Shown here in pieces: positions 1 to 64,000 of a stretch of DNA of 64,000 nucleotides. Where the stretch lies: NCBI GenBank assembly GCA_963823665.1, contig CAWGMQ010000006.1:864001-928000 (forward strand), written 5' to 3'. Both the position numbers and the translations under genes were made by a program. Under the pieces are notes generated by a model. The model had not been told where the DNA came from. It did no database searches and worked only from the letters and a program-made list of their open reading frames with translations. This stretch comes from an uncultured Planctomycetota bacterium (lineage in GTDB: Bacteria; Planctomycetota; Planctomycetia; Isosphaerales; Isosphaeraceae). Each line of letters starts with the position of its first letter. Within the stretch, counting starts at the first letter, position 1.

Positions 1-402
1 CTTCGATTTCTCACGAGCCAGCGGCTCCATATGTTGCACCGGCAACATTTCGGGCCAACGCGCAACCCCGTACGGGAGGTCTCGCTGCATTCGGGTGCCT
101 TGCCACAGGCTGATTCGATGTCGCTGGCCCAGCAGTTGCTTGGCCGGCTCACAACACCCAGCCAGGGTGCCATCCGGCTGGAGATGCAGCTCCGTGTGCA
201 AGACGCCTTGAACGCGATGGACCCTATCGATCGCGAAGTGCTGGCGCTGCGGCACTTCGAGGAGTTGACCAACAAGGAGACCGCGGCCGTTCTCGGCCTT
301 CAGCAGACCGCAGCCAGCAACCGCTATGTCCGGGCGCTGCGGCGGCTCAAGGAGATCCTGTCGACCGTTCCGGGCCTGGGAGCGGGCGAGAGCCTTCCTT
401 GA
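1..402 (+). CDS. ECF-type sigma-70 factor, C-terminal part (runs off window start)
   Basis: Region-4 signature DREVLALRHFEELTNKETAAVLG...AASNRYVRALRRLKEIL, typical of planctomycete ECF sigma factors. Confidence 0.85.
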   Translation, partial: LRFLTSQRLHMLHRQHFGPTRNPVREVSLHSGALPQADSMSLAQQLLGRLTTPSQGAIRLEMQLRVQDALNAMDPIDREVLALRHFEELTNKETAAVLGLQQTAASNRYVRALRRLKEILSTVPGLGAGESLP

Positions 403-570
403 ACGGGCATTGATCGTCGCCGATGAGTCCGGGGGATTTCGCTCTCTTTAAGCGCGCTCGCCAAGATCGGTGCGCGCGCCGGAGTCATGATCCCGGCAGC
501 CTCAAAAAACCCGGGGTGAAAGCCGCCAGGGATTGGCCAGAGTCCTGAACTACCCCGTCCTTCAATTGAA

Positions 571-3015
571 ATGGAGAAGCCTTTGATGCCGCTTTCAACT
601 GCCCTCTCAGCCCGCATCACGCAGTACCTCCGCGACCGAGGCATTCGTAAACGCCAGAAGGCTCGCGGAGCCCTACGGTCGTCCCGACCCCTGCTCGAAT
701 TCCTGGAAGATCGAGCCCTGCTCAGCACCGACCTTGTGCTGAACACCAATGATAGCGGCGCAGGATCGTTGCGCACCGCCATCGACGGTGCCAGTTCCGG
801 CGACACCGTTGCGTTCGCGAGTGATGTCACCGGCATCATCACGCTGACCAGTGGCGTCCTGACTATCACGCAGAACCTGGACATCGAAGGTCCGGGCGCT
901 GGTAGCCTCACGATCAGCGGCGACGAAGCCAGCAGCGTGTTCGTAGTCAATAGCGGTGTAAGCGCGACAATCGCGGAACTGACCATCGCCGACGGCTACT
1001 CGGGCTCGTTGCTCGGCGGCGGGATCGATAACAACGGCAGTCTGACGGTCACCAACTGCACTTTCTCGGACAACACGGGCGGGTTCGGCGCCGGCGCCAT
1101 CGAAAATGCGGGCAACCTCTATGTCAGCAACTCCACCTTCACCAATAATGACGTGACCTTTGCAGGCCTTCTCGGCGGAGGCATCGATAACGAAGGCAGT
1201 CTGGCGGTAACCAACTCCACTTTCTCGGGCAACTCGGCCCCCGAGGGCGGCGGCATCTATAACAATGGCACACTGACAGTCACTGGCTCCACTCTTTCGG
1301 GCAACTCGGCCACTTCTGTCGGCGGCGGCATCTACAACCTGTCTTTGTCCGCGCTCGGGGCGCCCGACTCCACTCAGGCGGGCAACTCGGTCGTGGCGGA
1401 CGGCGGCGGCTTCGGCGGCGGGATGAATCTCGACAACACGATCGTCGCCGTGAACACCGCTCCGGCGGGACCTGATGTTTTCGGAACCGTGACCAGCGGG
1501 GGCTACAACCTCATCGGCGACTCCTCTGGCGGCAGCGGCTTCGTGGCCACCGACCTGCTCAACGTCAATCCTCTTCTCGGCCCGTTCCAGAACAACGGCG
1601 GCCCGACACAGACCTTGTCCCTGCTGCCCGGCAGCCCCGCCATCGCCGCTGGAAGTGTCGCCCTGATCCCCCCAGGCATCGCGACCGACCAGCGCGGATA
1701 TGAGCGCATCGTTAACGGCTCGGTCGACATTGGTGCATTCGAGTCGCGCGGTTTCATCATTGCGGTCAAAAGGGGCAACAACCAGGAGGCCCTGGTCAAG
1801 ACGTCATTTGCGGCCCCGCTGGTAGTGACGGTTAGCAGCGCCTATGGCGAACCCGTTCAGGGGGGTGTGGTCAAGCTTACCGCACCCGCAAGCGGGGCGT
1901 CGGCCACGTTCGCCGGCGGCAGCCGCATCGCAGCGATCGACGCCTCCGGCCAGGCCAGCATCGCCGTCGCCGCCAACGGTGTCGCCGGCGGCTACACCGT
2001 GACCGCCTCGGCCGGGGGAAATGCCGTGGCGAGCTTTGGCCTGAAGAATACACTGGGGGCACCCACACAGCTCGTGATCCACACCCAGCCATCGTCAACG
2101 GTCACAGCCGGCCAGGAATTCCCCACTCAGCCGGTGATTTACGAAGAGGACCAGCACGGCAACCTTGAAGCGGGTGATAACAGCACCCAGGTGACGGTGT
2201 CGCTTGCGAGTGGCAGTGGCCCGCTGCAGGGAACGCTCATGGTCACCGTGTCGGGAGGCATCGCCACGTTCACCAATCTGGCCGACAACACGGCTGGGAA
2301 TATCAGCCTCTTGTTCACGAGCGTTCCCGCCCTCGCGTCGGCTATATCCAACATCGCCACGATCAGGCCGGCCGCGGCGAACCAGCTTGTGATCCACACC
2401 GAGCCATCGGTGACGGCCACGACGGGCAAGCCGTTTGCCGCCCAGCCCGTCATTTATGAAGAGGACCAGTATTTCAATCTGGAGACGGGGGATGACAGCT
2501 CGCAAGTGACGGCTTCGCTGCGCACGGGCACTGGCCCGCTTCTAGGCACGACCACCGTGACGGTCGCGGGAGGCATCGCGACGTTCAGCGGCCTCGCGGA
2601 CAGCAAGGCCGAGACCATCGTGCTGCTCTTCTCCAGCCCCGCGCTCGCCAAGGCCACATCCAACCCGATCACCATCAGCTCGGTGTCGGGCCACGCGCAG
2701 ATCGTCGGTGGACTGGCCCAGGTTAAGGTCAGGGAAACAAGCCGGGCCAAGAGCCGCCATGCGATCCGAGGCGGGAGCCTTGCAGCCACACCCAGGCCTC
2801 ACGCCCGCGTCGCGGCGACACGCCGGCCTCACCAACTGACAACCGTGTCGACAGGTGAGGCATTGTCGCTCCAGGCTGTTCCGACCGGAAACCGTGCTCG
2901 AGCCGCTGTCAGAGCGGATAAATCGCCTGCACGAGTTGCAGCCGAGCTGAAGAACCGCCTGCTGGCCTATCTCATCGCGGAGAGCCATCTTTCTAACTTC
3001 TTGACGGGCCACTGA
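571..3015 (+). CDS. Secreted protein: LExRxLLS motif, GGGI/FxxN beta-helix repeats, choice-of-anchor Q-like segment, Ig-like repeats
   Basis: LEFLEDRALLS; DSGAGSLR; repeated GGGIDN/STFSGNSA; NNGGPTQT...SPAI...DQRG...DIGAFE; two QLVIHTxPS repeats. Confidence 0.85.
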   Translation: MEKPLMPLSTALSARITQYLRDRGIRKRQKARGALRSSRPLLEFLEDRALLSTDLVLNTNDSGAGSLRTAIDGASSGDTVAFASDVTGIITLTSGVLTITQNLDIEGPGAGSLTISGDEASSVFVVNSGVSATIAELTIADGYSGSLLGGGIDNNGSLTVTNCTFSDNTGGFGAGAIENAGNLYVSNSTFTNNDVTFAGLLGGGIDNEGSLAVTNSTFSGNSAPEGGGIYNNGTLTVTGSTLSGNSATSVGGGIYNLSLSALGAPDSTQAGNSVVADGGGFGGGMNLDNTIVAVNTAPAGPDVFGTVTSGGYNLIGDSSGGSGFVATDLLNVNPLLGPFQNNGGPTQTLSLLPGSPAIAAGSVALIPPGIATDQRGYERIVNGSVDIGAFESRGFIIAVKRGNNQEALVKTSFAAPLVVTVSSAYGEPVQGGVVKLTAPASGASATFAGGSRIAAIDASGQASIAVAANGVAGGYTVTASAGGNAVASFGLKNTLGAPTQLVIHTQPSSTVTAGQEFPTQPVIYEEDQHGNLEAGDNSTQVTVSLASGSGPLQGTLMVTVSGGIATFTNLADNTAGNISLLFTSVPALASAISNIATIRPAAANQLVIHTEPSVTATTGKPFAAQPVIYEEDQYFNLETGDDSSQVTASLRTGTGPLLGTTTVTVAGGIATFSGLADSKAETIVLLFSSPALAKATSNPITISSVSGHAQIVGGLAQVKVRETSRAKSRHAIRGGSLAATPRPHARVAATRRPHQLTTVSTGEALSLQAVPTGNRARAAVRADKSPARVAAELKNRLLAYLIAESHLSNFLTGH

Positions 3016-3261
3016 AAAACAAGCGGCCGTTGAGAGGTCGGCGCCAAGCACAAGTCTCACCGGAGCGGCGCTCGATCTGCGCGCCGCGACGGTTGCTGCG
3101 TCTTGTTGTAGCAGATCGGGCTTTAGAAAGGAGGCGGACCACGTCGCTTTGAGCCTGCAATTCCGGGTGTTTTTCAGCCAGTCATGCCCGGCGCGGTCGA
3201 CGTCGCAACAGGGCGGCGCTGCCAAGACCGAGCGTCTTCTTTCGCAACAGGAGTTTACGTT

Positions 3262-5137
3262 ATGTCAGCGCTTATGAACATGTCCAAGAAGTTACCGTTT
3301 TCAATGCCGCTCGCGGCGCGATCGCACGCGCCATCAGGCACGCAAGAGGCGATTTCTGCCCGGGGTCGACGTGATGGAGGACCGCACGCTGCTCAGCACG
3401 CTCGTGGTCATGAACAACCAGGACAGCGGCTCGGGGTCGCTGCGCGCCGAGATCGGTGCCGCTCACAGCGGCGACACGATCGCGTTTTCCTCTGGTCTCA
3501 GAGGTCAGACCATCACGCTCTCCACCGGCGAGCTGGAGGTCACCAAGAGTCTGAACATCGACGGCCGCGGCGCGGGCGTGGTATCCGTCAGCGGTGGTGG
3601 TGCCAGCCGTGTCTTCAACATCAGCCAGAACGCAACGGTGAACATCGGGTACCTGACGATCACCGACGGCCTGGTTGTCGCAGACAACGGGGGTGGCATC
3701 CTCGTCGGGGCGGGCTCCGTCCTCAACCTCAACCACGTCGTCGTGACGGGCAATCAGGCCATGGCCGACAGCACGGGCGCCCTCGGGGGCTCGGGCGGCG
3801 CCATCGAGAATTGGGGCACGCTCAATGTGAGCAACTCCACGTTCATCAACAACGAGGCCTTGTTGAGCTCCATCGCCGTGGGGTCTAACGGCGGGGCGAT
3901 CGACAGTGCCGGGCCTTCGCTCTCGGTGACTAATAGTGCATTCACCAGCAACAAAGCGGACGGCACCGCAAACTTGCGAGGCGGCGGCGACGGCGGTGCC
4001 ATCAACACGGATGGCTCGGCCACGACCATCAGCAACTGCACGTTCAACGGCAATCTTGCACTCGGCCGAACCGTCAACGGAGGCGCGGTCAGCGTCGAAG
4101 GTGACCTCACCTCTGCCGACGTGTACATGGGCAATACGACCATCAGCAACTGCACGTTCAACGCCAACCAGGCCATCGCAAGCAACGGGACTGACGACTT
4201 CACCCAACAGTTCGGCGGTCAGGCACTGGGCGGCGCTTTCTATACCGCGTTTGGGGATACGACGACGACGATCACCAACAGCGGGTTTACCGACAACCTG
4301 GCCAAGGGAGGCGATCAGGGGAACAATGAGAGTGGCGTCACCGACGGAAACACCAACGGATTTGTCGGGCTCGGCGTAGGCGGGGGCATCGCCGATTCAG
4401 GCGCCGGGCTCTCGGTCGCGAACAGTTACCTGGTGGGCAACCAGGCTGTCGGGGGTAACTCGGCCATTGGCGCGGGCGGGCTGGCCGCCGGCGGCGGCAT
4501 CCTCAGTGCCGGCTTCACAACGACGAACCTGACCAATGTTATTCTCGACGGCAATCTGGCCAAGGGCGGCATCGGCGGCCCGGGTTCCGTCGGAGGCGCC
4601 AGTACAGGCGGCGGTTTCTACAATGGTATTGACGCGGGCACGGTCGACGTGGTTGGTGCGACAGTCTCGACCAGCCTGTTCCTCGATAATTTGGCCGTGG
4701 GCGGCGCCGGAGGCCAGGGGGCCGCGGGCGGAGTCGGCGAAGGCGGTGCCATCGCGAATGGCGGCGGATTCGGTGATCTGGTGCTCGTGGCCAATAACCT
4801 CGGTGCCGACACAAGCTCACTGACGCTCGACCAGAGCACGCTGATCTTCAACGTGGCCTCAGGCGGCAAAGGCGCGAGCGGCGCCAACGGCGGGAACGGT
4901 GGCGGCGGCGGACTCTTCGCCGATCCGGACACGACCGCTACAATCTCCAATAGCTGGCTTGGGGCTAACCAGGCGACCGGTGGCCAAGGCGGCTTCGGTG
5001 GTACGAGCGGCGAGGGGCTTGGCGGTGGCCTTGATGTCGTGGCCGGGGCCGGCGTCTCGCTCAAGAAAACGAAGGTCGCGGGCAACAACGCCACCACCAG
5101 CGGCAACGACGTGCTCGGGAGCGTCACTTATCTCTGA
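3262..5137 (+). CDS. Secreted Gly-rich beta-helix repeat protein (N-terminal frameshift near 3300)
   Basis: GGAG RBS plus ATG at 3262; frame change to RRFLPGVDVMEDRTLLS; DSGSGSLR; many GGAI/FxxNxA repeats. Confidence 0.8.
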
Positions 5138-5153
5138 GAGCCAAGTTCGGAAA

Positions 5154-5180
5154 GCCTGTGGAGGCGGAGCCTCCGCAGGC
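5154..5180 (+). terminator. GC-rich hairpin after the 3262-5137 gene (terminator or REP)
   Basis: GCCTGTGGAGGC-GGA-GCCTCCGCAGGC; no U-tract. Confidence 0.4.
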
Positions 5181-5401
5181 TGGTTCCGCAGCAGACTGCG
5201 GCCGGCAATCGGTCTGTCATTCGGCTGGGAGGCCGCGTGCCAGCAATCGGCGTTCGGCCTGAGCCTCGCTTGAATCGCGACGCCTGCCAGGCCGCTCGCG
5301 GCTTTTCGCTCCGCGGTGAGCCGGGGGATCGCCGGATTACAACGATGAGCGTGCGTCCTCCAAGTTGCTGGCTCGGTCTGCGAAACGTTGCGCTTGCGGC
5401 G

Positions 5402-5487
5402 TTGCCGGGACAGGCGAATTGGTTCCTGGCACCTTTTTCGGCTCTATGGCATTGCCGGGACGGGCGAATTGGTTCCTGACACCTTTT
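5402..5487. repeat. Two direct copies of REP-like TTGCCGGGACRGGCGAATTGGTTCCTGRCACCTTTT
   Basis: Copies at 5402-5437 and 5452-5487; core GGTTCCTGACACCTTTT recurs at 9467-9483. Confidence 0.8.
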
Positions 5488-7844
5488 CCGCGAGCGGCTC
5501 CCTGAACGGCTTGCCGTGTTCCACCATGTGGTCGATGCGCTTGAATGTCGCTTCGGTCTTGACCAGCTCCATGAAAGCGGCGCGCTCGAGGTCGAGCAAC
5601 TGCTGCTCGCTCAGCGCGCGTATCATATTGGTATTCCCACCGCAGAGTACGGTGGAGAGTGCTCTGGAGACGACCGCGTCGTGCCCTGTGATTTTGCCCT
5701 TGCGCGCTAACTCATCGGCCTTGCCGTCGATGATCCGCTTCAACAGTGCACCGGGAAGATGCACGGTCCGCGGCTTCGGCGGCGAGTAATCCTTCGCCAT
5801 TTCGCAGGCAGCGTGCCTTGGCGTCGGCCAGAAGGCGCGAGCGGTTCATGGTGATGCCGTCACCCGCACGCAGGATTTTCATGCTCACGCGCTTCGTCGA
5901 TGGAATTCGCGACTCTGCATCTGGCGATGTTCTGGAAGACTTTCGGAACGTGCCTGACCACGGGGAACGACTGACGCATCAGCATTTGCGTGCAGCCGCC
6001 CCAGGCCGGAACCAGCCCGACGGCCGGCTCGACCAGGCCGGGAAAGGAATTGGCATGCGCCTGGATGGCATCGCTGTGCAGCAGCAGCTCGCAGCCGCCG
6101 CCCAGCGCCTTGCCGGCGAGCGCCGATACGACCGGGAACGGCGCAGTATTTCAGCCCCTGCATGGCATGCTGTCCGGCCTTGATCGCATCGTCGATCTCT
6201 GTCCAGTTCCGCTGCGCCGGCTGCGCCGCCTCGCGCAATAATCTCAGATCGGCGCCCGCCGAGAACGTGTCGCTGTCGTTGCCGATCACCAGCCCCTTGA
6301 ATCTTTTGTCCGTGCCGAGTTTGATGGCGTCCCCGATGATCTTCAGCACATCGGGCGTGATCACGTTGTCCTTCGTGGTCAACTCGAGGCAGGCGATCCC
6401 GTCGCCCATGTCCCACAGCGATGCGTCCTTGTTGCTGGCCAGAGGTACCGGCGCGCGGCGTTTGACGTCCTCCAGGGTCAGATAGCCCTCGGGCGTTTCG
6501 ACTGGCGTGTATTTTCCGTCGGTGCCGATCGCCAGGCGTTTGCCGCCGTCGCGTGATGTAAAGGCTCTTGCCGCGGGCGGTTTGGAGGAGTGTGCGGAAC
6601 GGCCCGGCCTTCCTCCTCGAGCTTGCCGATGAACCAGTCCACGCCCAGCTTGTCGATCATCTCGAATGGGCCGTGCTTCCAGTTATAGCCCTTGCGCATG
6701 GCCTCATCGACGGCGGCAATGCCGTCGGCGATGGCGGGAACCAGCGAGGCGGCATAGCGGAGCGTATCGGACAGCACCGCCCAGGCATACGGGCCAGCCT
6801 CGGGATGCGTCACCAGTGCCTTGATGTCCTCTTTCGCGGGCTCGAGGCCGGTCAGTTCCGCCCTGCGGCCCTGCGCGTGGTATTCGCCGGTGACAAGGTC
6901 CCTGACTTCCTTGATTTTCTGGCCGCCTTCCGTGTTCAGCCGGTAGAACCCGCCTTTGCCCTTGCGTCCGCTATAGCCCTGTTCGATCATGCGGCCAAGG
7001 AGTGCCAGCGTCTTTTCCGGGTCGAGCTTGCGGAGCGGGTCGTCCGCCGGGCAGCGACGACGACGCTGTGATCGTGGACGCGGTATGCAACATCAGGTCG
7101 ATGCCGACCCTGTCGAAGAGCCCGAAGATACCCGTTTTGGGAAAGCCGGCGGGTGCGCCCATCGCCGCGTCGGCCTGCTCGACCGGAACACCCCGCCGCA
7201 CGGCTTCTTCCAGCCCGCGCATCATCCAGTAGCCGCCGATGCGATTGGCGATGAAGCCCGGTGTATCCTTGCACTGCAACACGGTCTTGCCGAGCGACAG
7301 GTCAGCGAAGCGGCGAATGTCGTCGGCTGCGCCCGGGCGCATGTTGTCGCTCTGGACGACTTCGAGCAATTGCGTGAAGCGCGGCGGGTTGAAGAAATGC
7401 GTGATCATGAAATCGCGGGTGAAGCTCTCCGGCATGCCGGAGGAGAGCGCTTGGAGCGGCAGCGTCGACGTATTGGAGGAGACGATCGAGCCGGACTTAC
7501 GGTTTGCGTCGATCTTGCGATAGACGTCCTGCTTGATGCGGACGTCCTCCTTCACGGCCTCGATGATCCAGTCGCAATCCTTGAGCTTGCCCAGATCATC
7601 CTCCAGGTTGCCACACGTGATGAGGCCGGCCCGGCTCGGATACGACAAAGCCCGGGGGGCTGCTTTCCCTCTGTGTCTTGACGGCAGCCTCGGCCAGCTC
7701 GTTGCGGTTTGCCGCTCCTGCGGGGACCAGGTCCAGCAGGATCACTTCCACCCCGGCATCCGCCATCTGCGCCGCGATGCCGCCACCCATGACGCCTGCG
7801 CCGATGATGGCGACTCTTTTGATCTTCGCAACCGTATCAGCCAT
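5444..7844 (-). pseudogene. fadN: 3-hydroxyacyl-CoA dehydrogenase/enoyl-CoA hydratase (FadN-like), multiply frameshifted
   Basis: Consecutive pieces in different frames: IIGAGVMGGGIA; IIEAVKE...SSNTS...HFFNPPR...KDTPGFIANRIG; GRKGKGGFY; FSAGADL; LLDLERAAFMEL; 3' end runs into the 5452-5487 repeat. Confidence 0.8.
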
Positions 7845-7893
7845 GAGATAAACCTTCTACTGCTCGCCGAAGTGACGCTGCTGACCGCCAAGC

Positions 7894-8439
7894 TTAGCCC
7901 GGCTTTTCGGACAAATGCTCCACCATATGACTCAGGGCTGACCGCATCGACCCGCGGATTACCTCTACGTCAAAACCATCAGCAACGCACTCGAACGTTG
8001 AATCATGGAACGCAAACACAAAATGCCGACGACCGTCAAGAAATCGCTTTTGGTCGTGGCGGGGATGCACGGAGTTCATTCGTTCGAGCTTGCGAATCCA
8101 CGAGGAATTGTGGACTTCGAAGACGGCGTAGGGGTGAAGCCCGCGAGGCTCGAGCGGATGTCCGCTGAATGCCTCATCGTTCGGCGGGCCGAACATATGC
8201 GCTGACGGCCAGTTAAAGCGGAGACAAGCCACAGCCATGCCTCCAGATTCTGGAGAAACTACCTTCACGTAACTGCCGTCCCACGTGGGGTCTGGCTCAG
8301 AAACCAGATGAGCAAGCAAGAGATTGTGTCCGTCGCAAACGACCATCGGGTGCGGCGCGCCGATGTCCGGCTTCGGAACATCTCGTAGCTCAACGACCGT
8401 ATCCAACGAATCTACTTCGTACACCGTCGACGACTCCAT
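7894..8439 (-). CDS. Hypothetical protein
   Basis: Clean 181-aa ORF with conserved-looking FGPPNDEAFSGHPL and HFVFAFHDSTFECVA motifs. Confidence 0.7.
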   Translation of the reverse strand: MESSTVYEVDSLDTVVELRDVPKPDIGAPHPMVVCDGHNLLLAHLVSEPDPTWDGSYVKVVSPESGGMAVACLRFNWPSAHMFGPPNDEAFSGHPLEPRGLHPYAVFEVHNSSWIRKLERMNSVHPRHDQKRFLDGRRHFVFAFHDSTFECVADGFDVEVIRGSMRSALSHMVEHLSEKPG

Positions 8440-8613
8440 GGAGCTAACTTGGAATCATGCATCAGAATCACCTAGACGATAGAGTGCTGGCAAGGGCTGG
8501 TCAATTACGAAACCTGTTGTAAACTCAACAGCTTCAGGCGAATTCGGTCCCCCGGATTCTGGCAGCGTTTTTTTGCGAGCCGTTCGGGCAGTCATCGACC
8601 AGGAGCACGCGAA

Positions 8614-9378
8614 GTGATGAGGTCCGCCCCTCCTCGCCGCGGTGACTACGGCATCGACGCCCCATACGCTCCGCTCTTCTTGGCCTTGGGCGGCGTCTGC
8701 TTGCTCACCCTCTTGGCGTGGCGGATGTGGGACGGCGCGAGCGCGGCGGTGGTGCCGCATCGACTTTCGGTTGTAGGGCTCAGCGTGGGCGCGGTCTGGC
8801 TGTTTCTGAACGCGGGCTGGTACGTCTACGCCACGCGTGCGGGCAAGTTCGCTGTTTGGTCCGACCTCCTCGACGAGCTCGACCTCAAGGGAGACGAGCG
8901 GCTCCTCGACATTGGCTGCGGCCGTGGCGCGGTGCTGCTCATGGCAGCGGGGCGGCTTCCTCGCGGGCGGGCGGTCGGCGCGGACGTGTGGAGCACCCAC
9001 GATCAATCCGGCAACGCCCTGGAAGTTACCCGTCAAAACGCGACGCTCGAGGGCGTGGCCGACCGGGTCGAGCTCCACACCGCCGACATGCGTGCGCTGC
9101 CCTTCGACGACGGCTCGTTCGACGTGGTGGTCAGCTCGCTTGCGATTCACAACGTGTCTGGCGCGGACGAGCGCGCGAAGGCGCTGCGAGAAGCAGCCCG
9201 GGTGCTCAAGAAAGGCGGCAAGCTGGCGATTGTCGATATCCGGAACACGCGCGCTTACGCTGCCGAGCTCGAGGCCTGCGGGCTCAAGATCACAGAGCGC
9301 CGATCGCTCGGCGTGCGCTCCTGGTACGGCTGCGGTCCATGGGTGGCGACCCGCCTGGTCGCCGCGATCAAGCCGTAG
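8614..9378 (+). CDS. Class I SAM-dependent methyltransferase with N-terminal TM helices
   Basis: LLDIGCGRG; LPFDDGSFDVVVSSLAIHN; RVLKKGG. Confidence 0.9.
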   Translation: MMRSAPPRRGDYGIDAPYAPLFLALGGVCLLTLLAWRMWDGASAAVVPHRLSVVGLSVGAVWLFLNAGWYVYATRAGKFAVWSDLLDELDLKGDERLLDIGCGRGAVLLMAAGRLPRGRAVGADVWSTHDQSGNALEVTRQNATLEGVADRVELHTADMRALPFDDGSFDVVVSSLAIHNVSGADERAKALREAARVLKKGGKLAIVDIRNTRAYAAELEACGLKITERRSLGVRSWYGCGPWVATRLVAAIKP

Positions 9379-9463
9379 ACGATGCCCAGTGAACTGCCAG
9401 GCTTCGACAGTAAAGTCGCCGAACACAGAACCCCCGGCACAACTCGACACGAGTGCAGCGCGG

Positions 9464-9483
9464 AAAGGTTCCTGACACCTTTT
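9464..9483. repeat. REP-like repeat AAAGGTTCCTGACACCTTTT
   Basis: Imperfect palindrome; same core as 5402-5487. Confidence 0.7.
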
Positions 9484-9489
9484 CCCCAG

Positions 9490-10602
9490 CCCGGAGGTTG
9501 GACGGGCGGCGGCACCGGTGGCGTGATCATGCGCAACATGCGCTACTACCTCGAGGACAAACCGCATTACCTGGACGACCCGGACGGGGAGTACTGGTTC
9601 GACAAGAAAGGTGAAGGCGGACGGCTGTACCTCCGCCCCCGCATGACGTCGACCCGAACGTCGCCCGCGTCGAAGCCGGGAAGCGGCCGAACCTCGTGAA
9701 CGGAGAGAAGGTCGAGCACCTCGAGATCTCGGGCCTGACCTTTCGCTTCACGCCCTCGATGTGGGACCTCACTTCCGCGCCCTGGGACTTCAGCACCACT
9801 CCTTGGGGTTTTCGCCCCGACCTGCATCCGGGTTGCGTGCGGATCTGGGGTTCGGGGAAGGGCGTCCGGATTGCGAACTGCCTGTTCGAGCACGTGTTCT
9901 TCCCCATCCGCATTCGGACGCTCGTGGAAGGCCAGCGGGTTGACGACGTGCGTATTGAAGACAATGAGTTCCGCTATACCGACAACGGCATTCTTGCCGT
10001 CGAGGACGGTTCCGGCTGGGGCTACGCAAAACTCCGCGGCCGGCTAGGCGACGTGCGCATCTACCGAAATCGGTCGCTCGAGACCGGCACGCGCCCGCGC
10101 GCTACAGCAACGGGACCGGAATCAGCGTGGCCGGCGCGCGAACGGTCGAGATCGCGGGCAATGTGATCGAACGCTCATATGCCCAGGGCATCGACGTGCA
10201 TGGCGCCAAGATCAGCGGGATGTGGGGCGACGTGCCCTTCACGCGCATTCTGATCCATCACAACAGAATATGGGAGTCAATGCTCAACTGCAACGATTAC
10301 GGCGGCATCGAGACCTGGCAAGGCGGCCCGGCGTATGTCTTTGACAACCGTCGGCAGTGGGCGTCGACGGTTCCGACTCGCTGGCCAACGATGGCGACGT
10401 TCACGTGGGCGGCACGCCGGAAGGACGGTACCTGGACGGGGCACTGGATTTCCTGCGCATTGCGCAGGGGACGCTCTCCGATGCCGATACGACGATCGAG
10501 GAGCTATACGCGTGGGAGTTCGATGCCCCACAGCTTCGCGACTTCACGGGTCGCAAACCAGCCGGCGCTCGGAGTGTCGGCGCCATAGAATTCGCGCCGT
10601 AG
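9490..10602 (+). pseudogene. Fragments of a large parallel beta-helix protein with LamG-like C-terminus (5'-truncated, internally deleted, frameshifted)
   Basis: RYYLEDKPHYLDDPDGEYWFD, NDYGGIETWQGGPAYVFDN, then abrupt jump to LANDGDVHVGG...GAIE; no start; begins right after the repeat. Confidence 0.65.
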
Positions 10603-10617
10603 ACAGGCGATCGCGAC

Positions 10618-12126
10618 TCAGCCCGCGGAGAGATCGGGCACGACGAACGGCGCGCGGTAGTCGCGCCGTGACAGCTCATTAGCGGCGTCGGCGAAGGCGC
10701 CGACGAAGCGGCCGTTATTCGGGTCGAGGCTCACCAAGGGGCCGAGCGTGGTCGGGGTCGCAACGAGGTCCACGCCGTTCTCGCGCAGATAGTCGCGACA
10801 GCGCTCGAAGGCATCGTCCATCTCCGCTTTGCCCGAGATCGCGGTCCGGATGGCCTCGGGTGATAATTGTTTCCCGAGCCGGTGAGACACATTGGCCATG
10901 TGGCAGCAGGCGGTTGAGCGATGGCCCTCGAGCGCCTCGGCCGCCAGGTCACTCGACTTCCGACTGCGGACGGCGGCGAGAAAGGCGGAGAGATGGGCCA
11001 GTTCCAGCGCCTTGGGGCTGTCGCCCGCCCCGAGGTCGTGGACCTTCTTCCCCTGGCGATCGAACATCGCCCCACCGGAGCCGTCGCCGGCGAAGTAGCC
11101 CCCTTCGCAGTCGATCACGACGCCACGGTTCTGGCCCCGGAACTTGCCCATCGAGGCCGCACCCTTGCCGGCGCTCACGTTGCGGACCTCGCAAATGAGC
11201 GGGGCCGGCTGGAAATCCAGCAGCGCTATGTGGGTGTTGGCCGTCTCGCCGCAGTCGTGGAAAGCGAACCGGCCGCCGATGCTCATGGCGCGCGGGGGTG
11301 TTCGGTCTTGTCCCAGGGCCCAGCGGCATATATCGATGACGTGGATGCCGTTGTTCCCCATCTCGCCGTTGCCCGTATCCCAGAACCAGTGCCACTCGTA
11401 GTGCAATTGCTTGCGCATGAGCGGTTTCTTGGGGGCCGGGCCGCACCAGAGGTCGTAATTCAGCGTGCCCGGCGGCGGCGTGGGCACGTCGACCGACCCG
11501 ATACCGTCACGGGCGCGATAAACCAGCGCGTGGGCGAAGCGGATGGCCCCGAGCTCGCCGCCGCGCAGGCGGTCGAACACGCGCCGGAGGAACGTGCTCG
11601 ATCGGTTCTGGGTGCCGACCTGGACCATCCGGCCGTACTTGCGGGCAGCCGCCACCATCTGCTGCCCTTCCCACAGGTCATATGAGAACGGCTTCTCGAC
11701 ATAGACATCCTTGCCGGCCTGGCAGGCCCACACCGTCGCCAGAGCATGCCAGTGGTTGGGCAGGGCGACGATCACCGCGTCGACGCCCTTGTCGTCGAAG
11801 ACCTGGCGGGGATCGTGATACGCGGCGACCTTCCCCCCGTGCTCATGGGCTGCTTCGACTTCGCGATCGAGGTGCGCCTGATCGGCGTCGCAAAGCGCGA
11901 CGATGTTGACGCCCTTGATCTCGCGGAGCCGGCCGATGAGCTGATGGCCACGCCCGCCTACACCCCCGACGGCCGTGGTCGACCCCAGCCCGATGACGCC
12001 GAGATTCACCGCGTCGTTGGGGCCAACCGACCGGGGCCCGGCACCGAGCATCAAGCGCGGCATCCCGAGCGCGAGACCGGCCGTCATTGAACCCTTCAGA
12101 AAGCTCCGGCGTGGGATTGGTTTCAT
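10618..12126 (-). CDS. Gfo/Idh/MocA family oxidoreductase, Tat-exported
   Basis: RRSFLK signal; GVIGLG; PNHWHA; GKDVYVEKP; QVGTQNRS. Confidence 0.92.
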   Translation of the reverse strand: MKPIPRRSFLKGSMTAGLALGMPRLMLGAGPRSVGPNDAVNLGVIGLGSTTAVGGVGGRGHQLIGRLREIKGVNIVALCDADQAHLDREVEAAHEHGGKVAAYHDPRQVFDDKGVDAVIVALPNHWHALATVWACQAGKDVYVEKPFSYDLWEGQQMVAAARKYGRMVQVGTQNRSSTFLRRVFDRLRGGELGAIRFAHALVYRARDGIGSVDVPTPPPGTLNYDLWCGPAPKKPLMRKQLHYEWHWFWDTGNGEMGNNGIHVIDICRWALGQDRTPPRAMSIGGRFAFHDCGETANTHIALLDFQPAPLICEVRNVSAGKGAASMGKFRGQNRGVVIDCEGGYFAGDGSGGAMFDRQGKKVHDLGAGDSPKALELAHLSAFLAAVRSRKSSDLAAEALEGHRSTACCHMANVSHRLGKQLSPEAIRTAISGKAEMDDAFERCRDYLRENGVDLVATPTTLGPLVSLDPNNGRFVGAFADAANELSRRDYRAPFVVPDLSAG

Positions 12127-12487
12127 GTCGAATCTCACCATGGACCTGGGTTGCTTCGGTGTGAACGGACGCTCCCGGGGCTATGAGCCAACGGATCTGA
12201 CGTGGTCGCAGCCCGTCGAGCCATCACTCCGAGCCTAACCAGTGCACCGCGGTTCGTCGACCCACAACCGGGCGTGACCCGGCCGGAGTTCATCGGCCAC
12301 TCTGTCGAACCGCTGGAGCGCGGCGTGCCTGGACCGGTCTGCGACAAACCGCGTCACCGATTGAACTGCGGAGAATCCGCGCGGCTGGCGTCTGTGAGCG
12401 TGACACTGACAGCTCAGCCGGTGTAGATTTGGAGAGATCGGTCCTCAGGGCGCGGGGAGCGCCGCAACCAATCGGGGAACTGCAACA

Positions 12488-12620
12488 ATGAACGAAGACC
12501 TGGCCTCGGGTTTCCGGGATGTCGATCGCGCCCAAGATTTTGCGGTGTTCTCGAGTTGTCTGACCCTGGTCGAATCGATGCCTTTCTTCGGCGAGTGCAA
12601 GCGAGAGAGCTTTGACCTGG
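12488..12620 (+). pseudogene. N-terminal stub of a probable UbiE-like methyltransferase
   Basis: MNEDLASGFRDVDRAQDF...FFGECKRESFDL stops just before the expected SAM motif. Confidence 0.4.
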
Positions 12621-12645
12621 GCCAGTGGTTCGAGGAGGAGTTTCC

Positions 12646-13446
12646 ATGCGACGCAACGCGATTCTGATGGCGGGCCTGTTTGCGTGCCTGATCCCGGCCG
12701 GCACGTTCGCGCAGCAGGATCGGAAGACCGTCACGGTCGAGGTCTATCTGCCGGAGGATGCCCGGCTGTTTATCGAGGGTCAGGATACGAGGTCCAAGGG
12801 GCTGATGCGTCGCTTCGTGTCGCCGCCCTTGGCGCCGGGCAAGTACATCTACACCATCAAGGCGATCATTCCCGGCCCGAATGGGCCGCGAACGGTCACA
12901 CGCGAGCTCGACGTCCGGCCGGGCGACTTCGAATCGATCGACCTGCGCGAGCCGGGCAAACGGCCCATAACCGACGTCGAATATGAGCCAACGCCACAGA
13001 AGGTGGTCGATGCGCTCCTGCGGCTGGCCAAGGTAACGGGCAAGGACGTGGTCTGGGACCTCGGCTGCGGCGACGGACGCATCCCGGTGACGGCGGCCAA
13101 GGAGTACGGCTGCAAGGCGGTCGGTTTCGACATCGACCCCGAACGCGTCAAGGATTCCCTCGCCAAAGTGCGCAAGCACGGCGTGGAGCGGCTGGTCACG
13201 ATCGAAGAGCGCGACATCTTCAAGCTCGACCTGAGCAAAGGGCCGACGATCGTCACCCTCTATCTGCTGCCGCGTTTGAACGCCAAACTGTTGCCGCAGC
13301 TCCGGAAGCTGCCGCCGGGCGCGCGCGTCATTTCGATCGCGCACCGGATGGCCGACGTCAAGCCGGACGAGCACATCGTGGTTGATACGGAGCTGGGCGA
13401 GTTCGACGTCTATCTGTGGAAGGCAGAGACGCTACGAGGCAATTGA
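12646..13446 (+). CDS. TIGR03000-like domain plus class I SAM methyltransferase, with signal peptide
   Basis: GGAGGAG RBS; VYLPEDARLFIEG...RRFVSPPLAPGKYIYTIKA; WDLGCGDGRI; VTLYLLP. Confidence 0.85.
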   Translation: MRRNAILMAGLFACLIPAGTFAQQDRKTVTVEVYLPEDARLFIEGQDTRSKGLMRRFVSPPLAPGKYIYTIKAIIPGPNGPRTVTRELDVRPGDFESIDLREPGKRPITDVEYEPTPQKVVDALLRLAKVTGKDVVWDLGCGDGRIPVTAAKEYGCKAVGFDIDPERVKDSLAKVRKHGVERLVTIEERDIFKLDLSKGPTIVTLYLLPRLNAKLLPQLRKLPPGARVISIAHRMADVKPDEHIVVDTELGEFDVYLWKAETLRGN

Positions 13447-13457
13447 CCATTGCACGT

Positions 13458-14726
13458 TCAGGCCTGCGAACCAAGACTTCGCGCTCTCCGGGCCATCTCG
13501 CTTTCGGCGAAGGTGGCGGCGACGGTGAGGACGAACAGGCCGGCGAGCAGCCAGAGGGCGTGCGACGCGACATCCTCGACGAGGGGGGCCACGGGGTTGG
13601 CCCAGCCGAAGGCACGCTCCGCGAACCATGCGGCGGCGGCGACGCCGGTGAGCGCGGCGCCGGCGACGCGGAACGGCGCGTAGATGCGCGAGCGGGCCAG
13701 CAGCACCAGTGCGGGCATCGCTGCCAGGATCACCAGGAGCTGGAAGGCTTCGATGCCGAGATTGAAGCCCAGCACGCTCGAAACCAGGATCCAAGGATCG
13801 AAGCCGAAGCCGGTCAGCGTCGCCGCGAACGCCAGGCCGTGCACTAGCCCGAAGCCGCCGGCGATGAATACTTCCTTGCCGCGGAAGATCGGCACCAGGG
13901 CATGGACGGCCGAAAAAAGGATCGAGAGGGCGATGGCCGATTCGACCACGGCACCGGGCAGGCGCGCCCATCCCATAGCGCCAAGCACGAGCGTGACCGA
14001 ATGGCCGAGGGTGAACGCGGTCACTACCTTGAGTATTCGCCGGAAGGCTGTTCCCGCTCCTGCATAGCCGCCCCAGCGCCGGCCCGCCGCGACGAGCGGC
14101 GCAGGGAGGATCAGCGCGAGCAAGAACAGGAGGTGGTCGGTCCCCTCCGCGATGTGGCGCGCACCAAGGCGGAACATGGCGGCGAATCCACGGAACCAAC
14201 TGCCGCCGGACTGATCGATGGCGATCGCGGCATTGGTGTCGCGCATCGTCCCCAGGAGCACCGGATCTTCGCCGATCAAGCCACTGCGCCAGTCTCTGAC
14301 AAGCGTGACCACCGCCGTGTGCGTGATCAAATGGTGGAAGATCACGTCGTAACCGAGAGTCAGCCGATCCGCGGGCGCACCCGCTGGCGGGGTCATCGTC
14401 AACATCACCCGCACGTCAGGTTCCTGTTCGACGACCGGGATCACTTCGAGCACCGTCACCGTCCACGGCCGCCCATCGGGGGCGGACGGGCGAACATGCG
14501 CGCGAACGTAATCCTTGAGCTCTTCGCCGAATTGCTGCACCATCTGCACTGCATCCCTGGGCAACGGCTTCTCCCAGCCCACCGCGAGCTCGCTGACCGG
14601 CAGCGTCAACTCGGCGTCAATCCCTGCGCGATGGAGGCGCAGCACGACCGCCGAGCCCGGCATGGGATGGCCCCACGCCGGGAGCGCTGGTACCAAGAGT
14701 AGGAGGGCCGGGATGAGTCGTCGCAT
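13458..14726 (-). CDS. HupE/UreJ family membrane protein
   Basis: HIAEGTDHLLFLLAL, TAFTLGHSVTL, FGLVHGLAFA, FNLGIE. Confidence 0.9.
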   Translation of the reverse strand: MRRLIPALLLLVPALPAWGHPMPGSAVVLRLHRAGIDAELTLPVSELAVGWEKPLPRDAVQMVQQFGEELKDYVRAHVRPSAPDGRPWTVTVLEVIPVVEQEPDVRVMLTMTPPAGAPADRLTLGYDVIFHHLITHTAVVTLVRDWRSGLIGEDPVLLGTMRDTNAAIAIDQSGGSWFRGFAAMFRLGARHIAEGTDHLLFLLALILPAPLVAAGRRWGGYAGAGTAFRRILKVVTAFTLGHSVTLVLGAMGWARLPGAVVESAIALSILFSAVHALVPIFRGKEVFIAGGFGLVHGLAFAATLTGFGFDPWILVSSVLGFNLGIEAFQLLVILAAMPALVLLARSRIYAPFRVAGAALTGVAAAAWFAERAFGWANPVAPLVEDVASHALWLLAGLFVLTVAATFAESEMARRARSLGSQA

Positions 14727-14733
14727 CGGGGCC

Positions 14734-15864
14734 TCAGAAGGAAAATTCGGCGCCGTAGTCGGTCAGACGGTCTCGCCAGATCGTGTGGACGTGGTCGCTG
14801 CCCTGTATGGCGAACTCAATCCAGACGCGTGGTCCGTCGAGACGCACGTAGTCTCCTCGATCGCTCAGGTTCGTCGAACCGGAGTACGACACTTTGACCT
14901 TGTCGAGCTCGGCCTCGTAAAGCTTGCGGTATTCTGCGCCCTGGGGGCTATCACCCGTCCATGCCGCGATCGCTTTCTTGACGAAACCTTTCGAGGCATC
15001 GGAAAGCTCGGAGACCCGCACACCCTCTCTCTTGGCGGGGAACTTGCCGTCTTTGCCGGGGCCGACGTAGACATCGTTGAACCGCGCTTCGAGCTTCGCC
15101 TGTTTCGACTGATCGGGGGTGAGGGAGCCAAGCAAGCCTTGCAGGGATTCGCGCATCGGGGCGAGCGGTTCGTGCGTCTTGCCTTGATCGTCCTTCCAGA
15201 CTGTCGGCTGCGCGGCAACGTGGTAAGGAGTCGCGGCGCCGGACGTTCCTTTGTAGTAGAGATTGATGGCGAGATGGTGACCGCCCAGTTGCAGAATCCA
15301 GGGTGTGGTCTTCGACGGCTTGCCCAGGAAGGCGATCATGTAGTTCATCGCCCCGAAGTTCATGCCGCCACCTCCGCCCTTCTTCTTGGCGACTCCGCCA
15401 CCTTTCTTTTGATCAGGACCGCCGCCGGGGCCTCGGCCGCCTCTCCCTCCTTTGGCGAACGCGTCGTCGGCCGCGCGGACTTCCTGGTATCGTGCGAAAC
15501 CCTCCTCGCCAAGGGCAACCCGGGCGACTTTGAGGGCCGCGTCGACCTGCTCGGGTTTGAGGTCGCGGAAGAAGACGCCGTTGCGCACATTGGACCCACC
15601 CGGAAAGTTTGTCCACCGGACGGCGAGTCGCGGCGTGAGCTCGATCTGGGCGGTGGCGCGTTGCTCCGGTGTGAGCGTGGCCAGGAACGCCTCCCCGGCG
15701 TCCACGACGTCGGCCGCCTTCGGCGAGCCCAGCAAGTCAGGGGCGGCCGCAGCCTGAGTTGCCGGAGCAGCCGCCTGGGGTGCAACGGAGCCGAGGTTGG
15801 CCGCGATCAGGCCAAGCGGCAGCGTGCCGGCCGCGGCGAGGGCGAGAAGGGTCGGTTTGTTCAT
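14734..15864 (-). CDS. DUF3500 domain protein
   Basis: Signal peptide; WTNFPG...RNG; LQLGGHHLAIN; YVRLDGPRVWIEF; HVHTIWRD...DYG. Confidence 0.85.
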   Translation of the reverse strand: MNKPTLLALAAAGTLPLGLIAANLGSVAPQAAAPATQAAAAPDLLGSPKAADVVDAGEAFLATLTPEQRATAQIELTPRLAVRWTNFPGGSNVRNGVFFRDLKPEQVDAALKVARVALGEEGFARYQEVRAADDAFAKGGRGGRGPGGGPDQKKGGGVAKKKGGGGGMNFGAMNYMIAFLGKPSKTTPWILQLGGHHLAINLYYKGTSGAATPYHVAAQPTVWKDDQGKTHEPLAPMRESLQGLLGSLTPDQSKQAKLEARFNDVYVGPGKDGKFPAKREGVRVSELSDASKGFVKKAIAAWTGDSPQGAEYRKLYEAELDKVKVSYSGSTNLSDRGDYVRLDGPRVWIEFAIQGSDHVHTIWRDRLTDYGAEFSF

Positions 15865-16238
15865 TCGACGTGCTCCTGTTCTCTGTCACTCGAGCGAGGG
15901 ATTGCGTTCGCGAATGGTATCAGCGCCCTCCTCGAGACGGGAGATACATTCTCGTAAAATCTGCTTCATCTTCGCCCGTAGTCTGCCCCACGGCGCACGA
16001 CGTCGATGAGGTCGGCGCGCGCGGCCTCGCCGCCGGCGCCGAGCTATATCCGTGCAACAGAGCCATGCGGCGGCCATCCCCGGAGCCAGGGCGTGATGAC
16101 GAAACTGCCGGATCGTTTCCGGATGAATTCGGCGTGATGATGGCACGGACGGCTGATAACATCGCTAACTTTCTGGTAAGGCTGATGCAGTGATCCTTCC
16201 GTCGAATGATGGGCCCGAACACCAGGGAGACCGAACCG

Positions 16239-17265
16239 ATGAGTCATCTGATCCTACTTGCGTTCTCGATGCTACTTCAGGCCGCACCCCAGGATGCGCC
16301 CACAGCGGCTTTGCCCAAGGTCCACAAAATTGCCGTTGGAGGCGAGGGTGGCTGGGACTATCTCACGGTCGACTCGGAGGCGCGGCGGCTGTATGTCTCG
16401 CGAGGCGATCGGGTCACCGTGCTCAACCTCGACACGGAAGCCGTCGTTGGCGAGCTGGCGGGCACGCCTGGCGTCCACGGGATTGCGGTCGTGCCGGAGC
16501 TCGGCAAGGGGTTCACCAGCAACGGCAGGGATAGCAGTGTGACGGTCTTCGACCTCAAGACCCTGAAGGCAACCAACAAGATCAAGGCTAGCGGCGTGCC
16601 CGACGCGATCCTCTACGACCCGTCGAGCAAGCGCGTGATCACCTTCAACCACAGCACCAACGACGGGACCTCGATTGACCCTGACACGGAAAAGGTCGCC
16701 GGCACGATCCCCTTCGGGGGCGAGCCCGAGGCGGCCGTTGCCGATGGGAGGGGGCACATCTTCGTCAACATCCGGAGGCTCTAGCGAGGTGCTCGAGTTC
16801 GACGCGCTCTCGCTGAAGATCCTCAATCGCTGGCCGCTGGCGCCCGGACAGAGGCCGAACGGACTGGCCATCGACGCCAAGAACCGCCGGCTGTTCAGCG
16901 GCTGCAACGGCAATTCCAAGATGGTGGTGATGGACGCCGACAAGGGAACCGTGATCGCCCTAGTCGACATCGGCCGAGGCTCGGACGGCTGCGGCTTCGA
17001 TCCGACGAAGGGCCTGGCCTACAGCTCCAACGGCGGCGAAGGCACCGTGACCATGATCGGCGAGGCCGAGCCGGGCAAGTTCAAGGTCGTCGCGACGGTG
17101 CCCACCCAGGCGACCGCCCGGACGATGACCGTCGACCCGAAGACGCATCGCCTCTACCTGTCAGCCGCGACCCCGGCTCCCGCCGCCGCCGGTGCCCAAC
17201 AGACGAAAGGCGGTCGAAGAGGCAACGTCCCAGGCTCATTCGTGATCGTTGTGGTCGGCGATTGA
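16239..17265 (+). CDS. YncE/YVTN-type beta-propeller protein (frameshift near 16780)
   Basis: GGEGGWDYLTVD...RRLYVSR; GVHGIA; continues in another frame PNGLAID...ARTMTVDPKTHRLYL. Confidence 0.85.
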
Positions 17266-20200
17266 TTTCGGCCCATCACAACCGCAGGACGCGATCAGGT
17301 TGTGAAACGCCTTGGTTATGTGATGGTCTCGGCCGAAGCGTGGTAGGGCACGCTCGAGCCCCTCGCGTAGCCATCGGCATGCCTCGGACTGGTCGCTGTT
17401 GCCGATCGCGAACCTGGCGATTGACAGGAGCGTGCTGAACGTTGTCGGATGATCGCGGCCCAGCACCCGCTCCACATCCGGCAGCAGCTTGGCGAACAGT
17501 CGCAGGGCCTCCTCGCTTTCGCCCAGCTCGCCGGTCCAGTCTGCGACGTTGCTACGGGTCGTGAGCGCATGAGCGTGATCGCGACCCAGCACTCCCTCCT
17601 GATCCGGCAACAGTTCGCCAAATAGCCGCAACGCTTCCCACCCGTTGCCCACACGGCCGGTCCAGGTCGCGACGTTGCTGCGCGTGTCGAGCGTGTCGGG
17701 ATGGTCGGGTCCGAGTTTCCGCTCCTGGTGCGACAGCAGCTCGGGGAACAGCCGAAGCACCTCCCAACATTCGCCCACGTCGCCGTTCATGCTCGCGATC
17801 GTACTTCGAGTATGGAGCGTTTGCTTATCGCCGGGCCCGAGCAGCCGCTCCTGGTCGGAACGCAGCTCCGTGAGTAGCCGCAGCGCCCGCCGTTTCTTGC
17901 CCAATACGGCGGACCACCGCGCGATGTTGCCGCGAGTGTAGAGTGCGTCTTTGTGATCGCGGCCCAGCAGCCGCTGCTGATCTTTGAGCAATTGGGTGGA
18001 CAGCCGACGTGCGTTCCGCACGTCGCCCAGCTCCCCGGTGCAGTACGCGATGTTGCTGCGGGTCCGAAGCGTGTCGGCGCGGTCGTGGCCCAGCACGCGC
18101 TCCTGGTCCGGCAGCAGCAAGGTGAACAGCCGCAGCGCCTCCCTCGACTCTCCGACGTCTCTGGTACAAACCGCGATCTTCCCGCGCGTCTGGAGCGTGT
18201 CCGCGTGACTCTGGCCCAAGACTCGCTCCTGGTCCGGCAGCAGCAAGGTGAACAGCCGCAGCGCCTCCCGTGCGTCGCCCAATTGGTGAGTCGCAAAGGC
18301 GATGGCGCTGCGGGTCTTGAGCGTGAGTTCGTCGTCGCGACCTAGCACGCGCTCCTGGTCGGCCGGAAGTTCCGCGAACAGCCGCAACGCGCCGGGCAGG
18401 TCGCCTGCACAGGCCGTGCTGGCCGCGACCATCATGCGGCGCAGAAGCGTGAGGCGAGCCGTCAGGTCGTCGTGGCCGAGCTTGCCCCAGGCGTCCGGTA
18501 GCAGTGTGTGCAACTGCCGCGACACCTCGAGTATCTCGTCCACATCTTTGATCGAGGATGCGATTCTGAAACGTGTTCGAAGCGTCCGCGGGTCATTGCG
18601 TCCCAGAATGCGCTCCTGGTCGGCCAGCAGCGCCCTGAACAGCCGCGACGCCTCCGGCGCGTCGCCAAGCTCGGCCGTGCAGGAGGCGATGTCGAATCGT
18701 GTGTTGAGCGAGTCGGAATGGTCACTGCCCAGTAGCCGCTGCTGGTCCGGCAGCAGCTCACAGTAGAGCCGCAGCGCCTCGCGCGCGTCGCCCAGTTGGC
18801 CGGTCCAATACGCGATGCAGTTGCGGACCCAGAGATTGTCGGCGTGGTCATGGCCCAGCACTCGCTCCTGGTCCGGCAGCAGCTCGGCGAATACCCGCAG
18901 AGCTTCCCGCCCCTCGCCCAGGTTCCCGGTCCAATGTGCGATGTAGCCGCGCGTTTTGAATGAATCAGCGTGGTCGGGGCCCACTGCTCGCTCCTGGTCC
19001 GACAGTAGCTCGGCAAACTGCCGAAGGGCTCCCCGCGCGTCGCCCATTGCGCCCGTGCAGAAAGCGATGCGGCCGCGCGTAGTCAGCGTCATGGGGTGGT
19101 CGGGGCCCAGCGCGTGCTCCTGCTCCGGCAACAGTTCAGCGCTCAATCGCAGCGCTTCCTGGTAATTGCCGGATCGGCCTGACCACCCGGCGATCGCACC
19201 GCGCAGATCCAGGATGTGGGGCGTATTCTCGTCGAATCGCTGGCGAAACCGAGGGATCCACTCCTGCAAGCGTCGGAGAGTCTCCTGAGGGTCGGGCAGT
19301 TCGCGGCTGCGCAGGGATGCCAAAGTACGCACGGCGTCGCCGAGCGCCCACAGGTGATCCGCCTCGCGGAGCATCGCGTAACGGTGAATGGGGTCGTGTC
19401 GGTTTTGTTTGGCCGTCGCGGCCAGCGCGTCGATCGCCTGGATCATCGCCTCGTGCATTGCTCTCGCATCGAGCGGAAACCCGGCGCAGGTGGCCGATGG
19501 GTCGAGTAGATACTCGGCCAGGGAGGCGTGGAACATGCCCGCGTGCTCGTCCGTGGCGCCCGCATCCCGGCGTGCGACAAGGCCGCCCAGGCGGTCCAGG
19601 ACCTCGCGGACGCCGTCCGAGCCCTCTGGACCGCCCAGGTTCTGGCACGCTTGCGCGAGCAGTGAAAGCGGCAGCACCGGGCCTTCTCCGGCGAGCGCCA
19701 GCAGGCCGAGCATCAGGCTGAATGTGTGGTTCGACGCGCCGGATGGCCGGGCTTGGTCGAGCAGCTTCGCATAAACCTCGTTCACCGAGCTCGGCATTCG
19801 CGCGAGGTCGATCGCTGGATCGCTCTGGATCAAGTCTGCCAGCAGACGGGTGAGGAGCCAGTGGCCTCCGGCTCGATTGTGGAGGGCAGGACGTGCGGAG
19901 GCCGGGACCTGGCGGTTGGTTAGGTAGCGTTCGAGGGGATCGCGCGCGGTCAGCCCATGGTCAAGTGTGAATCCCGAAGGGCAGCCCGGTGTGTCGGGCC
20001 GCGCGGTGATGACAATGCGAAGGTTCTCGGGCCACGCCGCGACTGCCTCGCGGACCGCATCGCGCGTTAATTCCGGTAGTCGCTCGAAACCGTCCAGCAC
20101 GATTCGAAGCTCCGGTTTCTGATCCAGGTACGCGAGCGGCTGGAGCACTTTCCGCGCGAGGGCGTCCAACTTCTCGCGCTCTGCAAGCGGGACGCTCCGA

Positions 20201-20550
20201 CCGAACTCGGCAACGGCCTCGGCGAATCCCGGCACCGAGCCACAGAGCTGGCGCTCCAGGTCGTCGCCAAGGCTCGCCGGATTGGTGTCGCGACTGAGAA
20301 TCGCAATGGCATGCACGAAACGGTCCGGGACACTGCCGCCGGCGATCTCCGGCCGCGCCAGCGCCGTCGCCAGGCTCGACTTGCCGGCGCCCGCCTTGCC
20401 TGTCAGCACGACGACCCGGTGTAACCGGCTTGCTTCGACCAGAGCATCGAGCTGCGTCGTGGGCTGGAACAACCAGGAGCGTGCCACGATGTGGGCTCGT
20501 CCCGCACTGTCCTGCCAGCAGAACTCATCGGGGCCGCGGCGCGAGGCCAT
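17236..20550 (-). CDS. STAND/NACHT-like NTPase with ~42-aa TPR repeats; N-terminus probably truncated
   Basis: Walker A GKAGAGKSS; Walker B IVLDGFE; many LLPDQERVLGxDHxDTLxTRxxIA repeats. Confidence 0.85.
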   Translation of the reverse strand: MASRRGPDEFCWQDSAGRAHIVARSWLFQPTTQLDALVEASRLHRVVVLTGKAGAGKSSLATALARPEIAGGSVPDRFVHAIAILSRDTNPASLGDDLERQLCGSVPGFAEAVAEFGRSVPLAEREKLDALARKVLQPLAYLDQKPELRIVLDGFERLPELTRDAVREAVAAWPENLRIVITARPDTPGCPSGFTLDHGLTARDPLERYLTNRQVPASARPALHNRAGGHWLLTRLLADLIQSDPAIDLARMPSSVNEVYAKLLDQARPSGASNHTFSLMLGLLALAGEGPVLPLSLLAQACQNLGGPEGSDGVREVLDRLGGLVARRDAGATDEHAGMFHASLAEYLLDPSATCAGFPLDARAMHEAMIQAIDALAATAKQNRHDPIHRYAMLREADHLWALGDAVRTLASLRSRELPDPQETLRRLQEWIPRFRQRFDENTPHILDLRGAIAGWSGRSGNYQEALRLSAELLPEQEHALGPDHPMTLTTRGRIAFCTGAMGDARGALRQFAELLSDQERAVGPDHADSFKTRGYIAHWTGNLGEGREALRVFAELLPDQERVLGHDHADNLWVRNCIAYWTGQLGDAREALRLYCELLPDQQRLLGSDHSDSLNTRFDIASCTAELGDAPEASRLFRALLADQERILGRNDPRTLRTRFRIASSIKDVDEILEVSRQLHTLLPDAWGKLGHDDLTARLTLLRRMMVAASTACAGDLPGALRLFAELPADQERVLGRDDELTLKTRSAIAFATHQLGDAREALRLFTLLLPDQERVLGQSHADTLQTRGKIAVCTRDVGESREALRLFTLLLPDQERVLGHDRADTLRTRSNIAYCTGELGDVRNARRLSTQLLKDQQRLLGRDHKDALYTRGNIARWSAVLGKKRRALRLLTELRSDQERLLGPGDKQTLHTRSTIASMNGDVGECWEVLRLFPELLSHQERKLGPDHPDTLDTRSNVATWTGRVGNGWEALRLFGELLPDQEGVLGRDHAHALTTRSNVADWTGELGESEEALRLFAKLLPDVERVLGRDHPTTFSTLLSIARFAIGNSDQSEACRWLREGLERALPRFGRDHHITKAFHNLIASCGCDGPKSIADHNDHE

Positions 20551-20735
20551 TCTCGTTCGCCCTTCCGAATCCGAAAGGGGGTCGCAATGATGTCATCATT
20601 TTCGATTGTGCCACTGCATTCGCTGGCCGTCCAGCCAGGATCCTCGCTCAGCCCGAGTCGCAGGTTGGTCGCGTGCCGGCCGAGGACTACCTCGCCCGCC
20701 CGCGCCGCGTCGCAGGGCTCACACGACAACGGTGC

Positions 20736-21599
20736 TCAGGACCGCGATTCGAAGTGGATGCCTGATGGGCCGATAGAAACCGCGAACTGGTTGGCGCCCG
20801 CGTCGAGCGGGTCCCGTTTGTGTGCAGGAGAAGAATCGGGCATCGCGAACGGGGATGCCCCGAAGTACCGGCTCCAGCGCGAGCGCACGTCCTGGGGTAG
20901 CGAGCGCCACCACCGCCACGCCTTGCCGGTCGACGTCTCGTTCGATTTCGCGCCGGCAGGCGCCGGCTCGCCCAGGCTCGCGTAATGGACTTCGTACTGG
21001 GTGCGGAAGGCGACTGTCGGCCGGGAGCAATGGGCGTGAGGAATTCGCCGCGCGACGATCGACCGCCAGAACACCCGGTCGCCCACCGGGCCAAGCTCCA
21101 CAGGCATCATCACCCAGACCGGCAACAACTCGAAGGCGGCTCGAGTCACGAAATAGCAACTTGTATCAACATGCGTAATGCCATCACACTCCGTTTTATC
21201 TTGAAACATGAGTGAGCCATCCTGGCGATGGATGCTACGGGTCGCCGTGCAAACGGCGGCCCCTGTCCGGCGGTGCAGGTCGACCATGGATTCGATGTGA
21301 TCAGGATAGTACCAGTTATCCGCGTCAAGGAAGGCGACGGCATCGTAGCCTTGATTCATCGCCGAGAGCGCGCCCAGCGCGCGAGCGGTGTTCCCCACGT
21401 CGTGATGCGGCCCGGTCAAGCTCAGGTGTTCGACCGCCCAGCGCGACACCTCGTCGCACGGGTGTCCGTCGGCGGCCATGAAATGCACGCAGGGGTGGGT
21501 TTGCCGGAGCACACTCTCGTGACAATGCCGCAGGATCGCGAGCGGCTCGCGGAAGTAGGGTGTGATCACCGCGACACGTACGGGCGCCCGAGTACCCAT
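20736..21599 (-). CDS. Glycosyltransferase family 2
   Basis: VAVITPYF...SVLRQT; AFLDADNW. Confidence 0.85.
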   Translation of the reverse strand: MGTRAPVRVAVITPYFREPLAILRHCHESVLRQTHPCVHFMAADGHPCDEVSRWAVEHLSLTGPHHDVGNTARALGALSAMNQGYDAVAFLDADNWYYPDHIESMVDLHRRTGAAVCTATRSIHRQDGSLMFQDKTECDGITHVDTSCYFVTRAAFELLPVWVMMPVELGPVGDRVFWRSIVARRIPHAHCSRPTVAFRTQYEVHYASLGEPAPAGAKSNETSTGKAWRWWRSLPQDVRSRWSRYFGASPFAMPDSSPAHKRDPLDAGANQFAVSIGPSGIHFESRS

Positions 21600-21960
21600 C
21601 GTTCTCACCTGTGTTTCGTAGAAGCCTTTTTCGGACAGACACATTCTACATAACTGCTCCCGATCGGTCATTTCTTAAAAAAGAAAAGAAGATCTAGAAT
21701 TCTCTTGCTTTCTATAACTGCCCTCGGTAATCATGATCGCCACATGGTTCGTGCGTAATCAATCTCGTCGTCCATCCAGCGATTCGATCACGATGTCCTG
21801 GATCGGCAGGGAGCCGGGCCTCGGGTGCCGTTCGCGCACCTCGTGGTTGTGACGGTGAGTAGGGTCGGTGAACAGGGATTGATGTCGAGCAGCCGGTCTG
21901 CGTGCGCGCGGGCTGCGCCTGCTTGACGGACGAGTCACCATACCCGGAAGGATGGGCATC

Positions 21961-24397
21961 ATGTTGCGAGCCGAGCGTGTGCGTCGCGCCATTCGCCCGA
22001 TGGTCCTGCCCAGCGAGGTCCTGGAGCGGCGCGGCGCTATTCACTGTGAATCCGACGGCGTTTCTGCCGCAGATCGTAACCCAGTACTGGGGTTACACCG
22101 ACACGATGTACGAGGGTGATCTCACGGTCAACACAACGACTTCCGCGAGCGCCAGCACCGTGACCCTCTCGGACGGAACCTACACTTACGACTACATTGA
22201 CACCTACGTCGAAAGCCCCCCCAATTCATCCGGCGACTTCACCTGGTCGGTGAACGACTGGGAAACCCAGTTGTGGTCGCTCACCGACACCCGCACCGAC
22301 TCCGCCGGTTACTTCCACACGACCGTCTCGTATATATTCGAGACGAGCACAGAAACCGGGTCCGGCGTTGTCAACACTGCCGGGGACTCTACCACTCTCT
22401 ATCGGGACGATACCGCGAGCTCGGCCTATATCGATACAGCGACGAAAGGCACCCAGACCATCACCGAGAATATCCACAACTACTCGGATTGGCATCGGTC
22501 GGGCAGCGGCACTGCCGCTTTGGAGACTCCGATCACGTTCGAGTCGCTGCTAGCTTACTCCGCCCTGGGCAGCGGCAGCGGCAGTACGTCGGGCGGCACC
22601 AACACGTTCAGCGACGTCGTCACCGGCTCACCGACGGCCCTGAACGAGCAAGGCGGCGAGAAATACTATCTGAGCGCGTCGGCCAGTCAATCGACCGCGG
22701 GCATCACCAGCAACTTCACGATCAGCGCAAGCGGCTACGAGAACCTGAATCTGGTGACGACCGTCTCGGCGGCCCGGGTCGTGGGTGGAACGGGTACAGA
22801 CTACTCCTACCTCGACAACGTGGCGAGCAATACGTACTCCTACTCGGAGAGCGGCGGCAGCAGTCCCAGCGGCAGCTCTGGCACCTTCAACCTCGTCTCG
22901 AGCGGGAGCAACTGGGCGATCCAAACGGTGTGGGGGAGTGGGACCAGCGGCAGCGCAAACGACAGCTACTACATCAACGATGACAACTACAGCGTCTTCA
23001 ACGAGGGGGACAGCGGAACCGTTGGTCCGGTCAAGAGCGACACGATCTATGACAATACGATCTCGTCCGACGTGATCATCTCGAGTGGCTCCGGCACGTC
23101 GGTTCGTCCCGGCAGCTTGAACGGCACGGGCACCGACTCGTACAGCTTTAACGGCTCGACGGTGCTCGATAAGGGCCAGTTCGCCTCGGGCTCGACACCC
23201 GCCGTCTACGACTCGCTCACATCCGGCTTCAATGCGACCGGGACATTCTCGAGCGCCGTGCTCGATGACTCGGGGACCGACACGGAGACGATCAAGATGT
23301 GGGGCTCGGGCAGCGGAACCGTGGAACAGCTCTACACAAGCAGCTCGTCGGGCTCGGGTATCCACAACCCGGTGAGCGACTCTTACTCCGAGTCCGAGAC
23401 GCGGGTGCGGTCCTACGACCTGCTCGACAACATCATGGGCAGCGGCAGCATGAGCTCGTACGACGACACAAGCGACTCGGCCAGCGGAAGCGGCGGCTTT
23501 GCCGGCTATAACTTCTCGTTTGGCGAATACGACATGGACGACATCAACACCACGCTGTCGTCGACCGGCGTCTACGCGTTCAACATGAGCGCCAGCGGTT
23601 TTGGCCCGGGGGGATCGTACACCGAGTCCGAGACGGGCAACAACAGCGGCGTGATCACCAACAGCATCACCTCCAACTCTGCGAGCGGGACCTCGCCGAC
23701 CGGAGTCTACGGCAGCGTCGAATACGATTACATCGGCAACGCCGGCACCTTCAATTCGTTCACGAGCGCTACCGTCCAGCGCGTCGGAGGCCAGTGGACG
23801 CTGGACAGCAGTGGGGTGACCGCCATCGTCGACGGCAGCCCTGAGGACTGGGATTCGTTAACCAGCGCCGGGCAGTTGAGCTACCTCGAAAGCAACAACG
23901 AAGCCCATGGGGTCTCCGACCCCATAGCGACCGCCAACAACCTCAACTCCCCCTCGCTTTACCTGAAGACCGGCTTCATAACGATGGACACCCCGCTCGA
24001 CACCATTCAGGATCTGGCGTGGTATTCTGCGCAGTACGGGAGAACGCAATCGATTCTCTACATCATGCCGCACGACGTCTCCGGTGGCGGAAACAACCCG
24101 TACAATTACCGGACCGATGAGAGCGAACTGGTAAGCCCCAACAACACGAGCGGCCTGCCCTCGCAGGGATTGACTTTCCTGGACGCGGTCATAACCGACC
24201 TGGCGACCGGGGGTGTCGTCACGTTCGGCGCTGACAATACCGAGCCCGACGAGCAGCGGATGCTCGAGAATAATGAGATCACGCAGTCCAACGGCTTTTA
24301 CGCAGCCAAGACCCACATCTACTTCGATCCGGGCTACTTCACGCCCGGGTTCTACCTCACCCGCACGGCTGTGCGGGGCGACCCGTTTGCAGAGTAA
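21961..24397 (+). CDS. Ser/Thr/Gly/Tyr-rich extracellular protein (frameshift near 22030)
   Basis: ATG 21961 gives MLRAERVRRAIRPMVLPSEVLERR, then frame change to ALFTV (LExRxLx motif); long S/T/G/Y/D-rich body. Confidence 0.75.
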
Positions 24398-24448
24398 TTA
24401 GCCCGCGCGAAGGACACCCTCCACTCATTTCCTGGAACTGGTAGTCCC

Positions 24449-26376
24449 GTGGACGATTCAAACCGACGCATCCTTTTCGCAACACATGCTTGCTATCTAG
24501 ACGACGCCAATACCGCGGCCCTGGCCAGTCGCGCCTGATGCAGGCGCTTGACCGTCAGGGCTTCGGCGTCGAGGTCCTCTGCGGGTCCATGCTCGACCTG
24601 ACCGAGAATGTCGACATAGGCCCCTGGCTCAGCGTGCGCTGGGAGGGAGTCAAGGAAGAGGGGGGAGGTGAGGTCTCGGCCGATGCCTTTGGCGTCCGGG
24701 CGGATGTTCCGGACCACTTCCGCCTCACCGTGTCGGGGGTACCGGTGTCGGTTCAACGCTGCGCGGTCACTCAGCCGCACGATCCCGAGGCTGATGAATG
24801 CGCGGGCTTCCTCCGCCTGCTGGACTTGATTCTGGACCGTTTCCAGCCCCACGTCTTGGTCGGCTACGGTGGCTCGCGAATCCAGTGCGAAACATTCAAG
24901 CGGGCTCGTAACCGGGGGATCGCCACCGTCTTTGCGCTCCACAACTTTCTCTACACGCGGCTTCAGCCATTCGCCCACATCGACGCCGTGCTGGTCGCGT
25001 CCGAATTCTCGGCGAACTTCCACCACGAGGGCATGGGGCTCTCTTGCACGGCGATACCGTACCTGGTCGACTTCGACCGCATCGTTGCTGAACCGGAAGA
25101 ACGGAAGTACGTCACGTTCGTGAACCCGTCGGCGGACAGGGGTGTTTACCCCTTCGCCCGGATCGCCGACGAACTGGGGCGGCTCCGTCCGGATATCCCG
25201 ATGCTCGTGGTCGAAGGGCGCGGCGACGAGCGGACGCTGGCCAACTGCGGTTTGGAGCTGAAAGACCGGGGCACGGTCAACCTGATGGAGCCAACTCAGG
25301 ATCATCGGGACTTCTGGGGCCAGACGAGGGTCTGCCTGCTCCCCTCACTCGTCTGGGAGAACCAGCCGATGATCGCCGTCGAGGCGATGGCGAACGGCAT
25401 CCCGGTCGTCGGCTCGGACCGAGGGGGCATCGCCGAGACCCTGGGCAAGGCGGGCGCCGTCCTGCCGTTGCCGGACCGATTGACTGCTGCGACGAAGTGG
25501 CTACCGAGCGCGGAGGAAGTCGCGCCCTGGGTGGACGCGGTGATCCGACTCTGGGACGACAACGCATGGTATGAAGAACAGCGGGCGCGAGCGCGCACGG
25601 AGGCCAAGCGCTGGGACCCGTGCGTGCTGGAGCCAGCGTACGCCCGGTTCTTCAACTCGCTGGGGCCGGGGCAGAAGACGAACGGGCGGATGGCGCCAGG
25701 CCGGCAGAAGGCGGCCGTCCTGGTTCCGCATTTGAACGGGATCGAGCCCGACACCGAGCAGGCGCTGCTGGCCCTGGAGAAAACGGGAGTGCGCGTCATC
25801 CGTCGGGTGGGCAGCTCCCAGATCGATGTCGCGCGTAATATGCTCGCGTCGGAGGCAGTGCATCACGGGTACGAGTCGATCATGTTCATTGATGCTGACA
25901 TCGGCTTCGACCCCGTGGACGCGCTGCGTCTGCTGGCGCGCCCGGAGCCGGTGGTCTCGGGCGTTTATGCCAAGAAAGGGCGGCGCGAGCTGGCCAGCCT
26001 GTTCGCGACCGGGATCAAGGAGATTACCTTTGGCGAAGTATCGGGTTTGTACCCATTGAGATATGCCGCGACGGGTTTCCTGCGGATTCGCGTGGACGTC
26101 TTGCGGCGGATGATCCACGAGCTGGCCTTGCCGTTGTGCAATAAGCGCTGGGGCGATGGCGAATGGCCCTTCTTCCAGCCGGTGATTGTTCCGGACCCGG
26201 CCGGCTACCACTACCTCGGTGAAGACTGGGCGTTCAGCTATCGCCTGGGACAGATTGGCGTGACCCCGCTCGCCGACACCTCGATTCGCCTCTGGCACTA
26301 CGGGCGCTATCCGTACGGCTGGGAAGACGCGGGCACCAAGCACCCGCGGTTCCGCACCTTCACGATTCGACACTGA
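24449..26376 (+). CDS. GT4 glycosyltransferase fused to a GT-A-like domain (frameshift near 24535)
   Basis: ILFATHACYLDD N-terminus; EAMANGIPVVGSDRGGIAE; C-terminal MFIDADI, YLGEDWAFS. Confidence 0.85.
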
Positions 26377-26556
26377 ACCACCCGCACGCTTGCGACCGCG
26401 CGATGAGATTGGCGGCTACGCGATCGCGAGAAGAGGAAAATGGTGCCTCGGCAGCGTGTCGCCGCGAAACGACCCGGTCGTGTGAGGGCAGCGATTTCGC
26501 GAAGATTGGCATAGGACGGGGACGACGCGACGTGAAACGTCGCTTACACTGAGTAA

Positions 26557-27639
<1,083 letters not shown>

Positions 27640-27645
27640 CCGACC

Positions 27646-28458
27646 ATGCATTCGCCGTTTCACGTCGAGGCGCTCCCTGAGCCGCACCCCATACCGGACT
27701 GCCTCGGCGTGATTGCGTTCTGTCGCCGCAACTGGAGGCAGGAATACGCCTTTTTCAAACCAAACGCGATCACGTATCTGATCAAGACCGTCTTCAGTCT
27801 GCAACGGTATGTGACTCAATGCCGGGTCTTCGTGGGGACGGACGCCGACCTCGCGCTGGTTCAGGCTCTGCCGCTCGGAGTTGAAGTCGAACGGGTTGAC
27901 GTTGCGCCCGAGCCCTTGGCGGGCGTCGACGTTCTCCCTGTGGGACGTGTCGCGCTCAGTGCTCTCAACACCGACGGCTTTCGGTACGTGTTCTTCACCG
28001 AAGCCGACCAGATCATGCACATTCGCGACCCCGGACGGCTGGTTGCGATTGTCGACGACCATTGTTACGCCGTCCCGCATCGGATCGAGCGAGACTACAA
28101 GGGAGCCAACCGTCACGGGCAGCCGCGGGTCCGGTTCAACGGGGCGGATTACGTGGTGTGGAACTATCCGTGGGAGGGCGAGGCACTGCCCCTCCGTGGT
28201 GACGGTTTCTTCGCGGCTCAGAACCGCCGGATCGCCTATGGCGCTGCGTGGCTGGCGCGAGCCGAGGCAATCGCCAAGGCCGACTTTCTCGGCCCGACCG
28301 ACGATCCACTGGCCCATCCCTGCCACGCGCTCTTCGGGGTGATGGAAGCAGTCAAGACGACTGACGTGTTCGAGTTCTTTGTGGACCACCTCAGCGGATT
28401 CGACAACGCACTGGCTGCGTTCGGGTTGCGGATTGAGGATTACCCTAACTTCTGGTGA
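27646..28458 (+). CDS. Hypothetical protein, possibly GT-A fold
   Basis: 270-aa ORF 6 nt after the esterase; YVFFTEADQI resembles a DxD motif. Confidence 0.6.
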   Translation: MHSPFHVEALPEPHPIPDCLGVIAFCRRNWRQEYAFFKPNAITYLIKTVFSLQRYVTQCRVFVGTDADLALVQALPLGVEVERVDVAPEPLAGVDVLPVGRVALSALNTDGFRYVFFTEADQIMHIRDPGRLVAIVDDHCYAVPHRIERDYKGANRHGQPRVRFNGADYVVWNYPWEGEALPLRGDGFFAAQNRRIAYGAAWLARAEAIAKADFLGPTDDPLAHPCHALFGVMEAVKTTDVFEFFVDHLSGFDNALAAFGLRIEDYPNFW

Positions 28459-28460
28459 CC

Positions 28461-29177
28461 TCAGAGCGCTCTGCAGTGCCAGCCATCAACCGCGGTCCGA
28501 GTCGCCGGCACTTCGCCGAGCGGCACGAACTGGCACCCGGCCCGCCGCAAGCTTGGGACCAGGACCCGGACGAGCTCGCTCGTCCGATTGGCCCGGTAGA
28601 GCACCGCATCCTCCGAGCCATCGTGCAAGAGAATGATCCCGCGCCCGGCCTCGGCGATCTCCGCGAAATAGCGCGCGGCGCATTCGTTCACGGACCGAGT
28701 CTCCCTCCAGTGCAGCCAGTCGGCGCCGTCGATGTCCCAGCCGATCGGGCCGATGTAATTGCGCAGGGCTTTGGTCGCGTTCAGCGTTCGACCGACCGCG
28801 GAAATCACCTCATCCCGGCCGCGCCAGGCTCCGTGCGGCGGCCGGAAGAAGGCAGGGCCGGGGGCAAGTACGTCCTCGATCATTTCGTGCGTGCGGACCA
28901 GTTCGCTCACCGGGTCGCCGCCCGAGGCGAGCAAGTCCGGTAAGCGCAGATGGCTGTAGCCATGATTGGCCACGAGATGGCCCAGCGTGCGTAAGCGCAA
29001 AAGGTCCTGGCCGCGCCCGCTCGCGTTTTTTCCCAGAATGAAGAACGTGGCCGAAATGCCCTCGGCCGCCAGGTATTCCGCGATCGATACGGTGTCGGGG
29101 CCAGGTCCGTCGTCAAACGTCAGGCACAGCTCATTGCGGTCCATGCCGTCACCGCGGAGCTCGTGGTCCAGGAACAT
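28461..29177 (-). CDS. Polysaccharide deacetylase (NodB/CE4)
   Basis: LTFDDGP; NHGYSH; FFRPPHG; IILLHD. Confidence 0.92.
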   Translation of the reverse strand: MFLDHELRGDGMDRNELCLTFDDGPGPDTVSIAEYLAAEGISATFFILGKNASGRGQDLLRLRTLGHLVANHGYSHLRLPDLLASGGDPVSELVRTHEMIEDVLAPGPAFFRPPHGAWRGRDEVISAVGRTLNATKALRNYIGPIGWDIDGADWLHWRETRSVNECAARYFAEIAEAGRGIILLHDGSEDAVLYRANRTSELVRVLVPSLRRAGCQFVPLGEVPATRTAVDGWHCRAL

Positions 29178-29204
29178 GGGAGCACCACCGCCTTCAAGAC
29201 ACTT

Positions 29205-30431
29205 TCAGTCAGGCTCGACGTCGGCAAGGAACCGGTCTGCGCGGCGCTTGCCGACTGCCCTTTGAGCGGGCCACAGGACGCTGATATCCCCGGTATGCTG
29301 GGCGAGGCTCGGGCAGGGATAATGGACCGGGACTCCGTGCCGCGCGGCCCAGCGGCCGATGAGCGCATCGATTCCCGCCTTGCGGTCGCCCAGTCGCCCG
29401 TGCCATTGGTGTGCGCGCACGTCGGGATCGGCAAGGAACCTTTCGAGGACACGCGGTGGGAAGACGAAGGCCAGCGCACCCCACGACCATGGCTCATCGA
29501 GCTGGTGCCAGCCAGCGCCCTGCGCGAATAGCCCGCCGAACAATAAAGCGACACGAGTCCTGGCGGATCCGTAGGCCAGAGGATTGCTTCCAGGTACGCG
29601 CGAAGATCTTGGCGGTCATAGAACAGGACGTCATCCTGGACCATCAGAAAAGCGTCCGCGGCCGGCGCGCAGCAAGAGCTCGCTCAAACTGAGGTAGTAA
29701 TTCGACCAGGCACCCGCAGCCGGCCGGCGCACGGTCGTGGGCACGTGCTCGTGTCGCGGCGCGACCAGGATGTCGCCGTCCGCGAAAAGATGGACGCTCG
29801 ACCAGCCGGCGCGGCCGAGGCTGTCGAGTGTCCAGTCGAGCGTCCGCGTCGGGCGGCTCGACGCCGTGATGCCCACCGCCCAGGTCCGAACCGCTGGCCC
29901 GCACCGCGGCAGCGGAGCGAGCAATTCGACGAGCGGTTGCGGCGTGCTCCTCGGCCGGTCCGTCCAGTCACGGCAGCGGTGACAGCCATCACGGGTTGTG
30001 GGAACACCACGGTGTTCGGGGTGCTGGCAGGCCAGCGCGAAAGGAGGGGCGGCAGGGGTTGTTGATGCGTCCAGCGGAGGCCCGAGGTAGTAGCATGCCT
30101 CATGCGCCCGCCGCGGCTCGGCCGACCCGCGATCCTCGCCGTAAACCACCGCAAGATGCCGCCGAGCCAGCTCCCGCAAGTTCGCCACCTGCGCTCGTTC
30201 GATTTCCGACCGTGGGCGCAGATTTGCCGCCAGTCGGTCGAGCAACGAGGCGATGACCGGATTCAGTCGCGATGGACCTGGCGATCCCGCGGAACAGCAC
30301 GCGCGGCACGCATCGTCCGAGATGCGCAGCAGCGACTCGTCGGCGACGCCGGCAAGCTGGCCCAGCAGCTCACATGCGAGCCCGTCCGGCAAACGATTGC
30401 GGTAATCACACGAGGGTAGCGTTGGCGTCAT
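29205..30431 (-). CDS. Cys-rich domain fused to a GT-A-like domain (two frameshifts near 29660 and 29540)
   Basis: ATGA-coupled start MTPTLPSCDYR; ACRACC; CHRC; WAVGIT...TLDSL; MVQDDV; PSLAQHTG. Confidence 0.7.
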
Positions 30432-31793
30432 GAGACGATTCCGACTTCGCGATGTGCGCATTCTTGCGACCAGTCGATCTTGATGGTCCAGCCATCGCGA
30501 CGAATCCGACGGCAAAAAGCAGGGTCGAAGTCGATCGGCTCGGAGTATCCGTAGCTGAAGGTGGCGTCGCGCAGGATGGAGGTGCGGAGCAGCACGCAGC
30601 CGAAACCGCACCCGCCGATCGTCTGGATGCCCTCGCCGCCTGGAAGGTGTTCGCCGGTTCTCATCCCAGGCGACATAATGCCCGAGGCCACGCGCGCGGT
30701 ACGGCGCGCCGACCACGGCCGTATCTCGATCGAGCGCATGGAGGAGCCGGTCGATCACTCCGAGCGGCGGGACAATATCGTCCTCGACCACGAGCACGTA
30801 CGGCGTCGTCACCTCACGCGCCATCTGATTGTAAATGCGCGCGCAGGCCAGCCGCACGGCGGCGCTATTTGGACCGCGCGGGCGGTCGGCCAGGCCCGGC
30901 TCCGCAACAACGCGATCGACGCACCGCACGTCGGCATATCTGGAATCGGCGAGAAATGAGCGCACGCTCGCGCGGAACGCCGGGTTGCCCGACGTATCCA
31001 TCAGGAACAGACGCGTCTGCTCGCGCGGCCAGGTTTGATTCAGCAGCCAATCACAATATGCCGGCCACAAGGAAGAGCGACCCGAAAGCGCTGTGAAGAT
31101 GGTGACATCAATCAGCCGCAGCGAGCCGTTGTCGAAATAGCTCCAGCGCAGCGATTGCGACCGGCTCGGCCCCGCGGAAGCATGCCGCCGATAGCGGTAA
31201 ATCGCCGATTGTTTCGAGCCGATCCACCCCGCCGCGACAACCCGCCGCCACACCAGCCAGTCCTCGTGGGCCTCGAGCAGGTCGGGCTCGCGGAAGGCGT
31301 CGGCGATCTCGAGCGCGATCCTGCGCACCAGCGAGCCGGCGTGCATGAAATTCTCGCGATCGAACTCGACCTTATCCCACTCGGGCATGAGCTGTCGTCC
31401 CGACCGGTCTCCGAAGAGCTCGATATCCGAGTAGATGATTCCCACCTCGGGGCTCTCGAACAGCGGCAGTCCGCGCTCGAGATAGTCGTGGGGCAGCACG
31501 TCATCGGCGTCCAGGAAGCAGATGACCTCCGATTGCGTCGCGTGCAGGCCCGCCGCCCGCGCGCGAAACGCGCTGCGCACATCGACCCGCAGGTAGCCGA
31601 CACCGGAGCTCGCATACTTGCGAGCGACCTCGGCGGTGTCGTCGCTGCTGGCATCATCGACGACCAGCAGCTCGGCCGGGATGACTGTCTGATCGAGCAC
31701 GCTCTTGATGGCTTCGTCCAAAAACCGGCCGTAGTTATGGCAGGTGATGATCACCGCGACGGTTGGAAACAGCCGATGCCCGGGCACGATCAT
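30428..31793 (-). CDS. Two-domain GT2 glycosyltransferase (frameshift near 30660)
   Basis: VIITCHNYGRFLDEAIKSVLDQT, VVDDAS, FLDADD; second domain VVEDDI...GCGFGCVLLR. Confidence 0.85.
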
Positions 31794-32110
31794 GGGCGCC
31801 CCGGCGCGCGTGCGACCGGCTTCAGATGCCGCCGTGCCCAGCGGCCCAGCGCCAGGGCGCGCTCCGGGTCGCAGCCGGCCGCTCCGCCGGCTTCGACCAG
31901 CCGGCTGGTAAGTCGGTCGAGCAGCGAGCCCACGACCGGATTGAGCCGGGTCAGGCTGGGGGCCGGCGAGGCACAGCAGGCCCGGCACGCGTCGACCTCC
32001 ACGCGCAGGAGGGGCGAATCCTCGAGCCCGGTGATACGCGCCAGGAGGTCACAGTGCGTCGTACCGTCGGAAGCCGATTTGCGATACTGGCACGAGTCGA
32101 CAGCGCGCAT
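31790..32110 (-). CDS. Small Cys-rich hypothetical protein
   Basis: CQYR...CDLL...DACRACC...RLNPVVGSLLDRL; stop overlaps the next ATG (ATGA). Confidence 0.7.
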   Translation of the reverse strand: MRAVDSCQYRKSASDGTTHCDLLARITGLEDSPLLRVEVDACRACCASPAPSLTRLNPVVGSLLDRLTSRLVEAGGAAGCDPERALALGRWARRHLKPVARAPGRP

Positions 32111-32126
32111 GAACGCGATCCGAATC

Positions 32127-32366
32127 TCAGGCCCCTGCCCCACTCAGTACACGCGGCACACACGGCGTGATCACGCGCACCCCCACGTAATCACCCCGGT
32201 GGACCATGGGGTCGAGCAGGGCGCTCTCATAGCCCTCCGCGCATTCAAAGGTCTCGATCACGACCCACTTGCTTCCGCTCCATTCCTGGATGGACGTGCC
32301 GGTGCTGTCCTCCAGCCGGCTCGAGCCCACGTTCGCTGGGTCCTGGATTGGTGTCGGGCCTTTCAT
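32127..32366 (-). CDS. 79-aa hypothetical protein
   Basis: AGGAG RBS; first gene of the coupled GT operon. Confidence 0.6.
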   Translation of the reverse strand: MKGPTPIQDPANVGSSRLEDSTGTSIQEWSGSKWVVIETFECAEGYESALLDPMVHRGDYVGVRVITPCVPRVLSGAGA

Positions 32367-32438
32367 CGCCGTCTCCTGATTGGTGTCTACGTGATAGGAC
32401 CGTTCCGCGTCGACGACACACTCCACCAGAACCGGCGG

Positions 32439-35400
32439 CTACGGGCAAGTCCTTGCTACCCGGAAACCGATGAATGGCTCGCGGAGCTGCGGGTGGTTCT
32501 GGTTGCGATACCAGATGCGGACCGTGCGGGGATGGCCGCCGTAGAAGCCGCCACGGAGCATCGCCGTCGGCGGCTCAGCGCCGTCCTGAACGACGAATGG
32601 CTTCGCCCGGTCGACTGCGGCGCTCGACGTCGGCGTCCAGGTGCGTAGATGGCACCACTCGTAGACATTTCCCAGGGCGTCGAAGAGGCCCAGGTCATTC
32701 GGTTGCAGCCGGCCGACCGGGTGCGCGTGGCCCTGTGCGTTATTCAGCCACCAGGCAAAGCGCGAGAGCAGAGCGTCGTCATCACCGAACGGCCAGATCG
32801 CCGTCGCGCCGGCGCCGCAGCCATATTCCCACTCGGCCTCGGTCGGCAGGCGGTAGCCTGTCCGCTCGAGGTAGTTGTCCGCGAGCTTCATCCCCGAACG
32901 AATCTGGTCGATTGGCGGGTAGCACATCTGCGACTCGGGAATGTGTTCTTGCTCGCTGAGCCAGCGGCAGTAACACGCCGCCTCGTACCATGAGACGCTC
33001 GAGACGGGGTCGGCCGCATCCTGGCCGCGGGGCCCTCCCGTTGCGCCGGCGAAACGAGCGAACTGTTCGCGCGTGACTTCCTTGGTCAGGAGCGCGAAGC
33101 TGCGCGGGATTTGCATGGTCCAGTGCTGTTCCGCTTCGGAATCGCCCATCGGGAAGGTGATCGGCCCGCGAATCACGGCGAAAGTCTGGCGCTCGAGGTT
33201 GGTGTACCAGCCACGGTCGGGCCGCGGATCTCGCGCGGCGAGCCGCGCGTCCTCGGCATCGACCGCCGCGCCACGGCCCCAGCGGCGGAGCAGCAAGTCG
33301 ACCGCGGAATGGGTGGCCGGATCGGGGTCATCATGGTAAGTCGCCAGCAGCACCGCCGTGAACCGGTCCGCCTGCGCGGCCGGGACTTCCTCCGGCCGGT
33401 ACTCGCTCAGAGCGCGGACCAGGGCTGGCGCGCTGACGGTTCGTGCTCGGCCGCGACCTGGTTCATGAGCAAGAGCGGATCAACCCCGGAGGGTTCGAGC
33501 CGGCTGACGAGGTACTCGCGTACCGATGCGCCGGCGCTGCGCGAAAGCAGGGCCCATGCGGATGCGCCCCGCCCGAGGCCGATCAAAATCGCGGCTGCCG
33601 CCGCCCGCCGACGCGAGTCGGCAAACCGCGTCGGGCCATCGGCGGAGCGTGTCGGCACCGGAGCGGCGAGCAGCGCCGCGCAACGTTCCTCGACCTCGTC
33701 GGCACGACGCCGCAGGGGCGCCAGAAAGGCGCGCGACTGCTGCGCATCCGCCGCCAGAACCAGGGGGAAGAGCGAATCCAGATCGTCACTGAGATAGACC
33801 GCCAGCGCACCGGCCGCGACCGACCGCTCCTGCGCCGAGCGCTCGCCGTCCTCGAACGCAGTCCGCAGCGCGGGCACCATCGCTTTGCGCACATTACCCA
33901 GCACGTCGATCCATCCCGCGACCGTCAGCGGGCCCTCCGCGCTGAGCGTCGCGACGAGGTCGGGCGCGATCGCGCGCCAGCGGAGGTTCGTCGAATCGTA
34001 ATCGGCCAATGCGCCTGCCGCGCGCAGCCGCCGTGCGCGCTCGACTGAGGGATCGCTCAGAAGCCCCCAGAGATCCGCCGTAAGCTGGGGCGCGAACGGG
34101 CGCAGCGCATCGCGGATCAAGGTCAGCTCCTCCGGGTCGGCGGAGAGCATCAGCTCGACTAAGGCCGGCACTTGCTGTTCTTCGCGAGGTAAGAGCGCCA
34201 GCGCCAGGCGCAAGCGACGCGATCGGTCCTTCTGGCTTGCCGCTCGAGGCGACTCGTGCCGCAGCATGGGGTCGAGCCAGCGCCTGTAGGGCCCCATCTC
34301 GGCGAGCACCGCGGGCACGTCGGAAGTGCGGGCGACGAGCAGCCGATCGTGCAAGTCCGCTGCGCGGAGCCAACCATAAAGCTCCAGACCCGCGAGAGCC
34401 AGACAGAGCACCGATGCGCCCACGATCACGCTGCGCGTGGCGTGATAACGCGTGGCCGCGTGCAGGAAGCTCGCCTGCTGTGCGGTCCAGCCGGCACGCC
34501 GGGTCAGCAGTCGCATCCTGAGGAACTCGGACCACGCCGGCAGCAGCCTGCGCCCCCGGTGCGCAGCCCAGAGCGCGGCCTGATCCGAGAGGGCAAGCGC
34601 CGCCCGCCCCCGGCGCAACTCGCGCTGCTTGCGATTCAACCACTGCCGGATCGAGTGGACCAGGTAGTCATGCGTGAGCTGATAACACATCGGCTCGCCT
34701 TCTTGTGATGCGGGTGCCAGGTCGGCGCGCTCCTGGGAGCCCGCTGGCGGTGCGGGCGCGGGCTCGCGCTCGGTCGGCGTGACAAGTCGCAATTCCGCGT
34801 CAAGCAGATGGATCAGATCGGCGAAATCTTCCGGCCGATTGGCGTACCCGGAGGCGCCCGGAGCTCGGCGGCGGAGCGCATCTGTCCTTTGATGTCGGTG
34901 CCGGTCTCAGGCAGCAGGGCCTGGAGAACGGCCTGCGCTGCCTTCTGGTGCAGCCGGTGCTCCGGGGGCGCGTGGGCCGCGTAGAATGTCTCTTCCAGAT
35001 AGGTCACGCCGACCCCCGCAGTGCCCCCCAGCGCCCTGAGACTTGAAGGCGTCCAGGTCTTTCCCTTGACCATTTCCGCGAACAACGCGAGTCGAACGGG
35101 GATAATCTTGCCGTCCTGAGCTAATCCGGCGAGCGCTTGATCGAGGAACGCCTTCTGTTCGGACGTGATCTGGCCCGCCTTTTCGGGCAGGGCCCCATAA
35201 GCACGGCCGAAGGCGGTCAGCACGCGCCGCGCGTGCTTCAGGTCGAAGAGGTCGACCGCGGCCGAGTTTTCCCCTTCGACCAGCCGGATTTCGAGCTCGC
35301 GCATGAAGCGGGTCGCCGCCATCCAGAACTCATCGCGGACCGTGACGATGGCTTGCACACGCTCGCCGTCGCATTGCCGCAGCGCGGCGACCAGCTCAAG

Positions 35401-37020
35401 ATCGGCCGCTTCACCGCGACCGAAGAGCCACTGCTCGAATTGATCCAGGATCAGCAGGACTTTCTGGCCCGAACGGAGCACCCGGCCTCTGCGCAGGGAC
35501 GCGACGCAGTCGGCCAGGCCGCGCTCGGCGGGAAGGTCAGGGCAGATCGCTTTGAGCCCGCGCAGAATGCGGCGCGCGGTCTCGCCGGCAGTTGCCTCGA
35601 CATAAATCGGAATCACGTTGCGAGCCAGCCGAGGCAGGAGGCCTGCTTTCACCAGCGACGACTTGCCGCAGCCGGAAGGACCGTAAATCAACCCGACGCC
35701 AAAACTCGCGGAGAGATCGGTCGCTTCGATGCGTACCTTCCAGAATCGCAGCCACTCGGGCAGCCCGTCGCGGTCGCGCGGGCCGGGCAGAAGCTCGAGG
35801 AAGAACTCAGCGTCGTGCTGGTCGAACGATCGTAGCCCCTTGGGCACGACCCGGATCAGCGTGCCACCGCGCTCGGGGCCCAAGGAGGACGCGGATTGCG
35901 CGAGGTCCGAAGCCGCCCCAGGCGGACGCTCGATCGCCGGCCCGCTTGGGCTCGCCGTGACGTCCTGTTCGAAGAAGTGCCGCAGATCCTCCGCCAGGTC
36001 GCCCGCTGTGCTGTAGCGGTCGGACGCGCGCCCGGCCATCGCCTTGAGGCAAATCCGCTCGAGCTCCCTGGGAACGGTATCGTCGACCTGGCGCGGCGGC
36101 CGCGGATCGGCGGCAATGATCTCGATCAGCAGCTCCGAACGGGTATCAGACCGGAACGGCCTTCTTCCGGTAAGCAACTCGTAGAGAACAACGCCCAGGC
36201 TGAAGATGTCGGACCGCCCGTCGACCCGATGCCCTTCGCCGCGTGCCTGCTCCGGGCTCATGTACGCCGGCGTGCCGGCGATCTTGGCACCGGTGCCGAA
36301 ATCCTCGTCGCGGAGCGCCAGCCCAAAGTCGGCCACGCACGGCCGTCCCGCGCTGTCGATCAGGATGTTCGCCGGCTTGATGTCCCGATGAACCAGCCCG
36401 CGCACGTGCGCATGGTGAAGCGCCTGGGCAATCGCCGCCGTCCATTGCGCGGCCTCGCGCATCGAGGGCTGCCCCTGCTTGAGCCGCGCCGCGAGATCGG
36501 TCCCCTCGATGTACTTCGAGACCAAGTAGCAGGTCGCGTCCTCGGCGCGGCCAACGTCATAAACCGGAACGATGTTCGGGTGGTCGAGCCTGGCAAGCAT
36601 CCGCGCTTCGGCCAGATACGCCTCGGCATCCTCGGGGCCGGTGATGCGTTCCGGATTGGGAACCTTGATCGCCACACGCCGATCGAGGTCCGCGTCATGC
36701 GCGAGATAGACCCGGCCGAAGTTCCCCGCGCCCAGCAGGCGAAGCACACGATAGCGGCCAATAACAACCGGGTCCGGTGGAAGCGGGCCGGCGCGCGCGA
36801 GGGCGGCCGGCGGCGGGCTCTCGCAAGCCTGAGTCTGCGTGTCGGGTGAAGTGTTGTCGAGCGAGACACCGCCCGTGACCGACGAGCCTGGGTTTGTCGT
36901 CCCTGGGCCGGGGCCTTTTTGAGTAATCGATTCGGTGGGCCGCGTCGCATCGTCCAAGCGTCGGAACCTCGCGCAGACCTGACCTGACTCAGAGCGTTCC
37001 ATTATCCTCCCGAACCGCAC
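32439..37020 (-). CDS. Ser/Thr kinase-STAND NTPase-FGE/SUMF1 fusion (frameshifts near 34850 and 33410)
   Basis: GAGNFG, HRDIKPAN, DFG, GTPAYMSPEQ; GPSGCGKSS, LILDQFEQ; YRLPTEAEWEY, GNVYEWC, IGFRVAR. Confidence 0.9.
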
Positions 37021-37208
37021 CGGTTAAAACCATGTGGTCATGACCAAAATCGCCACGGCGCGCCCGCGGCGCGCCTCACGCCGGGATTTCGATCGGCCGC
37101 CCTCCGCAAGTGCACATGCGAAAACGGCTTTGGTCGATCCATGAGCCTCTTGCCCCCTGATAAATAATGATAAAAAATGATTAAAAAAAGGAGCGGCGTT
37201 TTCACCCC

Positions 37209-37657
37209 GCGTATGTTGCGCGAAGCTTCCCGCCCGTAAGAAGGGGGGGCCAGGGTGGCCTGTTGAAAACTTCCAGATTGACGAGCGGAGGTTTCCCGCC
37301 GCGAATGTCGCGCCAAGCTTCCCCCCTTAACAAGGGGGGGCCAGGGGGGGTCGTCCCGGCGGCCGCGTACGGAGAGTCGCTCGACCGCACCACTCCGACT
37401 CCTACTCATACTCTTACTCATACTCTTACTCGTACACTTCCGCCCCCATCCTCCGCCGTCCACAAGCCAAGTGGGGTCCCTCCCGGCGGCCGCCATCACA
37501 AAACGGTCGGGCAACAGAATACGCCGAATCGTCGACATGGAGTGTTCTCAGGATGAGTGGAGATCGATGAGGGGGTAGTAAAGCAGAGGAAGCCGCAGTA
37601 TAAACCGGCAAACGTTGATCCGAATCATAATCTTAATCCTAATCTCAATCTCAATCG
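37209..37657. repeat. Cluster of short REP-like and hexamer repeats
   Basis: Two AAGCTTCCCnCCnTAAnAAGGGGGGGCCAGGG palindromic copies (37223, 37315); (ACTCNT)n at ~37390-37436; (AATCNN)n at ~37623-37657. Confidence 0.7.
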
Positions 37658-37717
37658 AGTTTCGGCTCTGCAAGCCTGCCGCTCGCCGCGCCCATCATCC
37701 CCACCATCCGCCTCACC

Positions 37718-39789
37718 TCACGGCCCCCGCACATCCTGCGACCCCGTCGCTCCCTCCGCACTCACCGCGCCGTTAGCCACCCCCGCATTCAACCTCGCCA
37801 AGCGCTCCCGCTCCCGCGCTTCCGCCCGCGACCGAATCCACTCCCGCCGCCTGATCTCCTTCCACGCGTCCCGCCGCTCGCCTGCCGTCAGCGGTCGTGC
37901 TTCCGGCTTGGTCGAACCTCCCGCTCCGCTCGCTTCCGGGCCACCCGCCGGAATTGGCTTCGTTTCCAAAAAAATTGGCTTCGTTTCCGGGTTGTCAAGT
38001 CCCGAAGAACCGACGGAATTTGCCGGAACCTCAATAGTTTCTTCAGGTTGTGCTATGAGCACGTCATCACACAAATTGGCTTCGTTCGGCCTTTTTTCCG
38101 CGCATTCCTCCCCCCTTGTGGGGGACTCGCCGCCACCGGCGGCGGTAGGGGGGTGCTCGCGGATGGCCAGAGTCGACCCGCCCCCGTCGCCGCTCCCGGC
38201 AACCCCTTCATCGCACCCCCGATCCGCAGCTTCTGCCAGTTCATCCTGCCTGACTTCACCCACACTACCCGCGTTCAGCTCCGCGTCGCAGGTCCCGGCG
38301 CCCTCAGATTCAGAGCTCCCCGCTCCAGGATTCGGCACATCGTCCTCCACCGCAGCCGCAGGCTCGACCTCGCAGTCGCCGCCACCCGCAACGCCGATGT
38401 ACCTCTCGGGCAGATACCCCCCGCACGCGAGAACGTCCGATTCCTCAACCACAACCGAGTCCCACCCGCGGCGCTTTTCCTTCGAAGTAGCAGGCACACT
38501 CCGTGTGCCGTCCGCCTGAGTCTCACGGCCGCTTTCAAGTGCCGCGCCCGAAGTGCCATCCGCGATTGGCCCGCCGCTCCCACACTCACCCGCACCCGCC
38601 CCACCCTCCGCGTGTTGGACGCGGGTCTCCTGACCCCGCCCTCCGCCCTCCGCCCTCCGTCCTGCCTTCCGCTCGCCCCCCGCGCTCTCCCTCCACCAAG
38701 CCGCTGGCCGCCCGTCATAAGGGCTATTATCCTTCCCCGGCACCGGTGGCAAGGCTTCCCCATCGCTATCGGCCTTCCGCGCGCGTTTCTCCCTCCGAAC
38801 CGCCACGAGTCCTCGCTCCAGCGAGCCCTTGTATTTCAGAAACTCTCGGCGCATCGCCACAGCCTTCGGGCTATTCTCAAACGCCTTGAGCGCCCGTATC
38901 CTTACAGCATCCTCCCCGGCATTCTCTTCGTGCTCCGTGGCAAGCGCCCGGATCCGCTCGATCTCGGTCTGCACCATTTCGATCAGGCTCTGCCTGGCCT
39001 TCTCCGGTCCATCCGGGTGCGATAGGTCGCGCCACTTCACCTTGATGGCCTGTACATGGGCCTCGAGCACCGGTTCGCTCATATCGCTTTGTAGATCATC
39101 AAACGGTTTGCCCACCGGCCGAATCGCGTGACTTGCCGCGAAAACCTCGGCGACCCGCCTGTCTGCGATGCCGTCCACAGGATTCCGCCCCAGCAGCCGG
39201 ATCATCCGCAACCGATCTCCCGCGGCCCAGAAATGCTTCTGCGCGTTCTCAAGCAATTCTTCCAGCACTCCGAGCATCCAGAAGCAACCGATCGCGCTCG
39301 ATTCCAGTTTCCCCACGACCTTCCCGGGCTCGAGCGCGGCGCAGTTTCGCTCCCCCACGACGGTCCCCCCGGTTTCCTGTTGTTGAAGCGACTCGTGCCA
39401 TACAACGCCAGCGGCACCCCTCGCGGATCGGAGAACAGAAAGTTCCCCGTGTCGTATGCCTCTTCGATCTCGATGTCCACGGCCGTATCAATCGCGCTCT
39501 GAGCTTGTTCGAAGTACGCACGCTCCGCACGGTCCATCTCCCCAGCCACGAATAAGTTCGAGTGCACCAGAAACTCCTCGGGGTCGGTCTCCGGCGCATA
39601 AGTCCCGGCCCAGCGTATGTATCGCGATTGATAGGCAATGCTCTCGTCCCGCCCGAGCTTCTCCTGCTCCGAGCGAATCGTTCGCTTCCGAGCGTTCATA
39701 GCCGAGCGGGAGCGCCCCGACGGAGTCACGGGACCTGTGGAGCGCAAAGCATTGCGCCGGTTCGCATCGATTTGTGCTTGAGAGGCCAT
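37718..39789 (-). CDS. Planctomycete-type hypothetical protein (frameshift near 39360)
   Basis: N-terminal MASQAQIDANRRNALRSTGPVTPSGRSRSAMNA; low-complexity tail with NEAN/ETKPI repeats. Confidence 0.7.
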
Positions 39790-39821
39790 ATCAGTGTAAT
39801 TTCCTATTGAATTTGAGCCCG

Positions 39822-39893
39822 CGCCAATGTCGCCCTTCGCTCCGCAAAGGTATTCGGTCCTCGCCCCAGTGTCGCCCTTCGCTCTCGCGAAGG
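39822..39893. repeat. Two direct copies of TGTCGCCCTTCGCTC(T)CGCRAAGG REP-like palindrome
   Basis: ccaatgtcgcccttcgctccgcaaagg and ccagtgtcgcccttcgctctcgcgaagg. Confidence 0.65.
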
Positions 39894-40289
39894 GCCATCC
39901 CAATCCCACGGTATGCCATGCTCGGTCCGCCACGCTTCACTCACGCCCGTCCTCCGCCGTTGAACATCCTGCCCGGTTCCTCCCGCGCAGTTTCATCCAG
40001 CCGGTTTCTCCCCGCGCAAGATCACCGTGCCCTCCTGCACTCTGCGTCGAGCCCCCGAGCCATACTTCACGACAGTCAAATAAGTATAAACGAATGGAAC
40101 TCCCCATGAACTCCCCAAGCAATCAACAACATGACTCGATTATTTGGGGTTTGTTCCTGCATTTTGTAGCGAACGATGCGCAGATTTCCCCCAGACCCCC
40201 ATAACAACGAATATGCGAGAAGTGGGCTTCGCGGCGTTGAGCATTGTGACAGGCCTGTAGCGCGATGGCGACGGCCTCGATCGATTCCT

Positions 40290-41732
40290 CTATAGCGTTG
40301 CTATCGGACTGAGCTGGAAGCCCATCGCCGCCGCCTTCCGCTGGAGCGCTCTCACCAGATTGGCTTTGATCTTGGCCTCGTACTCCTCCATCGACTGGGT
40401 CACATACTCTTCGCCGTACTTGAGCATCCTGTAGACCAAACAGGCCAGCTTGTGTGCAGTCGCCTTGACGGCTCCAAGTCCACCGATCCGACTTTTGATC
40501 CGTCGGTAGTACATGCCCAAGGGTGTCATCGTCTTGCCTGCTGACTGCGCGGCCATCCGTAGGGCGATAGCGACTCGGTTCTTCCCTTGGCGATGACCGC
40601 GACGTCTTTTGGTCTTATTGCTCTCATCCTGGGAAGGACAAAGACGCAGCCAACTTGCGAAGTGCTTCTCCGTGGGAAACCGACTGACGTCCACACCGAT
40701 TTCGGCCAGAATGATCAGGGCCGTTCCCACGCCGATTCCCTCGATTTTTGTCAGGTCTACACCCAATGCCTGGAACAACGGGCCCGTCGCCTCGAATCGG
40801 GCATCGTTGCTTTTGCGACCACGCGTGCGTGGCTTACCAGTTTGTGTCTTCTCTCCCGCCCGGTTTTCGAATTTGGCCAGTTCGGCTTCAATCTGCTGGT
40901 CACACTCGGTGATCTGCCCATGATGGAACTGGTACAGCTCGCGCACCTGCCGCAGCTCGAAGAGATGTTCGGGCCGCCATGTCCCTTCCAACGCTAGGGC
41001 AATCTGCTCCTCGCTGTGATTACAGCGCCCATGCCGCAGTTTGGCCAGCTTCTTGGGATTGCGTTGGCCTCGCAGAATGGCGTCGATGATCGAAATGCCC
41101 GTCAGTCCCGTGATGTCGCTCATGACTTCCGTCAGTTTGACGTTCATCTGCTCCAAGGCCTTCTGCATGTGTTGGACATGAGCAGCGGCGTAACGCACCA
41201 GCATCTGCCGTTGCCGGGAGTAGGCGCGCAGGGCCAACACGGAGTCCGGAGGTCGGAACGACCCACGTAAGAGGCCGTAGGAGTGCAACCGCTGGATCCA
41301 CTGCGCGTCGAGTACGTCCGTCTTGGGGCGCGCGCCACAACGCGAAAGCTGTCCCGGTTCGACCAGCATAACCTCGAAGCCCTGGGATTCGAGGAGCTCG
41401 AACAGAGGAATCCAGTAAATGCCGGTGGATTCCAACGCGACGGTTTTTACGCCGCATTTCTTTAACCACACGGCGATCTCCTGAAGATCGGCGGTGTTGG
41501 CACCGAACTGGCGGACTGGGTCAACGTCGCGGTCAGCGGGAACGCAGACCATATGCATGTCGGAATGAACATCAACTCCGGCTGCGTCTGGATTCACGAC
41601 ACTGAGCGGTGCAGAGGAGGCGGGGACGGGGACGGGAAGCGACCTGACCCGCGGCTTGTTGGTCGGCTCCTTGGGTTTGCTCGGCTTCTTGGGCTTGCGT
41701 GGCTTCTTCGGCTCTTCGTGGGGGACAAGCAT
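40290..41732 (-). CDS. IS110 family DEDD transposase/recombinase
   Basis: AAGVDVH, ALESTGIYW, KTDVLDAQW; IEGIG...EIG...FASWLRLCP; AHKLA. Confidence 0.95.
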   Translation of the reverse strand: MLVPHEEPKKPRKPKKPSKPKEPTNKPRVRSLPVPVPASSAPLSVVNPDAAGVDVHSDMHMVCVPADRDVDPVRQFGANTADLQEIAVWLKKCGVKTVALESTGIYWIPLFELLESQGFEVMLVEPGQLSRCGARPKTDVLDAQWIQRLHSYGLLRGSFRPPDSVLALRAYSRQRQMLVRYAAAHVQHMQKALEQMNVKLTEVMSDITGLTGISIIDAILRGQRNPKKLAKLRHGRCNHSEEQIALALEGTWRPEHLFELRQVRELYQFHHGQITECDQQIEAELAKFENRAGEKTQTGKPRTRGRKSNDARFEATGPLFQALGVDLTKIEGIGVGTALIILAEIGVDVSRFPTEKHFASWLRLCPSQDESNKTKRRRGHRQGKNRVAIALRMAAQSAGKTMTPLGMYYRRIKSRIGGLGAVKATAHKLACLVYRMLKYGEEYVTQSMEEYEAKIKANLVRALQRKAAAMGFQLSPIATL

Positions 41733-41739
41733 GGGATCT

Positions 41740-42000
41740 CTCCGCTTCGCGGGTAGGTGTGGTGAAACGACAAGGCGCCGCGAGCCAAGAGGGGTATCGG
41801 GAACGAAATAGTCTCCCCAACGGGATCAATACCACGCCGGAAAAACCCGGCATGGCAAGTCACCAATGACAAGGTCGAAGCCTCTCGGACCATGCTGAAT
41901 GTCGGGCTAAAAGCACCAACGTGCCAACGGCCACTGACGCGCGTCGCCATATGGCAACGTCGACATAATGAGGTAAACCAAACCAGACCTTTCTCGACCC
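41740..42000 (-). ncRNA. Candidate IS110 bridge RNA (left-end non-coding region)
   Basis: ORF-free, hairpin-rich region directly upstream of an IS110 transposase, where IS110-group bridge RNAs are encoded; fold not computed. Confidence 0.55.
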
Positions 42001-42651
42001 AAGTTCACGGGCCGTGAGGGGGCCGTACGCGGCTCGACCCGTTAAATGGGACTGCTGACCCCAAAAAAGTCCCATTCTTATTGCCGTAGGGAGTCCCGCG
42101 CGATGGCAGGCCAAAAAACCCCGGCGCAGCACGGAAATGCTGAGAAACAAACAGGATAGCGCCACCAGGCCCGTTCGACGATCCCTTGGCCCGCCGGTTG
42201 AAAACTCACCCTGCCCGCCCTCGATACCCGTCCCACGCTCGCCGTCGCTCAAAAATCGAGGATCGTGCACTCCGCGCCGTGCCCCCTCCGCGAGCGCAGG
42301 CCACGCCGTGCTTTCCCGCTCCACGAGCATGATCGAAACACACTGAGATCCTCGAGCCCACGCTCGAGCAAACGAAAAGAGCATTCGCGGTTCCAGATAA
42401 GAGGTGGGTGGTATCTCGCGCCGACTCCAGTGTCGGCGATCGAGATGCGGCTACTTATAATATGCGACCGGTTTCCCGAATTTCGCGATTTCGTCGGCCA
42501 GAAAACCTGGGATTTTTTCTCACGTCGCAACGGATGCAACGACGAACTTGATCGAAACTCCAGATTTGCGCACTCCGCGCCAAAAACGGGAAAAAACACC
42601 CCACGCGATTCCCACTTCCAGGCTTTCCGTGGATTATTTAACCACTCGCTC

Positions 42652-42687
42652 TTTTCCGTGTCGTTCGGTGTGTTCCGTGGTTAAAAG
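42652..42687. repeat. TTCCGTGT...TTCCGTGGTT short REP-like repeat
   Basis: ttttccgtgtcgttcggtgtgttccgtggttaaaa. Confidence 0.45.
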
Positions 42688-42883
42688 TACACTCTCCAAC
42701 CGCGGTGGCTTGCCCTGGCCGGTATCAACCCCCTAGACCAGCCGCGACGTGGACCCGGTTCGGCGTCCTGACCGAATAAGCAACTCTGACATCCCCCTAC
42801 ATCTAGACAAGGCGCCGAGGAGGCTGGGCGTCGCGGGGCCGCTCGGCCAAGCCGGCCTCCTCGGCGCCTTCGCTCCTCGCGGC

Positions 42884-44785
42884 TCATTTGGGATTGCCTG
42901 CAACGGGCCGCCGGGATCCGATCTGGGGGATCAACTTGCCGTCGCGCCAGATGTAAAAGCTGTTCGTTCCAGAAGCGTCCCAGTCAGACACTCTCGCACC
43001 TTCCTCCAAGTCGATCTTGAATGCATCGGTGCCTTCGAACACGGGGTTGAGCTCGACCTCGCTCCGTGTGATGGTGCTCACCCACCGCTCGGGAGCCCGA
43101 CCGTTGGGCGTGTAGGTGGCCGACACGGTGCCACTCAATGGGATCAGGTAATCGCCAAATTTCTTATACTTAATGTCGGAAACTGTCTTTTGAATAGACT
43201 CGGATTGGGTTGTATCGATGTGCTCGCCGAATCGCGAATCCTCATAGACGTTTCCGCGCCCCTTGTACATGGTGGCCTTCCGGAGACAGTAATCACTCGC
43301 CGGATCGAGCCAGACCGAGAGGTCGCCGTACTCGGTACGCGCTGAAACATGGAGGCACCGGACTCCATCAACGACCTCTTCGTCGGCGGCGAGTTGAGGA
43401 GTTGCAGCGAGGATTGCGACGAGACTTTTTCTCCGATTGCCGCACAGATAGCCGTCGAGCGCGAACCCGAGGTCGGAGCCGTAGAAAGCCCGCGCCGAGT
43501 ACGACTCACGATTCGCGAACGTTACGCCCCCACTCAGGTTTTTTCGGCCGATCGTCGTTGTTCGCACCAGATGAAAGGTGCCATCATCGATGGCTCGGGT
43601 GGTCACGTTCCCCGGATAATTTTCCGGCTGGCCGAGGAGCACAGTCTTCGAGTGGTAATCGACCTTGGGGCCATCTTTCCGGATGATCACTTCGGTATCG
43701 ACCTCACGTGGTCCGCGAGCTTTGCTCTTGACCTTCATGGAAAACCGCTGATGCCAATTTGAGTTCTTTGTTGCCGATTCCAGCACCTCCTTCACTCCCA
43801 TAACCGGATCGGGTGGGGAGTCCGAGATTCGGGGCAACGCGTCGATCGTTGTGGCCTGGCGCCCGGGCTGAGAGGGCGAATCCCCGGGACGGTGGTCGGT
43901 CCCGGCCGGCTCCGAGGCCACCTTTGCCACTGCGGCCGAGACAGCCCCGGCGGCCAGCAAGGCAAGCGATACGGTCTTCAGCTTGGCGAGTAACATCTGC
44001 TTCATCTCCCCCTCGACGATCGAAGACACCGACGCCGAGAACACCCCGGCCGTCGCCTCACCGAATCGGAGCGAAACCGCGATTCGGACCGTATTCTCGA
44101 TGAGCATCGGCGGCACCTCGGCCGCCGTGGCAATCCGCGAACCGGCCGACAAAGTGGCGATGGTGGTCGCGCCGAGACCCCGGCGTTCGAGCCGGTCCCG
44201 CAGCAGCCCCCGGCCCCGAGCCAGGCGGCTGGCCACGGTCCCCTCGGGCACCCCGAGCTGGTGGGCTGCCTCTCGGCGGGAGATGCCCTCCAGCTCGCAC
44301 AGGATCACCGGCATTCTGTACTTCTCCGGCAGCCGGCCCAGCTCCTCGTCGAGCAGCCCGTCGAACTGGCCTCGGCCCTCTTCCTGATAGGATTCGCCCC
44401 GTGCCGCGCGCATCGCCCGCTTCTCCCCGGCCCGGCGCCGCTCGGCACGGGCCCGAGCCGACTGGGCCGTGCGTACTGCCACTCCGTAGAGCCAGCCGGC
44501 TAAACGCTCGCGCCGGGCGACCGAGGCGGCCCGGCGAACCAGGACCAAGAAGGTTGCCTGGAAGGCGTCCTCGGCGTCGTGCGCATCACGGAGGATACGC
44601 CGGCAGGTACGCAGGACCATGGGGCCGTGCCGCGCGACCAGCTCCGCAAAGGCCACTTCGGCCTCCTCGCGATGCCGCGACAGGAAGCGTTCCAGAAGTT
44701 GGGGATCAGTCAGGGCCCCAGCCGCCCCGATGGTGAAGAGCGTGCGGATCTCCCGCCCGACGGCTCCCGATACCCCTCTCGCCAT
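42884..44785 (-). CDS. ECF sigma factor with TM segment and extracytoplasmic C-terminal extension
   Basis: DAEDAFQATFLVL, WLYGVA, LPEKYR...EGTVASRLARGR; hydrophobic segment, then a soluble domain. Confidence 0.92.
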   Translation of the reverse strand: MARGVSGAVGREIRTLFTIGAAGALTDPQLLERFLSRHREEAEVAFAELVARHGPMVLRTCRRILRDAHDAEDAFQATFLVLVRRAASVARRERLAGWLYGVAVRTAQSARARAERRRAGEKRAMRAARGESYQEEGRGQFDGLLDEELGRLPEKYRMPVILCELEGISRREAAHQLGVPEGTVASRLARGRGLLRDRLERRGLGATTIATLSAGSRIATAAEVPPMLIENTVRIAVSLRFGEATAGVFSASVSSIVEGEMKQMLLAKLKTVSLALLAAGAVSAAVAKVASEPAGTDHRPGDSPSQPGRQATTIDALPRISDSPPDPVMGVKEVLESATKNSNWHQRFSMKVKSKARGPREVDTEVIIRKDGPKVDYHSKTVLLGQPENYPGNVTTRAIDDGTFHLVRTTTIGRKNLSGGVTFANRESYSARAFYGSDLGFALDGYLCGNRRKSLVAILAATPQLAADEEVVDGVRCLHVSARTEYGDLSVWLDPASDYCLRKATMYKGRGNVYEDSRFGEHIDTTQSESIQKTVSDIKYKKFGDYLIPLSGTVSATYTPNGRAPERWVSTITRSEVELNPVFEGTDAFKIDLEEGARVSDWDASGTNSFYIWRDGKLIPQIGSRRPVAGNPK

Positions 44786-44920
44786 GAGTCCAGCCCCTCG
44801 GCCCCCGGCCTTCCCCTTCCTACTGTTATACTGTCGCCAGGGGGCGCGAATGGTCCGTCAATTTGGTCCGCGCGCGACTTTTTCTTGCAGCGGACGACCT
44901 CCCGTCGACGGCAATTGTCG

Positions 44921-46776
44921 CTACCAGGAGCCGTCGCTCTCGTTCAATCGCTGCTTCATCCTGAGCAGCAGGAACAAGCGGTACGGCACCATTTCCCCGC
45001 GGCCGTTCTTGACGAACCGATTCCAGTAATCCTCCGCGACCCTCTCGAATCTCCCCTCGGCCTGTACATCGTCGCCCATGATGACAACTAGGTTCTCCAG
45101 CGCATCCGCGATCGACACACCGTTCTGCCTGGCGACGTCGTTGTTGATGACCAGCTCATATCGCGGGTAGTGGCCGGCGAGGAAGGTGAAGAGGCCCTCC
45201 AGATTCTTGCGTTTCAACAGGTCATCCATGAACGTCTCCGCCCCACTTCCGGGCCGCCCGTCACCGTGCGAGTTCGTCTTTTCCAGGACGCGTACGGAGA
45301 AACCCCCGGCTGCGACGAAAACCGACACCGCGGGCGGCTCGAAGAACTCGAGATCGACATTCAACGTCCGGCTTTTTTCCTCGAGCGTCTCGATGATCTG
45401 ACGCGAGGTCAGCTTGCGGTCGGACCGATCCTTCAAATGGATGAGACAGGTCCCCGCGGTCGAATCGCGGTCCTCCGTCCGGAGCTCGTAACCCGCCAGT
45501 GAGGAGACCGAGGTGATCCCGTCGATGCCCCTGGCGATCGCACCCAGCTCGTGGCACCTGGCGCTCGTGTATTCGAGTGTCGAGTCCCGAGGAGTCTCGA
45601 TGACCGCATAGATCATGTCCCGGTTCTCGAGCGGAATGACCTCGAAGTTCATGCCGCGAGGGAACGCCGCCGCCTTCAGCTCCTCGAGGTCCTTCTCGAG
45701 CGCCTCGATGGCGATGGCGGCGCTCCAGCCGGGCAGAGGCTTCAGGACGATCGTCGTCGCGGGGTGCCCGTCGATGTCCGTGGAAATATCGAAGAACGGG
45801 GGCGCCATGTCCACCCGGCCGACGTCCTTGAGTCGCAGGATCTTGCCGTCGGGACTGGCCTTTAGAATGATTTTTTCCCATTGCTCGGGCTTGTTGTAGC
45901 GGCTGGGGCTGATGTGAATCAGCTCGTACTCCTTCGACTGCCACGTCTTCGTGGCCCGGTCGAGTTGCGAGGCGTCCAAGGTCGACGGCGTGAGGGCCTG
46001 GATGATGTCGTTGGACGACAGGTTGTGGGCCCGCAAGCGGTCGGGGTTCAACCGGATCCGCAGGGCGGAGCGGCGGCTGGCGAGGTTCCTGAGGACATCC
46101 ATGCCCTTGATGCGCCTGGAGAGGTTCCTGGGGATATCCATGCCCTCGATGCGCCTGAGACGGGGCATGACGACGACGTTCGCGAAGTTGACGAGATCCT
46201 TCTGGTGGGCGTCGGGGGCGGTCGAGTAGACGTTCACATACACCAGCTTGCTGTCCGGCGCGAAGATGCGGCCCGTGCTCCCGACGCCGCGGTCACCCCC
46301 GGCCTGCGGTGGCTTCTCCGCCTTCGCCGCGGCGTCCGTCCCGTCGGGCAAGGAGATTTCGATGATGAGATTCGGCAACGCCTTGAGGATCTGCGACTTG
46401 CCCACAGTGGTGACCTGGGTATGGTCGGCCGCCAGCACCTTCAGGCTCGTTATCCCTCCCAGGTGAACGAGTCCGGCATCGGTGATCCACGTACGGTCGA
46501 GCCGAAGATTCTGGAGCCGAGGTAAGCGACTCAGGTGCGCCAGGCCAGCGTCGCCAACCTTCGTGCGCGCCAGCGTCAGGTCCTCCAGGCTCGCGAGTCC
46601 CTCGAGAGATGCCAGGCCGGCGTCGCCGACCTGCGTACTCGCAAGTTCCAGCGATCGGAGCTTGGCCAGGCCCTTCAGGTGGACCAGCCCCGCATCGGTC
46701 ACCGGCGTGCGCCGCAGCGACAGGAACTCAAGGCCAGTCAGCGCTTCGAGGTGAACCAGCGCGGCATCCGTGATCG
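44921..46776 (-). pseudogene. 5'-truncated leucine-rich-repeat protein fused to AcrB/RND periplasmic-domain segments
   Basis: LxxLxLxxTxVTDAGLxHL repeats; RIRLNPDRLRAHNLS, ILRLKDVGRV, FVKNGRGEMVPY; no TM bundle; 5' end replaced by the repeat stutter. Confidence 0.75.
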
Positions 46777-46882
46777 GAGAAGCCAGAGAAGCCAGACACC
46801 CAATCTCTGAGGAGCCAGAGAGGAGCCAGACACCCAATCTCGAGGAGCCAGACACCCAATCTCTGGTTCCGAGGAGGAGCCA
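46777..46882 (+). repeat. Stuttered tandem copies of GAGGAGCCAGACACCCAATCTC
   Basis: Three CCAGACACCCAATCTC copies interleaved with partial GAG(G/A)AGCCAG units. Confidence 0.85.
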
Positions 46883-47025
46883 GGGAATTCAAGACACCCA
46901 TCCGTTGTCACGGCCCTCCGCATCCATTCATTCGTGGCACGCAAATTCGGTGCAAAACCACGGCCTCTGGTCATTTCGAGCACGCAGAAGGCCAGTGCCC
47001 GACGCTCGGCAAACGGTGGGTGTCT
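46883..47025 (+). mobile_element. ~145-bp inverted-repeat element (MITE/REPIN-like), copy 1; right arm interrupted by intron 1
   Basis: AGACACCCATCC...GGTGGGTGTCT; arm completed by GCCATCC at 49038-49044. Confidence 0.85.
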
Positions 47026-49037
47026 TTGCGTCAGGAAAAGCTCGAGAAAGGGGGAAGTGCCTCGAAACACAGAAACCTTTCATCGCGACCCTGCGGGTTA
47101 ACGAATCCCGCCCGGCAGAGCCTGGCCGGCAGCCGGAAGCAAGTCTTGCGTGGGGAGGGGTGACCCTCACTGCGAAGCGTAGACAGCGAGTCCCCATGCC
47201 ATGCTATCGAGCCCCGAAATACTCATCGTGGGAGCCTCCGTTGTAGACACAAGCGGGGGCCGCGTCGACACGCCGCAATGGCCTGGCGTGTTCGGTCCTG
47301 CCGGGGTCCAAGAACATGGCGCAGGGACGCGAGGGTTGCTCGGGAACCTGAGAGCCCCATCCGTCTCCACTGACATTTCCGGCTCGGGAACCGGAATACC
47401 AACTCCCCGGCCCACGACCCCGCGTCGGGTCGCTGGGAGCGAACAGGACGCAAGGGTGGTATCGCCACACGAAGGCAACGAAGTGCGGCGAAAGGGGCGG
47501 ATGGGAGTCGGAGCGTCTCGTAGTACCGTTGAAGCCGGGGAACCACTCCGAGGGACCCGGTGGAGGGAAGGAGACGCCATGTCACACAACCGTTGGAGGG
47601 AAACATGGCGGGTGCATCGGAACCCGTGGACGTGTCCACGAAACAACAACGGATAGCGGAACTCGCTCGGCGAAGCCCGGAGATGGGATTCACATCCCTG
47701 GGGCACTTCATCGACCTCGATTGGCTGCTCACAGCTTACTACCGGACCCGCCAAGACGGGGCGGTGGGCGTAGACGGACAAGATGGCGAGGCCTACGCAG
47801 CGAACCTGGTCCCGAACCTACGGTCGCTGCTGGAACGAGCCAAGTCCGGTACGTACCACGCACCGCCTGTGCGGCGAGTGCATATCCCCAAGGCAGGCTC
47901 AGCGACCGAAACCCGGCCACTGGGAATCCCGACCTTCGAGGATAAAGTGCTCCAGCGTGCTGTCGTGATGGTTCTGGAGGCGATATACGAGCAGGACTTC
48001 AAGAACTGCTCGCATGGCTTCCGGCCCGAGCGATCGGCACACACTGCGTCAGAGAGCCTGTGGCAACAGACGATGAACATGAAGGGCGGATGGGTAGTGG
48101 ATGTGGACATTCGTAAGTTCTTTGACACGATTGACCACGGCCATCTACGCGACTTCCTCAAGCGTCGGGTGCGAGACGGAGTGCTGCTCCGGCTCATCGG
48201 CAAATGGCTCAATGCGGGCGTCTTCGAGAACGGGTGCGTTACGCACCCCGAAATGGGGTCGCCACAAGGGGGTGTGATCAGCCCGATCCTTTCGAATATC
48301 TTCCTGCACTACGTGCTGGACGAGTGGTTCGAGCGGGAGGTTCAGCCTCGGATGATGGGCAGATCGTTCTTGATCCGCTATGCGGACGACTTCGTCATGG
48401 TCTTCTCATGCGAGTCCGACGCACGGCGTGTGATGAATGTGTTGCCCAAACGCTTTGAGAAGTACGGCTTGACCATCCACCCGGACAAGACGCGGCTGGT
48501 GCCGTTCGAGCGGCCATCGGACCGTCCCAAACCGGAAGGCGGACCCCCGCGAACTCCACCAGGGACATTCGACCTGCTGGCGTTCACGCATTACTGGGGT
48601 CGCTCCCGGCAGGGTCGCTGGGTGGTGAAGCGCAAGACGTCCAAAAGTCGATTTCGCCGAGGCCTGCGAACGTTGGCGGACTGGTGTCGCAAAAATCGAC
48701 ATCTACCGCTCAAGGTGCAGCACCGGATACTAGGTCAGAAACTGCTAGGCCACTATGCCTACTACGGAATCACCGGCAACTCCAAAATGTTGTCACGGTT
48801 TCGCAGTGGTGCCACCTGGCTCTGGCAGCACTGGCTGTCGCGCCGCGGGCGCGGCCGTCGGATGACATGGGAACGGTTCGCTCGGTTCCTGAAGCATAAA
48901 CCGCTTCCGGCAGCGATTGCGATCCACTCAGTATGCCGTCTCGTAGCGAACAAGTGACATGACGAGCCGGGTGCCTTAATTGGGCAAGCCCGGCTCTGTG
49001 GGAGCCTTGGGGGAGCGATCCCCCAAGGCGACCCGGC
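47026..49037 (+). mobile_element. Group II intron 1 (bacterial class E-like, RT-encoding)
   Basis: 5' TTGCG; EBS1 AGACAC 47245-47250 pairs with exon GTGTCT; D5 48964-48996 (AGC triad); D6 ends GACCCGGC. Confidence 0.92.
47605..48957 (+). CDS. ltrA: Group II intron reverse transcriptase/maturase without endonuclease
   Basis: GGAGG RBS; RPLGIPTFED, DIRKFFD, GSPQGG, RYADD; domain X GHYAYYG; no HNH. Confidence 0.95.
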   Translation: MAGASEPVDVSTKQQRIAELARRSPEMGFTSLGHFIDLDWLLTAYYRTRQDGAVGVDGQDGEAYAANLVPNLRSLLERAKSGTYHAPPVRRVHIPKAGSATETRPLGIPTFEDKVLQRAVVMVLEAIYEQDFKNCSHGFRPERSAHTASESLWQQTMNMKGGWVVDVDIRKFFDTIDHGHLRDFLKRRVRDGVLLRLIGKWLNAGVFENGCVTHPEMGSPQGGVISPILSNIFLHYVLDEWFEREVQPRMMGRSFLIRYADDFVMVFSCESDARRVMNVLPKRFEKYGLTIHPDKTRLVPFERPSDRPKPEGGPPRTPPGTFDLLAFTHYWGRSRQGRWVVKRKTSKSRFRRGLRTLADWCRKNRHLPLKVQHRILGQKLLGHYAYYGITGNSKMLSRFRSGATWLWQHWLSRRGRGRRMTWERFARFLKHKPLPAAIAIHSVCRLVANK

Positions 49038-49781
49038 GCCATCCTGAGATCGATGGGTGTCTGCCATCCCTGCGCCAAGAAGCTCGGAAAAGGAGGATCA
49101 TCTCAAATGTGAAACCTTTTAGCGGAACCCTGCGGGTAACCAATCCCGTCCGGCAGAGCCGGGCCAGCAGCCGGAAGTGAGTCTTGCGTGGGGAGAGGCG
49201 ACTCTCACTGCGAAGCGTAGACAGCGAGATCAAACGCTGTGCGATTGAGCCTCGAAATTTTCCCTCTTTGTCCTGAGCCCTCGTCCTTGTCTGACGCGGG
49301 GGCCGAGCCGGGCATTAGCGAAACCTGGACCCACTAGCGTGCCCGGTCAGACCGGGGTCGGAGAACATGGCGAATGATCAGTAGGGTTCCCCGGGAACTT
49401 GGGAGACCTTGTCGTTTCCATCGTGACGGCCGGCCGGAGCACCGGCTTACCAACTCCAGGTTGATCCACAGCTCTGTCCCGAGCTGGTGGGGACGAACAG
49501 GGGACGAACGATGGTATCGCCAAGCGAAGGAAACGAAGCGCGGCGAAATGGACGGCAAGGAGTCGGAGTGCCCCATAGTAGTGTTGAAGCGGGGGAACGG
49601 CCCTCCGGACCCTGTGGAGCGAAGGGGGCACCGCGTTGTGGATGGGAAGTTGGAACCACGCCGAGGACACCGTGCCTCACCAGCGTGTCACCGCGAAACG
49701 ACCTAGTCGTGTGAGGGACAGTGATTCCCCAACGTGACGAGCCGGATGCCTCTTCGACGGGCAAGTCCGGATCTGTGGGAA

Positions 49782-52201
49782 TCGCGAAACGAAGCTGCGG
49801 ATGAGTCTGTTATGACTGGATTTGCAACCAGGACATAACCCGATGTACGACCACCGGAACCCTACCAGGACGTGCGGCCGGAGCAATCCGACCGTGCGAA
49901 GCTCTTGGGACAACGTAACCTCACCTTCGGGTGGTTGGATATCCCGTGAGGGAATCCGGCGACTGCGAACGCCAATGCGGTCGGGGGCCAGGGGTGGATG
50001 GCATGGCTAATCCAGGTGAACTGCCGATAAACGTCGTGAGATCCAACAAGCCAAAGGCGCTGAGAGGCTTGAACCAAAAAGGTACGTGGCCAGGTACAGT
50101 GGGATTTCCCATCCCCTGTCGTCGTCATCCGAGCCACCGGCGGAGAGGCAGAGCCTAAACCATCCGTGATTCATCCGTGGAACGTGGTAAGCCCGTCGCC
50201 CTCCCTTCGGGGTAGGACCGTCGTAAGGCGTCGCCGATGGGGCGGCGGGTGGAGGATGAGGGAGCAAGCCAATGCCGTTCGGTAGTCGATCGGATAGAGG
50301 GTGAGTCCTCCCACGGACGACATCCCCTCACCGCGAAAGCGGTGCCGACTTCCCTCAGGTGTTCCGTCACGAGAGAACCTTGGCCAACCGACTCAGGGAG
50401 ACAAGCAGATATGTCGGCGGCAGAAATGCTTGCTGGTGCGGCTCCCGAGCTTACGCCCGACTGGCACTCCATCGAATGGAAGAAAGTCTGGCGCACAGTC
50501 CGTCGGCTCCAGGCGCGTATCGTGAAGGCTGTTGCGGAGGGCAGATGGAATAAGGTCAAGGCTCTGGTTTATCTGCTCACGCACTCGTTCAGTGGCCGGG
50601 CCCTGGCCATTTTGCGAGTCATCAGTAATTCGGGTGCGAAGACTCCCGGTGTGGACGGAGTTCTCTGGAACACACCGGAAGCCAAGTCGGCTGCTTTCAG
50701 CACTCTGCGTCGGCACGGTTACCAACCGCAACCGCTCCGCCGGGTGTACATTCCCAAAAGCAACGGCAAGCGACGTCCTCTCGGAATTCCCACCATGTCA
50801 GATCGAGCCATGCAGGCATTATACTTGCTAGGCCTCGATCCCATTGCGGAATCTCGAGCCGACGGCCATTCCTATGGCTTTCGGCTGGAACGTCGTTGTG
50901 CCGACGCCCTGGAACAATCTCATATTGTCTTGGGTAATCGGAGCGGTCCAGCATGGATTCTCGAAGGGGACATCAAAGCTTGCTTTGATCGCATCAGTCA
51001 TGACTGGCTCTTGACGCACGTCCCCATGGACCGGCAGTTGCTCGGGCAATGGCTGAAAGTGGGTTTCCTGGAGAAGCACGCCTGGTTCGCCACCACGGAA
51101 GGAACACCTCAAGGCGGGATCATTTCACCCGTCCTGGCGAATTGGACTCTGGATGGACTGCAACGGCTGTTGGCGGAACAGTTCGCCGAGAAGCACGGGC
51201 GACAACGGAAGTTTAAAGTCCACCTGGTCCGCTATGCGGATGACTTCTTGATCACGGGCATCTCAAAGGAACTCCTCCGTGACCAAGTGCAACCTCTCGT
51301 GGCTCATTTCTTGAAGGAACGCGGCTTGGAACTTTCCCACGAGAAAACCCAGATCACGCATGTGGAGGATGGCTTCGATTTCTTGGGGCAGAATGTGCGA
51401 CGCTATCGCTGCGGCAAGGTGTTCACCAAGCCGTCCTTGCGAAACGTGAAGACGTTCTTGAACAAGATACAGGAAACGATCGACGGCTCGGGCAGCCTAA
51501 CGGCAGGAGAGATGATCTGGCGTTTGAATCAGCAGATCAAGGGCTGGACCATGTACCACCGTTACGCGGCGAGCAAGCGCACTTTTACGTACGTGGATCA
51601 CCGGATTTTCCAGAAATTGTGGCGTTGGTGTCGACGACGGCACCAGAACAAAGGCCGGAGGTGGATCAAGGAGAAATACTTCCAGCAAGACGGTTACCGC
51701 CACTGGGTCTTCACCGGTACGCTGTTTGACCAGAAAGGCCAAGGCCGGCCGATCCAGTTGATGGAAGCAGCCAAAGTGAAGATCATTCGTTATGTGAAGA
51801 TCCGGAGCGACGTGAATCCCTACGATCCGAAGTGGGAACTGTACCTGGAAGCACGACTGGGTTGGCAACTGAGCCAAACGCTGGCAGGTCGGGGTCGGAT
51901 CGAATACTTATGGAAGGAACAAGAGGGACGATGCGTGGTCTGTGGTCAACCGCTGCGGATCGCAGAGGAAGACTTGCATCTCCACCATCGCATCTGGCGC
52001 AGCCGGGGCGGTTCTGGCACAGCCGACAACCTGGAGTTGTTGCATGCCAACTGTCATCGGCAGATCCATGTCCAAGAACGACTGACGAAAGCGGCCGCGT
52101 CCTGCGAGGGGCGTTCGTGAAGGCTTGAGCTGCATGAAGGGAAACTTTCACGTGCAGTTCTGAGGGGAGGGGGTGGCGGTAACGTCACCTCCTTACCCGG
52201 C
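49782..52201 (+). mobile_element. Group II intron 3 (CL1-like); inner intron of the twintron
   Basis: 5' TCGCGAAACGAAGCTGCGGATGAG; EBS2 AGATCC 50039-50044; EBS1 TTCCCA 50106-50111; D5 52127-52160; ends TTACCCGGC. Confidence 0.9.
50411..52120 (+). CDS. ltrA: Group II intron RT/maturase with RVT_N and HNH endonuclease domains
   Basis: WHSIEW...[35 protein letters not shown]...HH...GG...NL...HANCHRQIH. Confidence 0.95.
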
Positions 52202-52234
52202 CCCGGGGCGGGCAACCGCCCTGGGTGACCCGGC

Positions 52235-52372
52235 CCCATCCAGTTGTCACGGTCGCCCGCATCCATTCATTTGCGGCTCGCTCGTTCGGCGCAAAACCAC
52301 GGCCCCCGGTCATTTCGAACACGCAGAAGGTCAGTGCCCGACGCCCGACAAAAGGTGCGTGTGTGACATCCC
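52235..52372 (+). mobile_element. Inverted-repeat element copy 2 (left arm cut by intron 2; right arm degenerate and empty)
   Basis: Begins CCCATCC; same core as copy 1; ends GTGTGTGACATCCC. Confidence 0.8.
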
Positions 52373-52698
52373 GGATTGAGGAAGCATCGAACTGAATAGG
52401 CTGCGGGTTGGGCTGCTCTGACCTGCCTTCCCGACGCTCTGTGGAGGCACGTCATGACCGGTAAATTCTTGGCACCTCTGTTTGGGTCATTCGTTCTTTG
52501 CATTTCGCCTCCGGTTTCCGGCCAAGTGCCCACGCCAAAACCAGCAACCGCTCAGCCCGCCGCGCCGAAGGCGGTAGGTTCCCCCACGTGGTCGGCATGC
52601 AGCACGCGGATTCGACGATCCCATCGCCATCGGACGCCCCAGGCCGTATAATCCGAGTGAGATCGCGTCTTCTCGCGTACCCAGACGGAGCATATACC

Positions 52699-53001
52699 AT
52701 GGAGATTCCGGTGCTCGTTGAGCCCGTGGCCGGGAACGGCTATCGCGCCCACGGGAATTCGCCTCTGGCGCTCAGCGCGGAAGGCAGCACACCCGACGAG
52801 GCGTTAGCGAAGTTCCGGGAGCTGCTCTCGACTCACCTGGCCGGCGGCGCCCGGATCGTTTCGGTCGAGGTTCCTTCGACAAAACATCCCCTGGCGCGTT
52901 TTGCAGGCACGCTCCAGCGCGATGATCCACTCGTCCAGTCCTGGAAGGAAGAGATGGCCGAATACCGTAAGCAAGTGGAAGCCGACGCCGATTACCTATG
53001 A
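52699..53001 (+). CDS. HicB-like antitoxin
   Basis: IPVLVEP...GYRA...SAEGSTPDEALAKFRELL; ATGA overlap with the PIN gene. Confidence 0.7.
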   Translation: MEIPVLVEPVAGNGYRAHGNSPLALSAEGSTPDEALAKFRELLSTHLAGGARIVSVEVPSTKHPLARFAGTLQRDDPLVQSWKEEMAEYRKQVEADADYL

Positions 53002-53179
53002 ACCCGCTCGTGCTCGACACCGATATGTTGACGCTCTACCGAGAAGGCGACTCCAAGTAGCGAAAATGGACCTGCGCATCGCCGCGATTGTCCTGCACTC
53101 CGACGGTATCTTGATCACGCGCAACCAGCGGGATTTTGGGCGCATTCCGGGGTTGAGGATTGAAGACTGGAGTAGATAG
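52998..53179 (+). pseudogene. vapC: VapC/PIN toxin with internal deletion
   Basis: LVLDTDML joined out of frame to MDLRIAAIVL...LITRNQRDFGRIPGLRIEDW; about half the normal length. Confidence 0.8.
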
Positions 53180-53226
53180 CGGTCAGATGAGATTCAGGAT
53201 GTCCAACCGGTCAGACCCTCCAAGGA

Positions 53227-53377
53227 GGAATCCAGGCACCGATCCTTTGTCTCACGGCCTCCGCATCCATTCATTCGCGGCTCGCTCGTTCGGTGCAAAA
53301 CCACGGCCTCTGGTCATTTCGAACACGCAGAAGGCCAGTGCCCGACGCTCGGCAAACGGTGGGTGTCTGACATCCCC
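53227..53377 (+). mobile_element. Inverted-repeat element copy 3 (intron-free, empty site)
   Basis: GGAATCCAGGCACCGATCC...GGTGGGTGTCTGACATCCCC uninterrupted. Confidence 0.88.
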
Positions 53378-53379
53378 TC

Positions 53380-53695
53380 GTTTCCGGCAAGTCGTCGCCG
53401 AGGTCCAAACACTCTACGTACGCTTCCGCCAGGGGGCGGGCAACGTACGAGGCGAGCGTGAAGGGCCTTCCTCCGGAGATGTCCGGCACGGACGCCGAGT
53501 CGTAGCGATCCCAAACGGCGTTGCGGATGCCTCCCGGGTCGTGAGGTCCCGGCGGGAAAAGATCGACCAGCAGCACATGGCAGCCAAGACGAAGCGCCGA
53601 GTCAATCTTGTCCACGAACTCTTCCACCGATGAGTCGCGATCTTTATTTGCGGGCGAAACGACCTCCAGGATGGCAACGATTTGATTCCGGCTGG
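53380..53695 (-). pseudogene. Internal fragment of a DUF4058-like protein
   Basis: IVAILEVVSPANKD...HVLLVDLFPPGPHDP...TLASY...GDDLPE, ending at element copy 3. Confidence 0.7.
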
Positions 53696-53698
53696 TAT

Positions 53699-53779
53699 CA
53701 GGAATGCCCGGCGGAAACCGTCGGAGATGCAGTGGTACCAGCGCGTTTTGGACAAGTCGTCGAGGTGGGTGCGAGCCAT
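53699..53779 (-). pseudogene. N-terminal stub of a RAYT-like (Y1 HUH) transposase
   Basis: MARTHLDDLSKTRWYHCISDGFRRAFL resembles the YHCxSRCVRRAFL start of this family. Confidence 0.6.
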
Positions 53780-53969
53780 CGTAAGCAGTGTGTCTCCCAG
53801 GCGATTTTTACGGTTCCACCTTTGCATTCAAACGGGGCCGCAATTACAATTGTCGGCGTTAGTGCGGTCGCCACGCCGCGAACGAACTGGCTCACGTTTT
53901 TCGCCGCTCTGCTGCGACGTTCAGGATCGCTTCGCTCGTGATCGGCAGTCAGCCTGGAGGAGCATCGTC

Positions 53970-55736
53970 GTGGCACGAACTTCCCGAGTGCGAAAAATTG
54001 CGGACATTGAGCTGCTCGAAGGCAGACTGCTCCTCTCCGGAGGCGGTCGTCAGTCGCCCGCACTCGCCCGCTTGCCCGCCTCTCCGACCGTCGCGCCGGA
54101 GTCCGCGCTGACAATCCCCGGAAGCTTCAACGCCAGTGCAACGGGGGCGGCGACGACGGTCACATTTACGTTCAAAGGAAAATACAAGATTTCGGAGTTC
54201 GCGCTCGCGGTGACGCCGAGCTCGGTAATCGCGGCTGTTCCCGTCGTTCTCAACAAGAATGCACAGCCGACGAGCGGCGTTGCCAGCGTGACGGTGACTC
54301 AATTGACGGCCACGGCACTCTTGCATTTCCAGTCCTACCGGCAGCTTCATATCACGATGTTGCCGAAAACGGCTGCGCCCGCGGGCACAATCACCGAGCA
54401 ATTCCTCGCCGCCGATCAACACGCGCTGACGACGCTCGACAACGCCTATCAAGCAGTCGAGTCTGCTGTGCCGGGGACGATCTCATCCTTGATTTCGCCC
54501 AGTTACGAACCGCCCGGCTCAACCACAGTGGGGCCAATCCCGGGAACGACGATGTTTCAACAAATCGCCGCGTTACAGGCGAATCTGAGTCAGCTTCAGA
54601 ATTACGTCGCGCAGGCGGCCGCTGGCGTGCCGGTGATACTGGGAACCGATCGTCATACTCCGATCAAGTTGACGGAGAAGTCGCTTGCGCTTTCGGACCG
54701 GATCCTAATGGCGGAGATTACCGGCGCGGAATCGTCTCCAGCCGAGGCTCGTGTGGAAGACGCGGGCACCAGCAATCCATTCGGCGACATTGCTGTTGCG
54801 CTCGGCAAACTGGCGCCGGCGCTTTCCGGCGCGGCCGCCACGTTCACCGCGATAGGGCTTGGAACAGGCGAATCGGTTCTGCTGCTTGGCGGAGCGGCTT
54901 TATTAAATGTGGCGCTGGTGGCAACCGCGGGACTGGTTTTCGGAGGCGCAATTCTGGTGGTGGCCGGCGGAATTGATCTGGCGCTGGCCGGAAACCCCAC
55001 CACGGCGCAGCTCACGAACCAGTCGCCTGCCGAGATGGCAGCCGCGGCCCAGAACCAGGTTCCTTACACCGCTGCACTGGGATTGGAGCAAAGCGCGATC
55101 CCCTACAACGATGTCAAATCCGCGGACGCCGGCCAGGTCGTGCTTGGCGTCATGGACGATGGGACAGCCGTCTATGAATCCGCCTTCGGCTCGTCGGATT
55201 TGGAACAGTCCGGCGCGAAGGTGACGATCACGAATGTTAACGCGGTGATCGACAGCGAGACCGAGGAGCTCGCGCAAATACTGGGCCTGAATCCGAACTA
55301 TGGTCCCGGCGAAGGGCAAGGCTCTGGCGGCTCGGGATCGGGCGGCGCCGGCGGGGGACAGACAGGCGGTCCGATATCGGGAAGCCTGAGCGGAACATAC
55401 ACGGGGACCGTTGCCGACACGAGCGGTCAAATATTTACTTCCTCGGTCACCGCGAGCAATATCAGCACAGCCGATGGTGAAATTTCCGGGACTGTGACAT
55501 TTGCGCAATACCCATTTGTGCAGGACGACGTGGTAGCGAGCACCGTCCCGGACATCCCGGCGACTCTCTCCGGGTTTTTTACGTCTGAGGGCAGTGCGGG
55601 CGGAGAATTCGTCATCCATCTTTCTGGTGGCGATGCCCCGCTATCGTGGAGCGGCACCGTGACGTCCTCCGGGATCGTGATCAATCTCACAGCCAGCGAT
55701 GGTTCGAGCGCAGGCACAATCAATCTTCAACCGTGA
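53970..55736 (+). CDS. Extracellular protein with LExRxLLS motif and long central hydrophobic region
   Basis: GGAGG RBS plus GTG; IELLEGRLLLS; long Ala/Gly/Leu-rich hydrophobic stretch; beta-rich C-terminus. Confidence 0.75.
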   Translation: MARTSRVRKIADIELLEGRLLLSGGGRQSPALARLPASPTVAPESALTIPGSFNASATGAATTVTFTFKGKYKISEFALAVTPSSVIAAVPVVLNKNAQPTSGVASVTVTQLTATALLHFQSYRQLHITMLPKTAAPAGTITEQFLAADQHALTTLDNAYQAVESAVPGTISSLISPSYEPPGSTTVGPIPGTTMFQQIAALQANLSQLQNYVAQAAAGVPVILGTDRHTPIKLTEKSLALSDRILMAEITGAESSPAEARVEDAGTSNPFGDIAVALGKLAPALSGAAATFTAIGLGTGESVLLLGGAALLNVALVATAGLVFGGAILVVAGGIDLALAGNPTTAQLTNQSPAEMAAAAQNQVPYTAALGLEQSAIPYNDVKSADAGQVVLGVMDDGTAVYESAFGSSDLEQSGAKVTITNVNAVIDSETEELAQILGLNPNYGPGEGQGSGGSGSGGAGGGQTGGPISGSLSGTYTGTVADTSGQIFTSSVTASNISTADGEISGTVTFAQYPFVQDDVVASTVPDIPATLSGFFTSEGSAGGEFVIHLSGGDAPLSWSGTVTSSGIVINLTASDGSSAGTINLQP

Positions 55737-55751
55737 CCGACGGATAGCGAG

Positions 55752-56052
55752 TCACGGCCCAATCGACTTGGCTTTCGGGCTAATCTTGAACGTCGTATTG
55801 CCCGTCAAGAAGAATGCACCCGACGCATCGGTGATGCCCGAGGGTGCCAAGGCGTTGACCTTCAGCTCGCCTCCGTTTGCGAAGCTCTGTTTACCGGTGA
55901 GGATCGTCACACTGCTCGAACCGGCGGTGTAGCTGACCTGGACGGGGATGGGGCTTGTGACCGTCTTCTTCTTGTGTTTCGACTTCACCAGCACGGTGTA
56001 GTTGCCCGCATTGTCGGCAGCCGTGGGGTCTAGCGCCTCGTTGAAGGTGAGC
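55752..56052 (-). pseudogene. C-terminal fragment of a planctomycete extracellular protein
   Basis: LTFNEALDPTAADNAGNY...GITDASG; 5' part missing at element copy 4. Confidence 0.65.
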
Positions 56053-56053
56053 G

Positions 56054-56196
56054 GGGATTCCAGACACCCATCCTTTGTCTCACGGCCTCCACATCCATTC
56101 ATTCGCGGCTCGCTCGTTCGGCGCAAAACCACGGCCTCTGGTCAAGTCGAACACGCAGAAGGCCAGTGCCCGATGCTCGGCAAACGGTGGGTGTCT
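56054..56196 (+). mobile_element. Inverted-repeat element copy 4; right arm interrupted by intron 4
   Basis: GGGATTCCAGACACCCATCC...GGTGGGTGTCT; GGCATCC resumes at 56929. Confidence 0.88.
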
Positions 56197-56928
56197 TTGC
56201 GTCAGGAAAGCTCGAGAAAGGAGGAAGTGCCTCGAAACACAGAAACCTTTCATCGCGACCCTGCGGGTTAACGAATCCCGCCCGGCAGAGCCTGGCCGGC
56301 AGCCGGAAGCAAGTCTTGCGTGGGGAGGGGTGACCCTCACTGCGAAGCGTAGACAGCGAGTCTCCATGCCATGCTATCGAGCCCCGAAATACTCATCGTG
56401 GGAGCCTCCGTTGTAGACACAAGCGGGGGCCGTGTCGACACGCCGCAATGGCCTGGCGTGTTCGGTCCTGCCGGGGTCCAAGAACATGGCGCAGGGACGC
56501 GAGGGTTGCTCGGGAACCTGAGAGCCCCATCCGTCTCCACTGACATTTCCGGCTCGGGAACCGGAATACCAACTCCCCGGCCCACGACCCCGCGTCGGGT
56601 CGCTGGGAGCGAACAAGACGCAAGGGTGGTATCGCCAAACGAAGGCAACGAAGTGCGGCGAAATGGGCGGACGGGAGTCGGAGTGCTCCGTAGTAGCAGT
56701 GAAGCGGGGGAATGGGCCCTCCCAGACCCTGTGGAGCGAAGGGGGTACCGTGTCGCGGACTGGAAGCCGGAACCACGCCGAGGGCATTGGACCTCAGAGC
56801 GCGTCACCGCGAGGCGACCAGATCGTGTGAGGGACAGCGACGCCGCGACATGACGAGCCGGATGCCTTAATTGGGCACGTCCGGATCAGTGGGAGCCCTG
56901 GCGGAGCGATCCGCCAGGGCGACCCGGC
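56197..56928 (+). mobile_element. Group II intron 4 (ORF-less, 732 nt)
   Basis: TTGCG start; EBS1 AGACAC 56415-56420; D5 56855-56887; intact D6 ending GACCCGGC; no RT ORF. Confidence 0.92.
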
Positions 56929-57236
56929 GGCATCCGTGAGCGCCGTCCCAGGGACCAAGTCCGAAGGAAGGGCGGCAGGAAGCCGCCCCTCACCTCACCT
57001 TCGGGATTGGTACTAATGCGCTAAATCGTTCCACTCAATCGTTTCTCCACCAGTAGCTAACGACGCAATCCGGGAATTCCAGTTCACGCTGAACTATTAC
57101 AGGTGCCATTATGGCGCCCAGGGAGTGTCGCTCCGCCGCCGGCTCGTCTATGGCTACGGGAACGGCTCAGTTTCCGACCATGACCGGCGCGATTTGAAGT
57201 ACGCGGCACGGGATGGAAGCCCGCTTGAGGGAGTAG

Positions 57237-58172
57237 ATGATGTCTCTCGCGATAAGACCGTTAGGCGAAGCGGACCTAGACAACGCCGATCGCATCCTCC
57301 GCCTAGCTTTCAATCAGTTCCTTGGTCTCAAGCCACCGACTGACTTTTTTGGCGACTCCGACTACGTTCGAACCAGGTGGCGCACGGCACCAACAGCAGC
57401 TATCGGAGCCTATCTTGATGGTGAGTTGGTTGGGTCCAACTTTCTCACGCGCTGGGGGAGTTTCGGTTTCTTCGGCCCATTGTCAGTGCATCCAGACCGG
57501 TGGGGCGAGCGTATCGCCTCGGGCCTTCTTGAGGCGACAGTTGGAATGTTTACCGATTGGAAAACTGAGGTAGAGGGGCTTTTCACATTCGCGCAGAGCC
57601 CTAGCCACATTCGACTCTATCAAAGATACGGTTTCTGGCCTCGCTACCTAACGATGATCATGAGCAGGCCCGTCGATTCAGCGATCTCCGTGGCAAAGCC
57701 CGCGTTTGAATTAAGTATGAATGACTCCCCGGGTGTTAGAGAGCTGCGCGAATTGATGGAGGAAATTCATCCGGGGTTGGACCTTGAGCGCGAGATTATC
57801 TCCGTTCGAGAACAATCGCTGGGCCAGGCTGTCACGATCCGAGATGAGGGGCTCCTTGGGGGTATAGCGGTTTGCCATGTAGGGCCGAAGACGGAGGCCG
57901 GTGGTGACGCATGTTATGTAAAATTTGGCGGGGTTCGCCCTGGCTTTGGGTCGGGGCCCCGGTTCGACCGCCTTGTCGACGCATGCGACGCAATTGCCAG
58001 CCACAATGGTGTCAGCCGTTTGATTCTCGGAGTAAATGCAGCTTGCTGCCCTGCATACCGCAGACTTCTAGAACGGGGATTCCGCACTGAACTGCAGGGG
58101 ATAGCCATGCATAGAAACGATCTACCAGGCTATTTTCGCTCTGAATCATACGTCGTCTGCGATTGGCGATAG
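57237..58172 (+). CDS. GNAT family N-acetyltransferase (tandem GNAT folds)
   Basis: FFGPLSVHPDRWGERIASGLL; IRLYQRYGF; AYRRLLERGFR; visibly lower GC. Confidence 0.85.
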   Translation: MMSLAIRPLGEADLDNADRILRLAFNQFLGLKPPTDFFGDSDYVRTRWRTAPTAAIGAYLDGELVGSNFLTRWGSFGFFGPLSVHPDRWGERIASGLLEATVGMFTDWKTEVEGLFTFAQSPSHIRLYQRYGFWPRYLTMIMSRPVDSAISVAKPAFELSMNDSPGVRELRELMEEIHPGLDLEREIISVREQSLGQAVTIRDEGLLGGIAVCHVGPKTEAGGDACYVKFGGVRPGFGSGPRFDRLVDACDAIASHNGVSRLILGVNAACCPAYRRLLERGFRTELQGIAMHRNDLPGYFRSESYVVCDWR

Positions 58173-58310
58173 CAACCCTTGAGTACGTAATTTTCGATCG
58201 CGCATTTGCGTTAAACGAGATAATTCTGCTTCCGAGGAATTTAACGAATTGCGGTATTGGAAGCTAGGAGCTTGGGCGGATCTAATCGGCAATAACTGGG
58301 GGGCATCCTA

Positions 58311-58495
58311 TTGGAAGACTCAAAGAAGACCAAGAAGCAGTTGTTAGCGGAATTGGAATTGACTCGGCGTACGAACGCATCTTTGGAGGCCGCAATTAGC
58401 GAACTTCGAAAGAGGCAAAGTTTTGCGGAGGCACGCTATCGGAACCTGTTCAATAATGCCGATGACGGACTTTTCCAAACCAGTCCAGATGGGGT
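58311..58495 (+). pseudogene. N-terminal stub of a PAS-domain sensor protein
   Basis: KTKKQLLAELE...EARYRNLFNNADDGLFQTSPDG, cut at element copy 5. Confidence 0.7.
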
Positions 58496-58502
58496 TTCCA
58501 GA

Positions 58503-58644
58503 GGTTTCCAGACACCCATCCTTTGTCCCACGGCCCCCGCATCCATTCATTCGCGGCTCGCACGCTCGGCGGAAAACCACGGCCTCTGGTCAATTCGAAC
58601 ACGCAGAAGGCGAGTGCCCGACGCTCGGCAAACGGTGGGTGTCT
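58503..58644 (+). mobile_element. Inverted-repeat element copy 5; right arm interrupted by intron 5
   Basis: GGTTTCCAGACACCCATCC (preceded by an extra GGTTTCCAGA)...GGTGGGTGTCT; GGCATCCC resumes at 59377. Confidence 0.88.
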
Positions 58645-59376
58645 TTGCGTCAGGAAAGCTCGAGAAAGGAGGAAGTGCCTCGAAACACAGAAACCTTTCA
58701 TCGCGACCCTGCGGGTTAACGAATCCCGCCCGGCAGAGCCTGGCCGGCAGCCGGAAGCAAGTCTTGCGTGGGGAGGGGTGACCCTCACTGCGAAGCGTAG
58801 ACAGCGAGTCTCCATGCCATGCTATCGAGCCCCGAAATACTCATCGTGGGAGCCTCCGTTGTAGACACAAGCGGGGGCCGTGTCGACACGCCGCAATGGC
58901 CTGGCGTGTTCGGTCCTGCCGGGGTCCAAGAACATGGCGCAGGGACGCGAGGGTTGCTCGGGAACCTGAGAGCCCCATCCGTCTCCACTGACATTTCCGG
59001 CTCGGGAACCGGAATACCAACTCCCCGGCCCACGACCCCGCGTCGGGTCGCTGGGAGCGAACAAGACGCAAGGGTGGTATCGCCAAACGAAGGCAACGAA
59101 GTGCGGCGAAATGGGCGGACGGGAGTCGGAGTGCTCCGTAGTAGCAGTGAAGCGGGGGAATGGGCCCTCCCAGACCCTGTGGAGCGAAGGGGGTACCGTG
59201 TCGCGGACTGGAAGCCGGAACCACGCCGAGGGCATTGGACCTCAGAGCGCGTCACCGCGAGGCGACCAGATCGTGTGAGGGACAGCGACGCCGCGACATG
59301 ACGAGCCGGATGCCTTAATTGGGCACGTCCGGATCAGTGGGAGCCCTGGCGGAGCGATCCGCCAGGGCGACCCGGC
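58645..59376 (+). mobile_element. Group II intron 5 (ORF-less, 732 nt; identical to intron 4 by eye)
   Basis: Same termini; EBS1 58863-58868; D5 59303-59335. Confidence 0.92.
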
Positions 59377-59455
59377 GGCATCCCGTGTTACGATCGGAAC
59401 AACCGTAGAATGTTGCCAGTCTCGTCGTCATCGACGCCGGTTGGAGAACGACATC

Positions 59456-60076
59456 ATGCCGGATGAGTCTCATGAGCAATCGGGCGGCACGGAGGCGGCC
59501 GCGCGGCGACTGAACGTCGGCGACGCGCTCATTCTCGTTGCGGCACTCGGTCTGGGGATTTCGGGCATTCGTGATCGCATCCGAACCTTTTCCCCGCGGG
59601 CCGTTGCCTGGAGGCAGGAGTATACGACGTTCCGAAACGACCTGGCCAGCGTGCCAGCGATCAGCCAGGATGAGGCTGACTTCGCTTTTCGCTCCCTGGT
59701 CGTCCAGGTCTCCGACGAGTGCCAGGCTTGGTTTCTCGGCATGCTCGTGGGATTGACTCCCGCGCAGATCTTGCTGCGGCTGCGCCGGCCACGGCCGGAA
59801 TGGCAGTCCCTGTTGCGCCAGCCTGGTTTCGTGGCCTGCTCCGCCGCGCTCATCGGTTACCTGATCGATCAGGGGTGGGACCGGTCGATCCAGTTGGGGT
59901 TCGCGAGGTTTCCCTTCTGGACATCATTGGCACCCTTGATCGTCTGGGCAATCTTGCTTCTTGTACGGCGGTGCCGGGCGGAAAAGAGCTGGATCGACCG
60001 GCTGGGCCGCGTGCTCGGCGCCTGCTGGATCGTCGCGGGTTTCTGGTCGCAGCTCGAACAGTACTATTTCTGGTAG
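59456..60076 (+). CDS. Hypothetical membrane protein
   Basis: Several hydrophobic helices; LRLRRPRP...RQPG and WIDRLGRVLG motifs typical of planctomycete membrane proteins. Confidence 0.7.
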   Translation: MPDESHEQSGGTEAAARRLNVGDALILVAALGLGISGIRDRIRTFSPRAVAWRQEYTTFRNDLASVPAISQDEADFAFRSLVVQVSDECQAWFLGMLVGLTPAQILLRLRRPRPEWQSLLRQPGFVACSAALIGYLIDQGWDRSIQLGFARFPFWTSLAPLIVWAILLLVRRCRAEKSWIDRLGRVLGACWIVAGFWSQLEQYYFW

Positions 60077-60100
60077 GCTGGCGGATCGCCCGCCAAAAGG

Positions 60101-61178
60101 TCAGAAACTGTCAGCGCTGACCGCTTCACCGGAGCTCCTCGTGCCGAGTGCCCACCAGGTTCGCATGGTAATCGAGACTCTTCACGAAGCGCACCGAACC
60201 GTTGCAGAACAGCACGTGCGCACCGCCGGGATGATAGCTGCTGGCATTCGTGATATCGGAATGGTCGGCGTCTCGCAGAAAACACCCGGTGCAAATATAA
60301 CGGCACTGATTGAACACGAACCGGGGTGAGTTCGGTGGTACGATCGTATTGAAGAGCGTCATCGATTCAGCGCCCCACGACCAGTACCGGCCGCGGTCGC
60401 CGGTGAAAATGTTGGCGGCGGCGACTGGGGCGTTGAAGGCATCGTGGCATGCCTGAAGGTTTTGCATCAACTGATCGGGATATCGTTCGGCGGTCGCGGT
60501 ATCGGGATCGGCGAAGTGCGTTCCGACGTTGACGACGCCGTTGCCTCGGTACCGGCGCGGCTGCAAGCTTCCCGAAAGCCCCTCGGCGAATGCGATGGTA
60601 TTCGCCTCGCCATCGGTGATGTCGCTCGACCGGCACAACGACTGGTATCCAAAGACTCCCGTCGGCCGATGCGACATCGACTGGATCGTCGTGCCGGTGC
60701 TGGCGTAGTAGTTGTTCAAGCCGGGCCGGCCAGCGTAGAGGTCGTTCGGACACAGAAAAATGGAGACCCGCGTTTCGGTGGCCGTCGTGTTAAACGCCGC
60801 TTCCTGTGCATTGGCGTGCGGCTCGAAGTCGAAGTTGATCGAGTTATAAAGTGGTGTCTGGTCGAGATACTGAAGCAAAACGGCCTGTGCGCTCCAACCG
60901 CTCCAATCGGTCGGCTGGCCTTGCGTTCTGACCCCCTCGTTCATTGCGGCGCTGAATGTATTGAACGACGCGGTCACGCCCAGCGGGTAAGAACCGTGGG
61001 TCGTCTGGTAACTGTGCAGTGCTTGGGCAATTTGCTTGAGGTTGCTGACACACAAGGCCCGCCGGCTGGCATCGCGTGCCCTGAGGACGGCCGCCATCCC
61101 GATCATGGCGACCACGCCGATTACCATCAAGAGGCCGAAGAGGTCGTGCAAGGAAAAACCGCGCCGTGTGGTTCGCAT
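60101..61178 (-). CDS. DUF1559 (prepilin-like/H-X9-DG) protein (frameshift near 60180)
   Basis: RRGFSL; CVSNLKQIAQALHSY; FLCPND; DITDGEANTIAFAE; SYHPGGAHVLFCNGSVRFVK. Confidence 0.9.
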
Positions 61179-61392
61179 GGCAACCCCCTTATCCCGATCA
61201 CCAGCTCGGATCCGGTTACGTGAGCCTCGAGCCCACCGGGCCGCGAGCCTCGTCTAGAGTCGCCTATCGCGGAGCGAAAGCCGACATAGAAACCCCGCGG
61301 GCGTTGACCGCCGCCACCCTCAACTGTAACCTCCTCCTGAACCATGCCAATAGTTGCAATATGAGCAACGACAAACTAATCGCGTCCCTGTT

Positions 61393-61698
61393 TCACCTCT
61401 GCTTCTTGGCCAGCGCCGCGATGTGCTTCTTGAATTCCTCCTCGGGGAATGCCCGCAGGCTGGTGGTCCGCACGTTGCCGGCGGCACCGACGCCGAGCAA
61501 GAACGTCGTCAGCGCGATTTCATCCGGCACATCGAACACCAAGACGCCATCGTAACTTCCCTGGGTCATGTAGTACGCCTTGATCGAACCGCCGAGATCC
61601 TTCAGCGCCTTCTTTGAAGCCTCCAGCCGCTTGGGCGCGTCCTTGATGTTGCGGATGCCCTGGTCGGTGTACGTGAACAGACTGACATAAGTCGGCAT
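61393..61698 (-). CDS. GYD domain protein
   Basis: MPTYVSLFTYTDQGIRNIKD...YMTQGSYD...GNVRTTSLRAF. Confidence 0.9.
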   Translation of the reverse strand: MPTYVSLFTYTDQGIRNIKDAPKRLEASKKALKDLGGSIKAYYMTQGSYDGVLVFDVPDEIALTTFLLGVGAAGNVRTTSLRAFPEEEFKKHIAALAKKQR

Positions 61699-61813
61699 GG
61701 TCGTTCTCCCGGACGAGAAAGTGAGACACGGGTCACTGTCCGCGCGCAGCCCACACGCGCGGCGGTCGCACGCCGTCAGACTAGCCGGCGCCGTTGGCGC
61801 ACGCAAGGGTTGC

Positions 61814-62296
61814 TCATCCCCCGGCGACCTGCACGGTGATTCCGTCGATGTCCGGGAAATAGAGCCGGTTGCCCTCGCGCCGGGGTTTGAGACCCGCGTC
61901 TTTGAGCTTCTCTTCGGCCTTGTCGGCAATGTACTCGCGGATGGTGTAGCAGTAATGGTTCAGCCCAGGCTTGTCACCGCGAAACAGCGTCAGGAAGAAG
62001 TCGTCGCCGCCGCCCAGGAAGCAGTTCTCCTCACCGCTCTCTCTGACGACCTTGAGCCCCAGGTGCTTGATGTACCAGTCACGCGACTTCGGGACACTCG
62101 CAACGTTCAAGGCGATATGATTGAGCCCGGTCGCCTTGAAGGTGGCGGCCCCCGTATCGCCCTGGCTGCCTTCAGCCGCACGCGTCGTCGCCGCCAATGC
62201 GGCTCCAAGCCCTATGAGTTGAGATGCAAGCTGCCGGCGCAACAGCAGGCCGCGCTCGAAGTCCTCGATCAACGTCTCGGCGATGTCGGGTTTCAT
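61814..62296 (-). CDS. VOC/glyoxalase family protein
   Basis: LNHIALNV...SRDWY...LGL; LNHYCY; LYFPDIDGITVQV. Confidence 0.88.
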   Translation of the reverse strand: MKPDIAETLIEDFERGLLLRRQLASQLIGLGAALAATTRAAEGSQGDTGAATFKATGLNHIALNVASVPKSRDWYIKHLGLKVVRESGEENCFLGGGDDFFLTLFRGDKPGLNHYCYTIREYIADKAEEKLKDAGLKPRREGNRLYFPDIDGITVQVAGG

Positions 62297-62399
62297 GATG
62301 AGCCTCGTCTGGTCGAAGGTGCACGAGCCGAATGGATCTGAAGCACTCCCATCATGCCACTGCCGCAAGCGACGTGCCACACGCGAGGTGGCGGTGTTG

Positions 62400-62537
62400 C
62401 CGGAGTATCCCGGTGGCGTGAATGTGCTCGTCGGTGATGGGTCAGTCCGGTTCGTCAAGAGCACGATCGACGGGATGGTCTGGCGCACCTTGGGAACCAT
62501 CACCGGCGGAGAGATTGTCTCGGCCGAAGCTTATTGA
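62400..62537 (+). pseudogene. C-terminal fragment of a DUF1559 protein
   Basis: PGGVNVLVGDGSVRFVKSTI...LGTITGGEIVSAEAY with no upstream body. Confidence 0.75.
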
Positions 62538-62768
62538 GTGGTTCTGGCAGGGTAAGCGTTCCAATGGTCTGGTGCGCAGGGCGGAGCACGAATCTGCCTT
62601 CCGCCCTCTTGGAGTCGATTGACTTCATGGGATACCCGACAAATGCCTCGGTCCGCAACACCTGAGTCAACTGATCCAAGACTGCTCCGGTCGATCAGAC
62701 CGAAGCGCGCAAAGCGACCGTTCGACGCTTCGGTCGGATCGACCGACGCGCGCAATGGAGTCACTTCA

Positions 62769-62812
62769 GGGACGGAAACTGGGACGCACGGGGACGGAAA
62801 CTGGGACGCACG
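62769..62812 (+). repeat. Exact 22-bp tandem duplication GGGACGGAAACTGGGACGCACG (REP-like)
   Basis: Two adjacent copies ending ~40 nt upstream of a RAYT-like start codon. Confidence 0.85.
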
Positions 62813-62854
62813 TAGTATTGACGGGAGCCCTCAGTTCTGTGAGCAAATGTTGTC

Positions 62855-62995
62855 ATGCCAAGAACAGCGAGGGTAGCAGCTTGGGGCTTTGTCTATCACG
62901 TCCTGAACCGATCCGTCGGCAGGATGCACATGTTCCGCAAGGAGTCCGACTTCGAGGCGTTCGAGCGTGTCATGGTTGAAGCTCACCTGCGGCAA
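62855..62995 (+). pseudogene. N-terminal stub of a RAYT-like (Y1 HUH) transposase
   Basis: MPRTAR...GFVYHVLNRSVGRMHMFRKESDFEAFERVM; ends before the HUH motif. Confidence 0.8.
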
Positions 62996-63325
62996 CGTCC
63001 TCGCCAACGAGATCGCTGGTCACAAGGCGGAGCGGCGGCCGAGGGCCGGAGAAGAATGGCTTGCCGCGACCAAGTACGATGGGGTGGATGTAAAGTCGAT
63101 GCTCATCAATAAGACCAAAGTTGGTTAGGCTTCCTGCCAAGTCTGGTCCGGCAACTTCAATCTCCCCAACTGGCTGTGCCTTCAGCCCACGTATCACCGC
63201 CTCGATGTCATCCTCGACAAGTGTGGCGTTGGGTCCGACCGACTTCAACGTGCGCGACACAACCCACTTCGGCTGGCTCCGCCACGCCGCCGCGAAGTCG
63301 TGTTCCTCCGCGCCCCAACGCCTCT
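62996..63325 (-). pseudogene. Fragment of a dihydrofolate reductase/RibD C-terminal family protein
   Basis: PKWVVSRTL...GPDLAGSL...GLIDEHRLYIHPIVLGRGKPFF; both ends missing. Confidence 0.75.
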
Positions 63326-63363
63326 CGTGAAGGGAGGGTCTGCGCACACCACGATTCCCGCTC

Positions 63364-64000
63364 TCAGTCCTGGTCGAGTCGAGCCACACCATTCCCCGGC
63401 TTCGGGAACCGGACGAACACCTCCGGGTCGTGTCCCGGGATGATCATTCGAGGGTTGGTCGCGAGCTGCTTCATCCGGTCCTGCGCAGCCAGGTTTGACT
63501 TGGCGTCGAGCGTAGCCGTGATCGGCACGTGCTTGTCGAGGTTCTCGTACAGATAGACGTTGTCCGACGCCACCACCATGCGGCCCGACTTCGTATTTAC
63601 GCCCACATACTGCGACGCGAACGTGTGCTTCCCTCCGGTGTAAACCGTCACTCCGGGTATGATCTCCTTGGCGTCGCCTTCGACCAGACGAACACGGCCC
63701 TCGGTGTTCAGCTTCATCAGGGCCGAGACGTCATCCAGCTCGGTCGGCGCGGCTTTGGCGGACGGCGGCTTGACCTCGCGCGTGTAATGATTGAACTCAT
63801 CTTTCTGAATCCAGACCGTTGCCTTCGGAAACAAATCGACACCATCGAAGTGATCCGAGTGCATGTGCGTTACGATGACGTCGGTGACCTCTTCCGGCTT
63901 GATCCCGAGTCGCCCGACCGCCCGGTCGGGTCGAGTGTAGTCGGCGATCCCTTTGAACTCCTCGAAGAACTGCGGCCGATAGAACCCGGCATCGACCAGG
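63364..64000 (-). CDS. Metallo-beta-lactamase fold hydrolase (AHL-lactonase-like); runs off window end
   Basis: THMHSDH, VASD, IPGHD. Confidence 0.88.
   Translation of the reverse strand, partial: LVDAGFYRPQFFEEFKGIADYTRPDRAVGRLGIKPEEVTDVIVTHMHSDHFDGVDLFPKATVWIQKDEFNHYTREVKPPSAKAAPTELDDVSALMKLNTEGRVRLVEGDAKEIIPGVTVYTGGKHTFASQYVGVNTKSGRMVVASDNVYLYENLDKHVPITATLDAKSNLAAQDRMKQLATNPRMIIPGHDPEVFVRFPKPGNGVARLDQD

Follow-up and report, generated by a model that had tools for sequence, protein, structure and literature searches.

Group II introns layered on a short terminal-repeat motif in a soil planctomycete genome

Introduction

In a window of 64,000 nucleotides (the whole stretch of DNA analysed here) from a very large soil planctomycete genome, assembled in 12 contigs, several group II introns are found at the same bond of a short repeat. 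What is this arrangement composed of, and how would it have been built? The initial annotation proposed that a multicopy element is the niche of a class-E-like intron lineage, which supports ORF-less dependents in trans and is itself parasitised. According to the genome-wide analysis, we consider it about 80% probable that the locus is a community of retroelements in layers, with one short DNA motif as its base. Two intron families in transposon end repeats, with a third only in those introns, would represent a clean natural parasite stack.

Results and discussion

The Rfam search of the window detected four RF02005 ribozymes at 47102, 49140, 56272 and 58720, one RF02012 match (49839) and one domain V/VI match (52125). 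The four ribozymes score 138.7 (intron I1), 111.8 (I2), 138.4 (I3) and 138.4 bits (I4) against a gathering score of 49, and the full model (1–225) is covered. I1, I3 and I4 are of type A and I2 is of type B. Both types show the group II domain I–IV ribozyme architecture by RF02005, and RF00029 stays below its gathering score for both in Rfam. All window features described below lie on the plus strand.

The repeat element and the RayT-like unit

The repeat is an inverted-repeat element of about 147 bp with arms of about 25 nt. The five co-oriented copies annotated in the window were all located, between 46884 and 58644. Copy 1 (46884–47025) extends from the left arm to …GGTGGGTGTCT, and its right arm is split by I1. 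Copy 2 (52235–52372, also delimited as 52247–52372; L023) has a mutated, unoccupied right-arm target (GGTGCGTGTGT), and its left arm starts at CCCATCC because I2 sits within that arm. Copy 3 (53227–53376, L001) is complete, and its perfect right-arm target is empty, reading GGTGGGTGTCT-GACATCC without interruption. Copies 4 (56055–56196) and 5 (58507–58644) extend up to I3 and I4, respectively. To the left of copy 1, TRF detected a tandem array of 22/34-nt units with the variant terminal-repeat motif GAGGAGCCAGACACCCAATCTC (46777–46883). This left extension is also present on four of the 30 best element copies (L003, L008, L010 and L020).

At least 43 element matches are present genome-wide, and the copies are 82–95% alike. 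Genome-wide, the core CAGACACCCAYC was counted 105 times versus once for the reversed control, an abundance far above chance. The right arms of the 30 best copies comprise six with an intron, 12 with an empty perfect core, nine with an empty mutated core and three that end otherwise. The flanks of these 30 copies showed no consistent target-site duplication, and many element ends bear partial tandem repeats of the end itself. Since no target-site duplication was seen, it is the copy number that suggests mobility of the element itself.

A core of 12–18 nt is common to the element and to the ends of a multicopy unit of about 1.8 kb (P0001), which encodes a 410-aa RayT-like HUH/Y1 transposase. 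L081 and L052 have the motif at each of their ends, and inverted motifs flank the P0001 units. The element is thus MITE-like: small, multicopy and with terminal inverted repeats in common with the 1.8-kb unit. P0001 has 67 genomic matches, many of them fragments and three intact; to our knowledge, characterised RAYTs are single-copy. The protein matches the NCBIfam profile REP_Tyr_transpos (NF047646) with an E value of 3e-8 and 33.6 bits, below the cutoff of 80, and Pfam Y1_Tnp only with an E value of 0.26. The PDB sequence search with the transposase gave no match. HUH and Tyr motifs are visible in the protein, and its homologues carry the JGI label 'REP element-mobilizing transposase RayT'. 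It is by the below-cutoff profile match, these motifs and the source annotations that the protein is assigned as RayT-like. The base layer would consist of the non-autonomous element and the RayT-like unit, with the common terminal inverted repeats GGAnnnCAGACACCCAyC.

Type A introns

I1 (47026–49037), I3 (56197–56928) and I4 (58645–59376) are inserted at one bond, …TGGGTGTCT^G…, in agreement with the annotated picture of three introns at the same right-arm bond beside the empty copy 3. All three are preceded by …GGTGGGTGTCT and followed by GCCATCC or GGCATCC, and comparison with the empty site leaves no alternative boundary position, not even one base away. I1 is 2012 nt in length (UUGCG…GACCCGGC) and encodes an RT/maturase of 465 aa (47560–48957). 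This protein matches TIGR04416 with 326.5 bits (cutoff 300) and, in Pfam, RVT_1 only. It has no endonuclease domain; no HNH match was detected, and the protein continues for no more than about 36 aa past the TIGR04416 match. I3 is an ORF-less intron of 732 nt, and I4 is identical to I3. The fold of 56851–56928 (z −5.7) contains a 34-nt domain V with a 2-nt bulge, and a domain VI with bulged GA, in which the A is located at −7. This bulged A fits a branch site, which is expected 7–8 nt from the 3′ end. A 12-nt loop of I1 contains EBS1, AGACAC (47245–47250), whose sequence is exactly complementary to GTGTCT, as annotated.

Six RT-coding and 14 ORF-less type A copies are present in the genome. 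Genome-wide tabulation of the junctions gave the 5′ exon TGGGTGTCY in 20/20 (19 T and one C); EBS1 AGACAC pairs with GUGUCU at the 19 junctions, and the remaining one is the C variant. An element recognisable by BLAST adjoins 13 of the 20 junctions, with either its right arm or the reverse complement of its left arm. The other seven are at solo arms, RayT-unit right ends (e.g. L037 and L041) and repeat-like motifs. Thus, the element does serve as an intron niche, but the niche is the wider terminal-repeat family including the RayT-like unit. The spacer between I1 and I2 (49038–49069, GCCATCC…GATGGGTGTCT-GCCATCC) represents one of the repeat units at the right-hand end of the RayT-like unit (cf. 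the end-R sequences of L081) and includes an unoccupied type A target.

Type A would retrohome into the repeat, with TGGGTGTCT^G as the site and the EBS1 pairing AGACAC:GUGUCU as the guide, and we infer that this is the copying mechanism. The target is part of an inverted repeat and is therefore available in both arms, on opposite strands. Type A may take whichever arm shows the target on the favoured strand, and dependence on the replication strand is suggested. Contigs C6 and C11 carry 11 type A copies, all of them on the plus strand; two of these are in minus-oriented elements, with the left arm used. The flanks show a GC skew of mixed sign.

The 14 ORF-less copies are 96–100% alike, and five of them, at different sites, are identical over 732 nt. 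The 732-nt form is a derivative with a domain IV deletion and, with 14 copies versus six, has out-multiplied its parent. It would depend on splicing and mobilisation in trans, for which the type A RT is the most likely source. The ORF-less dependents proposed in the initial annotation indeed outnumber the RT-coding copies; the trans step is suggested by the five identical copies. An intact type A RT is the presumed driver. The type A RT ORF is intact in two of the six copies and frameshifted in four, and I1 is the sole genomic copy that combines an intact RT ORF with an uninterrupted domain VI. Alternative helpers are a third RT family (three copies, 38–39% identical) and the RT of the nested intron described below.

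Type B introns

Besides the lineage of I1, I3 and I4, I2 represents a second lineage, aimed at the other strand. I2 (49070–52234) is an ORF-less type B intron with 745 nt of its own sequence (49070–49781 and 52202–52234). It belongs to a 73%-identical sister lineage of type A and is not at the type A bond. Its EBS1 is TGTCTG (49288–49293). At four of six type B junctions the 5′ exon ends with CAGAC(A/G), and UGUCUG pairs with CAGACA at 4/6; the 3′ exon starts with CCCAYC in all three readable cases. In genome G003, the EBS1 loop covaries with the exon (TGTCAG with CTGACA). Type B would insert at CAGACA^CCCAYC, six bases away and on the other strand of the repeat used by type A.

In the window, the first base of I2 is altered (CTGCG), the 5′ flank is non-cognate and the left arm of copy 2 serves as the 3′ exon. 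The non-cognate 5′ exon and the altered first base suggest that this copy is probably dead as a splicing unit. The 5′ exon of L042 is likewise non-cognate.

The nested intron

I2 is interrupted in the 5′ strand of its domain VI by a CL-type intron of 2420 nt (49782–52201, UCGCG…CCCGGC), identified by RF02012, RF00029 and its junctions. Its ORF (50411–52120) encodes an RT-X-HNH protein with Pfam RVT_N, RVT_1, GIIM and HNH matches. We take TeI4h to be a CL1/IIB1 intron, and the nested RT matches the TeI4h RT (6me0_C) over the full length with an E value of 7.3e-181. The RT-X-D/En protein and the RF02012/RF00029 ribozyme place the nested intron in the CL type, on this presumed class of TeI4h. A complete intron with its own boundaries inside domain VI constitutes a twintron, and sequential splicing is predicted. 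Since the insertion breaks the branch-site helix, the outer intron would fold only after the inner intron is spliced out.

All seven full copies of the nested intron are located at one domain VI bond of A or B introns. Comparison with uninterrupted hosts places each of the seven between GGGAR and CC(T/C) in the 5′ strand. The nested EBS1 is TTCCCA (50106–50111), and as UUCCCA it would home into UGGGAR^CC in this strand of both types. The statement that the class-E-like lineage is itself parasitised is upheld, and the parasite, an intron with RT and HNH, is intron-specific in 7/7 copies. The copies are 100% identical over 2414 nt with the RT ORF intact in all seven, and their hosts differ at 3–12 positions or are different lineages. 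Two outer copies with a single differing position, one with the nested intron and one without it, argue for independent insertions. Relatives of the nested intron in genomes G012, G021, G022 and G023 are located at non-intron sites, with covarying EBS1/IBS1. The nested intron is present in four of the six RT-coding type A copies versus one of the 14 ORF-less copies (one-sided Fisher about 0.014, calculated by hand on copies that are not independent).

Intron boundaries and class

The boundaries of types A and B, fixed by the empty-site comparison, are UUGCG…GC and deviate from the consensus 5′ GUGYG … AY 3′. Non-canonical U…GC boundaries are found in the type A, type B and nested families. The relative in genome G011 has GUGCG…AC, and comparison with UUGCG…GC indicates that the first and penultimate bases covary. 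The covariation of U…GC versus G…AC extends across relatives of two intron families.

The type A RT has no D/En domain, as a putative class E member would. Class D was rejected, as the reference RT is 32% identical and its ribozyme is RF01999, not RF02005. Class F/g3 was also rejected; the RT of the reference Ni.ha.I1 is 35% identical, and its ribozyme is RF02003. The nearest named relatives of the type A RT belong to proteobacterial plasmid introns (52–57% identity), and the one that was checked (Bradyrhizobium japonicum) also matches RF02005.

We tentatively propose, at less than even odds, a three-tier hierarchy of parasites with regulatory effects. The CL-type intron, with its endonuclease, would be a hyperparasite specialised on the lineage that has none, and would prefer the RT-coding drivers. 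Through the break in domain VI, it would throttle these drivers, which also feed the ORF-less satellites, with I1 as the sole intact master. The same tentative proposal includes a U1·G(−2) splicing pair in place of G1·A(−2) in the whole RF02005-type class and in part of the CL family. If true, U1·G(−2) would represent a compensatory exchange that has arisen naturally in the contact of the first and penultimate bases required for the second step of splicing.

Alternative explanations

The common junction could have been inherited from one insertion, if element and intron were multiplied as one unit by DNA-level duplication or gene conversion. Short tandem target duplications with tandem introns (L040, L034 and window 49038–49069) and the clustering of copies at 549–582 kb of C11 and in the window fit this explanation, and gene conversion could homogenise the introns. 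However, the flanks outside the element differ between copies at 30 loci, with no homology well beyond the repeat, and I3 and I4 are identical while element copies 4 and 5 differ. The intron is found in right arms, reverse-complemented left arms, RayT-unit ends and solo motifs, EBS1 is complementary to the 5′ exon in 20/20, and perfect empty sites exist alongside occupied ones while no mutated core is occupied among the 30 best copies. We consider such duplication very unlikely. Adjacency of element and intron in 13/20 type A copies would also suit an element that is exon sequence travelling with the intron as part of the intron unit. Copies without an intron were looked for: among the 30 best, the right arm is uninterrupted with a readable 3′ target half in 21, and the left arm is unoccupied in 26. 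Furthermore, the elements are more diverged than the introns, and at least 25 element matches are present in the congener G001, in which a type A intron was not detected and the best intron match is 72% identical and of type B. The intron-free copies refute this idea, which we regard as practically negligible. Collapsed or chimeric assembly is conceivable with many identical repeats of 0.7–2.4 kb, and no Logan contig spans the entire 55900–57300 stretch. Against this, every copy has unique flanks in the 12-contig assembly, and Logan short-read contigs show intron-to-3′-exon junctions (of other copies), the domain VI-to-nested junction and the uninterrupted element, although the Logan runs may include the source sample and are in that case not independent of the assembly. 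An artefact is highly improbable.

The layered reading could also describe a fossil, in which splicing and mobility of the introns have been lost and the pattern is the trace of an earlier burst. Four of the six type A RT ORFs are frameshifted, domain VI is broken by the nested intron in 4/6 RT-coding type A copies, the 5′ junction of I2 is damaged and 12 perfect targets are still empty among the 30 best element copies. Nevertheless, five ORF-less copies and seven nested copies with intact ORFs are identical over their 732 and 2414 nt, and the RT and ribozyme of I1 are intact. As a weak hint, contigs of soil RNA libraries (Logan) match the intron, some with 0 differences; DNA carry-over or other strains may account for these contigs. 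We judge the fossil explanation unlikely. The target might be recognised as a DNA hairpin, as by class C (IIC) introns at terminators or attC, instead of by the repeat sequence: GGGTGTC-T-GACATCC is an imperfect palindrome, and some relatives in genome G014 lie between short inverted flanks. By contrast, EBS1 and IBS1 pair over the full 6 nt, and the ribozyme matches RF02005, while the references for the two classes compared gave RF01999 (class D) and RF02003 (g3/F). No significant fold of the element was found beyond the arm pairing (z −1.7 and +0.8), and G003 relatives share the 5′ exon motif but have no inverted flank. Hairpin targeting is therefore quite improbable.

Comparison with known systems

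The arrangement had been thought undescribed, which is too strong. Homing into both IS repeats (PMC4615759), ORF-less twintron and IS families (PMC2882425) and domain VI nesting (PMC3552965) are in print. For every single behaviour there is a precedent in the literature, namely RmInt2/ISRm17, T. elongatus, and B.t.I4 in domain VI of B.t.I3.

RmInt2 (class D) is located in the inverted repeats of ISRm17 in Sinorhizobium meliloti GR4 (PMC4615759, PMC5894124). As here, an endonuclease-less intron has its natural target in the terminal inverted repeat of a multicopy element; either end can thus be targeted, and one of them always lies on the strand favoured in replication. Introns in tandem are described there too. 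They are joined directly head to tail, whereas those here are separated by 24–34 nt of duplicated target. The present introns also differ in the ribozyme (RF02005 versus RF01999, with a 32%-identical RT for the class D reference), in the host (an element of about 147 bp, non-autonomous, plus the RayT-like unit), in the second lineage aimed at the opposite strand and in the dominance of ORF-less forms.

In Thermosynechococcus elongatus, Mohr et al. (2010; PMC2882425) describe TeI4/TeI3 ORF-less derivatives that arose by a single domain IV deletion, outnumber the RT-coding copies and are mobilised in trans. The ORF-less majority from a single domain IV deletion, families diverged in EBS, insertion at a conserved site in an IS or another intron, and identical inner but diverged outer introns are all shared with the system described here, and the nested RT matches TeI4h. 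In T. elongatus, a nested intron and its host are siblings from a single family, with the site between two ORF ATGs in domain IV. In the present genome, the inner intron comes from another ribozyme/RT family with HNH, and the site is ribozyme domain VI.

B.t.I4 of Bacteroides thetaiotaomicron sits in 'RNA domain 6 of B.t.I3' (Table S1, PMC3552965), and nested introns of Methanosarcina acetivorans are reported (PMC4424553, PMC2882425). In these cases also, the homing site is the RNA-coding sequence of another intron, including domain VI. Those are single loci or nests of related introns, whereas here 7/7 copies are at one bond in three kinds of host, namely type B introns and type A introns with or without an RT ORF. 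Class C/IIC-attC introns, inserted at terminator or attC hairpins, similarly find a safe site in a multicopy non-coding repeat that is partly palindromic (PMC7923331). The present introns differ in the 6-nt EBS1/IBS1 pairing and the full-size ribozyme, by which recognition reads as sequence-based. The CL1 intron UHB.I2, with the boundaries 5′-UUGCG..GU-3′ (PMC7923331), shares the non-canonical U at position 1 with a penultimate G. That case is described there as a single deviation, whereas in the present introns relatives of two families show covariation of this pair with G…AC.

Results

Introns and element copies of the window

Ribozymes in the window were called by Rfam at gathering thresholds. 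Four RF02005 (group-II-D1D4-6) ribozymes were found at 47102, 49140, 56272 and 58720, together with an RF02012 (D1D4-7) ribozyme at 49839 and a match to domain V/VI at 52125; every one is on the + strand. With the repeat finder and BLAST, we located five co-oriented copies of an inverted-repeat element of about 147 bp (copies 1-5; 46884-47025, 52247-52372, 53227-53376, 56055-56196 and 58507-58644). Intron ends were set to the base by reading the sequence and listing every junction. Three of the RF02005 introns are designated type A: I1 (47026-49037, 2012 nt), which contains a reverse transcriptase (RT) ORF of 465 aa at 47560-48957, and the ORF-less introns I3 (56197-56928) and I4 (58645-59376), each of 732 nt. 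The 5' exons of I1, I3 and I4 end with …GGTGGGTGTCT, and the 3' exons begin with GCCATCC or GGCATCC. In copy 3 the empty site GGTGGGTGTCT-GACATCC is present with no interruption. The final base of the 5' exon is not the same as that of the intron, and the intron and the 3' exon also start with unlike bases. Therefore, the boundaries of the three introns cannot slide. The ligated exons of type A after splicing would read TGGGTGTCT-G(N)CATCC. The sequence AGACAC (47245-47250) in the loop 47241-47252 is the exact complement of GTGTCT. Inspection by eye gave no convincing EBS2/IBS2 or EBS3. The five co-oriented copies, the identical insertion bond with copy 3 empty, and the pairing of this EBS1 loop with the exon end, all proposed in the initial annotation, were thus confirmed by the repeat search and the junction reading.

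The fourth RF02005 intron, I2 (49070-52234), contains the nested intron (49782-52201), whose borders were obtained by setting hosts that carry it against hosts that lack it. I1 and I2 are separated by 32 nt (49038-49069), a repeat unit from the right end of a larger RayT-like element. In tandem introns (L040:1779-1804, L034 and window 49038-49069), the separating unit consists of about 8 nt of 3' exon and 16-26 nt of 5' exon.

Two other regions of the window were recorded. On the minus strand, a 644-aa ORF (44921-46855) with a partial AcrB-family match and weak LRR matches reaches into the tandem repeat array 46777-46855, and its true start is probably downstream of the repeats. Within 52700-53180, a small ORF (to 53001), for which Pfam gave no match, is followed by two short ORFs split by a stop at about 53058. 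By eye, these two resemble a PIN/VapC-type toxin gene broken in half, and a decayed toxin-antitoxin pair may lie between element copies 2 and 3.

Type A introns in the genome

The source genome (16.46 Mb, 12 contigs) was surveyed by genome search and fetched stretches. Genome-wide, 14 ORF-less type A copies with 96-100% identity were detected, five of them identical over all 732 nt, and six copies are RT-coding. The 5' exon ends with TGGGTGTCY in all 20. A BLAST-recognisable element adjoins 13 of the 20 copies, with either its right arm or the reverse complement of its left arm at the junction. The other seven are located at solo arms, at right ends of the larger unit (L037 and L041) or at repeat-like motifs (L035 and L040). 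The initial annotation had named copies mostly outside the element as an outcome contrary to its proposal; type A is found mostly in the element family.

The RT ORF is intact in only two of the six RT-coding copies, I1 and the copy at C6:1319998. The latter is interrupted in domain VI by the nested intron. Therefore, I1 is the sole type A copy having both an intact RT and an uninterrupted ribozyme. The RT-coding copies are 1-24 positions apart from one another, with I1 furthest from the others. For the ORF-less introns of types A and B, mobilisation in trans is suggested by identical copies that stand at separate sites and pair well through EBS1. Three 479-aa open frames (C8:613157-614086, C8:128010-128939 and C6:816461-817390) represent a third family of group II RTs, with 38-39% identity to the RT of type A, and could be alternative helpers.

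On contigs C6 and C11, 11 of 11 type A copies are on the + strand, and in the two cases of a minus-oriented element the left arm is used by type A instead. This bias would be the pattern expected of replication-fork-dependent priming by an endonuclease-less intron, by analogy with RmInt1 and RmInt2. As a proxy for replication direction, the flanks were examined for GC skew, whose sign was mixed over short stretches.

Regarding the intron class, no endonuclease domain was found in the type A RT. The best named relatives are proteobacterial plasmid introns (52-57% identity), and the one checked, on a Bradyrhizobium japonicum plasmid, is also RF02005. Class labels for D and g3/"bacterial F" were taken from Tables S1 and S2 of PMC3552965, whose supplements cover only classes D and g1-g4/F. 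The references fall in other Rfam families, RF01999 for class D (D152 on pBpOF4-01) and RF02003 for g3/F (Ni.ha.I1), with RTs 32% and 35% identical to that of type A, respectively. According to these results, both assignments were rejected, and type A is neither D nor g3/F. It is possibly class E. The Sinorhizobium meliloti GR4 plasmid is said, in a passage of PMC5894124, to carry the class E intron S.me.I4. The passages returned by the literature search contained no mapping of Rfam models to intron classes.

The target element and the RayT-like unit

The element has at least 43 matches in the genome, most of them over the full query. Of 101 first-look candidates, 40 were scored, and the arms were read in the 30 best copies. 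Among the right arms of these 30, six carry type A, 12 are empty with a perfect core, nine are empty with a mutated core and three have another kind of end. Among the left arms, 18 are intact and empty, eight are mutated and four are occupied, two by type A on the opposite strand and two by type B. Intron-free copies are far commoner than intron-bearing ones, so the element is not part of an intron unit in the way considered in the initial annotation. In six matches the alignment breaks off where …GGGTGTCT ends (query position 142 or 143), and an intron follows in five of these. In the sixth, L020, the sequence beyond is unrelated; the GTGCG after its truncated right arm was considered as the start of a further intron and rejected, as Rfam finds none there.

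A genome-wide count gave 105 occurrences of the core CAGACACCCAYC, versus one of the reversed control. Inverted core pairs 1.3-1.8 kb apart bracket an ORF, whose full form encodes the 410-aa protein P0001. The motifs HLHLVL and …YVDLNPIRAG are present in P0001, and we take them to be the HUH-type motif and the catalytic-Tyr motif, respectively. The match of P0001 to the NCBIfam REP-associated tyrosine transposase is partial (E 3e-8; 33.6 bits, under the cutoff of 80). There was no Pfam match at E 0.01, the N-terminal half reaching Y1_Tnp only at E 0.26, and no PDB sequence match at E 1. Homologues are named "REP element-mobilizing transposase RayT" by JGI and "transposase [Isosphaeraceae bacterium]" by NCBI. 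Of the 67 genomic matches of P0001, three are intact and many are fragments.

In the copies examined, one end of the larger unit is GGAACC-CAGACACCCACC…, and the other is …GATCGGTGGGTGTCT-GC(G/C)ATCC, which is often in tandem repeats and corresponds to the type A target. The arms of the element are GGATTC-CAGACACCCATCC… and …GGTGGGTGTCT-GACATCC(C). On the basis of the shared 12-18-nt termini, the 147-bp element is read as a putative non-autonomous partner of the RayT-like unit, MITE-like or REPIN-like. Folding of the element gave nothing significant beyond arm pairing, and target-site duplications were not observed. Roughly one element copy in two has short tandem partial duplications (20-35 nt) of its own ends (L004, L006, L008, L012, L016, L017, L019, L021, L026, L027 and L030).

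Type B introns

The initial annotation is corrected for I2, which is only 73% identical to I3. The loop homologous to EBS1 is TGTCTG (49288-49293) in I2 and pairs with CAGACA, and the left arm of copy 2 forms the 3' exon, CCCATCCAGTTGTCACGG…. I2 belongs to a sister lineage, type B, with a different site. In the genome, the 5' exon ends with CAGAC(A/G) in four of six type B copies, and the 3' exon begins with CCCAYC in all three readable copies. These counts indicate that type B is inserted at CAGACA^CCCAYC. This site is on the opposite strand of the terminal repeat used by type A, six bases from the type A site. In I2 itself, the first base is C instead of T and the 5' flank is not CAGACA; the 5' junction is rearranged, and I2 is probably unable to splice. 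An RT-coding type B intron is absent from the source genome; the search gave only fragments that share 57-61% identity with the RT of type A.

The nested intron

The nested intron has the junctions …GTGGGAR^UCGCG…CCCGGC^CC(U/C)… and encodes the domains RVT_N, RVT_1, GIIM and HNH. A full-length match of the protein to the Thermosynechococcus TeI4h RT (6me0_C) was obtained at E 7.3e-181. Seven full copies, 100% identical over 2414 nt, and one 206-nt fragment are present in the genome, and the RT ORF is intact in all seven. All seven are inserted at the same bond of domain VI, in four RT-coding type A introns, one ORF-less type A intron and two type B introns, in line with the intron-targeting behaviour proposed in the initial annotation. 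The EBS1 loop UUCCCA (50106-50111) pairs with UGGGAA, or with UGGGAG via a G·U pair. The four RT-coding hosts are 3-12 positions apart, and of two outer copies one position apart, one carries the nested intron and the other is without it. Identical inner copies in diverged outer introns, as in T. elongatus, indicate recent independent insertions.

Relatives of the nested intron were detected in eight of the 24 same-family genomes searched. At the fetched loci of four of these genomes, the loop/5' exon pairs are GCAGAC/GUCUGC (G012), CCUAAC/GUUAGG (G021), UGAAGC/GCUUCG (G022) and UGCCAU/GUGGCA (G023). This covariation confirms the loop assignment and the boundaries of the nested intron. These loci are non-intron sites; thus, among the fetched loci, retargeting to domain VI was seen only in the source genome.

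In the B. japonicum plasmid CP126021.1 (L091, 2560-2730), an RF02003 intron begins directly after domain V of a type A relative (RF02005; RT 52% identical). The 3' end of the RF02005-type class may be a recurrent landing site for other introns.

Boundary nucleotides

All three intron families, types A and B and the nested intron, have U as the first base (UUGCG or UCGCG) and GC as the last two, in place of G…AY. Boundaries were read in the window (47026/49037, 49782/52201 and 56197/56928) and at L066, L068-L071, L077, L079 and L094-L113. At loci of RF02005-type relatives, U is the first base in 19 of 19 with a readable 5' end, and G is penultimate in 15 of 15 with a readable 3' end; L062-L064 agree, and the B. 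japonicum plasmid relative also starts with UUGCG. The sole RF02005-type copy starting with GUGCG, in G011, ends with …GAC. In the CL family, seven loci have both ends readable: four are U…GC (the window, two in G012 and one in G022), and three are G…AC (two in G021 and one in G023). The mixed states U/A and G/G were not found at loci with both ends readable. Judged from these sequences, the two positions seem to have changed together, as in a natural compensatory exchange of first and penultimate nucleotide. PMC7923331 reports one CL1 intron, 5'-UUGCG..GU-3', as a deviation. No description of the exchange as covariation was found in open-access text.

Distribution in relatives

The element has at least 25 matches in the congener G001, and none in the other 39 relatives searched except for one weak match of 67 nt. 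Type A-like introns were detected in 13 of 24 same-family genomes and in three of 16 others, and ORF-less forms of the same architecture are present in G014, G003 and G002. At the loci read in G014, G003 and G021, the 5' exons end with (C/U/C)(U/C)GACA, a different repeated target. The best intron match in G001 is 72% identical, is of type B and is located in the left arm of an element. Thus, the association of type B with the element appears to be the older one. The type A burst was observed only in the source genome among the genomes searched. In other genera, relatives of types A and B (L094-L100, L062 and L063; G014 and G003) have a 5' exon of about GAAAA(A)TGAnCTGACA followed by CC, and short inverted flanks surround some G014 copies. 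This suggests that these genomes have a repeated landing site of their own.

Public sequencing runs

Three kinds of sequence were seen in contigs of the soil metagenomes X1 and X2: other genomic intron copies joined to their 3' exons, domain VI joined to the nested intron, and an element with no interruption. These two runs may include the source sample, and as such are not independent of the assembly. The runs neither confirm nor contradict the local assembly, because none contained more than 0.47 of the words and no contig bridged the window's own flanks. The intron is also covered by RNA-library contigs (X10 and X11), some of them without a difference, which hints at intron expression. In an X11 contig at window position 56898, the 5' strand of domain VI is joined to an I2-type 3' strand of domain VI with no nested intron between them. 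This join could be a spliced twintron, or it could be an uninterrupted copy of another strain.

Discussion

How retroelements divide a single niche can be studied in the source genome as a compact natural system. Two sibling introns use opposite strands of one 16-bp repeat, the satellites would rely on very few intact helper genes, and an intron of another class is found only inside introns of types A and B. These features make helper specificity and the replication-strand dependence of endonuclease-less introns testable, as well as the question of whether introns spread less when other introns insert into them. With their U…GC and G…AC pairs, the boundaries of two families offer a natural test of how the first nucleotide interacts with the penultimate one. 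What is known of group II intron biology stays as it was, and the value of the system lies in the combination and the clean counts.

The initial annotation regarded the arrangement as undescribed. This is too strong, as each of the single behaviours is published. According to PMC4615759, the endonuclease-less intron RmInt2 homes into both inverted repeats of the insertion sequence ISRm17, a published likeness. In T. elongatus, ORF-less families driven in trans, retargeting by EBS change and insertion into ISs and introns are described in PMC2882425. B.t.I4 within B.t.I3 is an intron in domain VI of another intron (Table S1 of PMC3552965), and nested introns of Methanosarcina are described in PMC4424553. 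Particular to the source genome are the combination of these behaviours, the strict 7/7 cross-family homing into domain VI, the boundary covariation, and the targeting of the two strands of one repeat by two sibling lineages.

Follow-up and report, generated by a model that had tools for sequence, protein, structure and literature searches.

The window analysed here, a stretch of 64,000 nucleotides at positions 864001-928000 of contig C6 in the 16.5-Mb genome (G000) of an uncultured planctomycete of the family Isosphaeraceae, contains group II introns inserted in copies of a single repeat (Table 1). A DUF1559 gene accords with the planctomycete origin. An Rfam search of the window returned four D1 regions related to one another, a further D1 unrelated to them and a single D5/6, with matches to RF02005 at 47102-47316 (intron 1) and 49140-49367 (intron 2). 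Every outer intron in the window was hosted by a repeat of ~150 bp with inverted arms of ~20 bp, for which at least 43 matches were found in this genome; copy counts given for the genome are lower bounds, the best 40 candidates being scored in each search. The element hardly occurs outside a single genus; of 61 genomes, 3 have it, one of these as a partial match. In the first of these repeats (element A), the left arm departs by one base from the intron-2 site and is followed by the core and then by the right arm up to GTGTCT^, where the caret marks the point of insertion. The outer lineages show the ribozyme domains, and the RT/maturase lacking an endonuclease, of IIB-type En-minus group II introns: a D1-D4 ribozyme match, a D5 with the AGC triad and a D6 with a bulged A, the D5 and D6 hairpins both folding. 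The protein of intron 1 contains RVT_1 only and scored above the cut-off for TIGR04416; an alternative GTG start at 47560 would extend it to 465 aa. Intron 2 is ORF-less, and the RT genes found together with an intron-2 D5/D6 were all partial (L088, L214). With regard to ORF class, the best plasmid hits stood at 52-58%.

Table 1. Features of the intron-bearing part of the window (positions counted from its first nucleotide)
Feature	Position	Strand	Remarks
Repeat element A, ~150 bp, inverted arms	46883-47025	+	Ends at the intron-1 insertion GTGTCT^
Intron 1, En-minus group IIB-type, forward-strand clade	47026-49037	+	
Guides of intron 1	47245-47250; 47223-47228; 47309	+	In that order: EBS1 AGACAC; EBS2 candidate TCATCG; EBS3 C
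RT/maturase ORF of intron 1	47605-48957	+	450 aa from ATG; YADD intact; without endonuclease domain
3′ exon GCCATCC and second right-arm unit (49046-49070)	49038-49070	+	Unit contains an unoccupied, well-matched intron-1 site (49062/49063) and runs directly into base 2 of intron 2
Intron 2 (outer, ORF-less, reverse-strand group), D1 to D5	49071-49781	+	First base and IBS1 missing
Guides of intron 2	49288-49293; 49258-49266; 49360	+	In that order: EBS1 TGTCTG; EBS2 candidate; EBS3 G
Inner intron (RT-maturase-HNH)	49782-52201	+	Rfam D1D4-7 and D5/6; at TGTGGGAA^CC, separating outer D5 from outer D6
EBS1 candidate of inner intron, TTCCCA	50106-50111	+	
ORF of inner intron	50237-52120	+	Likely start 50411; RVT_N, RVT_1, GIIM, HNH
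Intron 2 domain 6 and 3′ end (ACCCGGC)	52202-52234	+	
Repeat element B	52235-52372	+	Remaining left arm (CCCATCC), core, degenerate right arm
Empty repeat element	53227-53376	+	
Repeat element with ORF-less intron-1-lineage copy in right arm	56055-56928	+	Intron at 56197-56928
Repeat element with ORF-less intron-1-lineage copy in right arm	58503-59376	+	Intron at 58645-59376

The hexamer TGTCTG of intron 2 aligned in register with AGACAC of intron 1. With each of 15 hexamer types represented once, comparison in this register with exon positions -6 to -1 gave Watson-Crick pairs at 73 of 90 positions, a count that includes the mismatched window copy and excludes four rows with an alignment gap; permuted sets averaged 39.9 pairs (maximum 65 in 20,000), and registers shifted by 1-3 nt rendered 16-27 of 90. 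Over 102 distinct junctions, a set restricted to 5′ ends with a recognisable start and a d3 region, EBS1 and IBS1 paired at 6/6 in 79, 5/6 in 18, 4/6 in three and 2/6 in two; 97 pair at 5/6 or better (wobbles allowed), and the window copy of intron 2 is one of the two at 2/6. Judged by this covariation the register is that of EBS1, as the first-pass annotation had proposed for TGTCTG. The assignment rests on covariation because free folding of the D1 fragment, part of the modelling put forward at the time as a check, did not form an EBS1 stem (z = -0.3); short predicted hairpins did place the hexamer in or beside a loop.

The guides of the two lineages had been thought to differ in EBS1 alone, a claim that did not hold. 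EBS3 is C in intron 1 (where +1 is mostly G) and G in intron 2 (where +1 is C), and in most copies whose end was located an EBS3 G pairs with a +1 C, and an EBS3 C or T with a +1 G; two forward-type copies (L545, L547) have automatically called 3′ exons that do not begin with G. The EBS2 candidates also differ, in step with exon positions -14 to -7, and form runs of 4-6 pairs with IBS2 in most copies, while swapping them usually gave shorter runs and sometimes equally long ones. On these pairings the lineages differ in EBS1, in EBS3 and probably in EBS2. EBS1 is very malleable in this class of introns, with at least 15 hexamers, and chimeras occur, as in genome G014 (L168), in which an intron with EBS1 GGATTT occupies a CTGACA site. 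As had been expected for other copies of intron 2, CAGACA preceded 9 of 13 other intron-2-type 5′ ends in this genome (best 40 of 80 candidates); the remaining four 5′ exons were CAGACG, CAGGAA, CGGACG and GCGTCC, the copy at GCGTCC having the matching EBS1 GGACGC of its own. Eight other carriers of TGTCTG (in G000, G001 and G231) were preceded by CAGACA in six cases and by a version with one mismatch in two. The predicted cognate site CAGACA^CCCATCC, within the repeat family that intron 1 uses, is occupied by an intact copy (L002/L080) lying in a left arm as CTCAGACA^intron^CCCATCC, beyond which the core of the repeat begins.

The two sites are GTGTCT^G on one strand of the arm and CAGACA^C on the other, with cuts 5 bp apart (at 8.5 and 13.5) placed symmetrically about the centre (11) of the GGAT..ATCC dyad of the arm. 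Intron 2 had been taken for a recent sister of intron 1 which, by changing EBS1 alone, had moved to the opposite, left arm, so that the elements were divided by arm. The GGAT/ATCC symmetry flanking both sites is compatible with this, as are the co-oriented copies among the 32 full elements examined, which hold intron 1 in the right arm (six) and intron 2 in the left arm (two). However, intron 1 was also found reversed in the left arm in two of the 32, with such copies at C11:579505 and C6:1327239, and in the congener G001 a remnant of intron-2 type (L162), the 5′ piece and 3′ end of which bracket 2.4 kb of other DNA, lies reversed in a right arm. Since each lineage is found in either arm, since the two differ in EBS3 and the EBS2 candidate as well, and since sisterhood is rejected (see below), a division by arm between recent sisters is largely refuted and we consider it very improbable. 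What is divided between the lineages is the pair of strands of the arm motif, not the pair of arms. The further idea that the partition avoids competition finds no support, since the majority of sites are unoccupied: the two introns occur together in none of the 32 full elements, and perfect arms without an intron number 21 on the left and 15 on the right.

Additional intron-1 copies lay in tandem arm duplicates or at solo arm-like sites. Within C11:551-580 kb, and again within C6:911-1327 kb, the copies of intron 1 are co-oriented whatever the orientation of the element, an arrangement that is at most suggestive as regards fork direction. When strands were assigned by local GC skew, the G-rich strand held 8 of 10 intron-1 clusters, 6 of 14 intron-2 types and 5 of 7 inner introns, the strand test overall giving 14/24 (P = 0.54).

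The copy of intron 2 in the window is damaged on its 5′ side only. The first-pass annotation had set the intron at 49070-52241 and an intron is indeed present there, but its limits are 49071 and 52234 and an RT-HNH intron is nested inside. A 25-nt arm unit (49046-49070, a right-arm variant, in tandem at L077) has C49070 as its final base, and because this base completes the unit intron 2 begins at its own second base; other full-length copies of the type begin with TTGCG or TCGCG. Since the arm unit runs directly into base 2 of the intron, both IBS1 and the first T have been lost, and the present 5′ flank lacks CAGACA, as had been reported. At the other end the junction with the 3′ exon CCCATCC (52235-52241) is precise. 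In an RNA library (run X8), one contig of 90% likeness, possibly from another strain, has the left arm, CCAGACA and a T joined to the sequence that starts at 49071; the pre-deletion allele itself was not found in the contigs of the public runs, in which at most 49% of the words were present. We infer that the 5′ loss came about once the intron had inserted, by a deletion of 6 nt or more, much as had been suggested for IBS1, and that the segment lost may have ranged from 6 nt up to a spacer between two elements. Alternatively, the odd junction could have been made at the time of insertion, partial reverse splicing being followed by an imprecise joining of the upstream cDNA in which IBS1 and base 1 were lost. 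Imprecise 5′ joining is known for the homing of linear introns, and a junction that is precise at ^CCCATCC and damaged on the 5′ side alone would agree with it, but arm ends are often duplicated or fused where no intron is present, the window copy stands alone among the 102 junctions in showing such a loss (G014 L168 aside), and removal of 6 nt from a left arm of the ATCC-CAGACA type (as at C11:556458 and 696695) would suffice to produce it. Damage at insertion is, for these reasons, distinctly unlikely, and a later deletion is preferred.

Intron 2 in the window is also a twintron, the RT-HNH intron being nested between its D5 and D6. All seven full copies found of the inner intron sit at TGTGGGAR^CC, and besides the complete nested intron the empty-site version was found, an uninterrupted D5/D6 junction being seen in G001 and in one public contig. 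As IBS1 is gone and the inner intron separates D5 from D6, the window copy is predicted to be unable to splice and is probably dead. This prediction rests on established group II requirements. In IIE and IIF introns the EBS1-IBS1 pairing is crucial (PMC3753933).

The D1 trees, built with the EBS columns removed, and the RT tree separate the two lineages. Forcing them together cost 67 log-likelihood units (AU test, P = 1.2 × 10–5), D1 identity between them was 79% with the EBS masked, and each has nearer relatives with other targets; introns 1 and 2 are, on these trees, not the sisters they had been called. The wider pattern of targets was followed on a midpoint-rooted tree of an 80-row D1 alignment (268 columns, EBS columns masked). 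In the forward-strand group, which forms one side of a branch at 84/81 (not starred) and comprises 20 rows plus two TGAATC rows, EBS1 is AGACAC, TGACAC, TGACCC or TGTCCC and the sites are GGTGTCA^G, GGGGTCA^G and GGGGACA^. The reverse-strand group is not one clade (AU test, P = 2 × 10–4); its EBS1 hexamers are TGTCAG, GGTCAG, TGTCTG, GGACAT, GGACAC and GGACGC, and its sites CTGACA^CC, CTGACC^CC and ATGTCC^CC. Among 38 genomes chosen by similarity and by multi-hit selection, with the loci taken by choice, 11 showed forward types, 28 showed reverse types and 9 showed both, and in seven of these nine the same motif variant is read by both. AGACAC and TGACAC are a single base apart, as are TGTCTG and TGTCAG, and both differences map to the same target base pair.

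These distributions also bear on the order of events. Intron 2 had been considered the retargeted one; the reverse state is more widespread and looks older, and with a midpoint root a single switch in the ancestry of intron 1 appears the likelier course. At least 20 copies of intron 1 are present in this genome at 98-100% identity, which would imply recent mobility, and no copy was found in G001, a congener whose genome (84% complete) contains both the repeat element and intron 2. This pattern makes intron 1 a likely later invader.

The origin of the target repeat was approached by comparing 14-mer 5′ exons with the flanks of Y1 genes. At 13/14 or better, a match was obtained for 14 of the 37 reverse sites and for 4 of the 16 forward ones, the corresponding control trials giving 0 of 185 and 0 of 80 (18/53 versus 0/265 overall); none of 20 14-mers from introns of other specificities matched at this level. 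An intron of G014 (L168/L245) is located within the downstream repeat of a Y1 gene, and Y1 hits adjoin intron ends in five further genomes (raw matches). The Y1-flanking repeats that the sites of the relatives match are the GGGGWSAS repeats of TIRtrons (PMC3733652, PMC6006769). For the genome under study the same link was not obtained: at 13/14 or better, none of its 19 AGACAC sites and none of its 9 TGTCTG/CGTCTG sites matched any of 38 Y1 loci, and no inverted pair of arms around a Y1 gene was found in it. Among the arm-motif loci listed for the collection (14 of 64 parts), a Y1 hit lay within 1.2 kb at 2 of 116, with no clear terminal pair, and among the collection matches listed no Y1 element was bounded by the arm. 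Arm copies do occur near or inside broken Y1 genes (L120, L123), with no bounded element around them. The arm of this genome, GGTGTCTG, fits 6 of 8 positions of the GGGGWSAS-like motif and is one core base away from GGTGTCAG, the repeat that flanks the Y1 genes L119 and L242. The arm-bearing repeat is probably a TIR-derived, MITE-like element. An integron attC array was considered and rejected, the ORFs between the repeats lying on both strands and some elements being inverted; integron cores (RYYYAAC/GTTRRRY) were not seen when the element was inspected by eye.

It might also be supposed that the two lineages converged independently on an abundant intergenic palindrome, with no shared history on transposase terminal repeats. 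The near confinement of the element to one genus, the malleability of EBS1 and the failure to find a cognate Y1 gene for this arm all fit such a course, but in GGTGTCAG/GGGGTCAG repeats, too, the two strands are read 5 bp apart, here by the closest relatives of the respective lineages, and the arm is a single core base from the repeat flanking L119; we regard convergence as unlikely.

The explanation in which we have high confidence is that two long-separated En-minus lineages came to lie in opposite strands of a 20-bp arm, likely by retrohoming via their guide loops, and that one copy, that of intron 2 in the window, likely lost its 5′ exon by a later deletion and is predicted no longer to splice. 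Ordinary retrohoming by RNA-DNA pairing would be sufficient, the guide loops of each lineage pairing with one strand. The arm would derive from a Y1-type repeat by the change of GGTGTCAG to GGTGTCTG, and both lineages would have followed this single base-pair change with one EBS1 substitution each. Co-oriented introns, perhaps through the direction of the fork, would end in different arms of the element; ORF-less copies would be mobilised in trans by an RT of the class; and deletion of the 5′ exon in the window copy would have come after its insertion.

The types of intron target treated in reviews are homing sites, terminators and attC sites, inverted repeats of ISs being known from RmInt2. 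EBS divergence, ORF-less families and twintrons (PMC2882425), as well as homing into IS inverted repeats (RmInt2, PMC4615759), are already known. RmInt2 of Sinorhizobium meliloti GR4 resembles the present introns in being an En-minus IIB-type intron that homes into a terminal inverted repeat, that of ISRm17; each ISRm17 element offers it two sites, on opposite replication strands, and it is ~72% identical to a co-resident relative with a different EBS (PMC4615759). There, however, one intron takes both repeats and the relative, RmInt1, uses another IS, whereas here two lineages take complementary strands 5 bp apart, and the target of RmInt2 is the ends of a DDE IS while those of the relatives described here are ends of Y1/HUH elements. 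The TeI3/TeI4 introns of Thermosynechococcus elongatus are likewise families with diverged EBS, different sites and ORF-less copies, and form twintrons with identical inner and diverged outer introns; they differ in being recent sisters with En-bearing proteins, for which the part of the report covered describes no shared palindromic target, and their inner introns are ORF-less and lie at the start of the ORF, whereas the inner intron here lies between D5 and D6 (PMC2882425). The TIRtron or TIRYT elements have GGGGWSAS repeats, described as dispersed dimers and clusters (PMC3733652, PMC6006769), and the sites of the relatives match Y1_Tnp-flanking repeats of the GGGGTCAG, GGTGTCAG and GGGGAC types; the arm of this genome fits the consensus only partly, and its cognate transposase was not found. 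The word 'intron' is absent from the main text of the TIRtron paper (PMC3733652). Class C introns, which insert at attC sites and terminators, likewise home into palindromic elements that recur between genes in variable regions (PMC4424553, PMC7923331), but use a hairpin and a short EBS1, whereas here a 6-nt EBS1, EBS3 and a probable EBS2 covary with sequence. Recognition of a hairpin in the class C manner is unsupported here, since the 150-bp element folds weakly as ssDNA (z -1.0 to -1.6).

Within a literature scope that takes in few subscription papers, no report was found in which two lineages read the complementary strands of a single repeat, or in which introns lie in the ends of Y1 elements; there was likewise none on group II introns together with RAYT tyrosine transposases or on a target site or EBS1 for Planctomycetes and, judged by titles and abstracts, none on introns in repetitive extragenic palindromic sequences. 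The present analysis contributes a test that separates strand from arm, evidence against sisterhood and a pattern of forward and reverse types that spans the family. The chemistry being that of ordinary retrohoming, the surprise is moderate.

A wider reading can be offered tentatively. Isosphaeraceae-type planctomycetes may harbour a stable guild of introns from two clades, which would share out the two strands of the terminal repeats of HUH transposases with a constant stagger of 5 bp and would chase variants of these repeats by parallel EBS1 substitutions. The dyad symmetry of the sites might let one RT mobilise both ORF-less lineages; as the sites would overlap the recognition or cleavage motif of the transposase, the introns might disable or exploit TIRtrons; and a third, HNH-bearing intron might parasitise both at D5/D6. 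Clades that as a pair read both strands of one transposase-end motif would provide a natural series for the joint change of EBS1, EBS2 and EBS3, and for introns tracking a moving target, and their fixed insertion points may mark the functional core of the poorly studied TIRtron ends.

All full copies of the RT-HNH intron that is nested within intron 2 in the window occupied the D5/D6 junction of an outer intron (7/7), with hosts belonging to both the intron-1 and the intron-2 lineages, and the D1 domains of these seven copies were 100% identical. A relative in genome G207 was located at the same D5/D6 junction, while a relative in genome G017 carried a different EBS1 and lay at a different site.

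Locations of the features described; coordinates are those of the window unless a contig of the source genome (G000) is named
Feature	Location
Protein with tandem repeats	17236-20550
Degenerate left-arm variant, upstream of element A	46780-46900
Empty intron-1 site, immediately 5′ of intron 2	49062/49063
GAAGGAAACGAAG-like sequence inside an intron	~49528-49540
RT-HNH inner intron	49782-52201; L111-L117; L381
Broken Y1-type frame	62780-63110
Third-specificity intron (L003/L073)	G000:C8:519607-520310
Right arm followed by GTGCG	G000:C11 ~568740 (element C11 568615)

A third specificity was present in the source genome at L003/L073, where an intron with EBS1 GGACGC was inserted at GCGTCC^CC (the caret marks the insertion point), a site with a 14/14 match to a repeat flanking Y1 transposase genes. 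From late D1 onward this intron is nearly identical to intron 2 of the window but its D6 is that of intron 1, so that it looks mosaic. Introns of a lineage with EBS1 CTTCGT (L171-L176 in genome G008 and L158 in G033) were inserted 3′ of a sequence resembling GAAGGAAACGAAG; introns of the class described here contain such a sequence internally as well. In the window itself, GGGACGCAC repeats in tandem precede a broken reading frame for a transposase; this frame was classed as Y1-type from its likeness to loci L124/L127, and an NCBIfam search with it returned 0 matches. Elsewhere in the window, a protein contains tandem 42-aa repeats (period 126 bp) that we take to be TPR-like.

Tandem duplication of arm ends was recurrent, being seen in many elements; the degenerate left-arm variant is likewise present in tandem copies, and the empty intron-1 site is well matched. 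Many 5′ fragments of intron-2 type (L061, L062, L064, L078 and L079; L162, L163 and L164 in the congener G001) end at approximately base 112, which corresponds to the foot of the D1c hairpin, the DNA downstream being unrelated. In genome G030, from another genus, three intron-1-lineage copies (L141, L177 and L191) bear in place of the RT ORF an insertion labelled IS110-like by eye. On contig C11 of the source genome, a right arm is cut at the intron-1 position, and the GTGCG that follows is possibly the stub of yet another intron.

Follow-up and report, generated by a model that had tools for sequence, protein, structure and literature searches.

Why does one group II intron lie in the catalytic end of another, and is it programmed to be there? 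The question is raised by a locus in the window (the whole 64,000-nt stretch of DNA analysed here), where five group II intron units occur between 47.0 and 59.4 kb, the third of which, the inner intron, is inserted in an ORF-less host. In its layout the arrangement is that of a twintron: one entire intron sits inside another, and taking the inner one out precisely restores the host. From comparison of sequences, the inner element very probably belongs to a specialised IIB1/CL1-like lineage whose EBS read the 3' strand of D5 and the start of D6 of other introns. This lineage is widespread and seems to make its living by parasitising introns. The features of the locus are as follows.

47026..49037, + strand: intron 1, an RT-encoding relative of the host, uninvaded, with target variant GGCTCT
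49070..49781, + strand: host ORF-less group II intron, 5' part, from D1 to the start of D6 (Rfam D1-D4-6, 111.8 bits; starts CTGCG)
49768..49781, + strand: target, comprising IBS2a, IBS2 (3' strand of host D5), a linker and IBS1 (5' strand of host D6)
49782..52201, + strand: inner group II intron, IIB1/CL1-like, 2,420 nt, TCGCG...GGC (seven identical genomic copies)
50038..50044, + strand: the inner intron's EBS2a (G50038), partner of position -8 (A50039) and EBS2 (GATCC) (assigned by the scheme of PMC8643678 and PMC10100991; covariation)
50106..50111, + strand: the inner intron's EBS1 (TTCCCA), in the loop of a predicted domain I hairpin
50253..50279, + strand: apparent crossover interval, with a D5/D6-targeting ribozyme upstream and domain IV and ORF of another lineage downstream (informative sites; identity profile)
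50411..52120, + strand: intron-encoded protein, 569 aa, with RT (YADD intact), maturase and HNH endonuclease
52125..52201, + strand: the inner intron's own D5/D6 (Rfam RF00029, 63.4 bits; U-A pair in D5 versus C-G in hosts)
52202..52234, + strand: 3' remainder of the host, with the upper D6 hairpin, branch A (52228) and 3' end
56197..56928, + strand: intron 4, an ORF-less relative of the host, uninvaded, with target variant GGATCA
58645..59376, + strand: intron 5, a copy of intron 4, uninvaded

The inner intron matches Rfam D1-D4-7 at 49839-49988 (105.5 bits), its RF00029 match has a D5/D6 structure with the AGC triad and a bulged A, and its ORF contains RVT_N, RVT_1, GIIM and HNH domains. The best solved relative of the protein is 6ME0/6MEC (E 7e-181; LtrA E 9e-39). 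The former entry derives from a Thermosynechococcus IIB1/CL1 protein and 6MEC is likewise IIB1/CL1 (PMC8643678). Judged by its sequence, this RT-X-En protein is nearest to CL1 proteins. In all seven copies in the window's genome the intron begins TCGCG and ends GC (the group II norm is GUGYG-like at the 5' end and AY-like at the 3' end), and its relatives begin TTGCG, GTGCG or CTGCG and end GC or AC. Since TCGCG (49782-49786) is shared by all seven identical copies, and a 98% identical relative (L039) has TTGCG, this start seems compatible with mobility.

The first-pass annotation had claimed a perfect EBS pairing with the host, and this is what we find: AGATCC (50039-50044) pairs with GGATCT (49769-49774), and TTCCCA (50106-50111) with TGGGAA (49776-49781). 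By the published IIB1 scheme, EBS2 is limited to 5 bp (GATCC) and the preceding A is the partner of position -8 (PMC8643678, PMC10100991). The EBS2a-IBS2a pair at -14 described for IIB1 introns (PMC8643678) is formed here by G50038 and C49768. By chance the 12-base target should be matched exactly about 0.015 times in the window, where one such match was found; this figure and a shuffle control in metagenomic sites (below) rule out chance pairing. The insertion had been placed at the D5-D6 junction; programming against D5/D6 is strongly supported, but the cut lies 7 nt past D5, inside the 5' strand of D6, where it faces the branch-site bulge (branch A 52228). Removing 49782-52201 does leave a clean D6, as had been proposed (fold -31.3 kcal/mol, bulged A at 52228), in a host (49070-52234) of 745 nt without the inner intron, and the near-matching targets reported in introns 1, 4 and 5 are present as quoted.

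The window's genome (G000) contains seven full copies of the inner intron, all identical, and one 182-nt 3' fragment. The position in D6 is the same for all seven full copies, a D6 remainder also follows the fragment, and the flanks differ among the seven host copies. A one-off accident is ruled out by these copies together with the metagenomic sites. Four of the hosts are RT-encoding introns of the intron 1 type, two are ORF-less introns of the window-host type and one is of the intron 4 type. The three types are about 72-91% alike whereas their passengers are 100% identical, so at least three independent insertions are needed, and seven identical copies at separate sites imply, as far as sequence identity can tell, recent mobility. 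Both this contrast and the far greater diversity of metagenomic hosts (among the matches listed) argue against a twintron that moves or splices as a composite unit, its occupied sites representing one old insertion carried along by the hosts. We regard that account as unlikely, although composite ('zombie') twintrons are known in organelles (PMC8393795), the upper D6 hairpin is computed to fold by itself in the 33-nt host tail (-23.3 kcal/mol) and D5-loop variants are common to two pairs of RT-type hosts.

Copies in D5/D6 are also seen beyond this genome. In G061, a genome of the same family, six of the seven copies seen lie in D5/D6 of varied hosts and the seventh in non-intron DNA; all five D5-pattern sites there are occupied, and one more copy lies in a degenerate D5. 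Close 5' ends of the inner intron were found in 4 of 120 genomes of the family (best five candidates scored per genome), 400 sampled genomes from the phylum gave no further exact match to the EBS2 pattern, and a plasmid search returned partial matches of 60-90% only. Some remnants are rearranged: at L244 (G038:C230) and L247:804 (G000:C3) the 5' arm of D5 has been swapped for an inverted or foreign segment, L244 containing an inner-intron copy that internal deletion has reduced to 646 nt, and the junction at L144/L172 resembles these. Other group II intron families in G000 (L259-L263) have GGTTTG in D5. The four of them that match D6 in full carry no insertion, which fits the mismatch of GGTTTG with EBS2.

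We scanned metagenomes with the intron's own EBS2 loop, not with its target, using a pattern that fixed a CL1-like context. At least 120 loci were recovered, of which 14 had no 5' end found, six had too little exon and 100 could be scored. A D5 hairpin lies in register at 88 of the 100, or at 69 of 80 distinct sites among the matches listed (the test failed at the other 11), and 13.8% pass after shuffling of the exon sequence that lies upstream of the binding sites. The first-pass annotation had pointed to the insertion sites of same-EBS relatives, which would speak against it if they lay mainly in non-intron DNA; they lie mostly in introns, at these 69 of 80 distinct sites and at all seven in G000. 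The 69 sites span 34 intron clusters at 90% identity (among the matches listed), and in the 20 loci scanned for this the upstream hosts fall into two or more Rfam D1-D4 families. When the flanks of 21 full-length members were rejoined, a D6 hairpin was evident by eye in 13, likely in 3 more and absent in 5.

Pairing at these 69 sites, again among the matches listed, shows covariation. The third base of EBS2 and host position -11 are A/T at 43 sites, T/A at 13, A/A at 6, T/T at none and other at 7; with one site per cluster the counts are 24, 5, 0, 0 and 5 (p 8e-6). EBS2a and -14 form a Watson-Crick pair at 63 of 69, EBS1 pairing beats all 1,000 permutations while admitting wobble, and host position -8 is T at 47 sites, G at 18, A at 2 and C at 2. 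The wobble, the 18 sites with G at -8 and four partially paired copies outside introns (L152, L173, L185 and L238) would suit a survivor bias, in which a loose GG(A/T)TC-N-N-purine-rich target offers many places for insertion and only harmless copies within introns persist. This is very improbable in our judgement: changes in EBS2 track the D5 base of the host class, for which selection on the intron for a D5 target is needed, and the seven G000 copies, identical and hence recent, are all in introns. We favour the reading of a lineage programmed for D5/D6.

Departures from the usual site occur. L088 and L089 also have EBS2 AGATCC, yet a different EBS1 and non-intron sites. One member of the D5-targeting RNA clade (L107, in G003) has a changed EBS and a non-intron site, which suggests that the lineage can retarget. 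One lineage member (L202) immediately follows another intron's 3' end, in tandem, and a second (L236) comes after a D6 end. At L065:1337-5616 there is a three-level nest, a host intron containing a D5/D6-targeter that in turn contains an RT intron ending at the targeter's YADD codons.

The closest relatives of the inner intron by protein are a different set of 66 loci, mostly Planctomycetota records, which show 76-89% identity but differ in their EBS and in their targets. L039 alone lies at D5/D6 among their 32 scorable 5' junctions, which rules out that the closest protein relatives share the target (1/32); L062 and L092 passed a crude D5 score with no visible D5, and D6 remainders occur on the 3' side of three more loci (L065, L086 and L096). 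Because the target is not shared by these relatives, we tested for a chimera. Informative sites divide 67 to 7 in favour of the D5 lineage over the other up to 50290 and 13 to 250 from 50290 to the stop codon, with a single switch along the inner intron. In the protein tree (a quick IQ-TREE run; L156, whose ORF is the host's, was left out of the second tree), the window's protein joins 17 protein-closest rows (SH-aLRT 100), apart from 23 other D5-lineage rows. In the RNA tree its 5' region falls within the D5-targeters, a group of 22 rows and one member that has been retargeted, with support 0.85. L238 and L144 are labelled D5 in these trees by lineage, though neither copy sits at a full D5, and two D5 clades fall in an unresolved group of the protein tree, where monophyly was not recovered. 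The same chimeric arrangement is present in L039 and L129 (98% and 96% protein identity to the window element). An origin of domains I-III from the D5/D6-targeting lineage, and of domain IV plus ORF from one that has different targets, is thus well supported by sequence comparison. As the element kept its target after taking a foreign domain IV and ORF, target choice follows the RNA and not the protein; the chimera is a natural test of whether target choice lies in the RNA and domain IV plus protein is an exchangeable module. Two CL1-like relatives (L069 and L073, with 5' and 3' junctions) lie at one conserved site of a transposase gene, which we take to be IS5-like.

It had also been argued that the host cannot easily mutate this target. 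That is true of the D5 core, where -13 is G at 68 of 69 sites (among the matches listed), but not of the linker position -8 or of position -11, both of which vary. Host-family sites in G000 number 23 by the D5 pattern and 24 with one further occupied site outside it, and 15 of the 24, mostly near-copies of one family, carry a change at -8 or -11 and are all uninvaded. Occupancy is 7/9 for GGATCT, 0/14 for GGATCA and 0/1 for GGCTCT; the Fisher p of 1e-4 for 7/9 versus 0/15 exaggerates the contrast, as 13 GGATCA sites represent near-copies within a single ORF-less family. The single intron-4-type copy with GGATCT is occupied, and so are four sister copies of intron 1 with GGATCT. Perfect targets can be empty, as are two of the nine in G000 and all 11 D5-pattern sites in G005, a genome with one copy. 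In the related IIB1 targetron TeI3c/4c, breaking the A/T pair at -8 by intron-side changes reduced success from 100% to 2/18 (PMC10100991). Resistance would account for the empty GGATCA family, but so would a later spread of that family.

A second peculiarity concerns the targeters themselves. At their own equivalent of -13, 16 of 16 distinct metagenomic members (among the matches listed) have A or C together with a base that compensates on the partner strand, and so do the window, G061 and G005 elements, as opposed to the near-invariant G of hosts. Pairing of EBS2 with the element's own D5 site is computed at -0.2 versus -6.7 kcal/mol, and chances that the odd D5 pair serves self-avoidance seem about even on these comparisons. 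The alternative, that GGATCA and GGCTCT hosts are not resistant (having spread after the burst, or being empty by chance) and that the odd pair is merely inherited, comes close to an even prospect. The near-copies inflating the GGATCA count agree with it, as do a degenerate relative behind GGATCA in G038, the two of 69 sites with A at -8 (among the matches listed) and a computed EBS2 duplex energy that -8A hardly alters (-6.6 versus -6.7 kcal/mol); for inheritance speak a non-G at the -13 equivalent in 8 of 18 distant, non-targeting relatives and a lineage member, L180, inside a host with a U-A type D5. Against it stand the occupancies of 0/15 and 7/9, the occupied intron-4-type copy, the targetron result and the 16 of 16 targeters. 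More tentatively, and on balance doubtfully, the whole might be a hyperparasitic lineage in a base-pair arms race, which would track D5 variants through EBS2, spare itself through a compensatory D5 pair (self/non-self discrimination by a ribozyme), disable hosts by taking a strand of their catalytic helix, select for escape in the linker and swap its whole protein module while keeping its target.

The steps of group II retrohoming are reverse splicing, cleavage by the HNH domain and target-primed reverse transcription. On this pathway the lariat RNP would reverse-splice into host DNA 7 nt past D5, the HNH domain would cut the opposite strand and the RT would copy the RNA, so that landing would occur only in DNA already occupied by another retroelement, at a site that nearly every group II intron offers. 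Within the precursor, the inner intron would pair with the 3' strand of host D5 and the 5' strand of D6, both needed for the host's catalytic and branch helices, and inner-first splicing would thereby be favoured. Hosts excised after their passenger would be passenger-free and home as fresh targets, and the niche would thus be renewed as well as safe (in DNA already spent on a retroelement) and universal. Freeing IBS2 is computed to cost host D5 about 6.6 kcal/mol and EBS2 pairing returns about as much, which may set the two ribozymes in competition for a single strand: a win for the inner intron would give the inner-first order, whereas a host tolerating a 2.4-kb insertion in D6 would give composite excision. 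The strict dependence of host splicing on inner splicing that had been suggested is plausible from the sequence. In RNA, 21 runs gave small shares, and the contigs of four were relatives' pieces with no informative splice joint.

At the window locus itself the order of splicing may be moot, because the host EBS1 (TGTCTG, 49288-49293) cannot pair with its 5' exon, CCATCC. Of the host's sister copies, five follow CAGACA and one CAGACG, while another, whose EBS1 is changed, follows the complement of that EBS1. The host ribozyme looks whole despite its unpaired 5' exon, and its 5' junction looks rearranged against intron 1. This host is probably without accurate splicing and, with the 5' exon read by its own EBS1 absent, may not splice at all.

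Homing of introns into other introns is already known, at the YADD motif and in domain IV. Like the YADD-homing group (M.a.I5, UA.I3, P.l.I2 and B.th.I3), which inserts at the RT active-site motif (Tourasse & Kolsto 2008, PMC2504315), the present introns are relatives that share a target in a conserved part of retroelements and form twintrons. That group is both bacterial and archaeal and, as described there, targets an RT coding motif, has no endonuclease and uses no ORF-less hosts; the inner intron falls outside this type, with its D5/D6 ribozyme target, its HNH domain and its use of ORF-less hosts. The F3-in-F1 twintrons of Thermosynechococcus elongatus (Mohr et al. 2010, PMC2882425) are also IIB1/CL1, with identical inner copies in diverged hosts that were interpreted there as independent homing. 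Their inner introns have no ORF and, within a single species, occupy domain IV of close kin, where a start codon lies on either side, whereas here the inner intron carries its own RT-HNH and enters D5/D6 of unrelated classes. In the Euglena psbF twintron (Copertino & Hallick 1991; PMC8393795) a group II intron likewise lies within the catalytic end of another, but in domain V and as a single fixed organellar arrangement, unlike the mobile, site-programmed lineage in D6. The Trichodesmium T.e.I7/T.e.I8 twintron (Pfreundt & Hess 2015, PMC4649490), for which sequential splicing was demonstrated, also has an IIB1 inner intron in another intron's ribozyme, though in domain 1, at one locus of one genus. 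The specialised IIB1 clade of EcKTE56.groEL is similarly a CL1 subclade marked by a recurring genetic context, in its case start and stop codons of housekeeping genes, and has a large domain Ia insertion (PMC12584367). Such an insertion is lacking here, the EBS2 motif lying about 245-250 nt from the 5' end in most lineage members (among the matches listed). Nested intron arrays are known in Methanosarcina (review, PMC4424553). No lineage programmed for D5/D6 was found in the main texts searched, though such a twintron may be listed elsewhere. Standard intron pipelines discard twintrons (PMC4028801), which may explain why the lineage has been overlooked so far.

The niche of this lineage is a feature common to almost all group II introns, so that any intron-bearing genome would be colonisable at no added cost to its genes. 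The assumption, already in print (PMC4649490), that insertion into an essential site maintains an inner intron can now be put to a direct test on numerous natural pairs of host and parasite, among them candidate escape alleles within a single genome.

The host family has a target of its own, a dispersed repeat of about 135 nt with inverted ends (AGACACCC...GGGTGTCT), found in the window at 46890-47025, 52235-52345, 53235-53370, 56060-56196 and 58510-58644. Introns of the intron 1 and 4 types sit after GGGTGTCT of this repeat at the 17 copies checked (one GGGTGTCC), and host-type introns after CAGACA, at its opposite end. We read the repeat as presumably REP-like. At 62856-63000 there is a gene start that, by its motif, we take to resemble a REP-associated or IS200-like transposase; it is broken off after about 50 codons and preceded by a short tandem repeat (62770-62810). 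Between 52498 and 53178 a small ORF, which has no Pfam match, is followed by a broken gene that we assume from its motif to be PIN-like, the two together possibly being a toxin-antitoxin remnant.

What the first reader, a model, noticed from the sequence alone, without database searches (positions are those of the whole stretch)
56197..59376. ORF-less introns show evidence of recent independent mobility
Seen: the two 732-nt introns read as identical, whereas their host elements differ at multiple positions (e.g. GCTCGTTCGGCGC vs GCACGCTCGGCGG) and the outer flanks are unrelated. Inference: separate recent retrohoming events into older element copies, not segmental duplication. This requires an RT in trans, most plausibly intron 1's.
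Basis: partly seen in the sequence, partly recalled or inferred. Interest (0 to 1): 0.75.

Follow-up and report, generated by a model that had tools for sequence, protein, structure and literature searches.

The report
Enzyme-less introns invading mini-transposon ends
Two identical enzyme-less group II introns sit at the same base in the end repeats of two diverged mini-transposon copies, likely copied in separately with a reverse transcriptase borrowed from related full-length introns, and they belong to a widespread enzyme-less lineage that appears to take its targeting domain from the host genome's full-length introns.

Summary
Observation confirmed: the 732-nt introns (56197-56928, 58645-59376) are identical; their hosts differ at 10 of 142 bases. 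The genome holds 14 ORF-less and 6 RT-encoding copies of this family, all after TGGGTGTC(T/C), paired by EBS1. Copies occupy either end of the host repeat, or sites without it, so segmental duplication is excluded. The host is a ~150-bp MITE-like repeat sharing its ends with a 409-aa TnpA-Y1 (RAYT subclass-2.3-like) element. Three corrections: the helper is likely the family's RT, not specifically intron 1; host repeats diverge faster than unique DNA, so their divergence is no clock; copies recombine, so conversion may add to identity. New: the ORF-less intron is a chimera. Domain I is 96-100% identical to the resident RT intron, domains III-IV only 38-64%, grouping with ORF-less introns from many genera; the same signature occurs in two more genomes. 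Trans-mobilised ORF-less introns (T. elongatus) and homing into IS ends (RmInt2) are published, and this scan noted RAYT-end targeting before on other DNA. Mobility was not assayed. New variant of a known kind; interest 0.5.

The parts
56054..56196 (+). Host repeat 1 (MITE-like, ~150 bp): left end CAGACACCCA, interior, and right end up to the insertion point (IBS1 GTGTCT at 56191-56196)
56197..56928 (+). ORF-less group II intron, family A, copy 1 (732 nt)
56415..56420 (+). EBS1 (AGACAC) in the d3 loop; complementary to IBS1 GTGTCT; 58863-58868 in copy 2
56197..56646 (+). Domain I-II part, 96-100% identical to the genome's RT-encoding family A introns
56670..56854 (+). Domain III and ORF-less domain IV module, shared with ORF-less introns of other genera; 38-64% identical to the family A RT intron over nt 501-645
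56778..56795 (+). Small domain IV hairpin kept from the ORF start; loop matches that of the family A RT intron at 7 of 8 bases; candidate RT-binding site (inferred)
56855..56928 (+). Domain V (AGC triad 56856-56858) and domain VI (bulged A 56922)
   Evidence: sequence; consensus fold
56929..56935 (+). Tip of host repeat 1 after the intron (3' exon, GGCATCC)
56937..57101 (+). Right end of an insertion sequence, cut off at the tip of host repeat 1; 7 matches in the genome
57237..58172 (+). GNAT acetyltransferase gene between the two copies (bystander)
58503..58644 (+). Host repeat 2 up to the insertion point; 10 of 142 differences from host 1
58645..59376 (+). ORF-less group II intron, family A, copy 2; identical to copy 1
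59377..59383 (+). Tip of host repeat 2 after the intron
47026..49037 (+). RT-encoding family A intron ('intron 1'), same EBS1 and target, in another host repeat (46884-47025)
47605..48957 (+). RT/maturase ORF, 450 aa, YADD, no HNH endonuclease; one of six copies and a candidate helper
49070..52234 (+). ORF-less family B intron (targets the opposite strand of the same end repeat), split between DV and DVI by an HNH-encoding intron at about 49781-52199
53225..53378 (+). Empty host repeat showing the uninterrupted target TGGGTGTCT|GACATCCC; its G001 ortholog carries a family B intron end

Best explanation
The two introns are identical copies of an ORF-less group II intron that sit at the same base of a mini-transposon end repeat, and they were likely inserted separately and recently by retrohoming, using a reverse transcriptase likely supplied in trans by the genome's RT-encoding family A introns. 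Shown: identity, copy census, a fixed target (TGGGTGTCT|R) complementary to EBS1, occupancy of either end of the host repeat, and shared ends between the host repeat and a TnpA-Y1 (RAYT subclass-2.3-like) element. Inferred mechanism: read-through transcription, RT-assisted splicing, reverse splicing into the end repeat, and priming at the replication fork because the RT lacks an endonuclease. Inferred history: the intron descends from a long-lived ORF-less lineage (domains III-IV) that acquired domain I, and so its target specificity, from the resident RT intron by recombination near the domain II/III junction; recombination among copies continues. The Y1 element and its MITEs would keep supplying new targets.
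For: 13 uninterrupted ORF-less copies plus one split copy on 5 contigs; 5 of 13 exactly identical, others 1-25 differences. In all 21 pairs of 7 element-borne copies the host is 74-93% and the intron 97-100% identical. Two copies use the left end of a reversed host and three sit at sites without the ~150-bp host. All 15 uninterrupted family A sites share TGGGTGTCT. EBS1 and IBS1 pair at 5-6 of 6 positions in 40 of 43 parsed introns (44 given) with 15 different EBS1s; cross-pair control 414 of 1598. G001 has the repeat but best intron match 72% among the 40 candidates scored per search; the flank of copy C11:551452 is intron-free there. Intron strand is G-rich in 8 of 10 clusters, as expected for lagging-template insertion. 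Chimerism: identity profile; AU tests reject 'A ORF-less + A ORF' in DIII (p=2e-4) and 'ORF-less clade' in DI (p=2e-5); 22 of 24 ORF-less rows form one DIII-IV clade apart from all 20 ORF rows. 28 of 67 predicted pairs in DIII-DVI show compensatory change across 24 ORF-less sequences. Host ends: 21 of 34 and 26 of 35 loci of close Y1 homologs carry them, against 1 of 194 and 3 of 124 background windows.
Against: No splicing or mobility was observed; RNA runs held only fragments. No clean empty allele of either window site was found. Copies are mosaic (all four haplotypes at sites 168/237), so conversion can erase age. The window's own cluster has no GC skew and one cluster has the wrong sign; skew is only a proxy for replication direction. 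Of 11 ORF-less rows or groups with a same-genome RT intron in the alignment, only 3 show the swap signature, 1 is a plain deletion and 7 do not match their genome's RT intron (2 of these lack an intact DI). The ORF-less group was named after seeing the tree. Three introns have EBS1 mismatched to their site. EBS2 and EBS3 were not established.
Confidence: 0.75

Rival explanations
1. The introns were inserted long ago by retrohoming and owe their present identity mainly to gene conversion among copies.
For: Mosaic haplotypes shared among ORF-less and RT copies; DI homogenised with the RT introns; the two copies are only 2.4 kb apart; a ~700-bp conversion between intron copies is reported in Hamiltonella (PMC3522654, passage).
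Against: Family A is not found in same-genus G001, whose flanks are 96-98% identical (84% complete). Identical copies lie on different contigs while a neighbour 2.1 kb from one of them differs at 8 sites. The copy 1 block is absent from a ~99% identical strain.
Confidence: 0.14
2. The ORF-less copies retrohome, but the helper is a different RT of the genome (the 39%-identical family, the HNH-type introns, or a lost family B RT).
For: DIII-IV is not derived from the family A RT intron; other open RT frames exist; non-cognate RTs can mobilise ORF-less introns (PMC2882425, passages).
Against: ORF-less and RT family A copies share DI and the target context outside IBS1; the domain IV hairpin loop matches the family A RT intron and differs in family B; the closest other RTs (57-61%) are fragments.
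Confidence: 0.07
3. Host repeat and intron moved together (composite MITE transposition or segmental duplication).
For: Both copies have the same layout and orientation; the block at copy 1 looks recent; the tandem pair on C10 may be a local duplication.
Against: Hosts differ 7-26% around identical introns; copies occur at the other end and without the host; the intron splits the end repeat a transposase would need (inference).
Confidence: 0.03
4. Identity is an assembly artefact (consensus collapse).
For: Metagenome-assembled genome with homopolymer indels.
Against: The assembly keeps 8-25 differences in other copies, one of them 2.1 kb from an identical-type copy. Short contigs from other runs match with 0 differences over 323 nt (X1, depth 28 vs 2.7-4.3 in unique flanks) and 377 nt (X5); such contigs drop rare variants and X1 may be the source sample.
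Confidence: 0.02

Closest known systems
ORF-less TeI3 introns of Thermosynechococcus elongatus (PMC2882425; passages read)
   Same: Many ORF-less copies, good EBS/IBS pairing, mobilised in trans by related RTs; identical inner introns in diverged hosts were read as recent independent insertions, the same argument as here.
   Different: There all 17 ORF-less introns come from one deletion in a resident ORF-containing intron and target other introns or intergenic sites. Here DIII-IV come from a lineage shared across genera, the RT has no endonuclease, and the target is a transposon end.
RmInt2 of Sinorhizobium meliloti GR4 in ISRm17 inverted repeats (PMC4615759; passages read)
   Same: Endonuclease-minus intron homing into both inverted repeats of a mobile element, giving one target per strand; identical copies taken as recent.
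   Different: RmInt2 encodes its own class D RT and targets a conventional IS; here the intron is ORF-less, the host is a MITE of a HUH/Y1 element, and a second family uses the opposite strand five bases away.
TnpA-Y1 subclass 2.3 (PMC6006769; passages read)
   Same: 409-aa protein with NHLH and YVDLNP 113 residues apart (median 110 in 2.3), long C-terminal tail, many diverged copies.
   Different: [quoted passage not shown] Assignment rests on motifs, not on a tree.
Trichodesmium dnaN ORF-less introns served by the RIR intron RT (PMC12584367; introduction read)
   Same: One RT serves several related ORF-less introns.
   Different: Splicing in housekeeping genes, not spread through mobile-element ends.

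Membership tests
Group II intron (IIB-like) | Domain I-IV covariance-model match | tested here: met
   RF02005, 138 bits, cut-off 49
Group II intron (IIB-like) | DV with AGC triad and DVI with bulged A | tested here: met
   Sequence and consensus fold with covariation; RF00029 itself was not reached at its gathering score for these copies
Group II intron (IIB-like) | EBS1-IBS1 pairing | tested here: met
   6 of 6 pairs; covariation in 40 of 43 introns
Group II intron (IIB-like) | EBS2-IBS2 and EBS3-IBS3 pairing | tested here: inconclusive
   A CCAT near 56364 could read the conserved TGG at -9..-7, but no covariation was evident in the alignment; EBS3 not assigned
Group II intron (IIB-like) | Splicing to a lariat | not testable with these tools
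   RNA runs are contigs with 6% of words; no exon joint seen
Group II intron (IIB-like) | RT lineage (class D, E, F ...) | not tested
   TIGR04416 above cut-off, no HNH; best plasmid hits 52-58%; no named class references were compared
T. elongatus-type ORF-less introns mobilised in trans | Several ORF-less copies at EBS-paired sites with related RT introns in the genome | tested here: met
T. elongatus-type ORF-less introns mobilised in trans | Origin by ORF deletion from the resident RT intron | tested here: not met
   DIII-IV reject that origin
T. elongatus-type ORF-less introns mobilised in trans | Mobility shown with the RT in trans | not testable with these tools
   needs an assay
RmInt2-type homing into inverted repeats | Insertion at a fixed base of either terminal repeat of a mobile element | tested here: met
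   right ends and left ends both used
MITE of a TnpA-Y1 subclass-2.3-like element | Short non-coding repeat sharing both ends, in the same orientation, with the transposase element | tested here: met
MITE of a TnpA-Y1 subclass-2.3-like element | Partner protein is a HUH/Y1 enzyme of subclass 2.3 | tested here: inconclusive
   Motifs and spacing fit; NCBIfam NF047646 E=3e-8 but below cut-off; no PF01797 hit for this protein, no PDB relative; no tree
MITE of a TnpA-Y1 subclass-2.3-like element | Mobilisation by that enzyme | not testable with these tools
   no clean empty/filled pair found; repeats interrupt other genes
Classical REP/REPIN | Stable short hairpin with GTAG-type foot beside a group 2/3 RAYT | tested here: not met
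   ssDNA fold z = -1.6; family A target matches subclass-2.1 flanks no better than control

The most novel reading that the evidence does not exclude
A bacterial counterpart of SINE partner-switching: an old, family-wide non-autonomous group II intron lineage persists without any RT of its own by repeatedly capturing domain I from whichever autonomous intron is resident, thereby gaining its target and helper, in a layered system (Y1 transposase element, its MITEs, two intron families on opposite strands of the same end, and an HNH intron that invades those introns, against which the successful ORF-less copies carry a one-base escape).
Probability: 0.4. Interest if true: 0.7.

Novelty: new variant of a known kind. 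Interest (0 to 1): 0.5.

Why it matters
A review calls bacterial ORF-less group II introns rare and suggests that non-mobile derivatives do not persist long (PMC4424553, passages). A structurally conserved ORF-less module found across the ORF deletion in 27 of 121 genomes of one family that changes its targeting domain would show how a non-autonomous retroelement survives over long times, and gives a natural test of which domains set RT recognition. The data also give inverted ends and non-autonomous derivatives for subclass-2.3-like Y1 proteins, for which no flanking structure was identified (PMC6006769), making their activity testable. The original claim alone, recent trans-mobilisation of ORF-less copies, is ordinary.

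Tried and rejected
Classical RAYT (PF01797) as partner of the host repeat: none of 11 loci in G000 is flanked by its ends; the test of 32 targets against subclass-2.1 upstream flanks gave 17 of 32 at 10/12 or better against 3-14 of 32 in eight control sets, with the family A site at control level. Host repeat as a hairpin REP or known RNA: fold not significant, no Rfam hit. Empty alleles of the two window sites: no joint skipping either intron in 7 runs laid; the G001 ortholog of the right flank has unrelated DNA upstream; three other sites had no usable ortholog. Spliced RNA: none seen in two RNA runs with small shares, which is no evidence of absence. G072, G073 and G074 rows lack domain I and were not counted as swaps. 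A note that both uninvaded RT copies lack the HNH-intron motif was wrong and was corrected. RT class not determined; Simon et al. 2008 was not held. Literature searches listed no paper on ORF-less introns in planctomycetes or on domain I swapping; the library lacks most subscription papers and no supplements were read.

Full report
Setting. The window is G000:C6:864001-928000 of a 16.5-Mb, 12-contig assembly. Named records carrying the same repeat end are titled Planctomycetota or Isosphaeraceae MAGs, so the host is likely an Isosphaeraceae-like planctomycete (inference).

Observation. The introns 56197-56928 and 58645-59376 are identical over 732 nt; the identical block extends 22 bases upstream and 7 downstream. 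The hosts differ at 10 of 142 bases (Fisher p = 1e-8) and the outer flanks do not align. Both copies match RF02005, have DV and DVI, and no RT frame. Confirmed.

Census. The genome search returned 53 matches (40 of 153 candidates scored). They include 13 uninterrupted ORF-less copies and one split by another intron; 5 of the 13 are exactly identical, a sixth differs by one homopolymer base, the rest by 2-25 positions. Six RT-encoding copies exist; two have open 450-aa frames and four are broken only by single-base homopolymer indels, which may be read errors. The RT is a group II RT/maturase without HNH. All 15 uninterrupted family A copies follow TGGGTGTCT and precede G or A; one split copy follows TGGGTGTCC. 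EBS1 AGACAC pairs with IBS1 at 6 of 6. Across the clade 40 of 43 parsed introns (44 given) pair at 5-6 of 6 with 15 different EBS1s, against 414 of 1598 cross pairs; three do not pair. Relatives are not independent. 51 unoccupied matches of the motif remain.

Independent insertion. In all 21 pairs among 7 host-borne copies, hosts are 74-93% and introns 97-100% identical. Two copies sit in the left end of a reversed host and three at sites without the ~150-bp host. G001 (same genus, 84% complete) has 41 motif matches but no intron closer than 72% among the candidates scored. At one ORF-less site its 98%-identical flank has no intron, though the DNA upstream is rearranged. Two orthologous hosts in the window differ between G000 and G001 in occupancy by family B introns. 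The intron strand is G-rich in 8 of 10 clusters, neutral in the window's cluster and reversed in one; this fits the lagging-template bias of endonuclease-minus introns (PMC4615759, PMC8919778, passages) but is weak.

Orthologous hosts are 117/137 and 125/136 identical while adjacent unique DNA is 652/671 and 153/161, so hosts diverge or are replaced faster and do not date residence. In runs X2 and X3 (two studies) a ~99% identical GNAT locus has other DNA left of 57102, so the IS end, host 1 and copy 1 are all absent there: the block is young or rearranged. Family A copies are mosaics, so conversion may add to identity. Collapse is unlikely: the assembly keeps 8 differences in a copy 2.1 kb from an identical-type copy, and short contigs match without differences over 323 and 377 nt. 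Intron 1 is one of several candidate helpers and is not the closest in domain I.

What the host is. It is a ~150-bp repeat with at least 40 copies (40 of 101 candidates scored), ends CAGACACCCA and TGGGTGTCT, often tandemly duplicated. It is not a hairpin REP and classical RAYT loci are not flanked by it. The same ends, in the same orientation, bracket a 409-aa protein at G000:C8:1396555 with NHLH and YVDLNP 113 residues apart, which fits TnpA-Y1 subclass 2.3 (PMC6006769, passages); profile support is weak. Among 50 loci examined, close homologs carry the left end in 21 of 34 and the right end in 26 of 35 testable loci (a few loci overlap and count twice), distant ones in 3 of 9 and 1 of 7, background windows in 1 of 194 and 3 of 124. 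Three full-length copies and many fragments lie in G000. The host is thus likely a MITE of this element. Related introns in other genera mostly target similar motifs, several of which are inverted repeats of subclass-2.1 RAYT genes; one sits directly in such a repeat, though the pooled test was only weakly above control.

The ORF-less intron is a chimera. Against the family A RT introns it is 96-100% identical over nt 1-450, 86% over 451-500 and 38-64% over 501-645; against ORF-less family B it is 56-74% then 70-86%. In domain I it groups with its genome's RT introns (100/99); in DIII-IV it groups with ORF-less introns of G001, G002, G003 and G021 (100/99). AU tests reject the alternatives (p = 2e-5, 2e-4, 6e-35; groups named after seeing the tree). 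With 26 added rows, 22 of 24 ORF-less rows form one DIII-IV clade apart from all 20 ORF rows; G014 and G022 are separate deletions (quick tree). DI is 99% identical to a same-genome RT intron in G000, G003 and G051 while DIII-IV is 66-68%; seven other same-genome comparisons do not match. A contiguous match across the ORF deletion occurs in 27 of 121 family genomes (my count; 6 candidates scored per genome; includes G014 and 5'-truncated remnants); both intron ends were placed in 15 genomes of the shared lineage. 28 of 67 predicted pairs show compensatory change. A small domain IV hairpin keeps a loop that matches the family A RT intron here and the other RT type in family B; it is a candidate RT-binding site (inference).

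Mechanism. Shown: structure, target, census, chimerism, shared ends. Inferred: splicing and retrohoming with family A RT in trans, fork priming, capture of domain I by recombination, and supply of targets by the Y1 element. Confidence 0.75.

Comparison. Trans-mobilised ORF-less introns, and the identical-inner, diverged-outer argument, are published for T. elongatus (PMC2882425, passages). Homing into IS inverted repeats is published for RmInt2 (PMC4615759, passages). Earlier notes of this scan describe introns in RAYT-element ends in other genomes; none was found for the chimerism or by sequence. I found no paper on a family-wide ORF-less lineage that swaps domain I (searches; most subscription papers are not held; Simon et al. 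2008 could not be read; no supplements read). PMC5581495 and PMC8643678 were read as passages only and did not change the reading.

Verdict. Observation confirmed, interpretation partly supported. New variant of a known kind. Interest 0.5: the stated claim is ordinary, the chimeric long-lived lineage and the Y1 element ends are not.

Noticed in passing
window 49781-52199; L234, L236, L237, L238, L240, L241: An HNH-encoding intron (7 copies) inserts between DV and DVI of family A and B introns. It occupies 7 of 8 examined copies with GGATCTGTGGGA, none of 13 ORF-less A copies with GGATCAGTGGGA, and not intron 1 (GGCTCTGTGGGA): a possible one-base escape.
   Followed up: partly
window 49070-52234; L243:7538, L222, L224: A second ORF-less family (B) homes to CAGACA|CCCA, the opposite strand of the same end repeat, five bases from the family A site. 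The window copy has lost its matching 5' exon, implying a local rearrangement.
   Followed up: partly
window 46790-46900, 49038-49069; L004, L006, L007, L010, L013, L179, L296: Ends of the host repeat and of Y1/RAYT elements are often tandemly duplicated in 17-45 bp units, multiplying intron targets; on C3 two introns fill successive units.
   Followed up: no
window 56937-57101; L036:1839; L280:4003: Host repeat tips coincide with truncation of neighbouring mobile genes: an IS right end here, a subclass-2.1 RAYT gene and a subclass-2.3-like gene elsewhere.
   Followed up: partly
L083 (G014:C16), L078, L082, L084, L085: Subclass-2.1 RAYT genes have 16-34 bp inverted repeats, the upstream one often followed by TTGAC; in G014 an RT intron sits in the downstream repeat although its EBS1 does not pair with it.
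   Followed up: partly
L011 (G000:C10:1458546-1460035): Two ORF-less copies in tandem with a duplicated 24-bp target, one base apart in sequence; local duplication or sequential insertion.
   Followed up: no
L240 (G000:C8): A family B-type intron retargeted (EBS1 GGACGC) to a RAYT inverted repeat; its 3' part after the HNH intron belongs to another copy, suggesting recombination between HNH introns or misassembly.
   Followed up: no
L050, L063, L225 (G008): A related intron targets a different purine-rich repeat (ACGAAG|G) with a matching EBS1.
   Followed up: no
window 62855-63112 and 40290-41732: A RAYT N-terminal fragment (by resemblance to L037) and an IS110-family transposase.
   Followed up: no
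L348 (G073): Four identical matches of the ORF-less DIII-DVI module; the one examined lacks domain I and seems carried inside another element.
   Followed up: partly
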